A DNA stretch of 64,000 nucleotides. It comes from Isurus oxyrinchus. Taxonomy: Eukaryota. A model generated the notes under the pieces. That model saw only the letters and a list, made by a program, of their open reading frames with translations, was not told where the DNA came from and did no database searches. The stretch's first letter is position 1; every line of letters starts with the position of its first letter. The stretch covers positions 103,106,001 to 103,170,000 of the forward strand of contig JANJGN010000007.1 in NCBI GenBank assembly GCA_026770705.1, written 5' to 3'. The position numbers and the translations under genes are program-made. Shown piece by piece: positions 1-64,000 of the stretch.

Positions 1-1309
1 CTTGTTGCTGCTCAATGATGTGGTGAGACAAGTTGGAATGTGCAGCTATCAAACCAGAGGTCATTAAAGAACCTGCTGTTGCATGACATTCGCAGAATCA
101 ATGCATTAACCATTTTGTTTTCACACCAAATCAGCCCGAAGTGGAAAGCCCAGGTGGTGGCCTGGGCAGCGTAGGGTGCTACGAGCGGTGGCCAGGGCAG
201 CGCGGGATTGCAGTCAGTGGCCAGGGTGACACAGGGAAGGTGAGGCAGCACAGTCAGTGGTCAGGCATTGTGGGGTCTGCGTTGACTCAGCTGATCTCAC
301 CCAGAGCTGTGATTTTCCTGCTGCAGGTGGTCAACGGTATGCATACCAGTTTAACCGTATCCAGCCAGAGTTGCAACAGTAAAGCAGCAAAACTGAGGAG
401 AAAAGTGCACCCAAACTGCTGCGCCATTCTAAATTGAGCTTCATTTAATTGATTCTCTCCACACTGACAAAGCTCTCACTGTTAAATGGTCCTACAGTTG
501 AACATAATTTTTCAGGAGTGAGCCTGGAAACTAAGTGGTTAGGCTATTTCGATCTAGAGGGCCTCACAACCCAACCAGATTCTGAGCTCAATGGATGCCC
601 AAATCTGGAGCTTTCATTGGTGGAGGTCATATATTGAAAGATAATTAAGGAGCTGCCAGATAACACTGCCAGGTATTTCCTCTCCCAAGCTGGGGGCACC
701 GAAGCCAATTGTTAAGCATCTTTTACCACGCATCTGGCTGAAGTCAACCACTTCATGATGGTCTGGGGTCAAATCGGGGATATCTCCATTTTGTCGTAAC
801 TGCTCACCAGATGAACTCACTGAGCAATCAGGGGAGCCCTTTGGGAATGGCCCTTATATCCATATTTCAGGCTTTACAGCAAGTTAGCTGTTAATTAGAG
901 CCAGATGTCAAACGTTTGTACCAAAGGCAAGCAACAAATCTCAGCTCAAATAGAGGCAGAGTGTAAGCTATGTAAACTTTTGACAAGCAGCCAGTACACA
1001 ATATTGGGGCAGATTATTCTGAGAGTGCAGCCCACTCCAAAAAAAACACACCCCAATAAAAACTCTCAGTTGAGTTGCAGTCAGTGCCTTCAGTCATGAA
1101 GCAAATCTATATTGCCCCATTACCCTTTTGTTAAAAAACTTTTGCTTCAATTCAGCTATTGGAAACATTCTTGGAATGAGAGCTAAATTTTTGGGTCAAA
1201 GCATCACCTCCTTTGTCCAGTCTAATGAAAACAGTGCAGCTGAGATTGTACTTAGAACATTTTAAAGAATAACTGAAAATAATTGCAAGAATCCCCATCT
1301 CCCCATAAA

Positions 1310-2303
1310 AGGCAAGCTTTGCAATTATATAGTGCCTTGCACAACCTCTAAACATCCTAAAGTTATTACAGACAAGTGTAGACACCGTTGTAACGTAGGA
1401 AATGCCCCAATTGTGCACAGCAAGATCCCACAAACTAATCTGATAATGTGTGTGAGTGATGCTGTTTCAGAAATAGGTATTGGTCAGGAAACCAGGAGAA
1501 CTCCCTTGCTCCTCTTCGAAATTGGAGTCTTTTGCTTCCACTTAAGAGGGCAAATGGGGCCTGAGTTTAATGTCTCATCTGAAAGAGTGCAGCCCAGTAA
1601 GTCTCCGTTTTCAGTTATCTCATTCAGCGTCACTGTGCTTTAGCTTCGTGAGTATAACCGGGCCTGCAAACACACTTAGCATTGGGATGTCTGCTTTAGC
1701 AATGTTTTGCGCTGGAGCTGATGTCGTGTGGTGTGACACGATCCACACCATCTTTGAATGGCCCCTTCTGCTCACTGTCACTTTCCCCAACTGTCCTGCT
1801 CACTGCCTCACTCCCCAGCCCTCCCACTCGCAGCTCCTCACGCTCCCACGCTTGCTTCCTTCCTCTTGCTGCCCCTCTCCAGAGGCCTAGCAAGCAGGAA
1901 AATCGAGGAGGGAAGCAGTGAGCGGAAGAGAGAGACGATGAGCAGGAGGTAAGTAGAAAGAGTTAGCATATTTTAAAATTTATTTTAAACGTTATTTATG
2001 AATATAAGAATTTAGGAATGCACAGTATTTCAGCTTACATGGTATAATGTTTTAACTTTTTTTCTGACATGCAATGTCCAAACAGCCTAACTTTTACATT
2101 GGTTGCAATGGGAAAATCTGATTTGCTTCAAGGTGTTTCATTTAAAGTTGCACTTTTTAGGAATCAGACTACATTATGCAAGGAATTACTGCACTGCACT
2201 GGAGCATCAGCCTGGATTACCTGCTTGTACCTCCAGGGTAAGACTTGAACCCATAACCTTCTGAATCAGAGGCAAGAGCATTACCACTGAGCCACAGCTA
2301 GCA
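1310..2303 (-). mobile_element. Deu-domain SINE (SacSINE1/AmnSINE1-like), split by an insertion
   Basis: tRNA-like head at about 2190-2303 (ttgaacccataaccttctgaatcagaggc…accactgagcc on +). Deu core cagcaagatcccacaaac and an L2-type tail at 1310-1595. Confidence 0.7.
1595..2191. mobile_element. putative Tigger/pogo-like non-autonomous DNA transposon
   Basis: Begins CAGTAAGTC and ends GAATTACTG (imperfect CAGTAA terminal inverted repeats); interrupts the SINE at the position of a consensus TA. Confidence 0.45.
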
Positions 2304-2503
2304 CCTTATTTGGAATTGAACTTGAGGTCTTCATACACATCATGACATCATCTTTAACTAAAGCTGTTGAAAGAGCTGGAAGAAATTTCAAAGTTAAGTA
2401 TGCTGTTAGCATCAACTAGAACTGACTGCCTTCCAAGTTCAAATGGAGATTAGCACTCTGGGCAGCAAAATATTTTTGTGGAAAACATATAAAATCTTTA
2501 AAA

Positions 2504-2860
2504 ATTCATTCTTGGGATATGGATATTGTTTATTGCCCAATCCCAGTTACCCTGCAAAGATAGTGGTTAGCCTTTTCTTTAAACAGCTGGTTGTGGCGTG
2601 ATACACGCCAGAGGCTTCCTAGGTATCTTCAGAAGGCAGCTAACAGCCAACCATAATTACTGTACTGGTTCTGGGACTGGGAGTTGAATCCATAAGCCAA
2701 ATCTGCAGGAGGACGGCAGGTTTCCTTCCCTAAACTTGGGTTTTTACAACAATCTGACAGGTTCCTGGTCATTTTGTCGATTCTGACTTTTTATTTTTGA
2801 ATTTAAAAAAGCTGAATGCATGTTCTCTGAATTACCAGTCCAGTAACATAACCACACACT
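2504..2860 (-). mobile_element. tRNA-derived SINE sharing the 3' tail of LINE family B
   Basis: ttcattcttgggat…tttattgccc tail plus ggcaggtttccttccctaa/gggtttttacaacaatc core; similar to 26558-26890, 44215-44470 and 59870-60235. Confidence 0.6.
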
Positions 2861-2944
2861 AACTTGACTTGAGTTGGAGCCCCTTTGAAGTGCTGCACTG
2901 GACAGACTGGGGCACTGGCACCAGTACTGGGGAAAGTGGGAGCT

Positions 2945-3265
2945 GTACCTTTAGAACGGTCTCCATCTGGTATATGCTGGGACCAGTTTTCTGGCAAGTT
3001 GTATAACTAGGGCGGTAGAACTTATTTAAGCTAAGTGGTGGGGGCGAGGGATCAAGAGGGGGAAGTTGTGTTAAAGGGAGAGGGAAAGATCAGAAAGCAA
3101 GGTAGCTATAAAGGGTAATGATAATCAGCATGTAGCATTCATAACAGAAGGGATGAATTTTCAGATAATCTGATAGCTATTATAGAGACATGGCTGCAAG
3201 GTGGCTAAGACTGGGACCTGAATATTCAAGGGTACTTGACATTTCTGGAAGAAGGGGAGGCTAGG
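2945..3265 (+). mobile_element. CR1 LINE fragment (ORF1 end / APE endonuclease start)
   Basis: gatctgatagctattatagagacatggctgcaagg…gggacctgaatattcaagggtac (DLIAIIETWLQ…LNIQGY). Confidence 0.7.
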
Positions 3266-3267
3266 AT

Positions 3268-5985
3268 AGGACCTGCATGGGCCTGAGTTACGCCTGTCTT
3301 TTCCTGGGGTACGTGGAACATTCCTTGTTCCAATCTTACTCAGGCCCCCTCCCACCACTCTTTTTCAATACATCATTAGCTTTATTGGTGCTGCTTCATA
3401 CCCTCATCTTGACTTAGTAAAATGTATCAGTTTTGCTTCCAATTACCACCCCTCTCTCACTTTCACATGGTCCATTTCTAACACTTCCCTTCTCCCTTCT
3501 TTGACTTCTGCCTCCATTTCTGGGGATAGACTGTCTATCAATATTCATTACAAGCTCACCAACTTTCACAGCTACCTCAGCTACATCTCCTCACAACCTA
3601 CTTCCTGTAAGGACTACATTCCATTCTCCCAGTTTCTCCGCCTCCGTCACATCTGTTCTGATGATACTACCTTACAAAATGATGTATCTGACATGTCGTC
3701 CGTTTTCCTGAGCCAAGGCCCTTCCCCTCACACCACCAAACCCCCCCCAACCACTGTGGTTGACAGGGCCCTCAACTGTTTCCGACCCATCTCCTATTTT
3801 TATTCTTTCAGGGGATGAGAGCATCGCTGGCTAGGCCAACATTTAGTGCCCACCCTCAACTGCCCTTGAGCAGGTGGTGGTGAGCTGCCTTCTTGAACCG
3901 CTGCAGTCCATGTGGTGTAGGTACACCCACAGTGCTGTTAGGAAGGGAGTTCCAGGATTTTGACCCAGTGACAGTGAAGGAATGGTGGTATATTTTCAAG
4001 TCAGGATGGTGATTGCTTTGGAGGGGAACTTACAGGTGGTGGAGTTCCCATCTGCCTGCTGTCCTTGTCCTAGATGGTAATGGTTATGGGCTTAGAAGGT
4101 GCTGTCCAAGGAGGCTTGGTTAGTTTCTCTGGTGAATCTTGTAGATGGTACACACTGCTGCCACTGTGTGTCGGTGGTGGATGGAGTGAATGTTTGTGGA
4201 TGTGGTGCCAATCAAGCGGGCTGCTTTGGCCTAGACGGTGTCAAGCTTCTTGAGTGTTGCGGGTGTTGCACTCATCCAGGCAAGAGAGTAGTCCATCATA
4301 CACCTGACTTGTGCCTTGTAAATGATGGACAGGCTTTGGGGATTCAGGAGGTGAGTTACTAACTACAGGATTCCCAGCCTCTGACCTGCTCTTGTAGCCA
4401 CAGTATTTATATGGCTAGTCCAGTTTAGTTTCTGGCCAATGGTAAACCCCCGGATGTTGACAGTGGGGAATTCAGCGATCGTAATGCCATTGAATTTCAT
4501 GGGGCGATAGTTAGATTCCCTCAAGTTGGAGATGGTCATTGTCTGGCACTTGTGTGGTGCAAATGTTACTTGCCACTTGTCAGCCCAAGCCTGGATATTG
4601 TCCAGGTCCTGCTGTATTTGGACATGGACTGCTTCAGTGTCTGAGTAGTTGCGAATGGCGCTGAACATTGTGCAATCATCAACGAGCATCCCACTTCTGA
4701 CCTTACGATGGAAGGAAGGCCATTGACGAAGCAATTGAAGATCATTAGGCCTAGGACACTACCCTGAATAACTCCTGCAGTGGTGTCCTGGAACTGAGAT
4801 GACTGATCTTCAACAATCACAACCATCTTCCTTTGCGCTAGGTATGACCCCAACTAGCAGAGAGCTTTCCCAGGTTTCCAATGACCCCAATTTTGCTCCG
4901 GCTCCTTGATGTCACACTCGGTCAAATGCTGCCTTGGCGTCAAAGGCAGTCACTCTCACCTCACCTCTCGAGTTCAGCCCTTTTGTCTATGTTTGAACCA
5001 AGGCTGTAATGAAGTCAGAGGGTGAGTAGCCCTGGCGGAACCCAAGCTGAACGTCAGTGAGAGGTTATTTCTAAACAAGTGCCGCTTGATAGCACTACTG
5101 TTGATGATGCCTTCCACCACTTTTCTGATGATCGAGAGTAGACTGATAGGGCAATAATTGAATGGTTTGGATTTGTCCTGCTTTTAGTGTAGAGGACATA
5201 CCTGGGCAATTTTCCACATTGCTGGGTAGATGCCAGTGTTGTAGCTTCTGCCCTCAGCCTTTCCCCTCCCTCCCTGAGCCATGATAGGTTACCTTCATTT
5301 TTCACCCCACCAGCCTCCATATTCAAAGGATCATCCTCTGCCATTTCCGCCAACTCCAGCATGATGCCATCACAAACACAACTTCCCCTCATCTCGTTGT
5401 TCCCTCTGACACCCTAGTCTACTCCTCCATCACCCTCAACTCCTCATCATCTTCCCATGGCACCTTCTCATGCAATTGCAGAAGATGTAACACCTGCCCC
5501 TTTACCTCCTTCCTTCTCACTGTCCAAGGCCCCAAACACTCCTTTCAGGTGAAGCAGTGATTCACTCGCACTTTCAGTTTATTCTACAGCATTCGCTGCT
5601 CCCAATGCGGTCTCCTGTACACTGGCAAGACTAAACACAGACTGGGTGATCACTTTGCCCCACACTTTCACTCAGTCTGCAAGCATGACGCTTGCCATTT
5701 CAATTCACCGTCTTGCTCTCATGCCCACATTTCTGTCCTTGGCCTGTTGCAATGTTCCAGTGAAGCCCAACACAAACTGGAGGAACAGCACCTCATCTCC
5801 CATCAGTATTAGCACTTGCCTTAGTCTTCAACATTTACACTCCCTCTGTCTTGTGTCCATGACATCTTTGTCCAACCTCTCCTTAGCTCACACCTCTCCC
5901 TAACCTATTTTGCTCCACCTGCTCTACCCCCTCTCTTCAACAGTGTAAAACCCATCATATTTCTACCTCTCTACAGCTCTGATGT
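3268..5985 (+). mobile_element. Penelope-like element, degenerate RT + GIY-YIG endonuclease, split by a LINE at 3797-5245
   Basis: 3268-3795 encodes PLE-type RT (…SISGDRLSINIHYK…SCKDYIPFSQFLRLRHICSD). 5246-5800 encodes GIY-YIG (…QGPKHSFQVKQ…YSIRCSQCGLLYTGKTKHRLGDHF). Ends inside the hammerhead core ctgatg. Confidence 0.88.
3797..5245 (-). mobile_element. LINE family B (jockey/CR1-group, possibly Crack/Daphne-like), 3' part of ORF2
   Basis: ORFs 4363..4734 and 4566..4853: AGVIQGSVLG, VDDCTMF, WADKWQVTFAPHKC; characteristic 3' tail at 3797-3900. Confidence 0.85.
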
Positions 5986-6832
5986 CAATCACTTGGTGGA
6001 TATCTTGCCCTGTGCCTATTCACCTCGTGCGAGTGAGTTTCAGCAGGCTATTCAACCAAGGGGGAAATACAACAGCTGAGCCTGACTTTATGCAGATCTG
6101 GCCTCTCACATCAGTTTTCCAGCAGGGTAGTAAAGTGGGGTTGTGGTTAGATGCCAACCAGGAACAAGAACCTGGTTGATTTTCTCTCCTCCCCAGCCCA
6201 AGGTAAATTAGGAAGTCCTACAGGCTCCCGTTGGCTCTCATCAGTTGACTCAACACAGGCAAAGCTGACATAACCTACAAATAGAAACTGCACAGCTCTA
6301 ACATATAGGCAGTGAAAAAGAAAATAGACCAAGTGCTTTGTCCAAAGCTAATAAATGTCTGAACGAAGTTGCGGTATTTTCACTTTAGGCTTTTACCTAT
6401 AAATGGAAGAGATAAAATACACAGAGAGCAGCTGCTGGTGCTAATGTTTTTCTATTTGGCCTTGCAGAGGAATCTGTGACACATTCTTTTGCCAATTCTG
6501 GTCTTGTCTGGCCTTGAGGCGAGAGCTGAAAGATGTAAAGTCTGCACAATTTCAGGACCAGAGCCCAGGAGTGAGACAATGAACTGTTAGAAGTGACAGT
6601 TATTCAAAGTGCCTCAAAAAGCCCAAGTATTTTTTTTAAAAGTGCAATACTTGGATGAGAGGTGTCTTAGTGACATACCAAGTATCCTGGAAAATGTTAC
6701 ATCTCAACCTCCATACAGTTTAAAAGCTGCCTTCAAATGGAATCTTGTCCATGCAAATCTGAAAGTAAACTGAAAAGTATTTCAAACAAGTGAGAGGCAA
6801 CATCATCACACCGTTGTCAGACACAACCCCTC

Positions 6833-6970
6833 ATATCTGATGAAGAGTCATATGGACTTGAACGTTAACTCTGTCTTCCTCTCCACAGATGTTGTCAGAC
6901 TTGCTGAGTTTTTCCAGCAATTTTTGTTTTTGTTTCAGAGTTCCAGCATCCGCAGTATTTTGCTTTTACT
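6833..6970 (+). mobile_element. PLE terminal repeat fragment with hammerhead motif (older subfamily)
   Basis: ctgatga agagtc atatg gactt gaa cgttaact followed by the tail …gagtttttccagca…ccagcatccgcagtattttgctttta. Confidence 0.8.
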
Positions 6971-7763
6971 CTCATATCACTTGCTCTGGGATGATCCTGC
7001 ACTCAACGAACCTCTCTTTTGACAGGTAAATTGTTGAAATCACAAATTGAGTAATACTTCTTCCAGTTACTATGTGCTGTGACATTGCTAACGTACTTGT
7101 GAAGATCCCTGTGTTTATTATTAAAGACCAAAATTCTGTCACAACCAGAAGCATACCTATCCCACAGCTGCTTACCTATCTCTCAATGTACACTCACTCC
7201 TGGTAGTGGTCATAATACCTTACAGTACACCCCTGATAGCATGTTGGAGTTTCTACTGTATTATGGAGAGTGCTTTTGTTATATAGGCAGTAGAACACTG
7301 GGAAAGGGACAGTTAAGTGTAGACCAACAGCTGCCAAGTGAGTCACTGCCCTTTGGTACCTTTGGAAGGCTTGAAAGTGGCCATCATTGAAGGTGGTGAG
7401 ATCTGGTGAGTTGGCAATGGGAGCATTTCTGTTCCCATCAATGACTGCTCAGCATGAATGTGACAGCATGAAATCCTGCACCCAGCACGTGAGGCACTCC
7501 CACCTCTTACAGGGAAACACACAAACAGATCATCAAAGCTGCAATCCAGGTCACTTATAACAAGGCCACTTGCATTTATAAATACCTCATGTCAAGATTT
7601 ACAAGGGTACCCAAACTATGAGGTTATAACACTAGTGAAGACCAAACAGGCCGAGGCTTTTTTCTCTAGAAAAGATAAGGTTGAGGGGTGATCAATAGAG
7701 GTCAAAAAGCAATGGATGACATAAGAAAGAGATCTCCAGTTGTTGGGGTATCCAACACGAGGG

Positions 7764-8619
7764 TGTCATAATACAACATTAATGTTTAAAATGTTACTGG
7801 AAATGATTTGTTTTAAATGGAGGTTTAGTCTGTGTGTGTGTTAACTGGATTAAAGCCAGGTAGTCCAGGTGCTTTGATGTGTAGTAGTTTAGAGATGTAA
7901 ACAGTAAGGTAAAGGGTGCATTTGTATTTTGTTGAATAGGGTATTCAAGAGTGGGTGTGAAATCTTGCACCTAGCTAGGAGACACCAAACAACGTTTATA
8001 TTACTAACACAATTGGTACTATGAAAGGGGTTCAAAGGGCCTGGTGATACAATGAAAATTTGCATTCAAAGGGAAAGGCTAGGCATAACAGATAGGAGTT
8101 TATCCAAGTTCTGTTGAAGGGTTATGAGGACTCGAAACGTCAACTCTTTTCTTCTCCGCTGATGCTGCCAGACCTGTTGAGTTTTTCCAGGTAATTCTGT
8201 TTTAGTTTTGGAGTTTATCTGTGCAGGTCAGAGGTATGTAAGATCTAAGCCTGTAAGCTTACCACTGTGTCTGCAAAGGAACAAATTGAAAGGAACCTCA
8301 TTTTGAATTTGTAAGGTGAAAAATGCTTTGCCTGGTCTCTGTTTAAATCTATTGATTATTGTTGCCATAGTAGAGATTAATTTGGGAATTTGTTAAAAGT
8401 AGCAATTTGTAGCCATGTGTATGTGTTTAATTTGTTGTAACTAACTAAATATTTCATTTAGTTTGATATAAAAACCTCTCAAGAACTGGTGGTCTTATTC
8501 CTGAATTTAGAGCTGCAACGCAAATCATACCAATTGAAAATAAAGGTTATGACAGTTGTTTAAAGTTTGCCTCTGGGATTTTAAATAACTCAGCCTTTAC
8601 AAACTGCTGTGTCATAACA
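7764..8619 (+). mobile_element. solo LTR-like element (copy 1)
   Basis: TGTCATA…CATAACA ends; colinear similarity with 44662-45410 and 21550-22206. Contains a PLE insertion at 8105-8209. Confidence 0.65.
8105..8209 (+). mobile_element. 105-bp PLE mini-insertion (hammerhead + tail), young subfamily
   Basis: Flanked by 10-bp TSD GGAGTTTATC (8095-8104, 8210-8219); hammerhead motif at 8107-8145. Confidence 0.85.
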
Positions 8620-8818
8620 CTCCTGTCTTCCACCCTATCACACATCTCCCTCTTGTCCTTGTCCCATCCCCCCTTTGCTCAAAACCTATTCTAATTCTAA
8701 CTTTTTGGTGATGAAAGGTCCTTGACCCGAAACATTGACTATTTTTTTCCCTTTCTCCACAGATGATGGCAGACCTGCTGGGTATCTCCAGCATTTTCTA
8801 TTATTGGTTTTTGTTTGG
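8620..8818 (+). mobile_element. PLE 3' terminal fragment (older)
   Basis: gtgatgaaaggtccttgacccgaaacattgact…ctccacagatgatggcagacctgctgggtatctccagcattttc. Confidence 0.7.
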
Positions 8819-8837
8819 TAGTTAGGTTTGGGAAGGA

Positions 8838-9062
8838 AGATTAAGCAGGGCACCGAGACAACTCCCTGCTCTCCGAATGATGCCATGGAATCTTTATAAT
8901 CTTCATCTCAAATAGTGGAACAGGCGAGAGGGCCTCAGTTTAGTACATCATCTAAAGGGCTGTGCATCTAATTGTTAAGCTATGACCTCAAGCCTGCACG
9001 AGGCTCGACCCCCATAACTTTTTAACCATCAAGGGACAAATGCTGCTGACTGCTCCAAGCTG
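8838..9062 (-). mobile_element. Deu-domain SINE fragment
   Basis: aactccctgctctccgaatgatgccatggaatcttt…ggcctcagtttagtacatcatctaaagg; similar to the 1310-1595 copy. Confidence 0.6.
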
Positions 9063-9102
9063 TTGAAAAGAAAACTGAGCTGCCCAACTCACTAGTTAGA
9101 AC

Positions 9103-9112
9103 AAAAGGATAC
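9103..9112 (-). promoter_or_regulatory. U12-type (minor spliceosome) 5' splice site GTATCCTTTT
   Basis: Directly follows the 119-nt exon; exact match to the RTATCCTTT U11-binding consensus. Confidence 0.9.
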
Positions 9113-9231
9113 AACTTCTGAATGAGATCATAGGCATGTTTGTAGTTCTGTGTGAGGAAGCAGAGAGAGACCGTGGCGACAGGATTGTGGCACCAGGAAC
9201 GATACAAGCAACAGAACAGATTGCAGCTTTC
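9113..9231 (-). CDS. VAC14: VAC14 internal coding exon (119 nt; equivalent of human exon 16)
   Basis: Minus strand: gtcgcctacag|GAA AGC TGC...CAG AAG TT|gtatcctttt. Translates [39 protein letters not shown](F), the conserved VAC14 LYRSWCHNP motif. Lies inside ORF 9022..9366. Confidence 0.97.
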
Positions 9232-11234
9232 CTGTAGGCGACAAAATGTAAGGAAACAATATTTAAAAGCAGCCAACTTATGATACATAAACCCCTCAAG
9301 CGATGGCTTCAAACTGTGGTGCTCAGCACACTCATTTAGAACTTTTCTAAAGCCCTCTGAACACATGGCAAAAGAAGCCTACTCATTAAATCGGACATCA
9401 CAGCACCATCTGTTGTAAAGGTGGATTGCTGATTGGAGATGGTCTTCTTACTCTTTAGTAAAAACTTAACTCTTCTATACAAATCAAATTGACCAGCATT
9501 TTATAGCGGGGAAATAAATTGATCTCCATTGACACCAATGTTCATTCTAACTTCTGTTTGTTGTGTGCGGCTGGCTTGCTGCACTGTGCGGTCTCCAAGA
9601 TTGATGTGGGGCTGACCTTCAGCACAGCTGAGAGAGGACAACAACACTGTTCATTTAAGAAATGTCTGGTCTGGTTTTCAAATGATTGTCTTCTGTATCA
9701 CTGTACTTTGCCCATGGTACTGAGACTCTTGGAATCATAATGAGACCATCAAACTGGATGATTTATAGTTAGAACTCCGAGATGAGGGTGTGAAAGGAAT
9801 TTTCCTGCACCTGCAGGGATTACATACCAAATGGCACAAAATCCAGAATTTTCCAAGCTGCTCTCTCCATGTGCAGTAGCCACTTAACATGTGAGGCATA
9901 TTAGGGCCTTTACCAATGAACCTGCAGATTATCTTAAGGAGAGCACCCACTTGGAGAAGGCTTAGTTAGGAGGAAGCACTAGAGAAAGTGGGGGTCTTTT
10001 CATTAGGATATTGAAAGCCAAGAGGAGGTCTGATAGAGGTGTTGAAAATTCGGAGGGGTTTTTGATCCGACAAACGGAGAAAAGCTCTTTCCATTGTTCA
10101 GTGAATTGATAACTAAAGCACATAAATTTACCATCATCACCAAAAGAACGAAGAGGCAGATAAGGAGAATAATTCATTTATAGTTGTAATCCAGAGAGTT
10201 GTAAGAACATGGAGCCATGATAGCAAACTTTGTTTTAAAAGGCAAGTGGATAAATATTTGAGAAAAAAATTAAGAATATATGAGGGAAGGGATTAAGTGG
10301 ATAATTCACTCAGAAAGCTGTTACAAGTACGATGGGCCCAATTTAAGATGCCCTATATACATAAATCCACATAAGCCATTGTACTTCAAAGTAAGCTATT
10401 ATTTCATCATGTTAACATTTTGTACTGTTTCTAAGAAACTCTGTTAGGCTAACATAAATGCGTAGCTTTTTCAAATGCACATAGGCCTGATATAAAGAAC
10501 AGGCTTAGTTCTAACCCATTACGATATGGTTCAGAGTTAATGGGCAGGGTCGTAGCACGGGCTGTGCAGTAAAACAGAGATAAATTTTCACATTTCCTGC
10601 ATATGGAAAACGGTCAGCAGGGGGATGGGCTGCCCATTTCAAAATGCGCTGGATATCCTGTTTTCATCAACAATAATCAGGCAGGATGTAAAATGGATAG
10701 CAGATCTGCTACAGTGAAAAGTGAAAATTTGCCCAAAATTAAAGTTGCTTTTTGTGCCTGTCAGCTCCAACATGCAGAAGGCTAGATGGAGAGAGCAAGA
10801 GAGAAATCAAGTCTCTAGCCGATGAGGGCAAGGGTCAGAGCCTCAGCAGCTGTTGGAAGAGGCAGTATCCTTCAGGGTTCTTGGGAACCAAGCTGATGTG
10901 AGAAAGGAAAATCACCTTGGGCTTAGGCATCTAGCTATACCATAGGACATAGCCTGAGATGGCAGTCAGGGAAATTAACGTGTTTAGAGGAAAAGCACAT
11001 AGGAGCCAACAACAGCCATTGGTCTCCGAGCTTAATTAGCTGACTCACCCACACTACGAACCGAAGCTTGAGCTGGGCACTCTGTATGGACCAGCATGCC
11101 TAGAGGTGCCTTTACCAAGTGGATGACTAATGGAGCAAGGATGCAGTACTTTTGATCTGAATGCACCACACTGCCCAAATCTCATCTACCCACCCACCAG
11201 GCTGGATTCATGGACACTGAGACACATCCCTCAC
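9232..11234 (-). other. VAC14: VAC14 GT-AG intron (2003 nt), U2-type donor
   Basis: Donor GTGAGG at 11234-11229 and acceptor CCTACAG ending at 9232; phase-0 join keeps the reading frame (…LRTT|ESCN…). Confidence 0.93.
9975..10340 (+). mobile_element. CR1 3' fragment
   Basis: gagaggaggtctgatagaggtgttgaaaatt…gagaaaagctctttcca…gatgggcc; degenerate CR1 ORF2 C-terminus and 3' UTR. Confidence 0.6.
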
Positions 11235-11409
11235 CGTTGTACGCAGATCCTTCAGCTGGTTCCGTAGCTGGAAGAGTTCTGTTGACGTTAAGAGAATGGA
11301 GTTGAGAGTTTGGACCATGGTGGAAGCAAACTTGAGGTCTTCTTCCCGAAGGAGGATTTCAGCCATGGAATGAAAGATGTTCTCGGCATTTAACAGGAGG
11401 CACAGCTGC
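11235..11409 (-). CDS. VAC14: VAC14 internal coding exon (175 nt; equivalent of human exon 15)
   Basis: Minus strand: cctattcccag|G CAG CTG TGC...CGT ACA ACG|gtgagg. Translates (R)[58 protein letters not shown], matching the vertebrate VAC14 C-terminal region as I recall it. Canonical AG/GT; splices in frame to the next exon. Confidence 0.96.
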
Positions 11410-11433
11410 CTGGGAATAGGAAATGAGGAAGAC

Positions 11434-11444
11434 GTTAAAGGAAA
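11434..11444 (-). promoter_or_regulatory. candidate U12-type branch point TTTCCTTTAAC
   Basis: About 25 nt upstream of the acceptor of the 175-nt exon; close to the TTCCTTRAY consensus. The matching donor is outside the window. Confidence 0.45.
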
Positions 11445-11482
11445 GTTATAGTACAGCTTGGGTTAAAACAGTGTGACTCATA

Positions 11483-11840
11483 TAACAACTTGCATTTATA
11501 CAGTACTTTTAATGCAGTACATCATTCCCAGGAGCTTCAAAGGAGTGTAATCAGTCAGAATATGGCACCGAACCATACGAGATATTAGGGCAGGTGATGG
11601 AGTAAAAATTTGGTCAAAGAGTTAGGTGTTGAAGAAGGACCAAGAGGTGGAGAAATTTAGGGAGAGAATTCAAGAACCTAGAATCTAAGCAGCTGAAAGC
11701 AGTTACCAATGGTGGGGCAAAGGACGCACAACCGGCTAGAACTAGAAGGACGCAGATATCTCAGAGTTGTGGGGCTGGGGGAAGTTACAGAGATAGGTAG
11801 GAGTGATGCCATGGTGGGATTTGAGAACAATGATGAAAAC
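11483..11840 (-). mobile_element. L2-type LINE 3' fragment
   Basis: aacaacttgcatttatacag tail and tttagggagagaattc…gcagctgaa; repeated at 14460-15030, 30125-30890, 37170-37530 and 61445-62035. Confidence 0.65.
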
Positions 11841-12359
11841 TATAGATCATAAAATATTTGCAGAATAAATAGTATACTCCCTAGAGGAAGGAATAGTGCA
11901 CTGAAACACACACCAACACCAATATGGCCAGTGCTGCAATCACTCACCCAACCACCACCCCCTCAAATCCACAAACATACCCCCCCCAGCCTACACACTA
12001 CCACCTATGCAGCAAATGACAATGCAGGTACAGAGCGTGCTCTGTAAGCATAATAAACTGAATTCATTAACCAGAACAGTGCATTCAAAGAATTTTGAGA
12101 TACCTAGTTGTACCTGCAAAACGTTACACATTAAAATGCTTTTACAAAGTACTCGTGAATTTAAGCATTCCTGTAAAATGTTACAATTCTGTGTGAAATG
12201 AAGTACAGGAGAAAAGAAAAGAATGTAAAACTTCGGACTTTCTCTCTGTGCTGAAGTGATGGCTCCTGCTGAAGTACAGATCCACGTTGTGTGCAGAGCT
12301 CAGTCACCTCATTCAAGGGACATCATGTCTGAAAATAGACAGAGTATTGCTATAGGAAG

Positions 12360-12695
12360 GGTATGAAAAAGAGTTGGGGATTAGGGACATGAAGGAACAG
12401 CAAGGACTGGGGAGAAAATGAAACATAAGAGAAGGAGAGGAACCAGAGAGGGAGGAAGAAAAGGAACCAAGGGTTGCAAGGGAACAATAGGGACTGGGGT
12501 GGGTCAGGGTTGGTGGGGGGAGAACACGAGGGATTGAGAAGGACTGGGAGGGCTGATGAATGGGAAGATGGGGGAGAGGGCAGGGGTGGGGAGAAAGATG
12601 ATAGAGTGTCAGGGTGGGATGGGGGTGAGGGAAGAGTCAAACGACAGGGGAGAAGAGAAACAGAAGGACAGGGGGACAAGGGATTAAAGGAGGGG
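12360..12695. repeat. purine-rich low-complexity tract
   Basis: G/A-dominated on the + strand, with repeated gggattgagg/gggactgggg units. Confidence 0.7.
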
Positions 12696-13649
12696 TCTCA
12701 CTCTTATCCTCACTTGATGCTCATACTTGGTGGCAGAGGTTACAAGGGCCTATTGCCATCTTTATCCTCTCCCAAGCCTGGCTATGGATACCTATTGTAG
12801 TACTATCAATGGTGCCTCAGCCGCGACCAATTGGAGTCACTCGTACAATACATTATGGTTCCATCACTGTCATATTTGCTGTGCTTATTCATATATATTT
12901 GGCCAATAAAGCTAACTCTATTGGATAAATTTATACAGGCCAGGATCATTTCCAATGCTGAGACATGCTCTGTCTAGCATGGTAATGGTAACTGCTCACT
13001 GCCAACCAGCATGAGAAACGGTGGACAGAGCAGGTTGGAGCCTGGGATTTTCCCACTCTGCACGACTAAGCCTCACTTCAATGCTCAAAACACATCACTG
13101 TGCAGAAAGATCCAATTCTCTCAGGGGTTCAATTCTCATGGGAGGTGCTGATGACAAGACTCCTCTTTAAGGAGCTATTTGATAATGGAGCGGTTGCCTC
13201 TCATGCTAATCCTTGGATCAGGACAAAATCCAGGCAACAATAAATGAGACTTAGAGATAAAGCAAGCTGGCTAAACTGCTAAAAGCCAGAATAGGTGACA
13301 CATGCACCCAAGCAAAAATTTAAAATGAAGTCTAAAAATAAATTTTAAAAATTAGCAATTCGGACAGGGTATTTATATGGAGCTCAGTCAGAGATCGTCA
13401 CTTCAGCACCTGTCTAATGCCAAATGCCACTGATAAGATAATGTACTCAAGTTCATTAGTTGAACACTAATAACTTTCACAGCTACACTCTGAGCAGTAA
13501 TTATCTCTTCTATCAACGGCACTTCTGCTACGATCAATCCCAATTTGGAAGCAATTTTCTCATTCTTGCAGTACCTTTGTTCTTCCCCCACTGAATACTG
13601 CACAGGACATAATGGGGGTTAGAAGTGGGCCGGAAGGAAAAATACTTGC

Positions 13650-14220
13650 ATTTTATATTGAACCTTTAGGGGCCAAAGAGGTCTTCAAAATTCTGCAAAG
13701 TTTTCTTTGGGCCGACAGAATCAGGACCATAATTTTAAAATATTCATGGATAAGTTCAATAAAGAATTCAGGAGAATGCTTCTTTACCCAGAGAGCAGTT
13801 AGAATGTGGAAGTTGATACCACATAGAGCAGTTGAGAGCTTAGATAAAAACAGAAAATACTAGAAAAACTCAGCAGGTCCAGCAGCATCTGTGGAGAGAG
13901 AAACAAGAGTGAGCATTTTGAGTCCAATATGACTCGAAATGTTAACTCTTGTTTCTCTCTCCACAGATGCTACCAGACCTGCTGACTTTTTCCTGGATTT
14001 TCTGTTTTTATTGCAGATCTCCAGCATATTGCTTTTACATTAGTTGAGAATTTAGCTGCATTTAAGAGGAAGTTAGCTCAGTACCCAAGAGTGAAAGGGA
14101 GAGAAGGATATACTGATAGAGAGTGAGATGAAGAAGGGTGGGAGGAGGCTTGTATAGAGCATTAAACCTGCACAATCCAGTTGAGCTGGATGGCCTCAGG
14201 GCTGTGCTGTAAATTCCAGG
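13650..14220 (+). mobile_element. CR1 3' fragment hosting a PLE palindrome
   Basis: gaattcaggagaatgcttctttacccagagagcagttagaatgtggaa…gggtgggaggaggcttgtatagagcattaaac. Confidence 0.65.
13844..14041. mobile_element. palindromic PLE terminal-repeat insertion
   Basis: Inverted arms pivot on gagtc-caatat-gactc; degenerate TSD agttgagagcttag (13830-13843) / agttgagaatttag (14042-14055). Confidence 0.8.
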
Positions 14221-14459
14221 TAATATCTGTATCAAAAGGATCAAAGAATTCTTCACTTTCAAGTTGTTACTCTGGAGAGCAAACACAGCAGCCACTTTGC
14301 ACCTAATATCCCTCTGATACTAATGTGATGAGTACAAGTTAACCTCGCCTTGATGATGTTGGCTGAAATGCCTGGAAAACTGCCTGTTCTTTGAATGGGA
14401 TCTTTGAATAATTATCCAACAGTAACTTAGACACAGCCATTGGAAAACACCCCATGGCT

Positions 14460-15030
14460 CAATCAGACAAAAATGGACGGTAAGACAAAGGAGCACTTAT
14501 TTAGAAGCGGGTGATCAATAGTTGCTCAGAGATGCTTATTGAGGAATATCTTAACAGAAGGGGCAAAGGTCAATGAGGGATTGGGGTTTAAAGCAGGAAT
14601 TCCACAGTGTGGGGCCTGGGCAGCATGGTCACCAATTGTTGGTCACCTGCTCCTAAATGTAGGAGGAAGAATGTGTAAGAGGTCAGAGTCTGAGAAATGG
14701 AAGGGTCTGGGCGAGGCGTGGAGGGGTTTTTAGAGCTGAAGGGAGTTACGCAAATGGGATGGAGCAAGGGCATAAGAGGATTTAAACACGAGGATGAGAA
14801 TTTGAAATTGGACGAGCTGGGTACTGGGAGGCAATGTGGGTGAACAGGAGAGGGGTAGGCAGGATCTGGTGCAGGGTCGGGTACATGCAGCACAGTTTTA
14901 GGTGAGATCAAGTTACAGGGTATGGGTGATGAGATGTCACCCAGAAGAGCAGTGCAACAGTCAGGACTGGAGGTGACAATGACGTGAATGCAGCTAGGGT
15001 GAGGATGGGTGGAGCAGGTGATGATACAGA
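14460..15030 (-). mobile_element. L2-type LINE fragment
   Basis: ggatttaaacacgaggatgagaatttgaaattgga motif shared with the other L2 copies. Confidence 0.6.
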
Positions 15031-15374
15031 AGTAGAAGTAGTAGGTCTCTGATTATGAAAAGAAAATAAGGTTGGAAAGCTCAGGGGCAAATAGAATGCT
15101 GGAGGTTGTCAACGGTTTGCTTCTAGATGATTTAATGGCACAAATAGAGGTAAATTGGTATGATCTAATTGCCACCATGAAAACATGGCTACAGGATGAC
15201 CAAGACTGGGAACTTAATATTTCCTGATATTTAATATTTAGAAGGGACAGGCAAAATACTGATAATAAGGATGGGATCAGTAGGGAATAAGGGAGTATCT
15301 CAGATTGGGAGAACAAAATGTGGAATTGGTTCAGATGGAGCTATGAAACAGCAAAGGGTAGCAATAAGAGATAA

Positions 15375-15950
15375 TCTAACCATCGCCCCATACATTCAAT
15401 TGCTTTACCATCGCTGAATCCCCCTATAGCAAAATCCTGGGGGTTACCATTGACCAAAAACTGAACTGGACTAACCATATAAATACTGTGGCTACAGGGG
15501 CAGGTCAGAGGCTAGGAATCCTGCGGCGAGTAACTCACCTCCTGACTCCCCAAAGCCTGTCCACCATCTACAAGGCACAAGTCAGGAGAGTGATGGAATA
15601 CTCCCCAATTGCCTTGATAAGTGCAACTCCCAGAACACTGAAGAAGCTTGACACCATCCAGGACAAAGCAGCCTGCTTGACTGGTACCCCATCCACATTC
15701 ACTCCCTCCACCACCGGCACACAGTAGCAGCAGTGTGTACCATTTACAAGATGCACTGCAGGAATTCACTAAGGATCCTTCGACACCGTTCCTTCACTCC
15801 TTCCTTAACAGCACTGTGGGTGTACCTACACCACATGGACTGCAACGGTTCAAGAAGGCAGCTCACTACCACCTTCTCAAGGGCAACTAGGGGTGGCAAT
15901 AAATGCTGGCCCAGCCAGCGAAGCCCACACCCTGTAAATGAATAAAAAAA
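15375..15950 (+). mobile_element. LINE family B 3' fragment nested in CR1
   Basis: GQRLGILRRVTHLLTPQSLSTIYKAQVR; tail ctcaagggcaactaggg…aataaatgctggcc…gaataaaaa. Confidence 0.85.
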
Positions 15951-16699
15951 CATTGGTGGGAATTTTTAATAGGCCAGCAAACATTAATAACATGGCACAC
16001 ACTATCACCAATCAGGAGATTAGAGAAGCATGTAGCATGGTTAATACAGTAATCATGACTTCAATCTGCATATAGGCTGGGTAAATCTAATGAGCATTAA
16101 TGCCATGGAGGATGAGTTTCAGGAGTGTGTTAGGGATGGTTTTCTGGAGTATGTTGAAGAACCGATGAGAGCACAGGCTATTTTAGATCTAGTATTGTGT
16201 AACGAGAAAGGGCTAATTAATAATCTTGTTGTTAAAGTGATAATATGATAGAATTTTACATTATGTTTGAAAGTGAGGTAGTTCAATCTGAAGCCCGGGT
16301 GTTAAATTTGAACAAAGGAAATTATGAAGGTATGAGGGGCAAATTGGCTGAGGTAGATTGGGAAAATACGTTAAAAGGTATAACAGTACATAGGCAATGG
16401 ATAGTTTTTAAAGAATTATTACATGGTTTACAGCAATTATACATTCCTTCAAGGCACAAAAACCCAAAAAGAAAAATCAGTCAACCATGGCTAACAAAGG
16501 AAGTTAAGGATTGTGCAGGATTAAAAGAAAAAGGTCTATAAAGTTGCCAGAAATAGTGGTAAACCGGAGGATTGGGAGCATTTTAGAATACAGCAAAGGA
16601 GGACAAAGAAAGTGATAAAGAAAGGGAGAATAGAATATGAATGTAAACTAGCAAACTTAAAAACAGACAGTAAAAGCTTCTATGGCAATGATAAAAAGG

Positions 16700-17800
16700 A
16701 AATAAAAATAGCAAATGCTGGAAAAACTTAGTAGGTTTGGCAGCATCTGCGGAGAGAGGAACAGAGTTAACGTTTGAATCCGTGTGACTTCTTCAGAGCT
16801 AAAGAGAGGTAGAAATATGATGGATTTTATACTGTTTAAGACGGAGCAAAAATGGAAGGTCAAAAATAGGTGAGAGCTCAGGAGGGATTGGGCAAAGATG
16901 TCATGGTCACAGGACGAAGGGAACGTTAATGATAGTGTTAAAGACTAAAGAAGATGCAACAAGGGTCAATACTCTGAGAAAGCAAAGCATAAGAACAAGT
17001 GATGAATGGCCCTGTGAGTGGCGGCGGATGGGGGGGCAGGGGAAAGGGGGAAAAATTGGATTAAAAAAAGCGATCAGGATGCACGAGAGAGTTCATGGTT
17101 TGAATTTATAGAACTCAAAAATGTTAAGTGCAGAAAGCTGTAAAGTGCCCAATCCTCCAGTTTGCATTGGGCTTCACTGGAACATTGCAGCAGGCCAAGG
17201 ACAGACATGTGGGCATGAGAGCAAGATGGTGAATTGAAATAGCGAGTGACAGGAAGGTCCTGGTTATGCTTGTGGACTGAGCAAAGGTGTTCTGCACTTA
17301 ACGCTGAATTCAACAAGTCCAGGCCATGAACTCTCTCCTCCATCTTGACCCCTTTTTTAATTCATTTTTCTTCCCCAACCTCCCTCATCCTGCCAATCAC
17401 CACAGAGCTGTCACTTGTTCTTACTTTTGCTTTCACAGAGCACTGATCATTGTCCTGCTATTAACGTATTCTCATGTCTTACCTTTATGCCACTATCAGC
17501 ACCTGCTTTAACCCTTACCACTGCCATTAACACTCCCTTTGTCTTGTGTCCATGACACTTGTCAATCTCTCCTTAGCTGTCACCTTTCCCTGACTTTCTA
17601 TCGCGTTCCACCTACTCCACCCCATCTTAAACTGTATAAAATTCATCACATTTCTACCCCTCTTTAACTCTAAAGAGTCATATAGACTCAAAACGTTAAC
17701 TCTGTTTCTTTCTCCACAGATGCTGCCAGACCAGCTGAGTTTTTCCAGCATTTTCTGTTATTATTTCAGATTTCCAGCAACTACAGTACTTTGCTTTTAT
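16700..17800. mobile_element. head-to-head PLE insertion (about 1.1 kb) nested in CR1
   Basis: Minus-strand arm 16700-17295 includes the GIY-YIG C-terminus (HLCSVHKH…FNSPSCSHAHMSVLGLLQCSSE). Plus-strand arm 17295-17800. Both tails point outward. Confidence 0.8.
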
Positions 17801-19654
17801 ATTATTGTAAAAATGAAATGCTTGGCTAAGAGGCCATTACATTAATGTAGGGCCATTACAGGAAGAGTCTGGAGATTTTATAATGGGGAATAGTGAAATG
17901 GCAGAGACACTCAACTTTGTGTCTGTCTTCACTAAGGAAGAAACGAGAAATCTACCAGAATTAGAGATCCAAGGGACTAGGGTGAATGAGGAATTTAAGG
18001 AAATTAGTATTAGTAAAAAAGTTGTAGTGGAGAAATCAATGGGACTGAAGATTGATAAGTCCCTGGGACCTGATTTTCACATCAAGTGTTGAAGGAGGTA
18101 ACAATGGATGCATTGGTGATCATCTTCCAAAATTCTATAGATTCTGGAATGGTTCCTGCAGATTGGAAAGTTGGAAATGTCATCACAATATTTAAGAAGG
18201 GAAGGAGAGAGAAAGCCGGGAACCATGGACCTGTTAGCCTTACACTAGTAATAGGAAAATGCTGGAATCTGTCATAAAGGATGTGATGAATGGACACTTA
18301 AGTAATAATAGTCTAATTGGGCAAAGTCAGCATGGATTTATGAATGGGGAATCATGTTTGACAAACCTGTTGGGAGATCTTTTGAGGATGTTACTAACAA
18401 AATTGATAAAGGGAGCCAGAAGACTTAGTGTACTTGGTTTTCAGAAGGCTTTCAATAAAGTCTCCCACAGGAGGTTGGTGAGCAAAATTAAAGGACATGG
18501 GATAGGAGGCAATATACTGGCATGGATTAAGGATTGGTTAATAGGTAGAAAACAGAGAGTAGGGATAAATGGATCATTCTCACGTTGGCAGGCTATGACT
18601 AGTGGGGTATCGTAAGGATCAGTGCTTGGGCCCCAGCTGTTCACAATATATATCAATGATTTGGATGTGGGGGCCAAATGTAATATTTCCAAGTTCACGG
18701 ATGACGCAAAGCTAGGTGGAAATATGTGCTGTGAGGAAAATGCAAAGCTGTTTCATGGGGATTTGAATAGACTTAAGTGAGTGGGCACAAACATGGCAGA
18801 TGGAATATAATGTGGAAAAACGTGAGGTTATCCACATACAAGGTAGGTGGAACAGATGTGGAGTATTTCTTAAATGGTAAGAGATTAGAAAGTGTAGATG
18901 TACAAAGGGACTTGGGTGTCTTTGTCAATAAGTCACTGAAAGCTAACATGCAGGTGTAGCAAGCAATTAGGAAGGCTAATGGTATGCTGTTATTTATTGC
19001 AAGAGGATTTGAGTACAGCAGTAGTGAAATCTTGCTTCAATTGTATAGAACCTTTGTTAGACTGCACCTGAAGTAGTGCGTGCAGTTTTGGTCCCTTTAC
19101 CTTAGGAAGGATATTATTACCATAGAGGGAGTGCAACGAATGTTCACCAGACCAACTCCTAGGATGATGGGACTGTCCTATGAAGAGAGATTGGGGAAAT
19201 TGGGCCTGTATTCTCTAGAGGTTCAAAGAATGAGAGGTGATTTATTTGAAACCTACAAAATGCTTAAAGAGATAGACAGGGTAGATGCTAGTAAGATGAT
19301 TTCCCTGGTTGGGGAATCTAGAACCAAGGGACACAATTTCAAAATAAGGGGGAAGCCATTTAGTACCGAGATGAGGAGAAACTCAGAGGGTTGTGAATCT
19401 TTGGAATTCTCTACCCCAGAGGACCGTGGAAGCTCAGTCATTGAGTGTGTTTAAAACAGAGTTTGACAGATTTCCAAATACAAATAACATTAAGGGATAT
19501 GGGGATAGTGTGGGAAAAAGGTATTGACGTGGATGATCGGCCATGATCGTACTGAGTGTCGGAGCAGGCTCGATGGGCTGAATGGCCTACTCTTGCTCCT
19601 GTGTTCACTGTGAGAGAGCAGACAGTGAATGGGAATGGAATTGATGGTCAGTGT

Positions 19655-19790
19655 ACTGTGTGCGGGCGTGTGTGTACGTGCGTGTGCGTGTGTGCGTGCG
19701 TGTGCGCGAGAGAGAGAGAGACAGAGTGCAAGGGTGTGAGCATGCATATGATTGAGTGCGCATGCGACTGAGTTCATGTGTGAATGAGTG
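19655..19790. repeat. (GT/GC)n and (GA)n microsatellite
   Basis: tgtgtgcgggcgtgtgtgtacgtgcgtgtgcg…gagagagagagaga. Confidence 0.85.
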
Positions 19791-21549
19791 CAAGTCTCGC
19801 TTTCTCTCTCAATTGGGCAGAGAGTCCATGTTTGCTCTGTGAAGAGTACCTAGAGCAGGGAGACTGATTATGTAAGACCAATCACTTCCCCTTTTGCAGG
19901 AACTTCAGCTCCATGAAGAAGCTAGTTTGGAAAGACGCTGTGTACCTCTGTTTATTGTTATAAGGGCTGTAGAGGAGGTGTCGATAAAAGCATAAGAATT
20001 GCTCGATGAGAAAAGACCATGGTTCATCTAGTTTGCCTTCTGCCATCTTGGCAGTTGAAAGATAATGGGAGTTGTTGACTAATCACAGTAATCAATCCCT
20101 GTTATTCTAGAACAGACTCAGACATGAGGTGAGGAAAACCCCAGTGGTGGAGTGCTTTGGGAATCATTGGTCCGAAATCACCTGTTCCTCCCAAGTATGC
20201 TGCACTTACCATATATCAACTCTCAAATTATACATATGCTGCATCCAAAATTGTTATTTCTGAAATAAATCTAATTTGCATTTGAATGAATCAATACAAA
20301 TTGCTTCCATCATCTCCCTAGGCAGCAGGTTCCACGGATTGATCACTCGCTCATTCAAACATTATTTTCACAGATTAGCTTTAAAATTAGCTCCCTTCAA
20401 GCACAGGTCACATCCTGCACCCAATATATAACCAGCAGTAACACAGCACCTCTCATAATGATCCATTCTGGTTACAGCCAACCTGTAACTCCATCCAAAT
20501 GGCCATTTATTCACAGATTGCAAACGTAAGCAAACTACTTGATCACAGAAGCATCGCTAATAAGCCTTGAGGTCCATAACTGTGTATTGGCAGATGATGG
20601 GTGCAGAAAACTGGGGAAAAGAAAAATCAAAAGCCACCCAAAACCTTCCAACCTAAAATGCAAGATTAATGATATGCTCCATCCTTGAATCAAACAAATC
20701 ACCAAAATTAAAGGGAAATAGATATTGCCAACCCTGCACCACTGAACAAGGTTATTGTGGTAACAAGCTTGTAACAACCACATTTTCAGACTGAAAGTGA
20801 GCTGAGCTATCACTGTGGATCAAACAGTTTAATTTATTTTTATGCTCAATAGAGTAATCAGGATCAGATAGGGTCAAACTGTTCATCACTGCCAGTCAAA
20901 TAATACAAGGAGCTTGGGGAAATGGAAACGGGAGGGGTGGGGTGGTCTTTAAAATTATGAAGGGATTTGACATGGTTGATATTGGGCAAATGTTGCCATT
21001 TACGAGAAATTAAACACTAGGGATCATAAATATAAGATAGCTACTAATAAATCCAGTAAGGAATTAAAGGGACACTTCTTTAACCAGAGAGTGGTGAGAA
21101 TGTGGAACTTGCTACCACAAGTAGTTGAGGCAAATAGCACAGATGTATTTAAGGGGAACATTAGTTAGTACCAGGGAGAATAGGAGTATAAATCAGTGGG
21201 GCAAAGTGGACTAAGGTGGGAGGAGATTTTTGTGCAATGTTTCCTCAAATTTATTTTTAGAGTATGCAGGTGATTTATTTGTGAGGGCACAACTGCGCAC
21301 ACACAGTAACTTAAAGCAGCTAATTTGTACATGGTCTGCTTGGGTCTATACAACATATATAGCACCCCCCACCCTCCGCATATAACATATAAAATCCAGA
21401 GGGGTCCTAACAGGGTGGATGTGGAAAGGATGTTTCCTCTTGTGGGAGAATCTAGGACTAGGAGTCACTGTTTAAAAATAAGGGGTCACCATTTAGGACA
21501 GAGATGAGGAGAACTTATTGCTCTCAGAAGGTCGTGAGTCTTTGGGACT

Positions 21550-22206
21550 AGGCTAGCTTGAATTCAAAAGAAGGATTGAAATATTACACCTAACCAGCAG
21601 AAGTTTAGAAACTGTGTTTATTTTTCCCTAAAGATCACTGGTAAAATTGGTACTGTGATAAATTTTTATGATCAAGGAAGTAAAGTCCAAAGACAGAGAG
21701 TGAAACAATGGGAATTTGCATTCAAAAGGGAAGTATGTACAAAGGAGAGAAGACTGTGCGTAAAGGCAGGCATTTTAAGATCTAACAAAGGTGAAAAGCC
21801 TTCAGCATCTATGCCTCATGCTGCTTTCTAAAATGGACTGAAGTTAAGAAAACTCACTTTGAATTGGATTGCTCAGGGTATCATTTCTTTGCCTGGGTCT
21901 TTTAAAATCAATGCGTCTTACTGTTGCCTTAACAGAGCTGTAACTGGGAGTCAGATTAATTAGGGGATTTAGAAGTTATTATAGTAGTAATTTGTAGATA
22001 TATGTATGTGCTCAAAATCATTTCTCTTATTAAAAAATGTTTAATCTAGTTTTGTGAAAACCTAGAAGGCTTGGTGGTCTTATTACTACTGAATTCAAAG
22101 CCCACATCGCAAAACATACAAATTGCAAAAATAGTTGTGGCAGTTTTCTCAAGTTTCTCTCTGAGATTTGAATAATTCAGCATTTACCATTGACTGTGCC
22201 ATAACA
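21550..22206 (+). mobile_element. solo LTR-like element (copy 3, 5' incomplete, diverged)
   Basis: Shares gggaatttgcattcaaaaggg, ggtggtcttatt.ctgaatt and the terminal cataaca with the other two copies. Confidence 0.6.
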
Positions 22207-22774
22207 CTGCTCCTATTTCATGTCTTCATATGTTGATTTTCGGATTGCTGCACAGCTTACAGGGAACATTGGTTGTGTGGAGCATAAACGTTGACATAGA
22301 CTAATGGGCTGAATGGCCTATATCTAGGCTGTAAATTCTAGGTAAAACAACCAGGCAGCTCCATTGTTTATGGCTATTTCAGGGAGTGTCTATTGACATT
22401 GTGGGTGGACTTCACTGTAGTTGTATCAAGCATCATGGATTCCTCCTGGTTGTATCATGCTATCCCTGCATCCTCATGTCCAGGCTTGGCCTGCAGATAT
22501 CTGCATGGATAGTTTGGGTAAAATAACTAAGTCTTTTCTTTTTAAACAGGCATAAAATGTGTCTTTTTTCTATTTCTTGATATCTCCTGCCACACACCAC
22601 CATAAGCAAGCTGTCAAAAGTCACTGAGTGAATTTTGAACTCATGTTGAAATAGACACCTACACACCTGCTGTATAAATATGCACAACATCATATTTTTC
22701 CAATTTAGCATCTCAATGAAATAAATGCTGAGAAGTCAACAGCTGAATGAGGTTAAACACATTTCCTTTGTAAG

Positions 22775-23940
22775 GTGAAGGGTTAACTTATGAGGAAAGG
22801 TTGTACAGATTGGGACTGTATCCATTGGAGGTTAGAAGAATGTGAGATGATCTTGTTGAAACATATGAGATTCTGAGGGGGCTTGACAGGGTGGATGCCG
22901 AGAGAATTTTCCCCTTGTGAGAGGGGCTAGAACTAGGAGAAACAGTTCAAAAATAAGGGGTAAAAGCAAAATACTGCGGGTGCTGGAAATCTGAAATAAA
23001 AACAGAAATTGCTGGAAAATCTCAGCATGACTGGCAGCATCTGTGGAGAGAGAAACTGAGTTAATGTTTCGAGTCTGTATGACTCCTCTTCAGAGGTCAA
23101 GATTTTATGCTGATTAAGAGGGGCTAGGGCAGGTGGAATGAGATAGCTGTCACCTATCCCTCACGTCCTAAGGGGAGATTGACAAAGATGTCATGGACTC
23201 AAGACAAAGGGAGTGTATGGTGGTGTTAAAGAGTAAAAGAGGAGCTGATAGTGGCATAAAGGTAAGATAGCAGAAGGTGCTAAAAGCAGATCGAGGGTCA
23301 GCACTCTGAAAGCAAAGCATTAAGAACAATTGTCAGGTGACCCTGTGGGGGAGGATTGGTTTGCGGAGAAAGGATAAAAGATGCTACCAGGCCTGCTGAG
23401 TTTTTCCAGCATTTTCTGTTTTTATTTCATGCTCCATCATTCGATGAGAGCATGGCTGATCTGATAATCCTCAACAAAAACAAAAATAGCTGGAAAAGCT
23501 CAGCAGATCTGACAACATTTGCGGAGAGGAATACAGTTAACGATTCAAGCCCGTATTTCCAGCATCCGCAGTATTTTGCTTTTATCTTACTGATAATCCT
23601 CAACTCCACTTTCCTGCCTTTTCCCCATAATCCTTGATTCCCTTACTGATTAAAATTCTGTCTATCTCAGCCTTGAATATATATGAGGAGAATTTTTTCT
23701 CTCTCAAGGGGTCATTAGTCTGTGCAATTCTCTTACACAGAGAGCAGTGGAGGCAGGTTCATTGGGCATTTTTAAGGCTATGTGAGATAAATTCTTGATT
23801 GATCAGGGAGTCAAAGGGTATAAGGGGTAGCTAGGAAAGTGGAGTTGAGGCCATAATCATATCAATCATGATCTTATCAAATGGTGGAGCATGCTCGAGG
23901 GTTCGAATGGCCTACTCTTGCTCCTAATTCATATGTTTGT
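22775..23940. mobile_element. nest: CR1 3' end (+) containing a PLE (22960-23430) and an inverted CR1 tail, which itself holds a PLE (23476-23589)
   Basis: CR1 text resumes at about 23683 (atgaggagaatttttt). The inner PLE is flanked by 15-bp TSD CTGATAATCCTCAAC (23461-23475, 23590-23604). Confidence 0.75.
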
Positions 23941-24323
23941 ACGCTTTTACATGCGGTGAAGCTGTGCCCCAAACTATGTACTCACAGCAGTTGTGTTAAC
24001 ATAAGGCAAACCATGACTGGAAAACAGTGAGAAGCTCGCGGCAATGGCTTGGGGCTGCAGCACAAGAAAAGAGGCGCATCTGATGGTTCAAATATATCTT
24101 AATCTTTTCTCTATTCCATTTAGGACCTGAGGACCCTCTCATTAGGCTCTAATCCTCAGTGCCCCTCATCCTTCATGTACTGATATACTTTGGTTCAACA
24201 TTGATAAGAACCAGGATTGGCTTGACATTGATGCAAACCGCAAATGGGGAACAATTGGGAATGCAAAGCGAGCCAGTTCCAATCCTGTGAGACCATACCA
24301 TGAGTGAGTTTGCAAGGCACAAC

Positions 24324-24822
24324 TCTCAGCAGCTACCGATACCAAACCTGCACCTGTAGCATTCTGCTTTTAAAGGAGAAAGATTGTTGTGTTGGATAAA
24401 TTGAAATCTGATGTATTTTATCCACACTGTGTATGTTTGCTTACTCAGTGCATCTTTCTGTATATCAATTGGGAGAATATTAGCTCAGCTCAAAATATTG
24501 GTTAACATTGAACATTATGCCTTTCTGATTGTTGCCTTCCAAGGTTTTACCCCTCCACTCCCCCAACCTTTCTGATTATTCCATTCAGCTTTGAATCTTT
24601 ACAAGGCACAACTGGAGAGAATAAGAGGCCAAAGATAATTTTAAACCATGCATCAAGCTGCCTTTAACTCCCATTTCCAATGTCAGCGGAGAAGTAAAGT
24701 GTTCAGTCATCAACCTGAACAAGAACATACAAAAGTTCCATTTCCTCTGTCCAGCAACACCAGAGTTGCAGGCTCCATGTTTCTCAGCAGCTAACGATAT
24801 CAAACCTGTACCTGTAGCATTC
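24324..24822 (+). repeat. 41-bp direct repeat pair (24324-24364, 24782-24822)
   Basis: tctcagcagctaccgataccaaacctgcacctgtagcattc vs tctcagcagctaacgatatcaaacctgtacctgtagcattc; 3 mismatches. Confidence 0.85.
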
Positions 24823-26557
24823 CTCATTTCAAGTGGTCGGGTTGCTCAATGAATCTGAGAGGTTGCGCCCTGTACTGTGCACAAAATGTTCAAGCTGAAG
24901 CTGCATTTTCAGCTCAGTTAATTTGGTAGTTTTTTTTTTTTACAGACAGTTCAAACGTATACAATCTGTACAAAGTATGAATAGTATGAATTATCACAAG
25001 TGATGGAGAGAGTTTGCTCCCAAGCACTAGGCTGACTCTGTGATTTTAATTATAACAAACTGCTGCTGCCTGAGGCTCAATAAATCACACTGAGCCATGA
25101 ATGACTTTCTGTAGGAGGCTTCCCGCACGCAGACATCGGCAAGCACTGAGCTGGAAGAGCTGTTGCCTGGCAACCAAGCCCTGGCTGATGAGCATCGCTC
25201 TCTATCCCAAGAAAAGAAGATGCTTGTAAGTGAGAGGAGGGGGATAAGGAGATGGATGTTTTTTTTTACACAGCAAGCAGAAGCACCAAGGGAAAGATTC
25301 AGAGCTGAATGTAAGAATCAGAATGATGGGGGAGGGGGAGCAGGGAGCGAAGGAGGGGAAGGAAGGGCGGGGGTGGGGAAATTTTGGAAAGCAACAATCA
25401 GAAAGACACAATATTCAACATCAAACAAGATTTTGAGCTATTATTCTCCCTATTGATATGCAGGAAGATGCACTGAGTGAGCAAACATGCACAGTATGGA
25501 TAAAATACATCAGCTGATTTCAATTTATTCAACACAACAATTTTTCTCCTTTTTCCTTACCCTTACTGAATGAATGGGGATCCCTCCCAATCTGTATGCT
25601 CATTTTTACGAGGGCAGTAACTGAGGTGCTACAATTGCCTTCAGCACCACTGCAAGGGAGAATAAATATCAGCCAGGGTTTCATACTATTCATACTTTGT
25701 ACACACATACACGTATGCGTGTGTGTGTGTATACAAACAGTGGGAAAGGCAGGATTGGGCTGGGTTCTGGGGACTTCATTGGTGGGCTGTCTGTGCAATG
25801 AGATGATGCCCACAAATAGCATCATCAGAAGAGGGGAAAAAAAAACAAAATCATGTTTACTGTTTGCCCCAAAGTAACTATTATCCCATATTTTTATAGA
25901 AATGGAGAAATGTGATTGTTCAGTCTGCTCTCATTAGAGGTTACTGGCAGTGTAGGGGAGAGGGGGAGCAGGGGGGATGTGGGGGGAGAAGAGGGATCCA
26001 GTGTAGGAGAGGAGGGGAGAGCTACAGTGTGGGAGCAGAGATAGGAGCAGGCGCCAGTGTAGGGGAGCAGTGGTGAATAAAACTGCTGAGCTAGGCCACA
26101 AATTGCTATTCTGATGGGGGAAACATGATAAAGTGGAATATAAATTGATCTTGGGCAGTCACACAATAGAAAATTGGCAGCTTGTTTTGCTCAAGATTAA
26201 TTTATATCCCCATGATTTTTAACAGAATCTTGGTTGAAGTTAGGGCAGGACTGGGACTCAATACGCTACCCCTCCTGAGCGTTGTGCAAGACAAATGAGT
26301 GGAAGGGCAGTACTGCTAATCAAAGCTTTCATTTTAGCAAATAGGATGTTATTGGGAGCCAGTGTAAAGCTTGATTCTATTTTGTTGGAGTTAAGGAATA
26401 AGAGCAGAATCCATTGGAAAAGTATTACAAACTACCAAATAGTGGAAAGGAGGCAGAGGATGAAATGTGTAAACAAATTAGGGACAAATAACTGGGATAA
26501 CAGTAATGTATGTGAAAGAGAAGGGGAGGGTTTTCTGTCTAGATCAGTGTATTTTTT

Positions 26558-26890
26558 TTATTCATTCATGGGACATGGGTCTTGCTGGCTAGGCCAGCAT
26601 TTATTGCCCATCCCTAATTGCCCTTGTTCAACGGGTATTTTAGAGTCAACTATATTGCTGTGTGGTAGACCAGGTAAAATTTTCTTTCCTAAAGAACATT
26701 AGTGAACCAGATGGGTTTCTATGACAATCGACAACTATTTCATGGTCATCATCAGACTTTTAATTCCAGGTTTTTATTGAATTCAAATTCCACCATCTGC
26801 ATGGTGGGATTTGAACCCAGGTCCCCACAGCATTACCCTAAGTCTCTGGAATACCAGTGCAGTGGCAATACAACTGTGCCACCACCTCCC
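26558..26890 (-). mobile_element. tRNA-derived SINE with LINE-B tail
   Basis: ttcattcatgggacatggg…ggccagcatttattgcccatccc tail; gggatttgaaccc B-box-like head near 26806-26818. Confidence 0.75.
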
Positions 26891-27920
26891 CAAATACTGT
26901 TAACACAAGGGAGCAGTTGGTGCTGAATCTAGATCTGCAAATGAAGTTGGATGAAGTAAGGGTAGGGGGCATCTAAAAAAGTGATCAGGTCAGTATTAGG
27001 TTTGATTAAGAATTGAAGGGTGGACAAGCTAAGAATAAAGAGTTTGACTGGAAAAAAACAATTTCAGCAGGATAAAAGAATCAGTCTAATAAACTGGCAA
27101 GAAAAACGCAGATATGACAGTGGACAAACAATGAGATTGATTCAAACTTAATGTACAAATCAAACACATTTCAACGTGAAATAAGGGGTGAAGTAAAGGA
27201 GATGCACAATAATCTGGACTACATTAGATAAGCAGAGAAATTAAAATTGAAACAGGATTTCAAGAGGAGTTTGACAAATCTAGGGCTTTAACAGAACAGA
27301 AAATCACTGTTAAAATAGAGGAAGGAAAAAGGATTTGGAAGAAAAGGAAAATGACAAAAGATTTTATAAGCACAAAATGTGGAAGAACATTTAAAAGAGT
27401 AGGGTTGATTAGAAATTAAAAAAGGACACGTTCTTAAAGGGAAATAGTTGAGATACTGCGCAAGCATATTTCCTCGGTTTCCTGGAAGTGAAGGGTATTA
27501 GGAATAAAACCATCCAAGATGACATTAAGGAGCAATCAGATAGGAAAACGATGACGAGGGGGTATTAAAAAAGTTGGTGCTGCTCACAAGTGAAAAAGGT
27601 ACTGCATCCTAGGATACCAAGGGAAGTCAGAGTGGAAATAGAAGTGGCTCTGACCACAACCTTTTAAACATCCTTTGATAAAGAAATTGCATCAGACAAC
27701 TGGACAGTTGGGAATGCAAAATCTGTGCTCAGAAAGGTAAGGATAGGCCAGTCAACCTAACTTTGGTATTGGGTAAGCATCTACCTCCATCGCTAAGGGA
27801 CGCGTTAATGTTCACTTATAAGGGCATAGGCTAATCAATGAGGCAGTAGATGTGCAAAAAAATTCATATCTGACAAAAAGAACTCAAAATGCTGTAACAA
27901 TGGAATTTCAAAAAATATTT

Positions 27921-28165
27921 ATAAAAACAAAAAAACTGCGGATGCTGGAAATCCAAAACAAAAACAGAATTACCTGGAAAAACTCAGCAGGTCTGGCAGC
28001 ATCGATGGAGAAGAAAAGAGTTGACGTTTCGAGTCCTCATGACCCTTCGACAAAACTTGACAGAACAATTCTGTCGAAGGGTCATGAGGACTCGAAAATT
28101 CAACTCTTTTCTTCTCCGCCGATGCTGCCAGACCTGCTGAGGTTTCCATGTAATTCTGTTTTTGC
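27921..28165. mobile_element. palindromic young PLE insertion with two opposed hammerhead motifs
   Basis: 14-bp TSD TTCAAAAAATATTT (27907-27920, 28166-28179); arms 27921-28057 (-) and 28067-28165 (+). Confidence 0.9.
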
Positions 28166-28892
28166 TTCAAAAAATATTTGATCAGATGATTATTGACAAA
28201 ATGAAAGCACACAGTACTAATGGGAATGTGGTAGAAGGGTTAGGAATTTGGGATTCTGGTTCTTACAACAGCACTGAAAAGTTAAGCAAAAAATGTGAAG
28301 ACTGTAGAGGAATACAGAGGTAGTTCACTACACCAGAGAATGACAGGCCTTTGATTATGTGGGCAGACTTGAGAAACTAGGCTTGCGAGAGCTGAGAAGG
28401 TTAACAAAAAGGCATTCAAAATTATGAGCACTGTGATAAAATAAATTGGGAAAACCATTTCGATTAAGAGGTCAATCAACAATTAGAGTTTATAAATTTA
28501 AAGATAATAACCAAATGGATGAAGGCTGCATTAAGATGAATTATTTTGTTCACATAGAGGATGTGCTAACAAAAACTGAGACTGAAGCAGAATGCACAAC
28601 AAGTTGATAAATATTTGAAAAAGCATTTGGAAAGAGGGACTTTAGTCTATGACCTTCTGGCTAAGAGGTGAGAGCTCTACCACTCAGGTAAAGTTAGAAA
28701 AGTACAGATGGCGTGCAAGCTTTTCATTCCTAGACAGTAATACAGATCTAGGGGTTCCAATGACTCAGATGATTAGAGCAAAGTTGAGTGGATTCCGGAA
28801 GTAAATCTGAATCCTGAGGTTAGGTTATACCTGATCTCAGTTTATCTCTGTTGCTGAAGATAGTTGAGCCTAAGGCACTAGCCTGAAGAACT

Positions 28893-29390
28893 GAGTGTGA
28901 TGGGATACTCTCTACTTGTCTGGATGAGTGCAGCTCCAACAAAACTCAAGAAGCTCAACACCATCCAGGACAAAGCAGCCCACTTAACTGGTACCTCATC
29001 CACCTACTTAAACATTCACTCCCTCCGCCATCGACAGACAGTGATGCAGTGTGTACCACCTACAAGAGGCACTGCAGCAACTCACCAAGGCTCCTTTGAC
29101 AGTACCTTCCAAACCCATGACCTAGAAGGACAAGGGCAGCAGACACATGGGAATACCACCACCTGGGAGTTCCCCTTCAAGCCACACACCATCCTGACTT
29201 GGAAATATATCACTGTTCCTTCACTATCGCTGGGTCAAAACCCTGGAACTCCCTTTCTAATAGAATTGTGGGTGTACTCTCACCATGGATTGCAGCAAGA
29301 AGGCAATTCGCCACCACCTTCTCAATGGCAATTAGGGATGGGCAATAATTGCTGGCCTAGCCAGCGATGTTCACATCCTGTGAACAGATA
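28893..29390 (+). mobile_element. LINE family B 3' fragment
   Basis: ORF 28897..29391, WMSAAPTKLKKLNTIQDKAAHL, plus the family tail. Confidence 0.85.
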
Positions 29391-30499
29391 ATTAAAAATC
29401 TGGTGTGCATTCTTAAAATAAATACTGCCCAATAAAAGGAAACTGCAAGCCCAACACACCAATACAGCAAATTGTACAGAATCTGACAACCCTCATTGCC
29501 CATCCCCCACCCCTGTCCCCTGTGCGTCAATTCAGAACAGATGCACCAAAAGGACTTTAACCAGCCTATCACACTTATACGGAACTGACATAAGTATGTG
29601 CGGCCAATGGTTCATTCTGCATTTTTCCACTGGCACAGATAAAAAGATATCTCATTCCTGTGTCTAACATGACACACAACAGTGTTAACAAAACTGAGAA
29701 ACTTGCAGCAAGCCACAGATCAGAATGATAACTGCCACAAACTGGGTGACAGTAGAAAATGAGCATGTTACACATGTTTATTCCTGTTCACAGTTTTAAG
29801 GATTATTTTGCATTGGGGAAATGCAGACAATGGCAGATACAATGCCCCTATCCCCCATCAGCAACACCTCATGTTGCAAACACCCCAATCTTTGAGAAAC
29901 TTACATGTCATTGTAGACCCTTGGAAATTACCAAAGGATCAGATTTTCTGCAAAGTCAGCTGGTACCTAACATCTCCATTCTCAATCAACCCAAAGCAAC
30001 ATGTAAAATGTGAGAACTGTTCAGGTGATAGGAGCTAAGATAAAAATCTGTGCAGTGAAAGCAGCACCAATGTCTCCCTTCCTTTGTTCCCCATTTAAAT
30101 GTTCATGCCCAAAGTTGGACCTGGCATTTACGTAGCACCTGTAATGTAGTAAAATGTTCCAAGAATTTTGACACTGAGCCACACGAAGAGATATCAGGAC
30201 AGGCAATCAAAAGTTAGTCAGAGGTAAATTCTAAGGAGTGTCTTAAAATGAGGAGCAGTTTAGGGAGGGAATTCCAGAACTTAGGGTCTAGATAACGGAA
30301 GGCAGCTGTCTCCAGCAGGACAAAGGCAGTGGAAGGATGAACAAGAGGCCTGAATTCAAAGATTTTTCTGAGTGCTGTAGGAGGTCATAGAGACAGGGAG
30401 AGGTGAGGCCATGGAGGAATTTGAACACAAGGATGAGAATTTTAAATTTGAGGTGAATGGGGCTTGGTGCGAGTTAGGAAACAGGCAACAGAGTTTATG

Positions 30500-30808
30500 A
30501 AGAAGAAAAGAGTTGACGTTTCGAGTCCTCATGACCCTTCGACAGAACTTGAGTTCGAGTCCAAGAAAGAGTTGAAATATAAGCTGGTTTAAGATGTGTG
30601 GGGGGGAGCGGAGAGAGAGAGAGAGAGAGAGAAGTGGAGGGGGGGTGGTGTGGTTGTAGGGACAAACAAGCAGTGATAGAAGCAGTGATAGAGGACTCGA
30701 AACGTCAACTCTTTTCTTCTCCGCCGATGCTGCCAGACCTGCTGAGTTTTTCCAGGTAATTCTGTTTTTGTTTTGGATTTCCAGCATCCGCAGTTTTTTT
30801 GTTTTTAT
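30500..30808. mobile_element. young PLE insertion with internal inversion
   Basis: 13-bp TSD AACAGAGTTTATG (30487-30499, 30809-30821); minus arm 30500-30690, plus arm 30691-30808. Confidence 0.9.
30511..30549 (-). ncRNA. minimal type-I hammerhead ribozyme motif (PLE-borne, variant core)
   Basis: Minus strand: AGTT CTGTCGA A GGGTC atgag GACTC GAAA C GTC^ AACT. Stem I AGTT/AACT, stem II GGGTC/GACTC, GAAA, palindromic ACGT in place of stem III, GUC cleavage triplet. Confidence 0.65.
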
Positions 30809-31974
30809 AACAGAGTTTATGGTTGAGCTCAAGTTTACAGACTGTAGAAGATTGAAGGCTGGCTAGGAAAGCCTTGAAATAGGCTGGAAATGAGGAGCCT
30901 TTGGAACAGCATTAGTTGGATAGGGCGACATGTGGGTGTGGAGGATATAGGATCAGGTTCAATTGTGATGTGCTCCATAACATGTAGGCATTCTGAACTC
31001 TCAAATGAAGAGTAGCCACTTGGGTAATGCTGGTGCCCATGAGATCTGTAACCAACTGCTTTCAGGAGAAGAGGAGGAGAAAACAGTGGTGTGCAGGCAA
31101 GGCGGCAATGATGAGGATTACAAGAAGTTGCTGGCCATTGTTCAGGAAAGTCAAATGTATAAGAGATATAAATCCACTCAACTATATGGTGGATGCAGAA
31201 TCAATAGTAACTTTCAAAACAACATACTTGAAAAGGAAACATTTGTCAGGTTATGAGAAAAGGACAAGGGAGTAGGAAAATGGGATAGCTCTTTCAAAGA
31301 GCTGGCACAAGAACTATGGGCCTTTTATGAAGGAATTAAAATTATGAGCTGAAACGCATGATTGACAGAATCCAAATGCAGATTATTTGCACATTCTCTT
31401 CAAAGATATTTCTACTTGAAGTTCAGTAACATCAGCTTCAGGATCAGCGCTCTCTTTAATGAGCACTACCCAAGGGCCTGCGCTAAACACTCAACACTAT
31501 AGCACAAACACAGAACTGTAAGAGCAGAGATTGCCTTTAACAATTTGCTCTGTTTGAACAGAAAGTGCTGTCACCCTCTTTGACATCAGTTATCAAGACT
31601 GCAGATGTGTCTGGACATCGAGATGAACTGGTCGAGTAAGGGGTGATGTGTCCCTGGGAATGTTGAAATGATCAATGCAATATGGGAGCTTCGGGAGGAA
31701 TATTTGTTCAGAAATCAGTTAGAAGGGAGTGTCAGAGGCTGGAACGAGGGGGCTATCAGGGTATGGCAGATGGTGGCGGGAGCTAGAACTGAGGAATTAT
31801 GTTAGGGTGGGCTGTGGACCATGAAGATAGTTGGCAGGGTGGTGGTCAGGCTGCCATGGTCAGCAGTGGGAACTGTAGGAGCAATTTAATAGTGTCACTG
31901 ATAAAATCAGTGATGGGAGTTTTCTTGGAGTAATACTGCAGTTGGTTGGGTGGGGTGAGGGGAGGGGGAAGATT

Positions 31975-34842
31975 ATACCATATTACACCAAAGAATCATA
32001 TAAGAGTAGGGAAAATTGACAATAGGGCAAACTTAAAGGCTTTGTATCTGAATGCATGTAGCATACGGAATAAAACTTATGAGTTAACAGCACAAATTGA
32101 GAAAAATAGGTGTGATTTGGTGGCGATTACTGAGACATGGTTACAGGGAGAACAGGTTTGGGAGTTGAATATCCAAGGGTACTGAGTGTTTTGGAAGGAT
32201 AGGCAAGAAAGAAAAGGAAGTGGTGTAGCTTTGTTAGTAAAGGGAGAGAGCAGTGCTGTAGTGAGGAATGACATAGGCACTGGAAAGCAAGACGTAGAGT
32301 CAGTCTGGGTAGAAATAAGAAATAGCAAGGGAAAGAAGTCCCTGGTGGGAGTAACCTATAGGTCCCCAAACAGTAGTTCAGCAGTAGGGCACAGTATAAA
32401 CCAGGAAAGACTGGGAGCATGTAAGAAAGGCATGGCAATAATCATGGGTGATTTTAATATGCATACAGACTGAATTAATCAAATTGGCAAGGGAGCCTCA
32501 AGGGAGAGTTCAAAGAGTGTATTAGAGATTGTTTCTTGGAGCAGGCTATTCGGGATTTGGTTTTGTGTAATGAGATGGGATTAATTAATGATCTCATTGT
32601 AAAGGATCCTCTAGGGAAGAGTGATCATAGTATGCTAGAATTTCAAGTTCAGTTTGAGAGCGAGAAACCTGAGTCCCACACTAGTGTTCTGGAGTTAAAC
32701 AAAAGTAACTACGTAGGCATGAGGGCAGATTTGGCCCTAGTGGACTGGGCAGGAAGACTACAAGGTGGCACAGTTGATGAACAGTGGCAGATATTTAAGG
32801 GGATATTAAATTCCAAGTAAAATATATTCCAAAGAGGAGGAAAGATGGTAAGAGGGGGGAAAAGCATCCATGGCTAAGCAAGGAAGTTAAAGATAACATA
32901 AAGGCAAAAACTAAGGCATACCAAATTGCAATGGTCAGTGGCAGGCTGGAAGGTTGGGAAACTTTTAAAGATCAACAAAAGGCTACCAAAAAACAATAAA
33001 AAGAGCAAAGGTAAATTATGAAAGAAAGCTAGTGCAAAATGTAAAAGCTCAAAGCAAAAGCTTCTACAAGTATATAAATGGAAAGAGAGTAGTAGCTAAA
33101 GTAAATGTTGGTCCCTTGGAGGATGAGACTGGGGGGTTAAAAGTGGGAAAAGCAGAGACGCTTAATCAATATTTTGCCTCAGTTTTCACGGTGGAGGACA
33201 CTAGTACCACCCCAATAGTAACAGGCAATGCAGAGGCTATAGAGAAGGAGGAACTTAGAACAAGCACCATTGCTAGAGAAAAAGTACTGAGCAAACTACT
33301 GAAATTAAAGGGTGACAAGTCCCCAGGGCCTGATGGCTTTCATCCCAGGGTCTTAAAGGAAGTGGCAGCAGAGATAGTGGATGCATTGGCTATAATATTC
33401 CAAAATTCCCTGGATTCTGGAAAGGTTCCAGTGGATTGGTAAAATGCTAATATAACGCCCTTTTTCAAAATAAAAGGGGTGGGGGGAGGCAGAAAGTAGG
33501 AAACTATAGACCAGTTAGTTTAACGTCTGTATTTGGGAAATTGTTGGAATCCATTATTAAGGAAGTAGTAATGGAGCATTTGGAAAGTCAAAATGCAATC
33601 CAACACAGTCAACATGGTTTTATGAAGGGTAAATCATGTTTGACTAATTTGCTAGAGTTCTTTGAAGATGTGACAAGCAAAATGGATAATGTGGATCCTG
33701 TAGATGTAGTATATCTGGACTTCCAGGAGGCCTTTGATAAGGTGCCACACAAAAGATTAATTCACAAGATAAGGTCACATGGAGTTAAGGGTAATATATT
33801 AGCTTGGATAGAGGATTGGCTAACCAACAGAAAGCAGAGAGTCGGAATAAATGGGTCTTTTTCTGGATGGTAAGCTGTAACTAGTGAGGTGCCACAGAGC
33901 TTAGACCTTGGGCCCCAACTATTTACAATCTATATTAATGATTTGGATTCAGGGATAGAAGATACTATAGCTAAATTTGCAGATGACACCAAAACAGGTG
34001 AGAAAGTAAGTTGCAATGAAGAAATAAGAAATTTACTAATGGATATGGACAGGTTAGGTGAATGTGCCAAAATTTGGCAGATGGAGTTTAACGTGGATAA
34101 GTGTGAGGTTATCCATTTTGGTCGGAAGAATAAAAAGGTGACTTATTATTTAAATGGAGAGAAATTTCAGAATGCTTCAGTGTAGAGGGAACTGGATGTC
34201 CTCGTGCATGAATCGCTGAAAGCTAGTAATAAGGCAGGCAAATGGAATTTTGGCATTTATTGCTAAAGGAATAGAGTAAAATAGGGAAGTGTTGTTGCAA
34301 TTGTACAAGACATTGGTGAGACCGCACCTGGGATACTGTGCACAGTTTTGGTCCCCTTACTTGACGAAGGATGTAGTTGCATTGAAGGCGATTCAGAGGA
34401 GGTTCACCAGATTGACTCCAGAGATGTGGGGCTTGTCTTATGAGGAGAGATTGAGCAGTTTAGGCTGATACTCGCTAGAGTTTAGAAGGATGAGAGGAGA
34501 TCTAATTGAGGTATGACAAAGTAGACTTGGAGCGGATGTTTTCCCTGGAGCAGATCTTTTAGGCTAAGGGGTGGTAGATTTAAGTCAGAGATGAGGAGGA
34601 ATTACTCAAAAAGTCGTGAATCTGTGGAATTCACCACCTCAGAGTGCAGTGGATGCCGGCTCGCTGAATAAATTTGAGGAAATAGTCAGATTTTTAATTA
34701 TTTAATGGGTTGAAAGGTTATGGGGAGAGGGCGGGAAATTGGAGTTGAGGCTGAAATGAGATCAGCCATGATTGTATTGAATGGTGGGGCAGGCTCCATG
34801 GGCTGAATTGCCTACTCCTGCTCCTAGTTTCTTATGTTCTTA
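31975..34842 (+). mobile_element. CR1 LINE near-complete ORF2 (APE + RT), with stops and frameshifts
   Basis: LYLNACSIRNK, AITETWL, IMGDFN, LGKSDH, KSPGPDGFHPRVLKE, QHGFMKGKSCLTNL, YLDFQEAFDKVPH, FADDTK; ends cctactcctgctcctagtttcttatgttctta. Confidence 0.93.
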
Positions 34843-35204
34843 TAATACATTAGTGCTTTTTAAATAATACAGGCCTCCCTCCCAATTTGCTGTGCAGAAT
34901 CTCATGCTAAGGAAAGGCAAATCTTAATGTAAAAGGGAACCGGCTTTTAAATGGCTGATTGCTTTTAAAAGTGGAGGAGAAATGCACTCAAACAGTTTAG
35001 ATCTGCTTCTCAGATACAACTGGGCTCTGGGGTGGGGGAGGGTGGGTTTGACCAGTAATGATAACAATTCAGTGGGGTTGGGTGGGATGTTGAGTTGAAG
35101 GGAATTGGTAATGGAAAGCAGATGCTGAATTTCATTGTGTAGGGCAGATGATGTTGTGGAAGCATAGCGTAATTAGGTAAACTGAGGACAGCATGACAGA
35201 ACAA

Positions 35205-35668
35205 ACTTTCATTTGACACCTTTCACGATTCTGTGTCCCAAAGCTCTTTACAGCCAATAAAATTCTTCTGAATTGTAATTGACTTTGCAGAAAATCTGAT
35301 CCTTTGGCTAATTTCCAAGGGCCTACAATGTCATGTAAATTGTAATGTAGGAAAAGTGGCAGCTAATCTGTGTGCAGCAAGGTCCCATGTGAAAAGAGCC
35401 AAATATTCAGCAATGATCATTGAGGGCTAAATATTGGCTAGGATACTGAAGGGAACACCTCTGCAGTAGGTCTTTTTATGCTCACCTGAGGGGGAAGATG
35501 AGATCTAGGTTTAACGTCTCACTTGAAGGACGGCATCTTCAACAGTGCGCTATTCCCCTCAGTACTGCACTGGATTGTCAGTTCAGATTCTGCGCTCAAG
35601 TTTCTGGTTGTGGGATTGTTGAGCCCACAATTTTTGACTCTGATGAGGCTTCCGACTGAGCTACAGCT
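35205..35668 (-). mobile_element. Deu-domain SINE, near full length
   Basis: ggtttaacgtctcacttgaaggacggcatcttcaacagtgc…cagtactgcactggattgtcag, plus head and L2-type tail. Confidence 0.7.
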
Positions 35669-36139
35669 GTTAAGTATAGACAACGTGTATAATTTAAACA
35701 AGAGGCTGAGGTATGACAGTAAAAGATGTGAGAAGGAAGTGTTGGATGAAAAATTGATGCTCATGGTAAAGGGCAGGTGACTTACTTCATATAAAGCAAT
35801 CATTTGTTATGGTGGAGCTGTGTCCGTTTAAATCCAGGGTCTAACTATTAAGCAAACACAGGCCAAGGTGCAAGGTTTAACTGCTGTTAGGGTAGAATAT
35901 TTCACCGATTGGTACTTGCCCCTCAACCTCAATTTATATATCGGGGCGCCCGGTATTTGAAGGTTGCTTTGCATCTGTGACAAACTGTGTCATCTATATG
36001 TTTTAAATATATCACCAGCAGGTCACCTGTTGTGTTACTGATGGTGAGTTGGAGATGTTGTCTTAAATGGAGTGAAATTTTTGATGAATTTTTAAGGTGA
36101 ATCGGTGTCCCATGAAGACCACAGAGGTCCAATTGCTGA

Positions 36140-36480
36140 GTAAACTCTCCACTGGCTGGGGTCATGCCTTGCACAAAGGAAGATGGCTGTGGTTGTTGGA
36201 GGTCAATCATTTCAGTTCCAGGACATCACTGCAGGAGTTCCTCAGGGTAGTGACCTTGGCCCAACCATCTTCAGCTGCTTCATCAATGACCTATCCTCTA
36301 CCATAAGTCAGAAGTGGGGATGTTCCCTGATGATTACATAGTGTTTAATTCCATGTGGAACTCTTCACATAATGAAGCAAATGAGGGCTGCACGCAGCAA
36401 GACCTGGACAACATTCAGGCTTGAGGTAATAATTGCAAAGCAACACTTGAGTCACACAAGTGCCAAGCTATGACATCGCC
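36140..36480 (+). mobile_element. LINE family B RT fragment
   Basis: gcaggagttcctcagggtagtgaccttggcccaaccatcttcagctgcttcatcaatgacc (AGVPQGS.LGPTIFSCFIND). Confidence 0.75.
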
Positions 36481-37169
36481 AAGTGCAAAGCAGGTCAGTT
36501 TTCTTTCAATACAGTATGTCAAGTTACCCTCTAAGTTTTACACCTCCTGAAATTTGTAATGTTACAATGCAAATTTTTATTGGGTATTATATTACTGGAG
36601 AATTTAATGTGAGCCTACATACTGTAAATTAAAGTCAAAAGCACCTTGTCAGGCCAAACAGATTATTCCGCTGTGACGTGTAGTGAAAGCCTGTTTTAAT
36701 CTTGGCACTGGAATTGATTAATAAACTTTGTTGCTTGAGTTTCAACTGTACATTTGAAAACATTGCTTTTGTTTCTTTGTTGCTATTAACTCCTGTATTA
36801 TCATCCTGTCCTGACCAAGTTCAATGCTTCAGTGTGCCCCCACAAGACACTCACCCTCATTCAGAATCCTACACATACACACCCCCACCCATGCCTACAG
36901 CCCCTGCCCATCCCCCATCCCTAAGGCCTCCTCCAGCTCAATGTCTCTGTGTGAACCTCTCACACTTGGCTCCATCTGCTCCACCATCACTGTTCCTACA
37001 ACCTCTGCCTTCTGGAACTGTCTCCTTCATCACCTCTGCCTTAGCACCTCTCTCCCTTCAAGAATTTTGTAACACTCTCCTTCCCAACTTTTATACTATT
37101 TGTACTCACATTAAGTTCTGCTCTTCCACTCATGTTCACCAGCCTGCATTGACTCCTGGTCTGCTAAAA

Positions 37170-37530
37170 TCTTGAATCTGAAATTCTCATCTTTGCACTC
37201 AAATCCCTTCAAGACCTCACCCTTTCACTCTTGCCAATTTTTGCAACTTCCTCCAGCCCTGTTATCCTCCATGATTTCTATGTTCCTACAATTCTAGCCT
37301 TTTGCACAGCCCCAATTTTAAATTTCTTCATCAACTGGGGGCTGGGCTTCAGCTGACTTGGTCCCAAGCTCTAATTTCTCTCCTTAAACATCTCTGCTCT
37401 TCATTCCTCCTTTAAGATGCATCTTAAAACTTATCTCTTCCCTGTACGATTATCTCCAGCACCAAATTTAGTTTGATAATGCTGGGAAAGTTTACCATGT
37501 TAAAGGCACTTCTATAAAGACAAATTGATG
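37170..37530 (+). mobile_element. L2-type LINE 3' fragment
   Basis: aaattctcatc…tcaaatccct…ctcctttaagatgcatcttaaaac…gttaaaggcac. Confidence 0.6.
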
Positions 37531-37610
37531 TTTAACTTGGTGCTTGCTGACTTTTGTCTTCCTTTATTCCCCAACCCAAATGGCCTCTCACTATCCTCTG
37601 CCTATATTTC

Positions 37611-38215
37611 TTATTCATTCACAGGATGTGAATGTCACTGGCTAGGCCAGCATTTATTGCCCATCTCTTATCGATCTTGAGAAGGTGGTGGTGGGTTACC
37701 TTCTTGAACTGCTACAGACCACGTGGTATACTCATAGTACTGTTAGGAAGGCAGTTCCAGGATTTTGACCCAGCGAGAGTGAAAGAATGGCAATAAAGTC
37801 AGGACTGTGTGTGACTGTGAGGGGAACTTGCACGTGGTGATATTCCCATGTGTAGGGATGGTGGGTTTGGAAGGTGCTTTCAAAGGAGCCTGAGTGAGTG
37901 GCTGCAGTGCACCTTGTAGCTGGTACACATTGCTGCTACTGTGAGTTGAAGGTGGAGGGAGTGAATGTTTGTGGATGGGGTCTCAATCAAGCAGGCTGCT
38001 TCATCCTAGATGGTGTTGTACTTTGAGTATTGTTGGAGCTGCACTCATCCAGACAAGTGGAGAGTCTTCTACCACACTCCTGACTTGTGCCTTGTAGACA
38101 GGCTTTGGGGAGTCAAGAGGTGAGTTCCTTGCAGAATTACCACCCTCTGACATGCCCTTGTAGCCACAGTAATTATGTGGTCCAGTTAAATTTCTAGCCA
38201 TTCGTAGCCTCCAGG
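37611..38215 (-). mobile_element. LINE family B 3' fragment
   Basis: Family tail at 37611-37710; YKAQVRSVVEDSPLVWMSAAPT in ORF 38001..38300. Confidence 0.8.
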
Positions 38216-39315
38216 ATGTGGATGTTAAAACTGCTCCCAGAGAGGTGTGTACATATACTGAGAGGTAAAAACAGGAGGAGGAAATCGAGTGTGAACGCAA
38301 ACACAGGAGGGGGAAAAGAAATAACAGGTTCTATTTTAATTCCCCCTTACTATTGGAAACCAAGCAGAGGGGCAGTTAAAATGGATTGGAGGTGATAATT
38401 ACCTACTGCTTTCCCACCTTGATCTGGCTCCAAGCTGGTGGGAACTCTTTGATAATGCAGATAGCGTTCTGATTATGTCACTGGGGCTCAAACTCTTGTT
38501 TTAATCTTGGGACAGAGAGGTAACAGCGATGGCTTTCTTGCCAGGCAAAACATTGCTGGGAACTGCAATCATGGTCTGAACAAGTAAAAAAGATAAGGTT
38601 AAACTTTTTGTTTTAGTTTGGTTGAGGACCTGAAGGAACAAGGAAGCTTTTCTAGCGCCACAAGGAAATCTTGGGCCCAACTTGTCCCAGGCTTCATCCT
38701 TGCACCACTGTGGCTGAGATTCTCCTCCTGGAGACTTAGCTTGTCCTGGTAACCTGGTGTAGCCTCTTGTCACCCTATTTTCTTGGACGGGCGCAGGTTC
38801 CCATCCGTTTGAGTCCAGGAGTTGGCAAGTGGCACATGAATGATGCTCAGCTGTTGAGATGGCCAAGCATCCCTGGTACCATTCCCACCTGGGAGTCGAA
38901 ACAGGTGAATCAGACAGATTCACAGAGGCAGCAAAACACACATGGTCAAGATAGACAACAAGCGAGTGAGTGAAACACATATGCACATGTTCAGAGTTTA
39001 TGTTACAGTGACAGACAGACTTTTCATCCCCTCTAGTGCCTATGAAATGAAGGAGAGGGGCGGTTTGTCACTACACATTTTCCCAGCAGCTATTTTTATT
39101 GTTCCTCAGGGAACAGTTGAAACTGTTTCAATCAGAGCTGAACAGTGAGCTACATTTTAGCTTTCAATTCCAGGGAAATGGCACTTGCCAAAAGGCAGGG
39201 CTCTCGAGATTGTCAAAGCCTGACAGTAATTGAAGTGAACAGGAAGTTTCCCCTTAAACAGTGACCCAGCACAAACATGACCCCGCAACTTTCCATGAGC
39301 TGCTGTATATAGAAC

Positions 39316-39721
39316 AAGCATGTAACCTTCCCAAATCCCAGATTACAGCTTTACTCTGGTCTGGCCTGTATGTCTTAGAAGCACACTAGACTTCAGGCTT
39401 CTATTACAATGGAGGCTGATACTACATTGTTTCTTCGCTCTATACTTCCGTCACTCTATTGCTCTAAACCCTGGGCCTACTCATGTTGAACTCTGTGGAT
39501 AAACAGTCAAGTGCTCCCAACGTACATGATGTATCTATCTGTTCCAATGTTTTTGTTTGATAGTCAGCTTGACTTCATCAGTTGCCTTGCTGTGTAGCAG
39601 GATTTTCAATGGATAGCCCAGTCTTGAGTTCCAAATAACACCAAGTTGGTGGCATGATTGCCAATAGTTGGTCAGCAGGAATACACAGTGCCAAATTCTC
39701 CCAAACCACAACTAAACAGGG
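39316..39721 (+). repeat. 406-bp inverted repeat, source arm (non-TE sequence)
   Basis: Reverse complement of 40789-41194 with about 7 substitutions and no indels by manual alignment. Confidence 0.95.
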
Positions 39722-40254
39722 GTGGTGCTTGGGATGATTGACAAAGGCACTCAAAAAAGAAACAGCAGCAACTGATACTTTGATTCTTCCCGCCTTGTTC
39801 TCCTGAAACTGATAAAAGCTGCTCTGAATGAAGAGAGGAAGAGGAGGCCATAGAATGGAGCATCAAAAGGAGATGGTGCACATCAAGATGAGGATCTTAA
39901 TGCTGGGGAAAATTGAATTATTCTATTTCAAGCTCTCTCAAAAGGTCAGGTATGGCTCTCATCGGCAGTCTCCAGCATCTATTCCCCTGCCTCAACCTTA
40001 GCATCAGAGCAGCAAAATCTAAGTTGACATTCCAGTGAAGTGCTACATTATCAGAAGTGCTTTCCCTTTGAATGAGGTACTACCCCATGGCCCAACGCTA
40101 CCAACCCTGATTGGGGATATTCCTTGAGGTTTCATCACATATCCTCCCACTCCAACTATCCTGCTCAATTAGACAGTCCTTTTGGGCCACTGAAGTATTT
40201 TTATAACTAAAAAGAAGCGTTCAAAGAAAATGTTCACAACACATCCAATTTGAT

Positions 40255-40429
40255 AAAAACAAAGAACTGCAGATGCTGGAAATCCAAAACAAAAACAGAA
40301 TTACCTGGAAAAACTCAGCAAGTCTGGCAGCATCGGCGGAGAAGAAAAGAGTTGACGTTTCGAGTCCTCGTGACCCTTCAACAGAACTAGGTGAATCCAA
40401 GGAAGGGGTGAAATATAAACTGGTTTAAG

Positions 40430-40460
<31 letters not shown>

Positions 40461-40788
40461 GGGGGGGGGGGGGGGGGGGGTGTGAAGTGGAGGGGGATGG
40501 TGTGGTTGTAGGTACAATCAAGCAGTGATAGAAGCAGATCATCAAAAGATGTCACAGACAAAAGAACAAAAGAACACATAGGTGTTGAGGTTGGTGATAT
40601 ATATCTAAACGAATGTGCTAATTAAGAATGGATGGTAGGGCACTCAAGTTATAGCTCTAGTGGGGGTGGGGGGAGCAGAAAAGATTTAAAAATATTTAAA
40701 AATAATGGAAATAGGTGGGAAAAGAAACATCTATATAATTTATTGGAAAAAACAAAAGGAAGGGGGAAGAAACAGAAGGGGGTGGGGA
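40255..40788 (-). mobile_element. young PLE 3' fragment (534 bp) with hammerhead motif at 40350-40388
   Basis: Same tail as the 27921 and 30808 copies; contains (GT)n and a G-run; left flank ends with TSD ATCCAATTTGAT. Confidence 0.88.
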
Positions 40789-41194
40789 CCCTGTTTAGTT
40801 GTGGATTGGGAAAATTTGGCACTGTGTATTCCCGCTGACCAACTATTGGCAATCATGCCACCAACTTGGTGTTATTTGGAACTCAAGACTGGGCTATCCA
40901 TTGAAAATCCTGCTACACAGCAAGGCAACTGATGAAACCAAGCTGACTATCAAACAAAAACATTGGAACAAATAGATACATCATGTACGTTGGGAGCACT
41001 TGACTGTTTATCCACAGAGTTCAACATGAGTAGGCCCAGGGTTTAGAGCAATAGAGTGACGGAAGTATAGAGCGAAGAAACAATGTAGTATCAGCCTCCA
41101 TTGTAATAGAAGCCTGAAGTCTAGTGTGCTTCTAAGACATACAGGCCAGACCAGAGTAAAGCTGTAATCTGGGATTTGGGACGGTTACATGCTT
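40789..41194 (-). repeat. 406-bp inverted repeat, copied arm, inside the PLE target-site duplication
   Basis: Abuts the truncated PLE end; followed by 7 nt and the second TSD copy ATCCAATTTGAT (41202-41213). Confidence 0.95.
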
Positions 41195-44100
41195 TGTCAA
41201 TATCCAATTTGATTGTCACTATGATTTTTCTCCTGGGTCGCTCTCCAGGGGATTAATCTTTAGTTCCTGGAGATAGCGCAACTATACTTCTGAGGACTGT
41301 TATTCTGGAAGGATGAGTTTGAATGGGCTAAGGGCCCATTTCTAGACCTAAACCTCTGTCACTCAATGCATCATATTCATTCCATTCAATGGTCAACACA
41401 ACCAAGCATTCACAAGCAAAAAAATGGAGACACCACTGAAACTAGGGAGTATAAAATTATCTAATTCATCAATAAATGATGATGTACTTTGGGAGCAATG
41501 CACAAAGTAGATAGCAACACCTTTTTTCAAACACACTTGGTCCCTGAAGGCTGAAAACAATTACATTGTCAAGAGGCAATCTGTCAGGATCAGGGACCTG
41601 AAGAAAGTAACTGGGACTTCATGAAACCAATTCAACTCTGACAACAAGTGGCAAACTGCCTTCTGAGATATCCTGCTTTATGGACTGCATGGGTTGAGAA
41701 AATTCAGTCAAGTGTCAGATTGGAAGAGCAGCCTAGAGTATACCAGACATAGTCTGACGAAGCACTAAACCATTCAGATCAGAGCTCTACCTTAGAAAGA
41801 GCAACCTATAATTGAATCTATTCCTCAGCAATGAGAACATGATGCTAGCTTTGGGTCACAAGAGTGGTCCTGCCTATTTGTCACAGTGAAATCTCCAGAT
41901 CAGCATTGATGGGATCCAGAGAGAAATCTGGACTCAAAGCCATCACTTCACAACCGAACAGTCAACTGGAGCCAAGGGGTGTAATGGCATGAAGAACTAA
42001 GTGAAGGGAAAAAAAAAGAAACATTCTGACACCAGGGGGCAGCCCTCCTTTTTAACTGTGCCTTCTTTAAGGCCCCTTTCATACAGTAACAATGTTAGGC
42101 ACTGATCTATTGCCAGGAGGCACAATTCCAACTGCTGTCTTGCCTAAGGGACACTCTGAAGAATGCCGCAATACAGAGTCAGTGCCAGCGGTTCCCCACA
42201 GTGAGGTCATGTAGCTGTGGGCAGCTCACCCTCCAAATGAAAAACAGGTCCTTCCCCACAGCGCACTTTTAAACTCAGATGACTGGCAATTTCCATGTGG
42301 CGCTATGTCAGAAGTGAGGCTGGGCCAGCTAACAGGACATTTCATGCTGTTTCTTAAAATGGCAGGCAGGAAACTGCTAGGAGTCCAAGGCAGAAAGTTG
42401 CATGTGGACCCAAGCTCTGGCTCTCAATAGGGGCACCAAACATTTCAACTATCACACCAGTAGCTCTTATGCAAGATGTACGCAGAAACTGGCTCTGGCT
42501 AACTTCCAGCCACGCCTGGCGTAATTAATCTTGCAAGATTAGACTGGGAGACTTCTAGCCAATCTGGGAGGATTGGCAACCCTAGCTCAAATCGGGCTGA
42601 ACTGAAAGCCTGCCAAGGGCCCAGTGTGTATAGTAGGTCAGCCACAAATAGACTTGTGGGTACTAGAAGTATTACTGCATTACAACTGAGAAGCCATGTT
42701 GCACCTTGCACGTACAATAAATTGAAATGAAGTAATACTCACTTCTTCCCAAACCTCCCTCCTTGACAAATTAAAAGATTGAGGATACTAAGGAAATGTG
42801 ATTCTATAGGTGTAAACTCACTCCATTCATACAGCTGAAACCAAGTGTGGCTGGGTGGATAGCTATTGACCATCATTCTTGGGAACATTGGTGGGGCATT
42901 CAAGAATAATTTAAGGAGGAGTTTGTCTCTGCTTGTCTGCACTGCAGAGTGCAGGGGAATTGATTGGGAAGGGGAGGGGAGCCAAAGGTAGGCGACCATC
43001 TTTGAAGTGACAGAAGACTACAGCAATTCACCTTTCTGCATGGCAACAAAAATAACCTTTTTGTTAATCTAAAAGCAGAAATTCATTGACACTTTGCAAG
43101 ATGACCTCGACTCCTAATATATAATATATAAACAGCAACTATTTTATGGAAAGATATATCCAGCATCTTGGAACAAGGCACTCAATCCAGATGCTCAATT
43201 TCCAGTTTAGTCTTTTCATTAGTAAAATGTAATGTGAGAGTGCCCACTATAATTTCAAAACACATCCAGCTCCACTATTCTAGATTCTGTCCTTCAAATC
43301 TGGGGCTGAAACTGGATGGAGTACTTTAAATTGTACAACACTAGGGTGAATTAGTTGTCGCTTTAAGTTGGTCATTAAGGATGATCACTGTGGAGTGTTT
43401 TGAAGGAACGAGTTGAGTGCATTAAACCAGAAGTGTATTGCCACTAAAGCATTTTACCTTGTCTGGTTTTTGCTTTCACATTTTGACACGGGCTTAGTGA
43501 AAGCACAGTGCAGCAGGACTACAAGGAGTAGAGTGGGGAGGTGCTGTTGCATTGTGTTGCACTGACAATGTCTTCACTATAAATCTGATTGGATGTAGCA
43601 TTTAGCAAATGCGCTGGTGACATCTTGTGGCAAATCATTACTTCAGACTTATTAATTAATTATATATACAGCCTGTCGAATGAACAGAGCTCAAACTATC
43701 GCTATTATTAAATGCCAACCCGTTGCTGAGAAATTGGATGTAGAATAAGAGGCAGTATCACTTGGGAGCACGAACAAGTCTAGTGATCCATTGGAAGCAC
43801 TTAAACAATTTCAAAATCCAGGAGAGTGAAGCCTGTGCAGTTTGTGTGTGACATCTGAACCAAGGGATTCAATTATAGCCTTCAAACCCATCCTCATTAT
43901 GATAATGTTACATTTCCTGGTAATAAAGTGTAGATCACTCAAAACATTCAAAACAGACCTGGTTACACAACAAAATGGAAAGAAATGGTGCCCTCAGTAT
44001 ATTAAACAAAGTACAGCTTGCAACAGCTCATGTATTGCCAAGCCGCCAGAGCTGACTCTTTGTAGTCTGTTGCTTAAATGCCTTGATGTAGCCACACTCA

Positions 44101-44214
44101 GGTTTCAATCATTCCTGCCCTAAAAACTGCTGGTGCTTTCTGGGCTACAGCTCCAACATTGTCACCAACTTCCAATGCCTCACCTAATTTACCATGCTTC
44201 ATGTGCAAAGTAAA

Positions 44215-44470
44215 AAGTGACCATAAAACTATTTATTGTTGGACAAACCCAACCAGTTCACTAATATCCTTCAGGAAAGCAAATTTTCCATCCTTACCTG
44301 GTCTGGGCCTATTCATGACTCCAATCCCACTGCCCTATGAAATGACCGGGCATATCGTATAGTTCTATTGAACCTCAAGGCCATAGCTCCCTACCACATT
44401 CTCAGGGCAACTTGGGATGAACAATAAATGCTAGGCTTGCCGGCAAAACAACACTCTGAGAATAAATGAA
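44215..44470 (+). mobile_element. SINE with LINE-B tail (5' truncated)
   Basis: gttcactaatatccttcaggaaagcaaattttccatccttacctggtctgg…ctcagggcaacttgggatgaacaataaatgct. Confidence 0.65.
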
Positions 44471-44499
44471 AAACATAATGGTGATAGATTCCATATTGT

Positions 44500-45797
44500 T
44501 CAGATGCTGAGCATTTTTTAAATGGTGAAATTGGAAAGTGCTGATGCCCAAAGGGACCTGGGTGCCCTTATTTATAAGTCACTGAAAGCTAACATGCAGG
44601 ATTGGCAAGCAATTAGGGAGGCAAATGGTATATTGGCTTTTATCGCAACAGGATTTGAGTAGTCATGAAGCTATTATTGTATATAATATTTTGGAAAATA
44701 GATTTAGTCTGTGGGTGTGTCTTAATTTGATTAAAGTCAGCTAGTCTGGGTGCTTTGATGTGTACTAGTTTTGATATGTAAGACATATAGCATGCATTTG
44801 CATTTTTTGAATAGTGTATTCAAGAAGTGGGGTGAAAACTGACACCTATCTAGCAGATACCAAGCAATGTGTTTATATTACTAATAAAATTGATACTATG
44901 AAAGGGGTTTTATTGTTAGAGGTTTAGTTCAGAGGTTGGTGATACAATAAGAATTTACATTCAATGGGTTGTGCAAGGTATAACTTCAGCAGTGTTGAAA
45001 GTGCAGGGCAGAGGCAATGTAACATCAAAGCAGCTGTGAGCCTACCACCGTCTCCACAGGAACCAAAGTGAAAAGAACCTCATTTTGAATTTGTAAAGTG
45101 AAAATGCTTTGCCTAGTGTCTGGTTAAAATCGATGGGTTGCTGTTGCCTTAATGGAGATTAGTTTGGGAATTTGTTAAAAGTTATGATAGTAGTAATTTG
45201 TAGCCATGTGTATATATATTTTAACCTATGTAAATTAATAAAATATTTCATTTAGTTTAATGTAAAATTTCGAGAACTGGTGGTCTGATTCCTGAATTTA
45301 GAGTCACATCTCAAACACAACACTTAAAGTTATAGGTTATGACAGTTGTTTAAAGTTTCCCTCTGGGATTTTTAAATAACTCAGCTTTACAAACTGCATC
45401 GGTCATAACAGTACAGGAATAAAGATGGCTTGCTTCAATTGTACTTTCAAGGGGATTGACAGGGTAGGTGCATAAAGAATGTTTCCCCTGGCTGGGGGAA
45501 GTCTAGAGCCAGGGGTCACAGTCTCAGCAAAGGGGAAAGTCATTTAGAACTGAGATGAGGAGGAATTTCTTCACTCAGAGAATGGTAAATCTTTGGAATT
45601 CTCTATCCCAGTGGGCTCTGGAGGCTCAGGCATTGAGAAAGTACAAAACAGAGATTGATGGATTTCTAGATACTAATGACATCAAGGAATATGGGGATAG
45701 TGTAGGAAAATGGCATTGAGGTAGAGAATCAACCATGATCCACTTGAATGGCGAAGTAGGCTTGAGGGGCTGAATGGCTGATTCCTGTTCCTATGTT
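44500..45797 (+). mobile_element. CR1 3' fragment interrupted by a solo LTR
   Basis: agggacctgggtgccctt…ggatttgagta|LTR|gtacaggaataaagat…gggctgaatggctgattcctgttcctatgtt. Confidence 0.8.
44662..45410 (+). mobile_element. solo LTR-like element (copy 2)
   Basis: Cleanly interrupts CR1 with GTA repeated at both junctions; ends CATAACA; colinear with 7764-8619. Confidence 0.72.
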
Positions 45798-46044
45798 CAG
45801 GGTAGAGCTTCTGGCAGCAGACTTCTGAAACAACTAACATTTCAGAACCTGACAGAATGGACCAGTGACAGACTCAAACTGGATTCAATGACAGTGTCAA
45901 ATGAACAAGACTTTTCAACAGTTAACACACTGCTTTCCAGAAGCCTCACACTCATGCTGATTTTAACCCTGCTTATAATATCTACATATTCTGCTTCCAT
46001 TTATGGAAGCTGTAAATTTCCAGCAAAGTGAAAAAGGAGGCGGA

Positions 46045-49000
46045 CGTTCAACCCCTGAAACCTGCTCCTTGATTCAATTAGGTCATGGCTGATCTGTACC
46101 TTAATTCCATCTACCAGTCATGGTTTTGCAACTCTTAATACCCATGGAACCATAAAAACCTGTAAATCTCAATTGTGAAATTTTCAACTGAACCTCAACA
46201 GCATTTGTTTTGGGTGGGGGCAAGGGTGGTTGATGAGGGCGAAAGAGTATTAGGTTTCCATTATTCTTTGAGATGATATAAATTGTAAAAAGTTGAGGCC
46301 CCAGCAGCGATCGTGCACATCACTCGTCACATCCTGCTAACCAGAAAAAGACCCATTTATGCTTACACTCTGCTTCCTGTTAACTAGCCAATCTTCTTAT
46401 CCATGCCAATAGGTTACCCCCTACACCATGAGCTTTTATTTGCCACAATAAACTTTGATGTGGCACTTTATCAAATGCCTTCTGGAAATCTAAGTACAGT
46501 ACATCCCTGTTCCCCTTTATCTACAGCACATGTGACTCCTTCAAAAGAACTCCAATAAATTGGTTAAACATGATTTTCCTTTTACAAAACCATGTTGACT
46601 CTACCTGATTGCCTTGAATTTTTCTAAGTGCCCTGATATAACGTCTTTAATAATAGCTTCTAACATTTTCCCTATGACAGATGTTAGGCCATCTGGCCTG
46701 TAGTTTCTTAATTTCTGTCTCCCTTCCTCTTTGAATAGAGGAGTTAAATTTGCTATTTTCCAATCTAATGGAATCTTTCCCAAATCTAGGGAATTTTGGA
46801 AAATTAAAACCAATGCATCAGCTATCTCACTAGCCACTGCTTTCAAGATCTTAGGGTGAAGTCCACCCAGACCTGAGGATCTGTCAGCCTGCAGCCCCAG
46901 CAATTTGCTTAATACCACTTCTCTGGTGATTGTAATTTTCCCAAGTTCCTCCCTCCCTTCCATTTCCTGATTTACAGTTACTTCCAGGATATTATGTCCT
47001 CTATAGTGAAGGCTGAAGCAAAATATCTGTTTAATTCATCCAACACCTCCCTACCTTTCATTATCAATTCCCCAGATGCACTTTCTATAGGATCAACACT
47101 CACTTTGTTAACTCATATTTAAATACCTATAGAAACTCTTACTATCCGTCTTTATATTAGCCAGCTTTCTCTCATACTCTAATTTTTCCCTCCTTATTAA
47201 TCCTTCTGTCATTCTTCGCTGTTCTTTATATACTTTCCAATTTTTTCTGATCTGCCACCCTTTGCATAATTATATGCTTTTTCTTTAAGCTTGATACTGT
47301 CTTTAACTTTTTTAGTTAACCACAGATGCTGGGTCCTCCCCTTGGAATTTTTCTCTCCTTGGAATGTATCCATTCTGTGTATTCTGAAGTATCCCTTTAA
47401 ATGTCTGCCACTGAACCTCTATTGATTTATTACTTAACCTCAATTGTCAGTTCACTTTAGCTAGTTCTGCTTTCACGTCCTCATAATTGCCCTTATTGAA
47501 GTTTAAAATGCTAGTTTTGGACGCACTCATTTCTGCCTCAAAATGAATGTAAAATTCAATCATATTCTGATCGCCGCTACCTAGGGGTATCTTCACTATG
47601 AGGTTATCAATTAATCCTACCTCATTGCTCAATATTAGGTCCATTATAGCCTGCTCTTTGGTTGACTCCAGAACATGCTGTTCTAAGAAACTACACCGAA
47701 AACATTCTATGAACTCCTCATACAAACTACCTTTGCCCATCTGATTTTTACAGTCTATATGTAGATTAAAATCTCCCATAATTATTGCTGTACCTTTCTG
47801 ACAAGCTCCCATTATCTCTTCTTTTTTACTCTTCCTATCGTGTAGTTACAATTAGAGGGCCTGTGTACCACTCCCACAAGTGAGTTTTTGCCTTTATTAT
47901 TCCTCATCTCACCCCAAACCGCTTCTACATCCTGGTTTCCTGAACTTAGGTCATCCATCTCTAATATGCTAATACCATAATTAATTAAGAGCCACTCCTC
48001 CACCTTTTCCTAACTTCCTGTCCTTCCTAAATGTCACATACTCTTCAATATTCTGGTCCCAACCTATGTCGTCCTGCAGCCATATCTTGGTAATGGCTAT
48101 CAGATCGTACTTATTTATTTCTATTTGTGCTATCAGTTCAACTGTTTTGTTTCAAATGCTATGTGCGTTTAGATACAAAGCCTTTAATTTCGTCCTTATA
48201 TTATTTTTGTAATATCTAGCCTTATCTGCTGACTTACTGTTAGAATTGTACTCTCTGTCCCTTCCTGTCACAGTCTGTTTATCATTTCCTATATTAATAA
48301 CTTTTGGTCTTGCCTTGTCTCTACTCTTTGGTTTACCTTATCTTCCTAAATTTGATCCCTTGCTGCCACTATTCAGTTTAAAACCCCCTCTACTTCTCTA
48401 ATTAGGTGACTCGCGTGGACACCTGCCCCAGCATGGTTCAGGTGTAGACCATCTCAACGGTATAGATTCCACTTGACCTAATAATGGTGCCAGTGCCCCA
48501 TGAACCAGAACCCACTTCTCCCACACCAGTCTTTGAGCCATGCATTCATTTCTCTAATCTTATTTGCCCTATGCCAATTTGCATGTGGCAATGGTAACAA
48601 TCCAGAAAATATTACCTTTGAGATTCTGCTTCTTAATTCAGGGCCTAGCTCATCATCCTACTATGCAGAGCTTCCTCCCTCATCCTGTCTATGTCATTGG
48701 TATCCAGATGGGCCATGGCCACTGGATCCTCGCCCTCCCACTGTTCCTCTTCAGCCCTCAGCAGGTGCCCCAAGCCCTGGCACCGGGCAGTCTGGACTCT
48801 TGCTCCTTGATACAGAGATGAGTGTCAATCCTCTTCGCTATACTGTCCCCTACGACCACTGTTCCTTTTTGCTCCCCCCACTTGGATGGCTTCTTGTACC
48901 ACAGTGCCATGGTCAGTTTGCTCATCCACCCTGCAGCCCCTGCTATCATCCAAACAAGCTGAGAGAACCTCAAATCTATTGCACAATTGCAGAGGCTCAC

Positions 49001-49580
49001 ACTCCTGCCCTCTGGGTCGCCTTTCTAGCCTCACTCACAGTCACACCCTCCTCTCCCTGGCCACTGACCAAATCAGAACACCCTATCTTAAGTGGTGTGA
49101 CTGCCTCCTGGTATAAAGCATCCGGGTAACTTTCCCCTCCTTGAGTCTGCAGCTCAGCCTCCAGCTCAATGACTCTGAGCCGAAGTTCCTCAAACTGCAA
49201 ACACTGCAGACGTATTTACCCTGGATCACAATATTGTCCAGGAGCTCCCACATGCTGTAGCCTTGACACATCATCTGCCCTGCCATCCTTAATGTGTTTT
49301 AATTAATTACTTAATTATACTAATCACTTATTTATGTTGCTTTTTTATATATTTTATTAACTTTACCACCAATTTGAGTACTATTTTAAACCTTAGGGAT
49401 TGAATAGAACTTAACCACTTATCAGATACTCACTAAACAGCTAGCTCTTTTCCCTGTAGCAGAGCAAGAACCAATTTCTATGGGATGACAAAGATAGAAA
49501 AAGGGAACGAACATGTCCTTCACCACCCCTGTTCCCTGAGCTCCCGTCTCACCAAACTCCAAGACTTGACCCAGTTAGCT
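46045..49580 (-). mobile_element. CR1 LINE retaining 5' region, ORF1 and 5' ORF2, internally deleted
   Basis: ORF1 pieces: MAGQMMC…MWE…YVCSVC, coiled coil LRLRVIELEAEL, NRFEVL, SGNH-type VVVGDS…LPGAR. ORF2 pieces: IMGDFNLHID, GLHPKILK, GKMLEAIIKD. CR1 3' end at 46045-46260. Confidence 0.88.
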
Positions 49581-49611
49581 CAGCTGCACTCATTTGTGCT
49601 CAGCACGTGCA

Positions 49612-50000
49612 TTGGGGGGAGGGGGGCTGGAGGATGGGGGGGCAGGAAAGAGGCTAGAACAGAGGTGGATGGGGGAGCACATGCACAGGTAAGGAATGGG
49701 AGTAAAGAACAGCGAGAGAGCAGGATAAGGGGGAGAAGGGGTAGAGCGCAGATGGAGAGTGTGCGGATGGGCAGAGCTGGGTGACGGGGGGGGGGGGGGG
49801 GCAGAGAGCGGAGGGCAGGGAGGGAGTGGAGGAGAAGGAGGGAGCGGAGGAGAAGGAGGAAACGGAAAAGGAGGGAGTGGAGGAGCGGTGGGTGGAGGGA
49901 GCGGAGTAGAGGAGGTTGGGAGCAGTAGACTGGGGGTAGTGGAAAAGTGGGATAAGGGGGAGTGGGAGAGGAGTGTAAAAGAGCGAACAAGGAAGAGTGA
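49612..50000. repeat. G/A-rich low-complexity tract with about 18-bp tandem units
   Basis: ggagggagtggaggagaa-like units repeated at about 49819-49910; G16 run; source of several spurious Pro/Gly-rich ORFs. Confidence 0.8.
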
Positions 50001-50649
50001 TGATGAAAGATGCTTGATTGAAAGAGTGTATGTGCACATATGAAGTTTGTGGAGGGGTCAGTATTCACATCTGTGATACCTCTTGCAGTCACATTTCTAT
50101 TTTTTTTGTCTTGCTGATGTTCAGTTTTTCATTTTAAAATGATAGCGATACTAAATGGGTTAATTTATAACAGGTAGTTGAGATGTTAAAAATTAGTTGA
50201 TGGGTTAGATAAACAGAAGCTATTCCCTCTGCCGGATGACCAAGTGGGCACAAGCCTTACATTAGAGCTTGGTCACTTATCAGGAAAATCAGCAAGCACT
50301 TTTTAAATGTAATCAGTAGTAGAATCTGGAACTCTCTCCTCAAAAGGTTCTGGATGCTGGGACTGTTCAAATCTTAAGGACTGATTTTGTTGTTGGGTAG
50401 TCATATCAAGGGATTTGGATCAAAGGTATGTAAATGTAGACAAGATACAGATCAGTGTTAAGGGGCTTAATGACCTACTCCTCTCGTTCTCTACAGAATT
50501 GACCATTCTTCATGCATTAGTCCAAGCAGTGAGTATAATCGGCTAATAACCAGATGATCTGGCTATTTATCTTCTTTTTGGTGGTACAAATTGGCTGCCA
50601 CATTTCCTCCATTACAAGTGACTACTATTCAAAAAGAATATTGCAAAAA

Positions 50650-51367
50650 GAGAGACAATGATGCTCAATGGCATTACCATCACTGAATCCCCCACTATCA
50701 ACATCCTGGGGGTTACCATTGATCAGAAACTGAACTGGACTAGCCATACAAATACTGTGGCTACAAGAGCAGGTCAGAGGCTAGGAATTATGCAACGAAT
50801 AGCTCACCTCCTGACTCCCCAAAGCCTGTCCACCATCTACAAGGCACAAGTCAGGAGTGTGATGGAATACTCCCCACTTGTCTGGAAGAGTGCAGCTTCC
50901 ACAACACTCAAGAAGTTTGACACTGTCCAGGACAAAGCAGCCCACTTGAATGGCACCACATCCGCAAACATTCACTCCCTCCACCACCGATGCACAGCAC
51001 AGTAGCAGTGTGCACCATCAACAATATGCACTACAAGACTTCACCAAGGCACCTTCAACAGCACTTTCCAAAGCCACGGCCACTACCATCTAGAAGGACA
51101 AGGGCAGCAGAAAGATGAAAACCCCTCTTTCTGGAAGTTCCCCTCCAAGTAACACACCAACCTGACTTGAAAATATATCACCATTCCTTCACTATTGCTG
51201 GGCCAAAATCCTGGAACTCCCTTCCTAACAGCACTGTGGGTGTACCTACACCAAATGGACTGCAGTGGTTCAAGAAGGCAGCTCACTACCACCTTCTCAA
51301 GGGCAACTAGGGATGGGCAATAAATGCTGGCCCAGCCAGCAAAGCCCACATCCCATCAATGAATAAA
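50650..51367 (+). mobile_element. LINE family B 3' fragment
   Basis: ORF 50658..51005, NGITITESPTINILGVTIDQKLNWTSH; complete family tail. Confidence 0.88.
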
Positions 51368-51429
51368 CAAAAATGCTGTTGAAGCGTTTCATCCTGCACT
51401 GATTAGGACAAAAGCACAAACGTCCTGAA

Positions 51430-53310
51430 GACCATTAGACATAGGAGCAAAAGTAGGCCATTCGGCCCATCTAGTCTGCTCTGCCATTCGATGAGTTCAT
51501 GGCTGATCTGATAATCCTCAACTCCACTTTCCTGCCTTTTCCCCATAACCCTTGATTCCCTTACTCATTAAAAATTTGTCTATCTTAGCCTTGAATATAC
51601 TTAACAACCTAGCCTCTAACAACCTAGCCTCTACAGCCCTCTGCGGTAAAAAATTCCAAAGATTGACTACCCTCTCAGAGAAGAAATTCCTTCTCATCTC
51701 TGTTTTAAATGGGCGCCCCCTTACTCTGAGATCATGCCCTCTGGTACTAGACTCTCCCACAAGGGGAAACAGCTTTTTAGCATCTACTCTGTCAAGCCCT
51801 CTAAGAATCCTATATGTTTCGATAAGGTCGCCTCTCATTCTTCTAAACTCCAATGAGTACAGGCCCAACCTATTCAGCCTCTCCTTATAAGGAAATCCCT
51901 TCATCCCTGGGATCAACCTAGTGAACCTTCTCTGGACTGCCTCCAATGCCAGTACACCTTTCCTTAGATAAGGGGACCAAAACCATTCACAGTATTCTAG
52001 GTGTGGTCTGATTGGTGCCTTGTATAGTTCCAGCAAGACTTCCCTATTTTTATACTCCATTCCCTTTGAAATAAAGGCCAACATTCAATTTGTTTTCCCT
52101 ATTACCTGAACTTGTATGCTGGCTTTTTGTGATTCATGCATGAGGACCCCCAAATCCCTCTGTGCTGCAGCTTTATTCAGTCTTTCTCCACTTAAGTAAT
52201 ATTCAGTTCCTCTATTCTTCCTGCCAAAGTGCATAACCTCACATTTTCCCACATTATATTCCATCTGCCACGTTTTTGCCCACACACTTAACCTGCCTAT
52301 ATCCCTCTGTAAACTCTTTGTATCATCCTCACCACTTGCTTTCCCACCTACTTTTGTGACATCCGCAAACTTGGCAATCATACATTTATTTCCCTCACCC
52401 AATTATTTACAATATATATACTTGTGGCCCCAGCACTGACCTCTGTGGGACTCCAATAGTTACAGATTGCCATCCTGAAAATGCCCCCCGCATCCCAACT
52501 CTCTGTCTTCTATTAGTTAGCCAGTCCTCTATCCATGCTAATATACTACCCCCAACGCCATGGGCTCTTATCCTATTAAGAAGCCTTATGTGTAGTACCT
52601 TATCAAACGCCTTTTGGAAATCCAAATATATTAAATCTACTGGTTCTCCTTTATCTATCCTGCTGGTTACCTCCTCAAAGAATTCTAATAAATTTGTCAG
52701 GCATGATTTCCCCTTCATGAAACTATGCTGACTCTGCTTGATTATATTACGCATTTCTAAATACTCTGCTGTTGCATCCTTTATAACAGACTCTAACATT
52801 TTTCCAATGACGTATGTTAAGCTAACTGGCCTATAGTTACCTATTTTTTTTTTATCTCCCTCCCTTTTTGGATAAGGGTGTTACATTGGCAGTTTTCCAA
52901 CCCTCTGGGATTCTTGGAAGATTACTACCAGTGCATCCACTATCTCTGCAACTATTTCCTTTAATATTCTAGGATGCAACCCATCAGGTCCAGGTGACTT
53001 ATTAGTCTTTAGCCCCATTAGTTTCCCTAGTACTTTTTCTCTAGTGATAGTTATTGTATTTATTTTCTCCCCTGCCCCCCTTTTGCCCCATGATTATTTA
53101 GTATTTTTGGTATGCTATTAGCACCTTCTACTGTGAAGACTGATGCAAAGTATTTATTCAATTCCTCTGTCATTTCCTGGTTCCCCAGTATTATTTCCCC
53201 AGCCTCATTCTCTAAGGAACCTATTTTGGCTGTGGCCTCTCTCTTCCTTTTTATATATTTAGAGAAGCTCTTCCTGTCCATTTTTATATTACTTGCTAGT
53301 TTACTCAAGT
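51430..53310 (-). mobile_element. CR1 LINE RT + 3' end, relatively well preserved
   Basis: ORFs 52407..52799, 52085..52402, 51518..52084: YLDFQKAFDKV, GVPQRSVLGP, FADVTK, RPHLEYC, LYSLEFRRMRGDLIE. Confidence 0.93.
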
Positions 53311-54829
53311 TTATACTACAGGAGAAAAGGGTGTTGACTGGTTGGCAAATTGACTGATTGGCCAAGGAATTGCCATGGTGAAAGCAATGGGGATCTATAG
53401 GCTTCCCGAGCTCCTGGGAAAGGTGCAAGGCTTGAACATGTTCCTTTTGTTTGCAGAGAATAGGTCCCTGTGTATGAATGTATGTCACTTCCAGTCAGCG
53501 TAAGTGGGCCACATTTCCAGCTTGACTGATCATCTTAAATTGGAAATTTAAATTTGAAAAGCACTTCAGTAGCTGTGAAGTGCTTTGAGACATCCTGAGA
53601 ACATGAAAGGTGCTATAGAAATTCAAGTCTTTCTTTATATTTAATCAGGGTTAACATTAGAACAAGACAATCTGGTCCTCACCATAATTCATAGGTCTAC
53701 ATTTCCAGGAAGATGCATAACAATCTTAAGCAGGAAGACTGGCCTTTTGCCCCTCCCTAACTGGGTGGTGCCAAGGTCAATTGCAGGCAGTGCTGCCATG
53801 CCTGTCAAGGTCAGCTGACTCAGCACAGAACCTAGAGCCTTCCTGGTCAGTTCACCCACTCAATGGACAAACTATGGGCAGCAAGGAAGCTGCAAACAGA
53901 AGATATACATTTATTTAGACTGCTGAACTTCAATATTAAGCCTGATAGTCCAGCAAATGGTATGTAACAATAGGCCAGCTTTAAGCATTGCAATTTAAAA
54001 ATTGTAGAATAGATTGCTCAGGAAAGAGTTCAAAGCCCCTTTCACCTCCATCTCCCATGTCAATAATTGCCTGTGAAGTGCCCACACCCTTCTACTTCCC
54101 CAAGTTCCGGAGCTCTTTGAGCTTCTTGCCTTTGCTAGTACATCTATTTAACATTAGCCCAAACCAGTAACCAAAACAGCTGGAAAATCAGGAGAAGATA
54201 TCTTTAAGAAAGCTTGATCGCACACCAATAACCTTCATCTGATATTGCTCAGAAATGACTACCCCAGACAAGAATACAGCAGCCTAACCTTGCAAAAGAG
54301 AGAGAATCCATCCCAGTAGGAATTGCACATTTCTGACAGCAACACTGGAGCTCCTACAGCTGCAGCTCAATGTTTAGTATCAGTCCAAGTTAAAACCTAC
54401 TCAGAAGGCAGAAAGTGAAGCTTCACATACTGCTTACTTTTACCAGTGAAAGATCCTACCCCAAGACACTCTACCTCATCACTGACAGTTTGAAGACAGG
54501 GTTTCATCGTTCATTACCTCAGGGTGGCTAAGCCTTACATTAGGCTACAGAAATCCTGGGAGTGGGACTTGTCTCTTAGGATTCGGCACAATTTCTTCAG
54601 CTTTAATTGTATATGTTGCAACCACCAACTAATTAGAGAAACTGGGATTGTCCCCCTTAGGGTAGAGAAGGTTTATGGGAAATTTAATAGAGGTGTTTAA
54701 AATCATCAGCAGTTTTGATAGAATAAATGAGAAGAAACTGTTCTGACTGGCAGAAGAGTTCATAGCCAGAGGTCAGAGTTTTAATTGGCAAAAGAACTGA
54801 AGGTGGGGGTGGTGGGGAGGGAAGACATA

Positions 54830-55507
54830 GGCCAAAATTTAAGTGCTGTGATCGTATGTGTGGCCGGCCTGACCTAGCATGAAATTGCACGAGAAAACAT
54901 CAGGCAAGTGTCCCGACATCATAGTGACGTCGCACCATATCACAGTCGGAGGGCGCACGTGGGAGTCAGAAGCGCACCTGCCAACAATTAAAATTACAAT
55001 TAAGCCAATTAAAACTCCAATTGACCAGGATTTTTAGTGGCCTGTGCACTTTTAGGCTTGGTGCATAGCCCAATCAGCTAGCCGGTCTTTACGTTTTTGC
55101 ATCATTCTCGATCCAGGGCAGGATAAAATGCCCAGATTATGCTTGAAGGTTGAGGTGTTAGGAGCATTGCTGTCAGTTATTGGTTGTTGCATTAGAGATA
55201 GTTTATGGCATTTTCTGTGTGCAAATATCTTTTGAACAATACTTCAGCTCAGAGGCAGCTCTGCAGCAGTTGTCAGCCTTCATGGAGCTCGTTGTAGACT
55301 GCCCGCCTACACCTTCACTTGTCTCGGTGCCACCCTCCCTCCCCTGGCAGCACCGAGCCCCTCTCAGCATCCGTGTCACGCTGGCCTCCAGTTAGTTGGT
55401 CAGCCAGCGTGAAATCACGTTTCTTCTCCGATGTCAGCTGGGAGTGGATTCCACGCCCACTCCAGGTCTGCTGATTGCGTGCGCCCAACAGGTGAAAAAT
55501 TCAGGTC
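54830..55507. mobile_element. MITE-like element (imperfect TIR GGCCAAAATTT…AAATTCAGGTC) inserted in a CR1 3' fragment (54620-55740)
   Basis: CpG-richer insert that splits the CR1 motif agacat|…|atggagaatattttt; 8/11 terminal inverted match. Confidence 0.5.
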
Positions 55508-57554
55508 ATGGAGAATATTTTTTTTAAAAACACAATGAGTTACGATGATTTGGAATGCACTGCCCAATGACTGGTGGAAGGAGATTCAATTATAACTTTT
55601 GAAAATAAATTGGATAAATACTTGAAAAAGGGAATTTGCAAAGTTCTGGGGAAAGTTCTGGGTATGAGGACTAATGGAATAGCCTTCAAAGAGCTGGCAA
55701 GGCACAATGAGCAAGGCATAATGTAGGATTCTATGAACAGGGTCATTGTGTGTAAGGCCCTCCATCCGTCAGTTATCATTAACTACGTCATTATACAATT
55801 TAATTAATAAAATACCCTTTTTCAAATCCCTTCATAAAACCATTAAATACACTGTCAAAGACCCATAAAAAGTAAGTGAGATAAATGTGGCCCAAAGAAC
55901 ACAAGTCCCATTGCTTCTTCAATTTGATGCCATATACTGCGAAGGATCAATCAATGTTATATTTTAGATGGAATTAGCTAAGCTAATCTCAAGTGATTCT
56001 CATTCAAATTCATTTCAACATTTTCAACTAATGAAATTAATGGACCGGCTAGTTGGTGGAATGAGGACAGTGTAACTGCTCAGATTCAATGGAATACTCT
56101 GGCAAAGAGGACCCTGCCTAGGTAAGCCTGTTCCCTATACTACTGTACCCTAAACCAGGGTGCATGTGTAAAATGATAAATTCGCTCTAAAGACCAATGA
56201 CAACGAGATGGAATCAGGCCCAATATATGCACATCCCAAATGCAATCAGTCAAGTCATACATACATATTTATTTAATATATACACTCCTGTCATACAGTC
56301 ATTGTGGCACTAATGTATCAGGTTACAGGGGACAGGGATATGCACTTGGATTCAGTTGATATTAAGCTTTCACAAAGTTTTGGAAACAAAGAGACACTGG
56401 GCTTTTTGACAGCTTCAAGAGTGGAGAGTTTCTTTGAAAGGAAACTATTTTTCAAGCTTCCCTTGAAGGAATGATATTTTCCAAAGATTTCCATTTTACA
56501 CTTGCCCAGGTTTCAGTTCCCAAAGCCAGAATTCAAAGCTAGGTCTGCCATCTAGGGTTTGGGGATGAGGCGACTGCATCGTGCAGACAAGGCACTCTTC
56601 AATCAGTGATGAGACTCCGTTGGATTTTGCACCACACAGTGACACCCGCTTTATCCTAGTGCCAGTTACCAGATCACTTACAGCCTCAGCAGCCCCAAGA
56701 TGGGCAAACTGCGACCATTTTTAAAAACGAACTTACACTTCACAAATAATGGGCCCATGCCATTCAGCTTCATCAGACAAGTGATGGAGAAATATCAGGA
56801 GGGCCAATTGTAAGAAGTGGTATTTTTCAGGTTATAAGATTAGTAGGCACAGTATGAGGCCATCTGGCAAAAGGCTGTTTCTCTTCTCTCTCTGGAACAT
56901 AAGAAACAAATGCAAAAAAAAGCTAGCAGACAGCTTGAGGTAAAACAAAGATAACAGTCAAGCAGAATGGCACTTCTGAGTCTTGTGGCTCTTGTGTCCC
57001 CTCTTATCTATAGAAGTGTCTGGTAGGAGTTACCAACTGGCACCCAGCATGAGATAAACTAAAATATGACCTCAATCAAAAAGAGATGGACAGAGGGGAG
57101 GTGAGATCTTGGATACATGCCCTTCGGTTATTGGGTAGAGCTACTTGAACAAGTGAGTGACATAGGTTGAACAAACAGCCCTAGAAATAAAGTATATCAA
57201 TGGTTGCTCAGGGGTTGAGGGGGCAGTCCTCGCCAAACAAAAGGTGACAAGCAAAGAACTTCCTAACACCTCAGCCAGCTCGAGAAGACAAAAGAACAAA
57301 GAGAAGAAAGTTGCAGCAAACAGACAAAAGAATGCCACCTCCAGCTGCAAAGATCAGCTACTCGACTACATCTGCCCACCCGTCCTCCAGGATCAGCAAA
57401 CTGCTCTCACCTGTCATGGGTCATATGCTTTTTCCAATTATTTAATTTATTCATCATATCTAAGTGAATCTGTTGCTTCTTAATAAGTTACTTCACGATG
57501 ACCATGACTGTCTTTTTGGGTCATGTATGACTCTTGGACCTAAATCTCTGACAA

Positions 57555-57975
57555 TTCATCAATCTAGAGAAGGCTTATGACCAGTTACCTAGGGAGGAAG
57601 TCTGGAGGTGTGCTAGATATAAGGTGCTGTCCCTGAGATGTATGTGTGACAATTACAGGACATGTACAAGGAATGCCAGACAAGAGCAAATTGCTGTGTG
57701 GGGTAGAGTGAGTTTCAAATTCAAAATTGGATTACACCAAGGATCAGCACTGAGCCCCTTCCTCTTCCTGATTGTCATGGATATTCTAACTGAGCAAACG
57801 AGGTGGGAAGTGCCATGGTGAATGATGTTTGCAGAGGGCATTGTGCTATGTGGTGGGGTTGAGTAGTATATGACTGAACACCTGGAGATTTGGAGAAAAG
57901 CAATGGAAAGGAGTATGAAGATCAGTAGACCAAAGACCCAATATATGGATCATCAGTTTGAGCCAAGGGAAGAGA
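57555..57975 (+). mobile_element. RTE-clade LINE RT fragment
   Basis: FINLEKAYDQLPREEVWRC…FKIGLHQGSALSPFLFLIVMDILTE…EVPW*MMFAEGIVLC. Confidence 0.8.
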
Positions 57976-58399
57976 GCAATGTTCCCTTTAAGCTGCGTGT
58001 GCACGCTGCTGTGCAACAAGTGGGACTGTGCCATGCAGGGAACAAAAGAGTCACACACAAGCAAAGTTTCCTTCAAGTGCGGGCATGCATTAATCTTAAA
58101 GAGGCCATGCACTATGCCAAGCCAGCCACACACAGCAAACTGAAGTTGGAGGGAATATTGGTAGGGAGCCTTGCCCACCAGGAAGCATATCAGAAATTCA
58201 AATGCATACCATGATTGATTTTCAGAAGGTTTGGTTAACTGTGCATTGCGCAAGGTCAAATTTCCAATCTGTGGGCCGATGGGCCAGGAATGCCAAGCCA
58301 GAAAGTTCCTCCTGCAACCCATGGCTTGTCTGGATCGTGCACAGCTGTCTGGTCTGTTAATTGACTTCAGACTTCAGCTTTCACTGTGATTTTCTCATC

Positions 58400-58845
58400 T
58401 ATTACAGGAGAAATGGTGAATCTTTGGAATTCTCTACGTCAGAGGGCTGGGAGACTCAGTCACAGAGTATGTTCAAAGCAGAGGTCGATAGATTTCTAGA
58501 TATCAATGACATCAAGGGATATGGGGATGGTGCAGAAAGGTGGCGCTGAGAAGATCAGCCATGACCTAGTTAAGTGGTGGAGCAAGGTTGACTCTTGCCG
58601 AATGGCCGACTCTTGCTCTTATGTTCCAAAAAAATCTGTTGTGATCCTGGACTAACGTCCAACTCTCAAAACAAATTATACAGTTAATCATCGCATTGCT
58701 GTTTGTGGGACCTTGCTGTGTACAAACTGATTGCCACATTAATCTACATAATGACAGTGACTACACTTGAAAAGGTTCAGTGACTGCGAGAGGCATTGGG
58801 ATGACTTGAGGACATGAAAAGCGCTACATTATTGCAAAGTATTTC
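58400..58845 (+). mobile_element. CR1 3' end (58400-58626) followed by Deu-SINE 3' half (58640-58845)
   Basis: gaatctttggaattctctac…gaatggccgactcttgctcttatgtt; then cattgctgtttgtgggaccttgctgtgtacaaactgattgcc. Confidence 0.7.
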
Positions 58846-59869
58846 TGTTTTACTTTCCAGAACTATGTTTTGTTTCACACTCCCAACGTTTATGATCCTT
58901 TGTTTATGATTTGTAGGTCATGCACCAGTTTGCACCTCATTCCACACTTTTTTAAGAAACTTATCAAAAATATTAATTGCCTCTCCGTAAAGGGAAGCAA
59001 CATTCCTTGAATTTCAGTTAGCTTCTCTCCTCCCAGGTCTCATTTTTGGGGTTTCCTGAGCTAGTTTCCAATTCTGTACGGTCTAACACCTTGTAACATG
59101 AATTCTAATTTTTCTTCAAATGCTGTCAAACCAGCTAAGTAATTTCCAACCTTGTCTATTTTCATCTCCAATAATTTAGTGCATGCAATCATAGTAATGA
59201 GGCCATTCATCCCCTCGAGCCTATTCCACCATTCTAGATCGTGGCTGGTCTGTAAATAAATCCAAATTACCAAAGACAATCCCATAAAGATCCAACCTAT
59301 TCCTTATCCCACAGCCTTTCCTTGTCTTCTTGCACGTTCGCCTAGCTTAAAATAGTCATCAATAAGGTCATAAGATATAGACCATTCGGCCCATCGAGCC
59401 TGCTCTGCCATTCGTTAAGATCATGGCTGATCTGGTTGTGGCTATAACGCCATTTTCCTGCTCCTCCTGCAATTTCCTTTGAAATGATGTGATGGCTTAT
59501 GCCTTAACGGATACTTGTTGTAACGCATTCTACTTTCCTTCATTACTTATTCACTAAGAGGTGGAAACAATTTTTCTCTGTTCACCACAGCAAAACCTTC
59601 CATAATCTTAAAACCCGCCCCTACCCACCTGTCCACCCAACATCAATCTTCTCTGCTCCAGGTTTGTAGGAAATTTCTTCAAAACTCATTGTTCAATACC
59701 AGTGAATCTTTCTGGAACTTATTTGTGGTTCAAATATCCTTCCTTGGATGAGTGCCCTGCATTGTAAGCTTTCAGTGGGACTTTACATCTGCTGTTCCAC
59801 CTTAACAATCTGTTGGGTCACTCTCTCTGCTCCAATAAGAATCGCTTTACTATTACAAATTCAATTAAT

Positions 59870-60235
59870 TATTAACTTCAATTAATAAATAAATCTAGAA
59901 TTGAAAGCTAGTCTCAGTAATGGTGACCATGAAACCACCATCGTTTGTCGTAAAAACCCATCTGGTTCACTAATGTCCTTTAGGGAAAAGATCTGCCGTC
60001 CTTACCTGGTCTAAATATGACAATTCCAGACCCACAGCAATGTGGTTGACTCTTAAATGCCCTCTGAAATGACCTAGCAAGCCACTCAATTGTACCAAAT
60101 CACTATAGAAAAGTGGAGCAAGATGGAATGCAGCAGTTCAAGGCGGTGGCTCACCACCACTTTCTCAAGGGCAATTAGGGATTGACAACAAATGCTGGCT
60201 TTGCCTGTGACACTCACATCCTGTGAAAAGATTAA
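59870..60235 (+). mobile_element. SINE with LINE-B tail
   Basis: gtaaaaacccatctggttcactaatgtcctttaggg…ctcaagggcaattagggattgacaacaaatgctggc. Confidence 0.75.
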
Positions 60236-61444
60236 AAAAAGGACTAGGGGACAGAGATTTAAAGTTTTGAACAAGAAATGCAAGGGATGAGCAGCAAGTG
60301 CTAATGATCTTGAACTAGCTGCCTACGGAGGTGCTGTAAATAGAGATGATGAATGATTTCAAAAGGAAATTGGATGGGCACTTGAGTGAAATGAATTTAC
60401 AAGGATAGAGCAAGGAAATGGGACTGACTGGATTGCTGTTCAGAGAACTGGCATGGATTTGATGGGTTGAATGGCCTCGTGCTGTAAGACTTGATTTTTC
60501 CCCACAAAATGTACCCAAAGCACAACCTGAGCTTCATCTTCCATTTATCTTTCCGCTCTGAGAGCAATGTCTGTATGTAATCTGAGTTCTTCCTCACAGT
60601 TTTGCCATCAACACAATTACAACTGAAACAAAAAAAGTGCAAGACAGAAACAGGAATACAATGACAGACACCACATTCTCCCACTTACCTGTATGTTGGA
60701 AGATTATTGGTTCAATTCCTGTGCAGAACTTGAGCACAAAAATCTAAGTTGGCACTTCCAATGATACAGTGCTGTATTGTTGGTGGTGTCGTATTTTGGA
60801 TGAGATGCTCAACCGACGTGGGCGTAGAAAATCCCATTGCTCTATGGCTTGGGCCTTGAACTGAGCTGAGACCCACCACTGGGTGAGGAAGGGTGAGGTA
60901 TCCACCAGCAAACCCTCTCCTTTGCCCTGCAGGTTTTCTAACACTGCTGCAGTGATTACAATGATCACTTTTGTGGGGCAGACAAAGGAATAGAAATGGG
61001 GAAGCTACCCAGGCTGCGTCCTCCCCGGTATTAAAATGCAGGTGCTAGGCAGAGAGGCCTTCCCAGTTTAGACAGAGAAAAGAAAATGGAAGTTGCAGCA
61101 GGAACATGGTGCAGGTCTTGTTGCCCAATTTGGGATGGGATAGCTGAGGAATATAAGTGAACAGAGGATATCCTTGGATTAGGTACAATCAGATCTGGTC
61201 CAATACCAAACATAACCCCATCTCCCCTCCATTTCCTCCTGGTAACAGACCAGAATGTGAAACAAAGAGGCAACTCTAGCAGAATAGATATTTGTACCAA
61301 TGCTGCCGAGGTTGTCTATTTCCGCTTGGTGTCAAGTGAAGGAGCACTCATATTGAAAATTCCTAATCTGCTGCGTCTAAAGAACACAGTTTACAAAGGG
61401 ATAGTGGGTACTGTCCCAACCCTCCCTCACCAAGCCTCCCAAAG

Positions 61445-62035
61445 TACATGAGTGTTATCAAACAAAATCTGACACCAAGCCACAAAAGGAGAAATGAAGA
61501 CATGCAGCCAAAAGCTTGGCCAGAGAGGGAGATTTTAAGGAGCATCTTAAAGGAGTGAACAGAGGAAGAGAGGTGGAGTGATTTAGTGAGGAATTGCAGA
61601 GCTTAGGGACGAAGCAACTATAGGCCCCCCCACCCCCCACACCACTCCACCACCACCACCACGGGTAGAATGATTAAAATTGAGGATGCTGCAAGAAGAC
61701 AGAATTGGAGAAGCACAGCAGATATCTGAGGGTTTTAAGGCTGGGGGAGATTACAGAAGAAAGGCCATGAGGGATTTGAAACAAAGATGAGAATTTTAAA
61801 ATTAAGGTGCTGCTTAACCAGGTGCCAAGTCAGTGAGCACCGGGGTGAACAGGATTTGGTGTGAGTAAGGATACAGGCAGCGTTTTGGATAAGCTTAAGT
61901 TTCAGGAGGGTGTAAGATGGAAGTATGCTGCAATAGTTCAGAGGCAGTACAGAGATAACAAAGGCATGGATAAAGGCTTCAGTAGCAGATAAGCTGAGAC
62001 AGGGGCAGCTGGGTGATGTATGAAGGTGGAAATAG
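61445..62035 (-). mobile_element. L2-type LINE 3' fragment
   Basis: ORF 61735..62115: LSLSATEAFIHAFVIS…KLKLIQNAACILT, an L2 ORF2 C-terminus. Confidence 0.75.

Positions 62036-62036
<1 letters not shown>

Positions 62037-62097
<61 letters not shown>
62037..62097. repeat. (TG)n microsatellite, about 30 units
   Basis: Direct reading. Confidence 0.97.
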
Positions 62098-62098
<1 letters not shown>

Positions 62099-62544
62099 TG
62101 CGTGTGGGCATGCACGTGACATGATTAAAAAGTGCAGGAAGCATTGACTCCCTTATTGGGATTCTAATGCTCCAGCCTTCCAGCTGGTGGGCATCATTGA
62201 ATGCATTTTAATTCCAAATGCATGGAGATTAAACAACAGCAAATGGAAAATATCAAATACAATTTTTCTTCTTGTTCTTTAGCTGGGTTTCAATGTTGAA
62301 TTTTCAATAGTAAAGCATTGTTAGTTCAAGTGATAGAATGCTTAAAGAACTGTGGATGTTGAATCAATTGAAAGTTTCAAAATTGACATTGACTGACTTT
62401 CAAAGGTAAGGGTGTGAATAGATATAGAATCATAAAATGGTTACAGTAAATATAGAATCATAGGAACAGTTACAGCAAATAGATATGGAATCATTGAACA
62501 GTTAAAGTTTAGCAGGCGGCTTTCAAACCGCCGTGCCCAAATCG

Positions 62545-62967
62545 ACACTGCTTGATTGGCACCCCATCCAGAAACATTCACTCCCTCCACCACCGACACA
62601 CAGTCGTAGCAGTGTGTGTGAACTACAAGATGCACTGCAGGAATTCACCAAGGATCCTTCGACAGCACCTTCCAAACCCACAACCACTAGCATTTAGAGG
62701 GACAAGGGTAGCAGGTAAATGGGAACACCACCACCTGGAAGTTCCCCTCCAATTCGGTCACCATCCTGACTTGGAAATATATCACCGTTCCTCCATTGTC
62801 GCTGGGCCAAAATCCTGGAACTCCTTCCAAACAGAACTGTGGGTGTACCTGCACCACACGGACAGCGGTTCAAGAAGGCAGCTCATAATCACCTTCTCAA
62901 GGGCAACTAGGGATGGGCAATAAATGTTGGCCCAGCTGGCGAAGCCCACATACCATGAATGAATAAA
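62545..62967 (+). mobile_element. LINE family B 3' fragment
   Basis: NIHSLHHRHTVVAVC…YKMHCRNSPRILRQHLPNP plus the family tail. Confidence 0.85.
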
Positions 62968-62969
62968 GC

Positions 62970-63812
62970 AATTCAGTCAGTCCCACTGTTCCCCATAGCC
63001 CTGCAAATTTTTTCTCTTCAGATTCCCTTTTGAAAGCTCCAATTGTATCTGCCTCCATCACATTCTCAGGCAATGCATTCAGAATCCTAACCATTTGCTA
63101 CGTAAAAAAGATTTTCCTCTTACTGCCATTGGTTCTTTTGCCAATCACCTCAAATCGGTATCTTGTGGTTCTTAACTCTTCTGCCAATGAGATCTGCTCT
63201 CTATACGTGTCTAGACCCTTTTAATTTTGAACACCTCTATCAAATCTCCTCTCAATCTTCTCTTCTCCAAGGAGAACAAGCCCAGCTTCTCTAATCTACC
63301 TAGGTAACTCAAGTTTCTCACCACTAGAACCATTCTCATGAATATTTTCTACACCCTAATACCTTCAAATCCTTCCTCCCAGAATTTGACACAATATTCC
63401 AGCTGAGTTGGAGTATTTCATAAGTGTTTTATAAGGTTCATCATACCTTCCTTGTTTTTGTACTCTATGCCTCTATTTATAGAGCCCAGGATCCTGTACA
63501 CCGTCTTAACCATTTTCTCAACCTGCCCTGCTACATTCAATGAATTGTGCATATACAATTCCAGGTCTCTCTGTTGCTGCACCCCCTTTCGCGTTGTGCC
63601 CATTATTTTATATTGCCTTGTACTTCTAAAATGTTCTTCACATTTTTCTGTAATAAATTTCATCTGCCATACATCCGCCCATTACATGAGCCTATGTCCT
63701 CTTGGACTCTATCACTATCCTCCTCACAGTTCACAATAGTTCCATGTTTTGTGTCATGTGCAAATTTTGAAATTGTGCTCTACACATCCAAGTCTACGTC
63801 ATTAATATAAAT
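62970..63812 (-). mobile_element. CR1 3' fragment
   Basis: QRDLELYMHNSLNVAGQVEK…RILGSINRGIEYKNKE; caaatctcctctcaatcttctcttctccaaggagaac. Confidence 0.75.
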
Positions 63813-63874
63813 CAATAAATATTTATGGAACTAATATGGGCAGATGAAGTTGAGACACAGGTCAGCCCTGTCAG

Positions 63875-64000
63875 AAAGCATGGCAATAATCATAGGTGAT
63901 TTTAATATGCATATAGACTGGACTAATCAAATTAGCAAGGGTAGTCTCAAGGGAGAGTTCATAGAGCGCATTAGAGATTGTTTCTTGGAGCAATATGTTG
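63875..64000 (+). mobile_element. CR1 APE fragment running off the window
   Basis: ggcaataatcataggtgattttaatatgcatatagactgg; near-identical to 32425-32545. Confidence 0.8.

Follow-up and report, generated by a model that had tools for sequence, protein, structure and literature searches.

How can a Penelope-like retroelement come to carry, within a single target-site duplication, an inverted copy of the host sequence beside it? The question is raised by a locus in the 64-kb stretch of DNA analysed here (the window), for which the original prediction proposed one integration event in which the first cDNA switched from element RNA to the plus DNA strand of the target.

Anatomy of the insertion and its joints

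All components of the predicted structure were re-found by sequence comparison. The 12-mer ATCCAATTTGAT occurs on the plus strand at 40243–40254 and 41202–41213 and has no other exact match in the window; allowing up to one mismatch, three matches were obtained in the window compared to 0.89 expected. The left copy is near-palindromic (10 of 12 bases) and its last two bases also match the element end. Both copies of the predicted 12-bp duplication are exact and, given the two ambiguous bases, its length is 10–12 bp. The left copy is followed by the 5′-truncated 3′ end of the element, a pLTR with its tail (40255–40788, 534 bp, sense on the minus strand), which corresponds to the first cDNA. The captured arm (40789–41194, minus strand), an inverted copy of host sequence 39316–39721 (plus strand), is bluntly joined to it, and a filler of 7 nt (41195–41201) leads to the right copy of the duplication, the reciprocal DNA end. 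The donor lies 521 bp to the left of the target site, separated from it by an unduplicated host spacer (39722–40242). Donor and reverse complement of the arm differ at 7 of 406 positions (39328, 39539, 39572, 39573, 39677, 39698, and 39705), with no indels; of the 120 inverted pairs found, the 25 longest were listed, and among these the pair ranks first in both length and similarity. As predicted, host sequence was duplicated and not element sequence; the 406-bp unit occurs in two copies only within the window.

At the element/arm joint (40788/40789) there is 0-nt overlap on both the element side and the host side. The next base of the element family past 40788 differs from the first base of the arm, the end of the cDNA is not complementary to 39722–39735, and the pairing between cDNA 3′ end and new template expected for a snap-back or template switch is absent at this joint. 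At the outer joint, an imperfect in-register extension of the donor (39304–39315, plus strand) pairs at 8 of 12 bases with the filler and the first five bases of the right duplication, including 4 of 5 terminal bases, and represents a candidate priming or annealing microhomology; a fit of this kind has a chance of 0.36% (20000 random pairs), the pattern being picked post hoc. Alternatively, the filler fits the right flank, as 6 of its 7 bases equal the first bases of that flank (41214–41220) and 9 of 10 match with context (chance about 0.4%, also picked post hoc). A templated origin of the filler appears more plausible than a random one. Copying from the element tail was set aside on a by-eye comparison, which gave several mismatches at the filler start. 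The outer homology would be equally good as a final annealing site and, thus, does not indicate a direction of synthesis. The second segment is positioned in opposite orientation beside an intact duplication, as in twin priming, with the 7-nt filler between them.

Host gene context

Two VAC14 coding exons were identified on the minus strand, an internal exon at 11235–11411 (approximately residues 556–614 of homologue P0019; Pfam Vac14_Fig4_bd, E 2.8e-20) and the next exon at 9115–9231 (residues 615–653 of P0019; Pfam E 4.3e-16; 95% by tblastn), indicating that the host transcript is of minus sense. The element is of the same sense. Residues 1–555 are absent from the window, and from this absence, rather than from a transcript, the insertion appears to be located in an intron of VAC14. 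The donor segment is unspliced intron; RNA and DNA templates would give identical letters. Base skew, taken as a possible trace of germline transcription, gave no signal at 35–45 kb and was mixed elsewhere in the window. A PDB sequence search with a VAC14 exon yielded no matches.

The element and its siblings

The element end is 93–97% identical to three young siblings over 109–136 nt and shares approximately 80% identity, across 134 nt, with an older copy that is linked to a weak GIY-YIG match. Family sequence continues beyond 40788 with letters unlike those of the arm, indicating that the copy at 40255–40788 is truncated at its 5′ end; the duplication is short and placed at an AT-rich site. 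The pLTR of Penelope elements is described as having an optional 30–40-nt tail and a head-to-head inverted second arm (PMC8557442; PMC11167929). Correspondingly, a head-to-head two-armed layout was observed at six of the nine other loci of the element group in the window, with the tail-less arm starting at element position 29–39 in five of these six and at 88 in one. Sibling duplications measured 10–15 bp at five of the seven loci tested (one with a mismatch), while one locus had a weak 8-mer and one had none that was convincing. The tailed pLTR, two-armed siblings and short duplications bear out the predicted assignment to Penelope-like elements. Endonuclease-bearing Penelope elements are characterised by a telomerase-related reverse transcriptase and by a GIY-YIG endonuclease at the C-terminus that has two cysteines between its motifs. 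The copy at 40255–40788 is devoid of the coding part. An older relative at 5402–5902, tied to the tail of this copy via 5832–5980 and 6836–6968, gave a Pfam GIY-YIG match with E 0.013 and 16.3 bits, below the cut-off of 22.6, and contains CxxC. A candidate reverse transcriptase fragment (3270–3815) had no Pfam match.

In three of the six two-armed siblings (at 16.7, 23.46, and 30.5 kb) the tail-less arm contains element sequence that the tailed arm lacks. Such arms must have been primed separately and not by fold-back of the first arm; the remaining three are compatible with fold-back. The 23.46-kb sibling is a twin-priming product with nearly non-overlapping arms. The second arms at 27.9 and 30.5 kb show matches of 2–3 nt next to a mismatch, and short templated fillers in these two siblings are located at the inner joint, the presumed last-joined point.

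Minimal hammerhead ribozymes are a feature of the pLTR in endonuclease-bearing Penelope elements. A pattern scan identified a motif of this type at 40355–40384 (minus strand), in which one base of the core is non-canonical; the core is canonical in the older copy at 6837–6865. An Rfam search gave no hammerhead match, and the monomer fold (z +2.35) was no better than that of shuffles. Over 39200–41400, Rfam returned four matches with E 1.4–4.6, all far under the cut-offs.

Presence and age of the structure

In run X2, for which counts are incomplete, contig depth was 36.2 over the arm compared to 18–22.6 on long flanking contigs, and the element bins reached millions. Separate contigs were obtained for both outer ends. 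In a second organism (organism B, 1.4–1.6% diverged), the left duplication runs into the element tail in both runs, and the junction of arm, filler and duplication was recovered in one of the two (X16), which stems from an independent study; its filler differs at 41201. The two-copy depth over the arm and both outer junctions in organism B strongly indicate that the structure is real, is not a dispersed repeat and is older than the split. A joint counted as bridged with 31 letters on each side. Among the listed contigs, the inner element/arm joint was crossed only in X2, by a single contig reaching 11 letters into the element, short of that limit.

The predicted youth of the element is therefore relative, as the insertion is shared with organism B. 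Both organisms examined carry it, and no empty site occurred among the best 15 of 45 contig joints. A joint of 40140 to 41220, found in all four runs, was rejected as an empty-site allele since its short side comprises only 18–21 letters; it is probably a paralogous old repeat. A modelled empty site had no paralogue across the junction within the window. The arms have diverged by 1.7%, similar to the 1.4–1.6% between the two organisms sharing the element (Fisher p 0.83), and at least two of the seven donor/arm differences arose after the split from organism B. A dinucleotide mutation at 39572–39573 was dismissed, as X16 shows an intermediate state.

Proposed two-ended priming with a local template

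Target-primed reverse transcription (TPRT) is the route by which element RNA is copied. With somewhat better than even confidence, we propose that both ends of the target were primed and that the second end copied a minus-sense local template. The element endonuclease would set staggered nicks approximately 10–12 nt apart, as suggested by the duplication, and the plus-strand end would then copy the 534 nt of element RNA seen in the anatomy. The minus-strand end, which in the sibling insertions would copy element RNA to yield the inverted second pLTR, may have taken a minus-sense local template in its place, with a sloppy or self-templated start of 7 nt followed by synthesis that began near 39316 and ended near 39721. 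Both newly made 3′ ends, meeting at 0-nt overlap, would be joined bluntly, presumably by end joining, and the gaps filled. The product would be an ordinary head-to-head Penelope insertion with host intron as its second arm. That one event produced it, as predicted, is likely because element and arm lie within a single duplication of a kind typical of the family.

Two-ended priming is supported by the position of the arm, which is that of the second arm at six of nine sibling loci, and by the separately primed second arms in three of the six two-armed siblings. The 0-nt homology at the element/arm joint points in the same direction, as does the intact duplication, which is also retained in twin-primed L1 insertions (PMC11702581); the imperfect homology at the outer joint resembles that of the second arms at 27.9 and 30.5 kb. 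Polarity agrees as well, as element and VAC14 share the same sense and twin priming on two templates is reported to give chimeric segments in opposite orientation (PMC11702581; PMC13174262). In vitro, a Penelope protein has been described to cut and extend both strands and to start at RNA sites non-homologous to the primer (PMC11167929). The similar arm lengths, 534 and 406, agree weakly with a correlation between lengths that has been described for L1. Several points weaken this reading. The filler is located at the outer joint and fits synthesis ending at that joint, as in the original proposal, whereas the sibling fillers lie at the inner joint, the presumed last-joined point; three of six two-armed siblings are compatible with fold-back; the polarity match is one of one against a prior of 50%; and the intron placement comes from missing residues, with no skew signal at 35–45 kb and no empty site obtained.

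Of the two candidate templates of the second end, nascent VAC14 pre-mRNA appears somewhat more probable than the minus DNA strand, each being less likely than not. The original prediction excluded the pre-mRNA, which would be correct for copying by the first cDNA alone; second-end priming on minus-sense RNA gives an inverted copy. Local pre-mRNA co-insertion has been reported for one L1 case (PMC10191854). It seems doubtful that Penelope reverse transcriptase recurrently takes nascent host pre-mRNA at the insertion site as a second template.

Alternative explanations

The originally proposed switch of the first cDNA is retained as the best-surviving alternative, possible albeit on the unlikely side. 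After 534 nt, the first cDNA would leave the element RNA for a plus-sense template, either the plus strand of the DNA or an antisense RNA whose end lies near 39721, copy 39721 to 39316, and become attached to the reciprocal end via microhomology-mediated end joining, leaving the filler. Filler and microhomology at a joint are the signature of polymerase-theta joining. The filler and the 4/5 overhang homology at the outer joint are as expected for such a final join, and sibling fillers mark last-joined points. Precedents exist in R2, with snap-back to target DNA close by (PMC11371274), and in L1, with templated insertions attributed to cDNA switching (10.1101/2024.08.27.596794). However, primer-template homology is missing at the start of the switch, as the cDNA end does not pair with 39722–39735 and the next base of the family differs from the first of the arm, and priming inside duplex DNA would require a homology-free jump. 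Moreover, L1 templates are described as typically <250 bp and no more than 15 bp away from the site (10.1101/2024.08.27.596794), compared to 406 bp at a distance of 521 bp here, and second arms in this element family are often separately primed.

Improbable is a course in two steps, in which a normal two-armed or truncated insertion later broke and was patched by repair with the flank as template, so that host sequence took the place of the second arm. Palindromes are break-prone, and head-to-head arms, as present at six of nine sibling loci, would provide them; the filler looks like a repair scar, and no empty or intermediate allele that would exclude this course was seen among the best 15 of 45 joints. 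Against it, there is no evident remnant of a second pLTR, the duplication is intact to the base, the divergence between the arms matches that between the organisms, and at least two of the seven arm differences postdate the split. An assembly artefact, or a dispersed 406-bp repeat inserted twice, is scarcely credible, as the short bridging of the inner joint in contig rather than long-read data and sample S1 as possibly the assembly's own source are outweighed by the two-copy depth, the separate contigs for both outer ends, the right junction repeated in an independent study, the mere two copies in the window, and the seven differences between the arms.

Implications

The insertion is one accident at a single locus, and accidents of this kind have been catalogued for L1 and R2; nothing points to a function. 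Probably it is carried along neutrally, and by its sequence it would form a long hairpin in the pre-mRNA, which the original prediction put forward as a possible ADAR substrate or fragile site; the structure persists in two organisms. The origin of the inverted second arm in Penelope elements is described as unsettled (PMC8557442; PMC3846280). A second arm of unique host sequence indicates which templates the second end is able to copy, information that element-only palindromes do not give. If the pre-mRNA was the template, the locus would be evidence, in vivo and from the germline, for priming at both ends and for the ability of the enzyme to take neighbouring host RNA. If such use were recurrent, near-perfect host-derived hairpins would be seeded in introns of very-high-copy genomes, following a strict rule: elements in sense to the gene yield inverted captures and antisense elements direct ones. 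The insertion thereby suggests a cheap genome-wide test on capture orientation.

Comparison with known systems

Host-flank capture of this kind by Penelope elements was not found in the open-licence literature; closer cases may exist in subscription papers, supplements and figures. Canonical Penelope insertions such as Pen2a_Av share one short duplication around a tailed pLTR end and a head-to-head second arm (PMC3846280; PMC8557442). There, however, the second arm is an inverted 5′-truncated pLTR, whereas here it is local host intron, and host captures are described in these accounts as lying between pLTRs, in trans or as spacer, and not as an inverted copy of the target's flank (PMC3846280; PMC8557442).

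L1 twin priming on two RNAs likewise joins element cDNA to a non-element segment in opposite orientation with the duplication intact (PMC11702581; PMC13174262; PMC10191854). Local pre-mRNA was co-inserted in one case there (PMC10191854), whereas an RNA template at our locus is conjectural. The enzyme classes differ, being GIY-YIG/telomerase-like here and APE LINE for L1, and here the germline event is common to two organisms. L1 templated insertions and fold-back inversions also duplicate or invert local genomic sequence at a truncated 5′ junction in one event (10.1101/2024.08.27.596794; PMC10191854; PMC11702581). As reported there, they are mostly <250 bp and beside the site, or at the 5′-side (reciprocal) flank, in contrast to 406 bp from the 3′ (primer) side, 521 bp off, in the present insertion. 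In R2 snap-back, similarly, target DNA close to the site is copied in antisense next to the end of the cDNA, in an engineered system in which that end presumably primes through pairing (PMC11371274). No pairing is visible here.

Structure and genomic setting of the insertion

Between two copies of a 12-mer (40243-40254 and 41202-41213), the only exact matches to it in the window, lie 534 bp of a 5'-truncated Penelope-like 3' end in minus-strand sense (40255-40788), a 406-bp arm of captured host sequence (40789-41194), and 7 nt of filler (41195-41201). The arm pairs in inverted orientation with the host original at 39316-39721, with 7 mismatches and no gap, at a distance of 1067 bp. The two form the longest inverted pair among the 25 listed, of 120 found in the window, and many further inverted repeat pairs occur in the same intron. 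No third copy of the arm was detected within the window. Both the positions and the gap-free pairing described in the original prediction were reproduced. The duplication at 40243-40254 is near-palindromic (10 of 12 positions), unlike most sibling duplications tested, and its overhang may fold back, making it a possible source of flank-like filler. Contig depth is raised on either side of the target (39988-40235 and 41214-41351), which together with a weak 40140-41220 joint present in all four runs compared points to an older low-copy repeat as the landing site of the element.

Two minus-strand exons match Vac14_Fig4_bd and correspond to residues ~556-653 of a 785-residue homologue. Since no credible match to residues 1-555 was obtained within the window, we infer that the insertion site lies in an intron of more than 52 kb in the minus-strand VAC14 transcript, with the element in sense orientation. 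The region 11412-64000, which comprises the more than 52 kb directly upstream of the exon at 11.4 kb, contains no VAC14 coding exon. Base skew gave no independent support for transcription of the host intron.

The element and its siblings

The 3' 109-136 nt of the element share 93-97% identity with three siblings in the window, and in an older relative this tail is linked to a reading frame that matches GIY-YIG weakly (E 0.013, under the cut-off). A hammerhead-like core with one variant base is present in the element, with no support from Rfam or folding. The changed base occurs in the young subfamily (8111-8140, 30516-30545, and 40355-40384), while an older copy (6837-6865) has the canonical one. 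The young subfamily is nonetheless very abundant, and self-cleavage may be dispensable for it. In an old Penelope copy at 5402-6968, the pLTR is broken by ~850 bp of other sequence (5981-6835).

Six of the nine other loci in the window are head-to-head and two-armed. The tail-less arm begins at element position 29-39 in five of these six, and in three the second arm contains sequence absent from the first. Duplications of 10-15 bp surround five of the seven sibling loci tested. The tail plus inverted pLTR of these loci agrees with descriptions of Penelope insertions (PMC8557442, PMC3846280), and the architecture is typically Penelope. The tiny copy at 23461-23604, with arms comprising element positions 1-31 and 29-115 (nearly no overlap) and a perfect 15-bp duplication, is a clean twin-priming footprint at two known start sites.

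Support from contigs of two organisms

Among 24 runs listed, 17 contained at least half of the words sampled; 13 of these runs came from organism B, a relative diverged by ~1.5%, and the other 4 from a single sample of organism A. Four of the 24, all short-read contigs, were compared: X2 and X4 from organism A, whose sample may also have been used for the assembly itself, plus X14 and X16 from two studies of organism B. The X2 contig over 39316-39676 had a depth of 36.2 compared to 18-22.6 on long flanking contigs, and element bins reached depths of up to millions, indicating about two copies of the arm and a very abundant element. Left-flank contigs ended 30-35 bases into the arm in all four runs, and right-flank contigs began 30-35 bases into the right arm in three (X2, X4, and X16). 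The X16 contig spans the arm/filler/duplication junction and reaches 35 letters into the arm; among the pieces listed, the joint between element and arm is crossed by one X2 contig only, which extends 11 letters into the element. In all four runs the contig of the spacer (39722-40242) extends 26-29 letters into the element tail, less than the tool's 31-letter rule, which is not the behavior of an empty site. No empty-site joint occurred among the 15 joints listed of 45, and the empty site that the original prediction expected in a relative was not recovered. The insertion structure is real and common to both organisms.

When aligned to the window, organism B shows differences at 41 of 2831 bases (X14) and 46 of 2852 (X16), and the 7 differences in 406 between the arms do not deviate from this divergence (Fisher p 0.83). 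At 39698 and 39705, at most 31 bases from the unique spacer, the left arm of organism B has the window's right-arm letter; therefore, both differences arose later, in the original of organism A. Right-arm letters also occur in organism B contigs at 39539 and 39677, where phase cannot be assigned, and X16 displays an intermediate state at 39572-3. The letters of organism B at these sites indicate that few differences separated the arms at the time A and B diverged, and the capture would date from roughly that time or slightly before it. At 39328, break points of X2 and X4 contigs and unlisted near-end differences point to a left arm that, in this sample of organism A, has the window's right-arm base; the window could therefore show an allelic or an erroneous base here.

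Mechanism of capture

The inner joint (40788/40789) is blunt: in all four runs the family continues, in loose ends, past 40788 with a base unlike the arm's first base, and no complementarity was found between the cDNA 3' end and 39722-39735. The outer joint can be read in two ways, the extents of both having been picked after inspection: either the arm continues in register at 8 of 12 further bases (chance 0.36%), including four of the five terminal overhang bases, or the filler is templated by the right flank next to it (9 of 10 matches when context is included, chance 0.39%; 6 of 7 for the filler by itself, chance 12%). Organism B has another base at 41201, which weakens the second reading if organism B is ancestral. 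The outer homology carries no directional information.

We lean towards two-ended priming, in which the second end copied a minus-sense local template. Staggered nicks leave two 3' ends; if the one on the minus strand, located at the right duplication, is extended on a minus-sense template, the minus strand gains plus-sense sequence and the product is an inverted copy. This geometry is that of twin priming, the captured arm taking the second-arm slot of sibling insertions. VAC14 pre-mRNA had been excluded as template, which holds only if the first cDNA did the copying, as the second DNA end offers another primer; within two-ended priming we tentatively regard this pre-mRNA as a possible template and the minus DNA strand as a less likely one. 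Twin priming is reported to yield chimeric segments of opposite orientation (PMC13174262); two-template insertions of this type, and intact duplications in twin-primed events, are described (PMC11702581); local pre-mRNA was co-inserted in one case, ascribed to strand switching (PMC10191854); and purified Penelope protein cleaves both strands, extends each of them, and initiates without primer homology (PMC11167929).

Against two-ended priming counts the position of the filler, which is at the outer joint, as if synthesis ended there, whereas sibling fillers at 27.9 and 30.5 kb sit at the inner joint. This would fit the model of the original prediction, a less likely rival, that the first cDNA itself copied the local flank on a plus-sense template. 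Snap-back of R2 onto nearby target DNA is on record (PMC11371274), and L1 templated insertions have been ascribed to cDNA switching, although these are typically shorter than 250 bp and lie no more than 15 bp away (10.1101/2024.08.27.596794). An ordinary insertion followed by later repair is improbable, and an artefact highly so.

Possible consequences and comparison with known systems

The arms are predicted to form a duplex of -792.7 kcal/mol in the pre-mRNA, a value computed without a control. In RNA of the minus strand, all five transition mismatches (39539, 39572, 39573, 39677, and 39698) would become G-U pairs (one-sided p 0.03, tested post hoc), a bias that could be explained by mutation bias as well as by selection. 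A spacer of 1067 bp is long for cruciform-type fragility, and the inverted-arm structure persists in two organisms.

We concluded that this is a real, well-preserved capture that probably arose in a single event. No report of local templated capture by Penelope elements was found in a search of open-licence text; at the truncated 5' junction, such capture is already known for L1 and R2.
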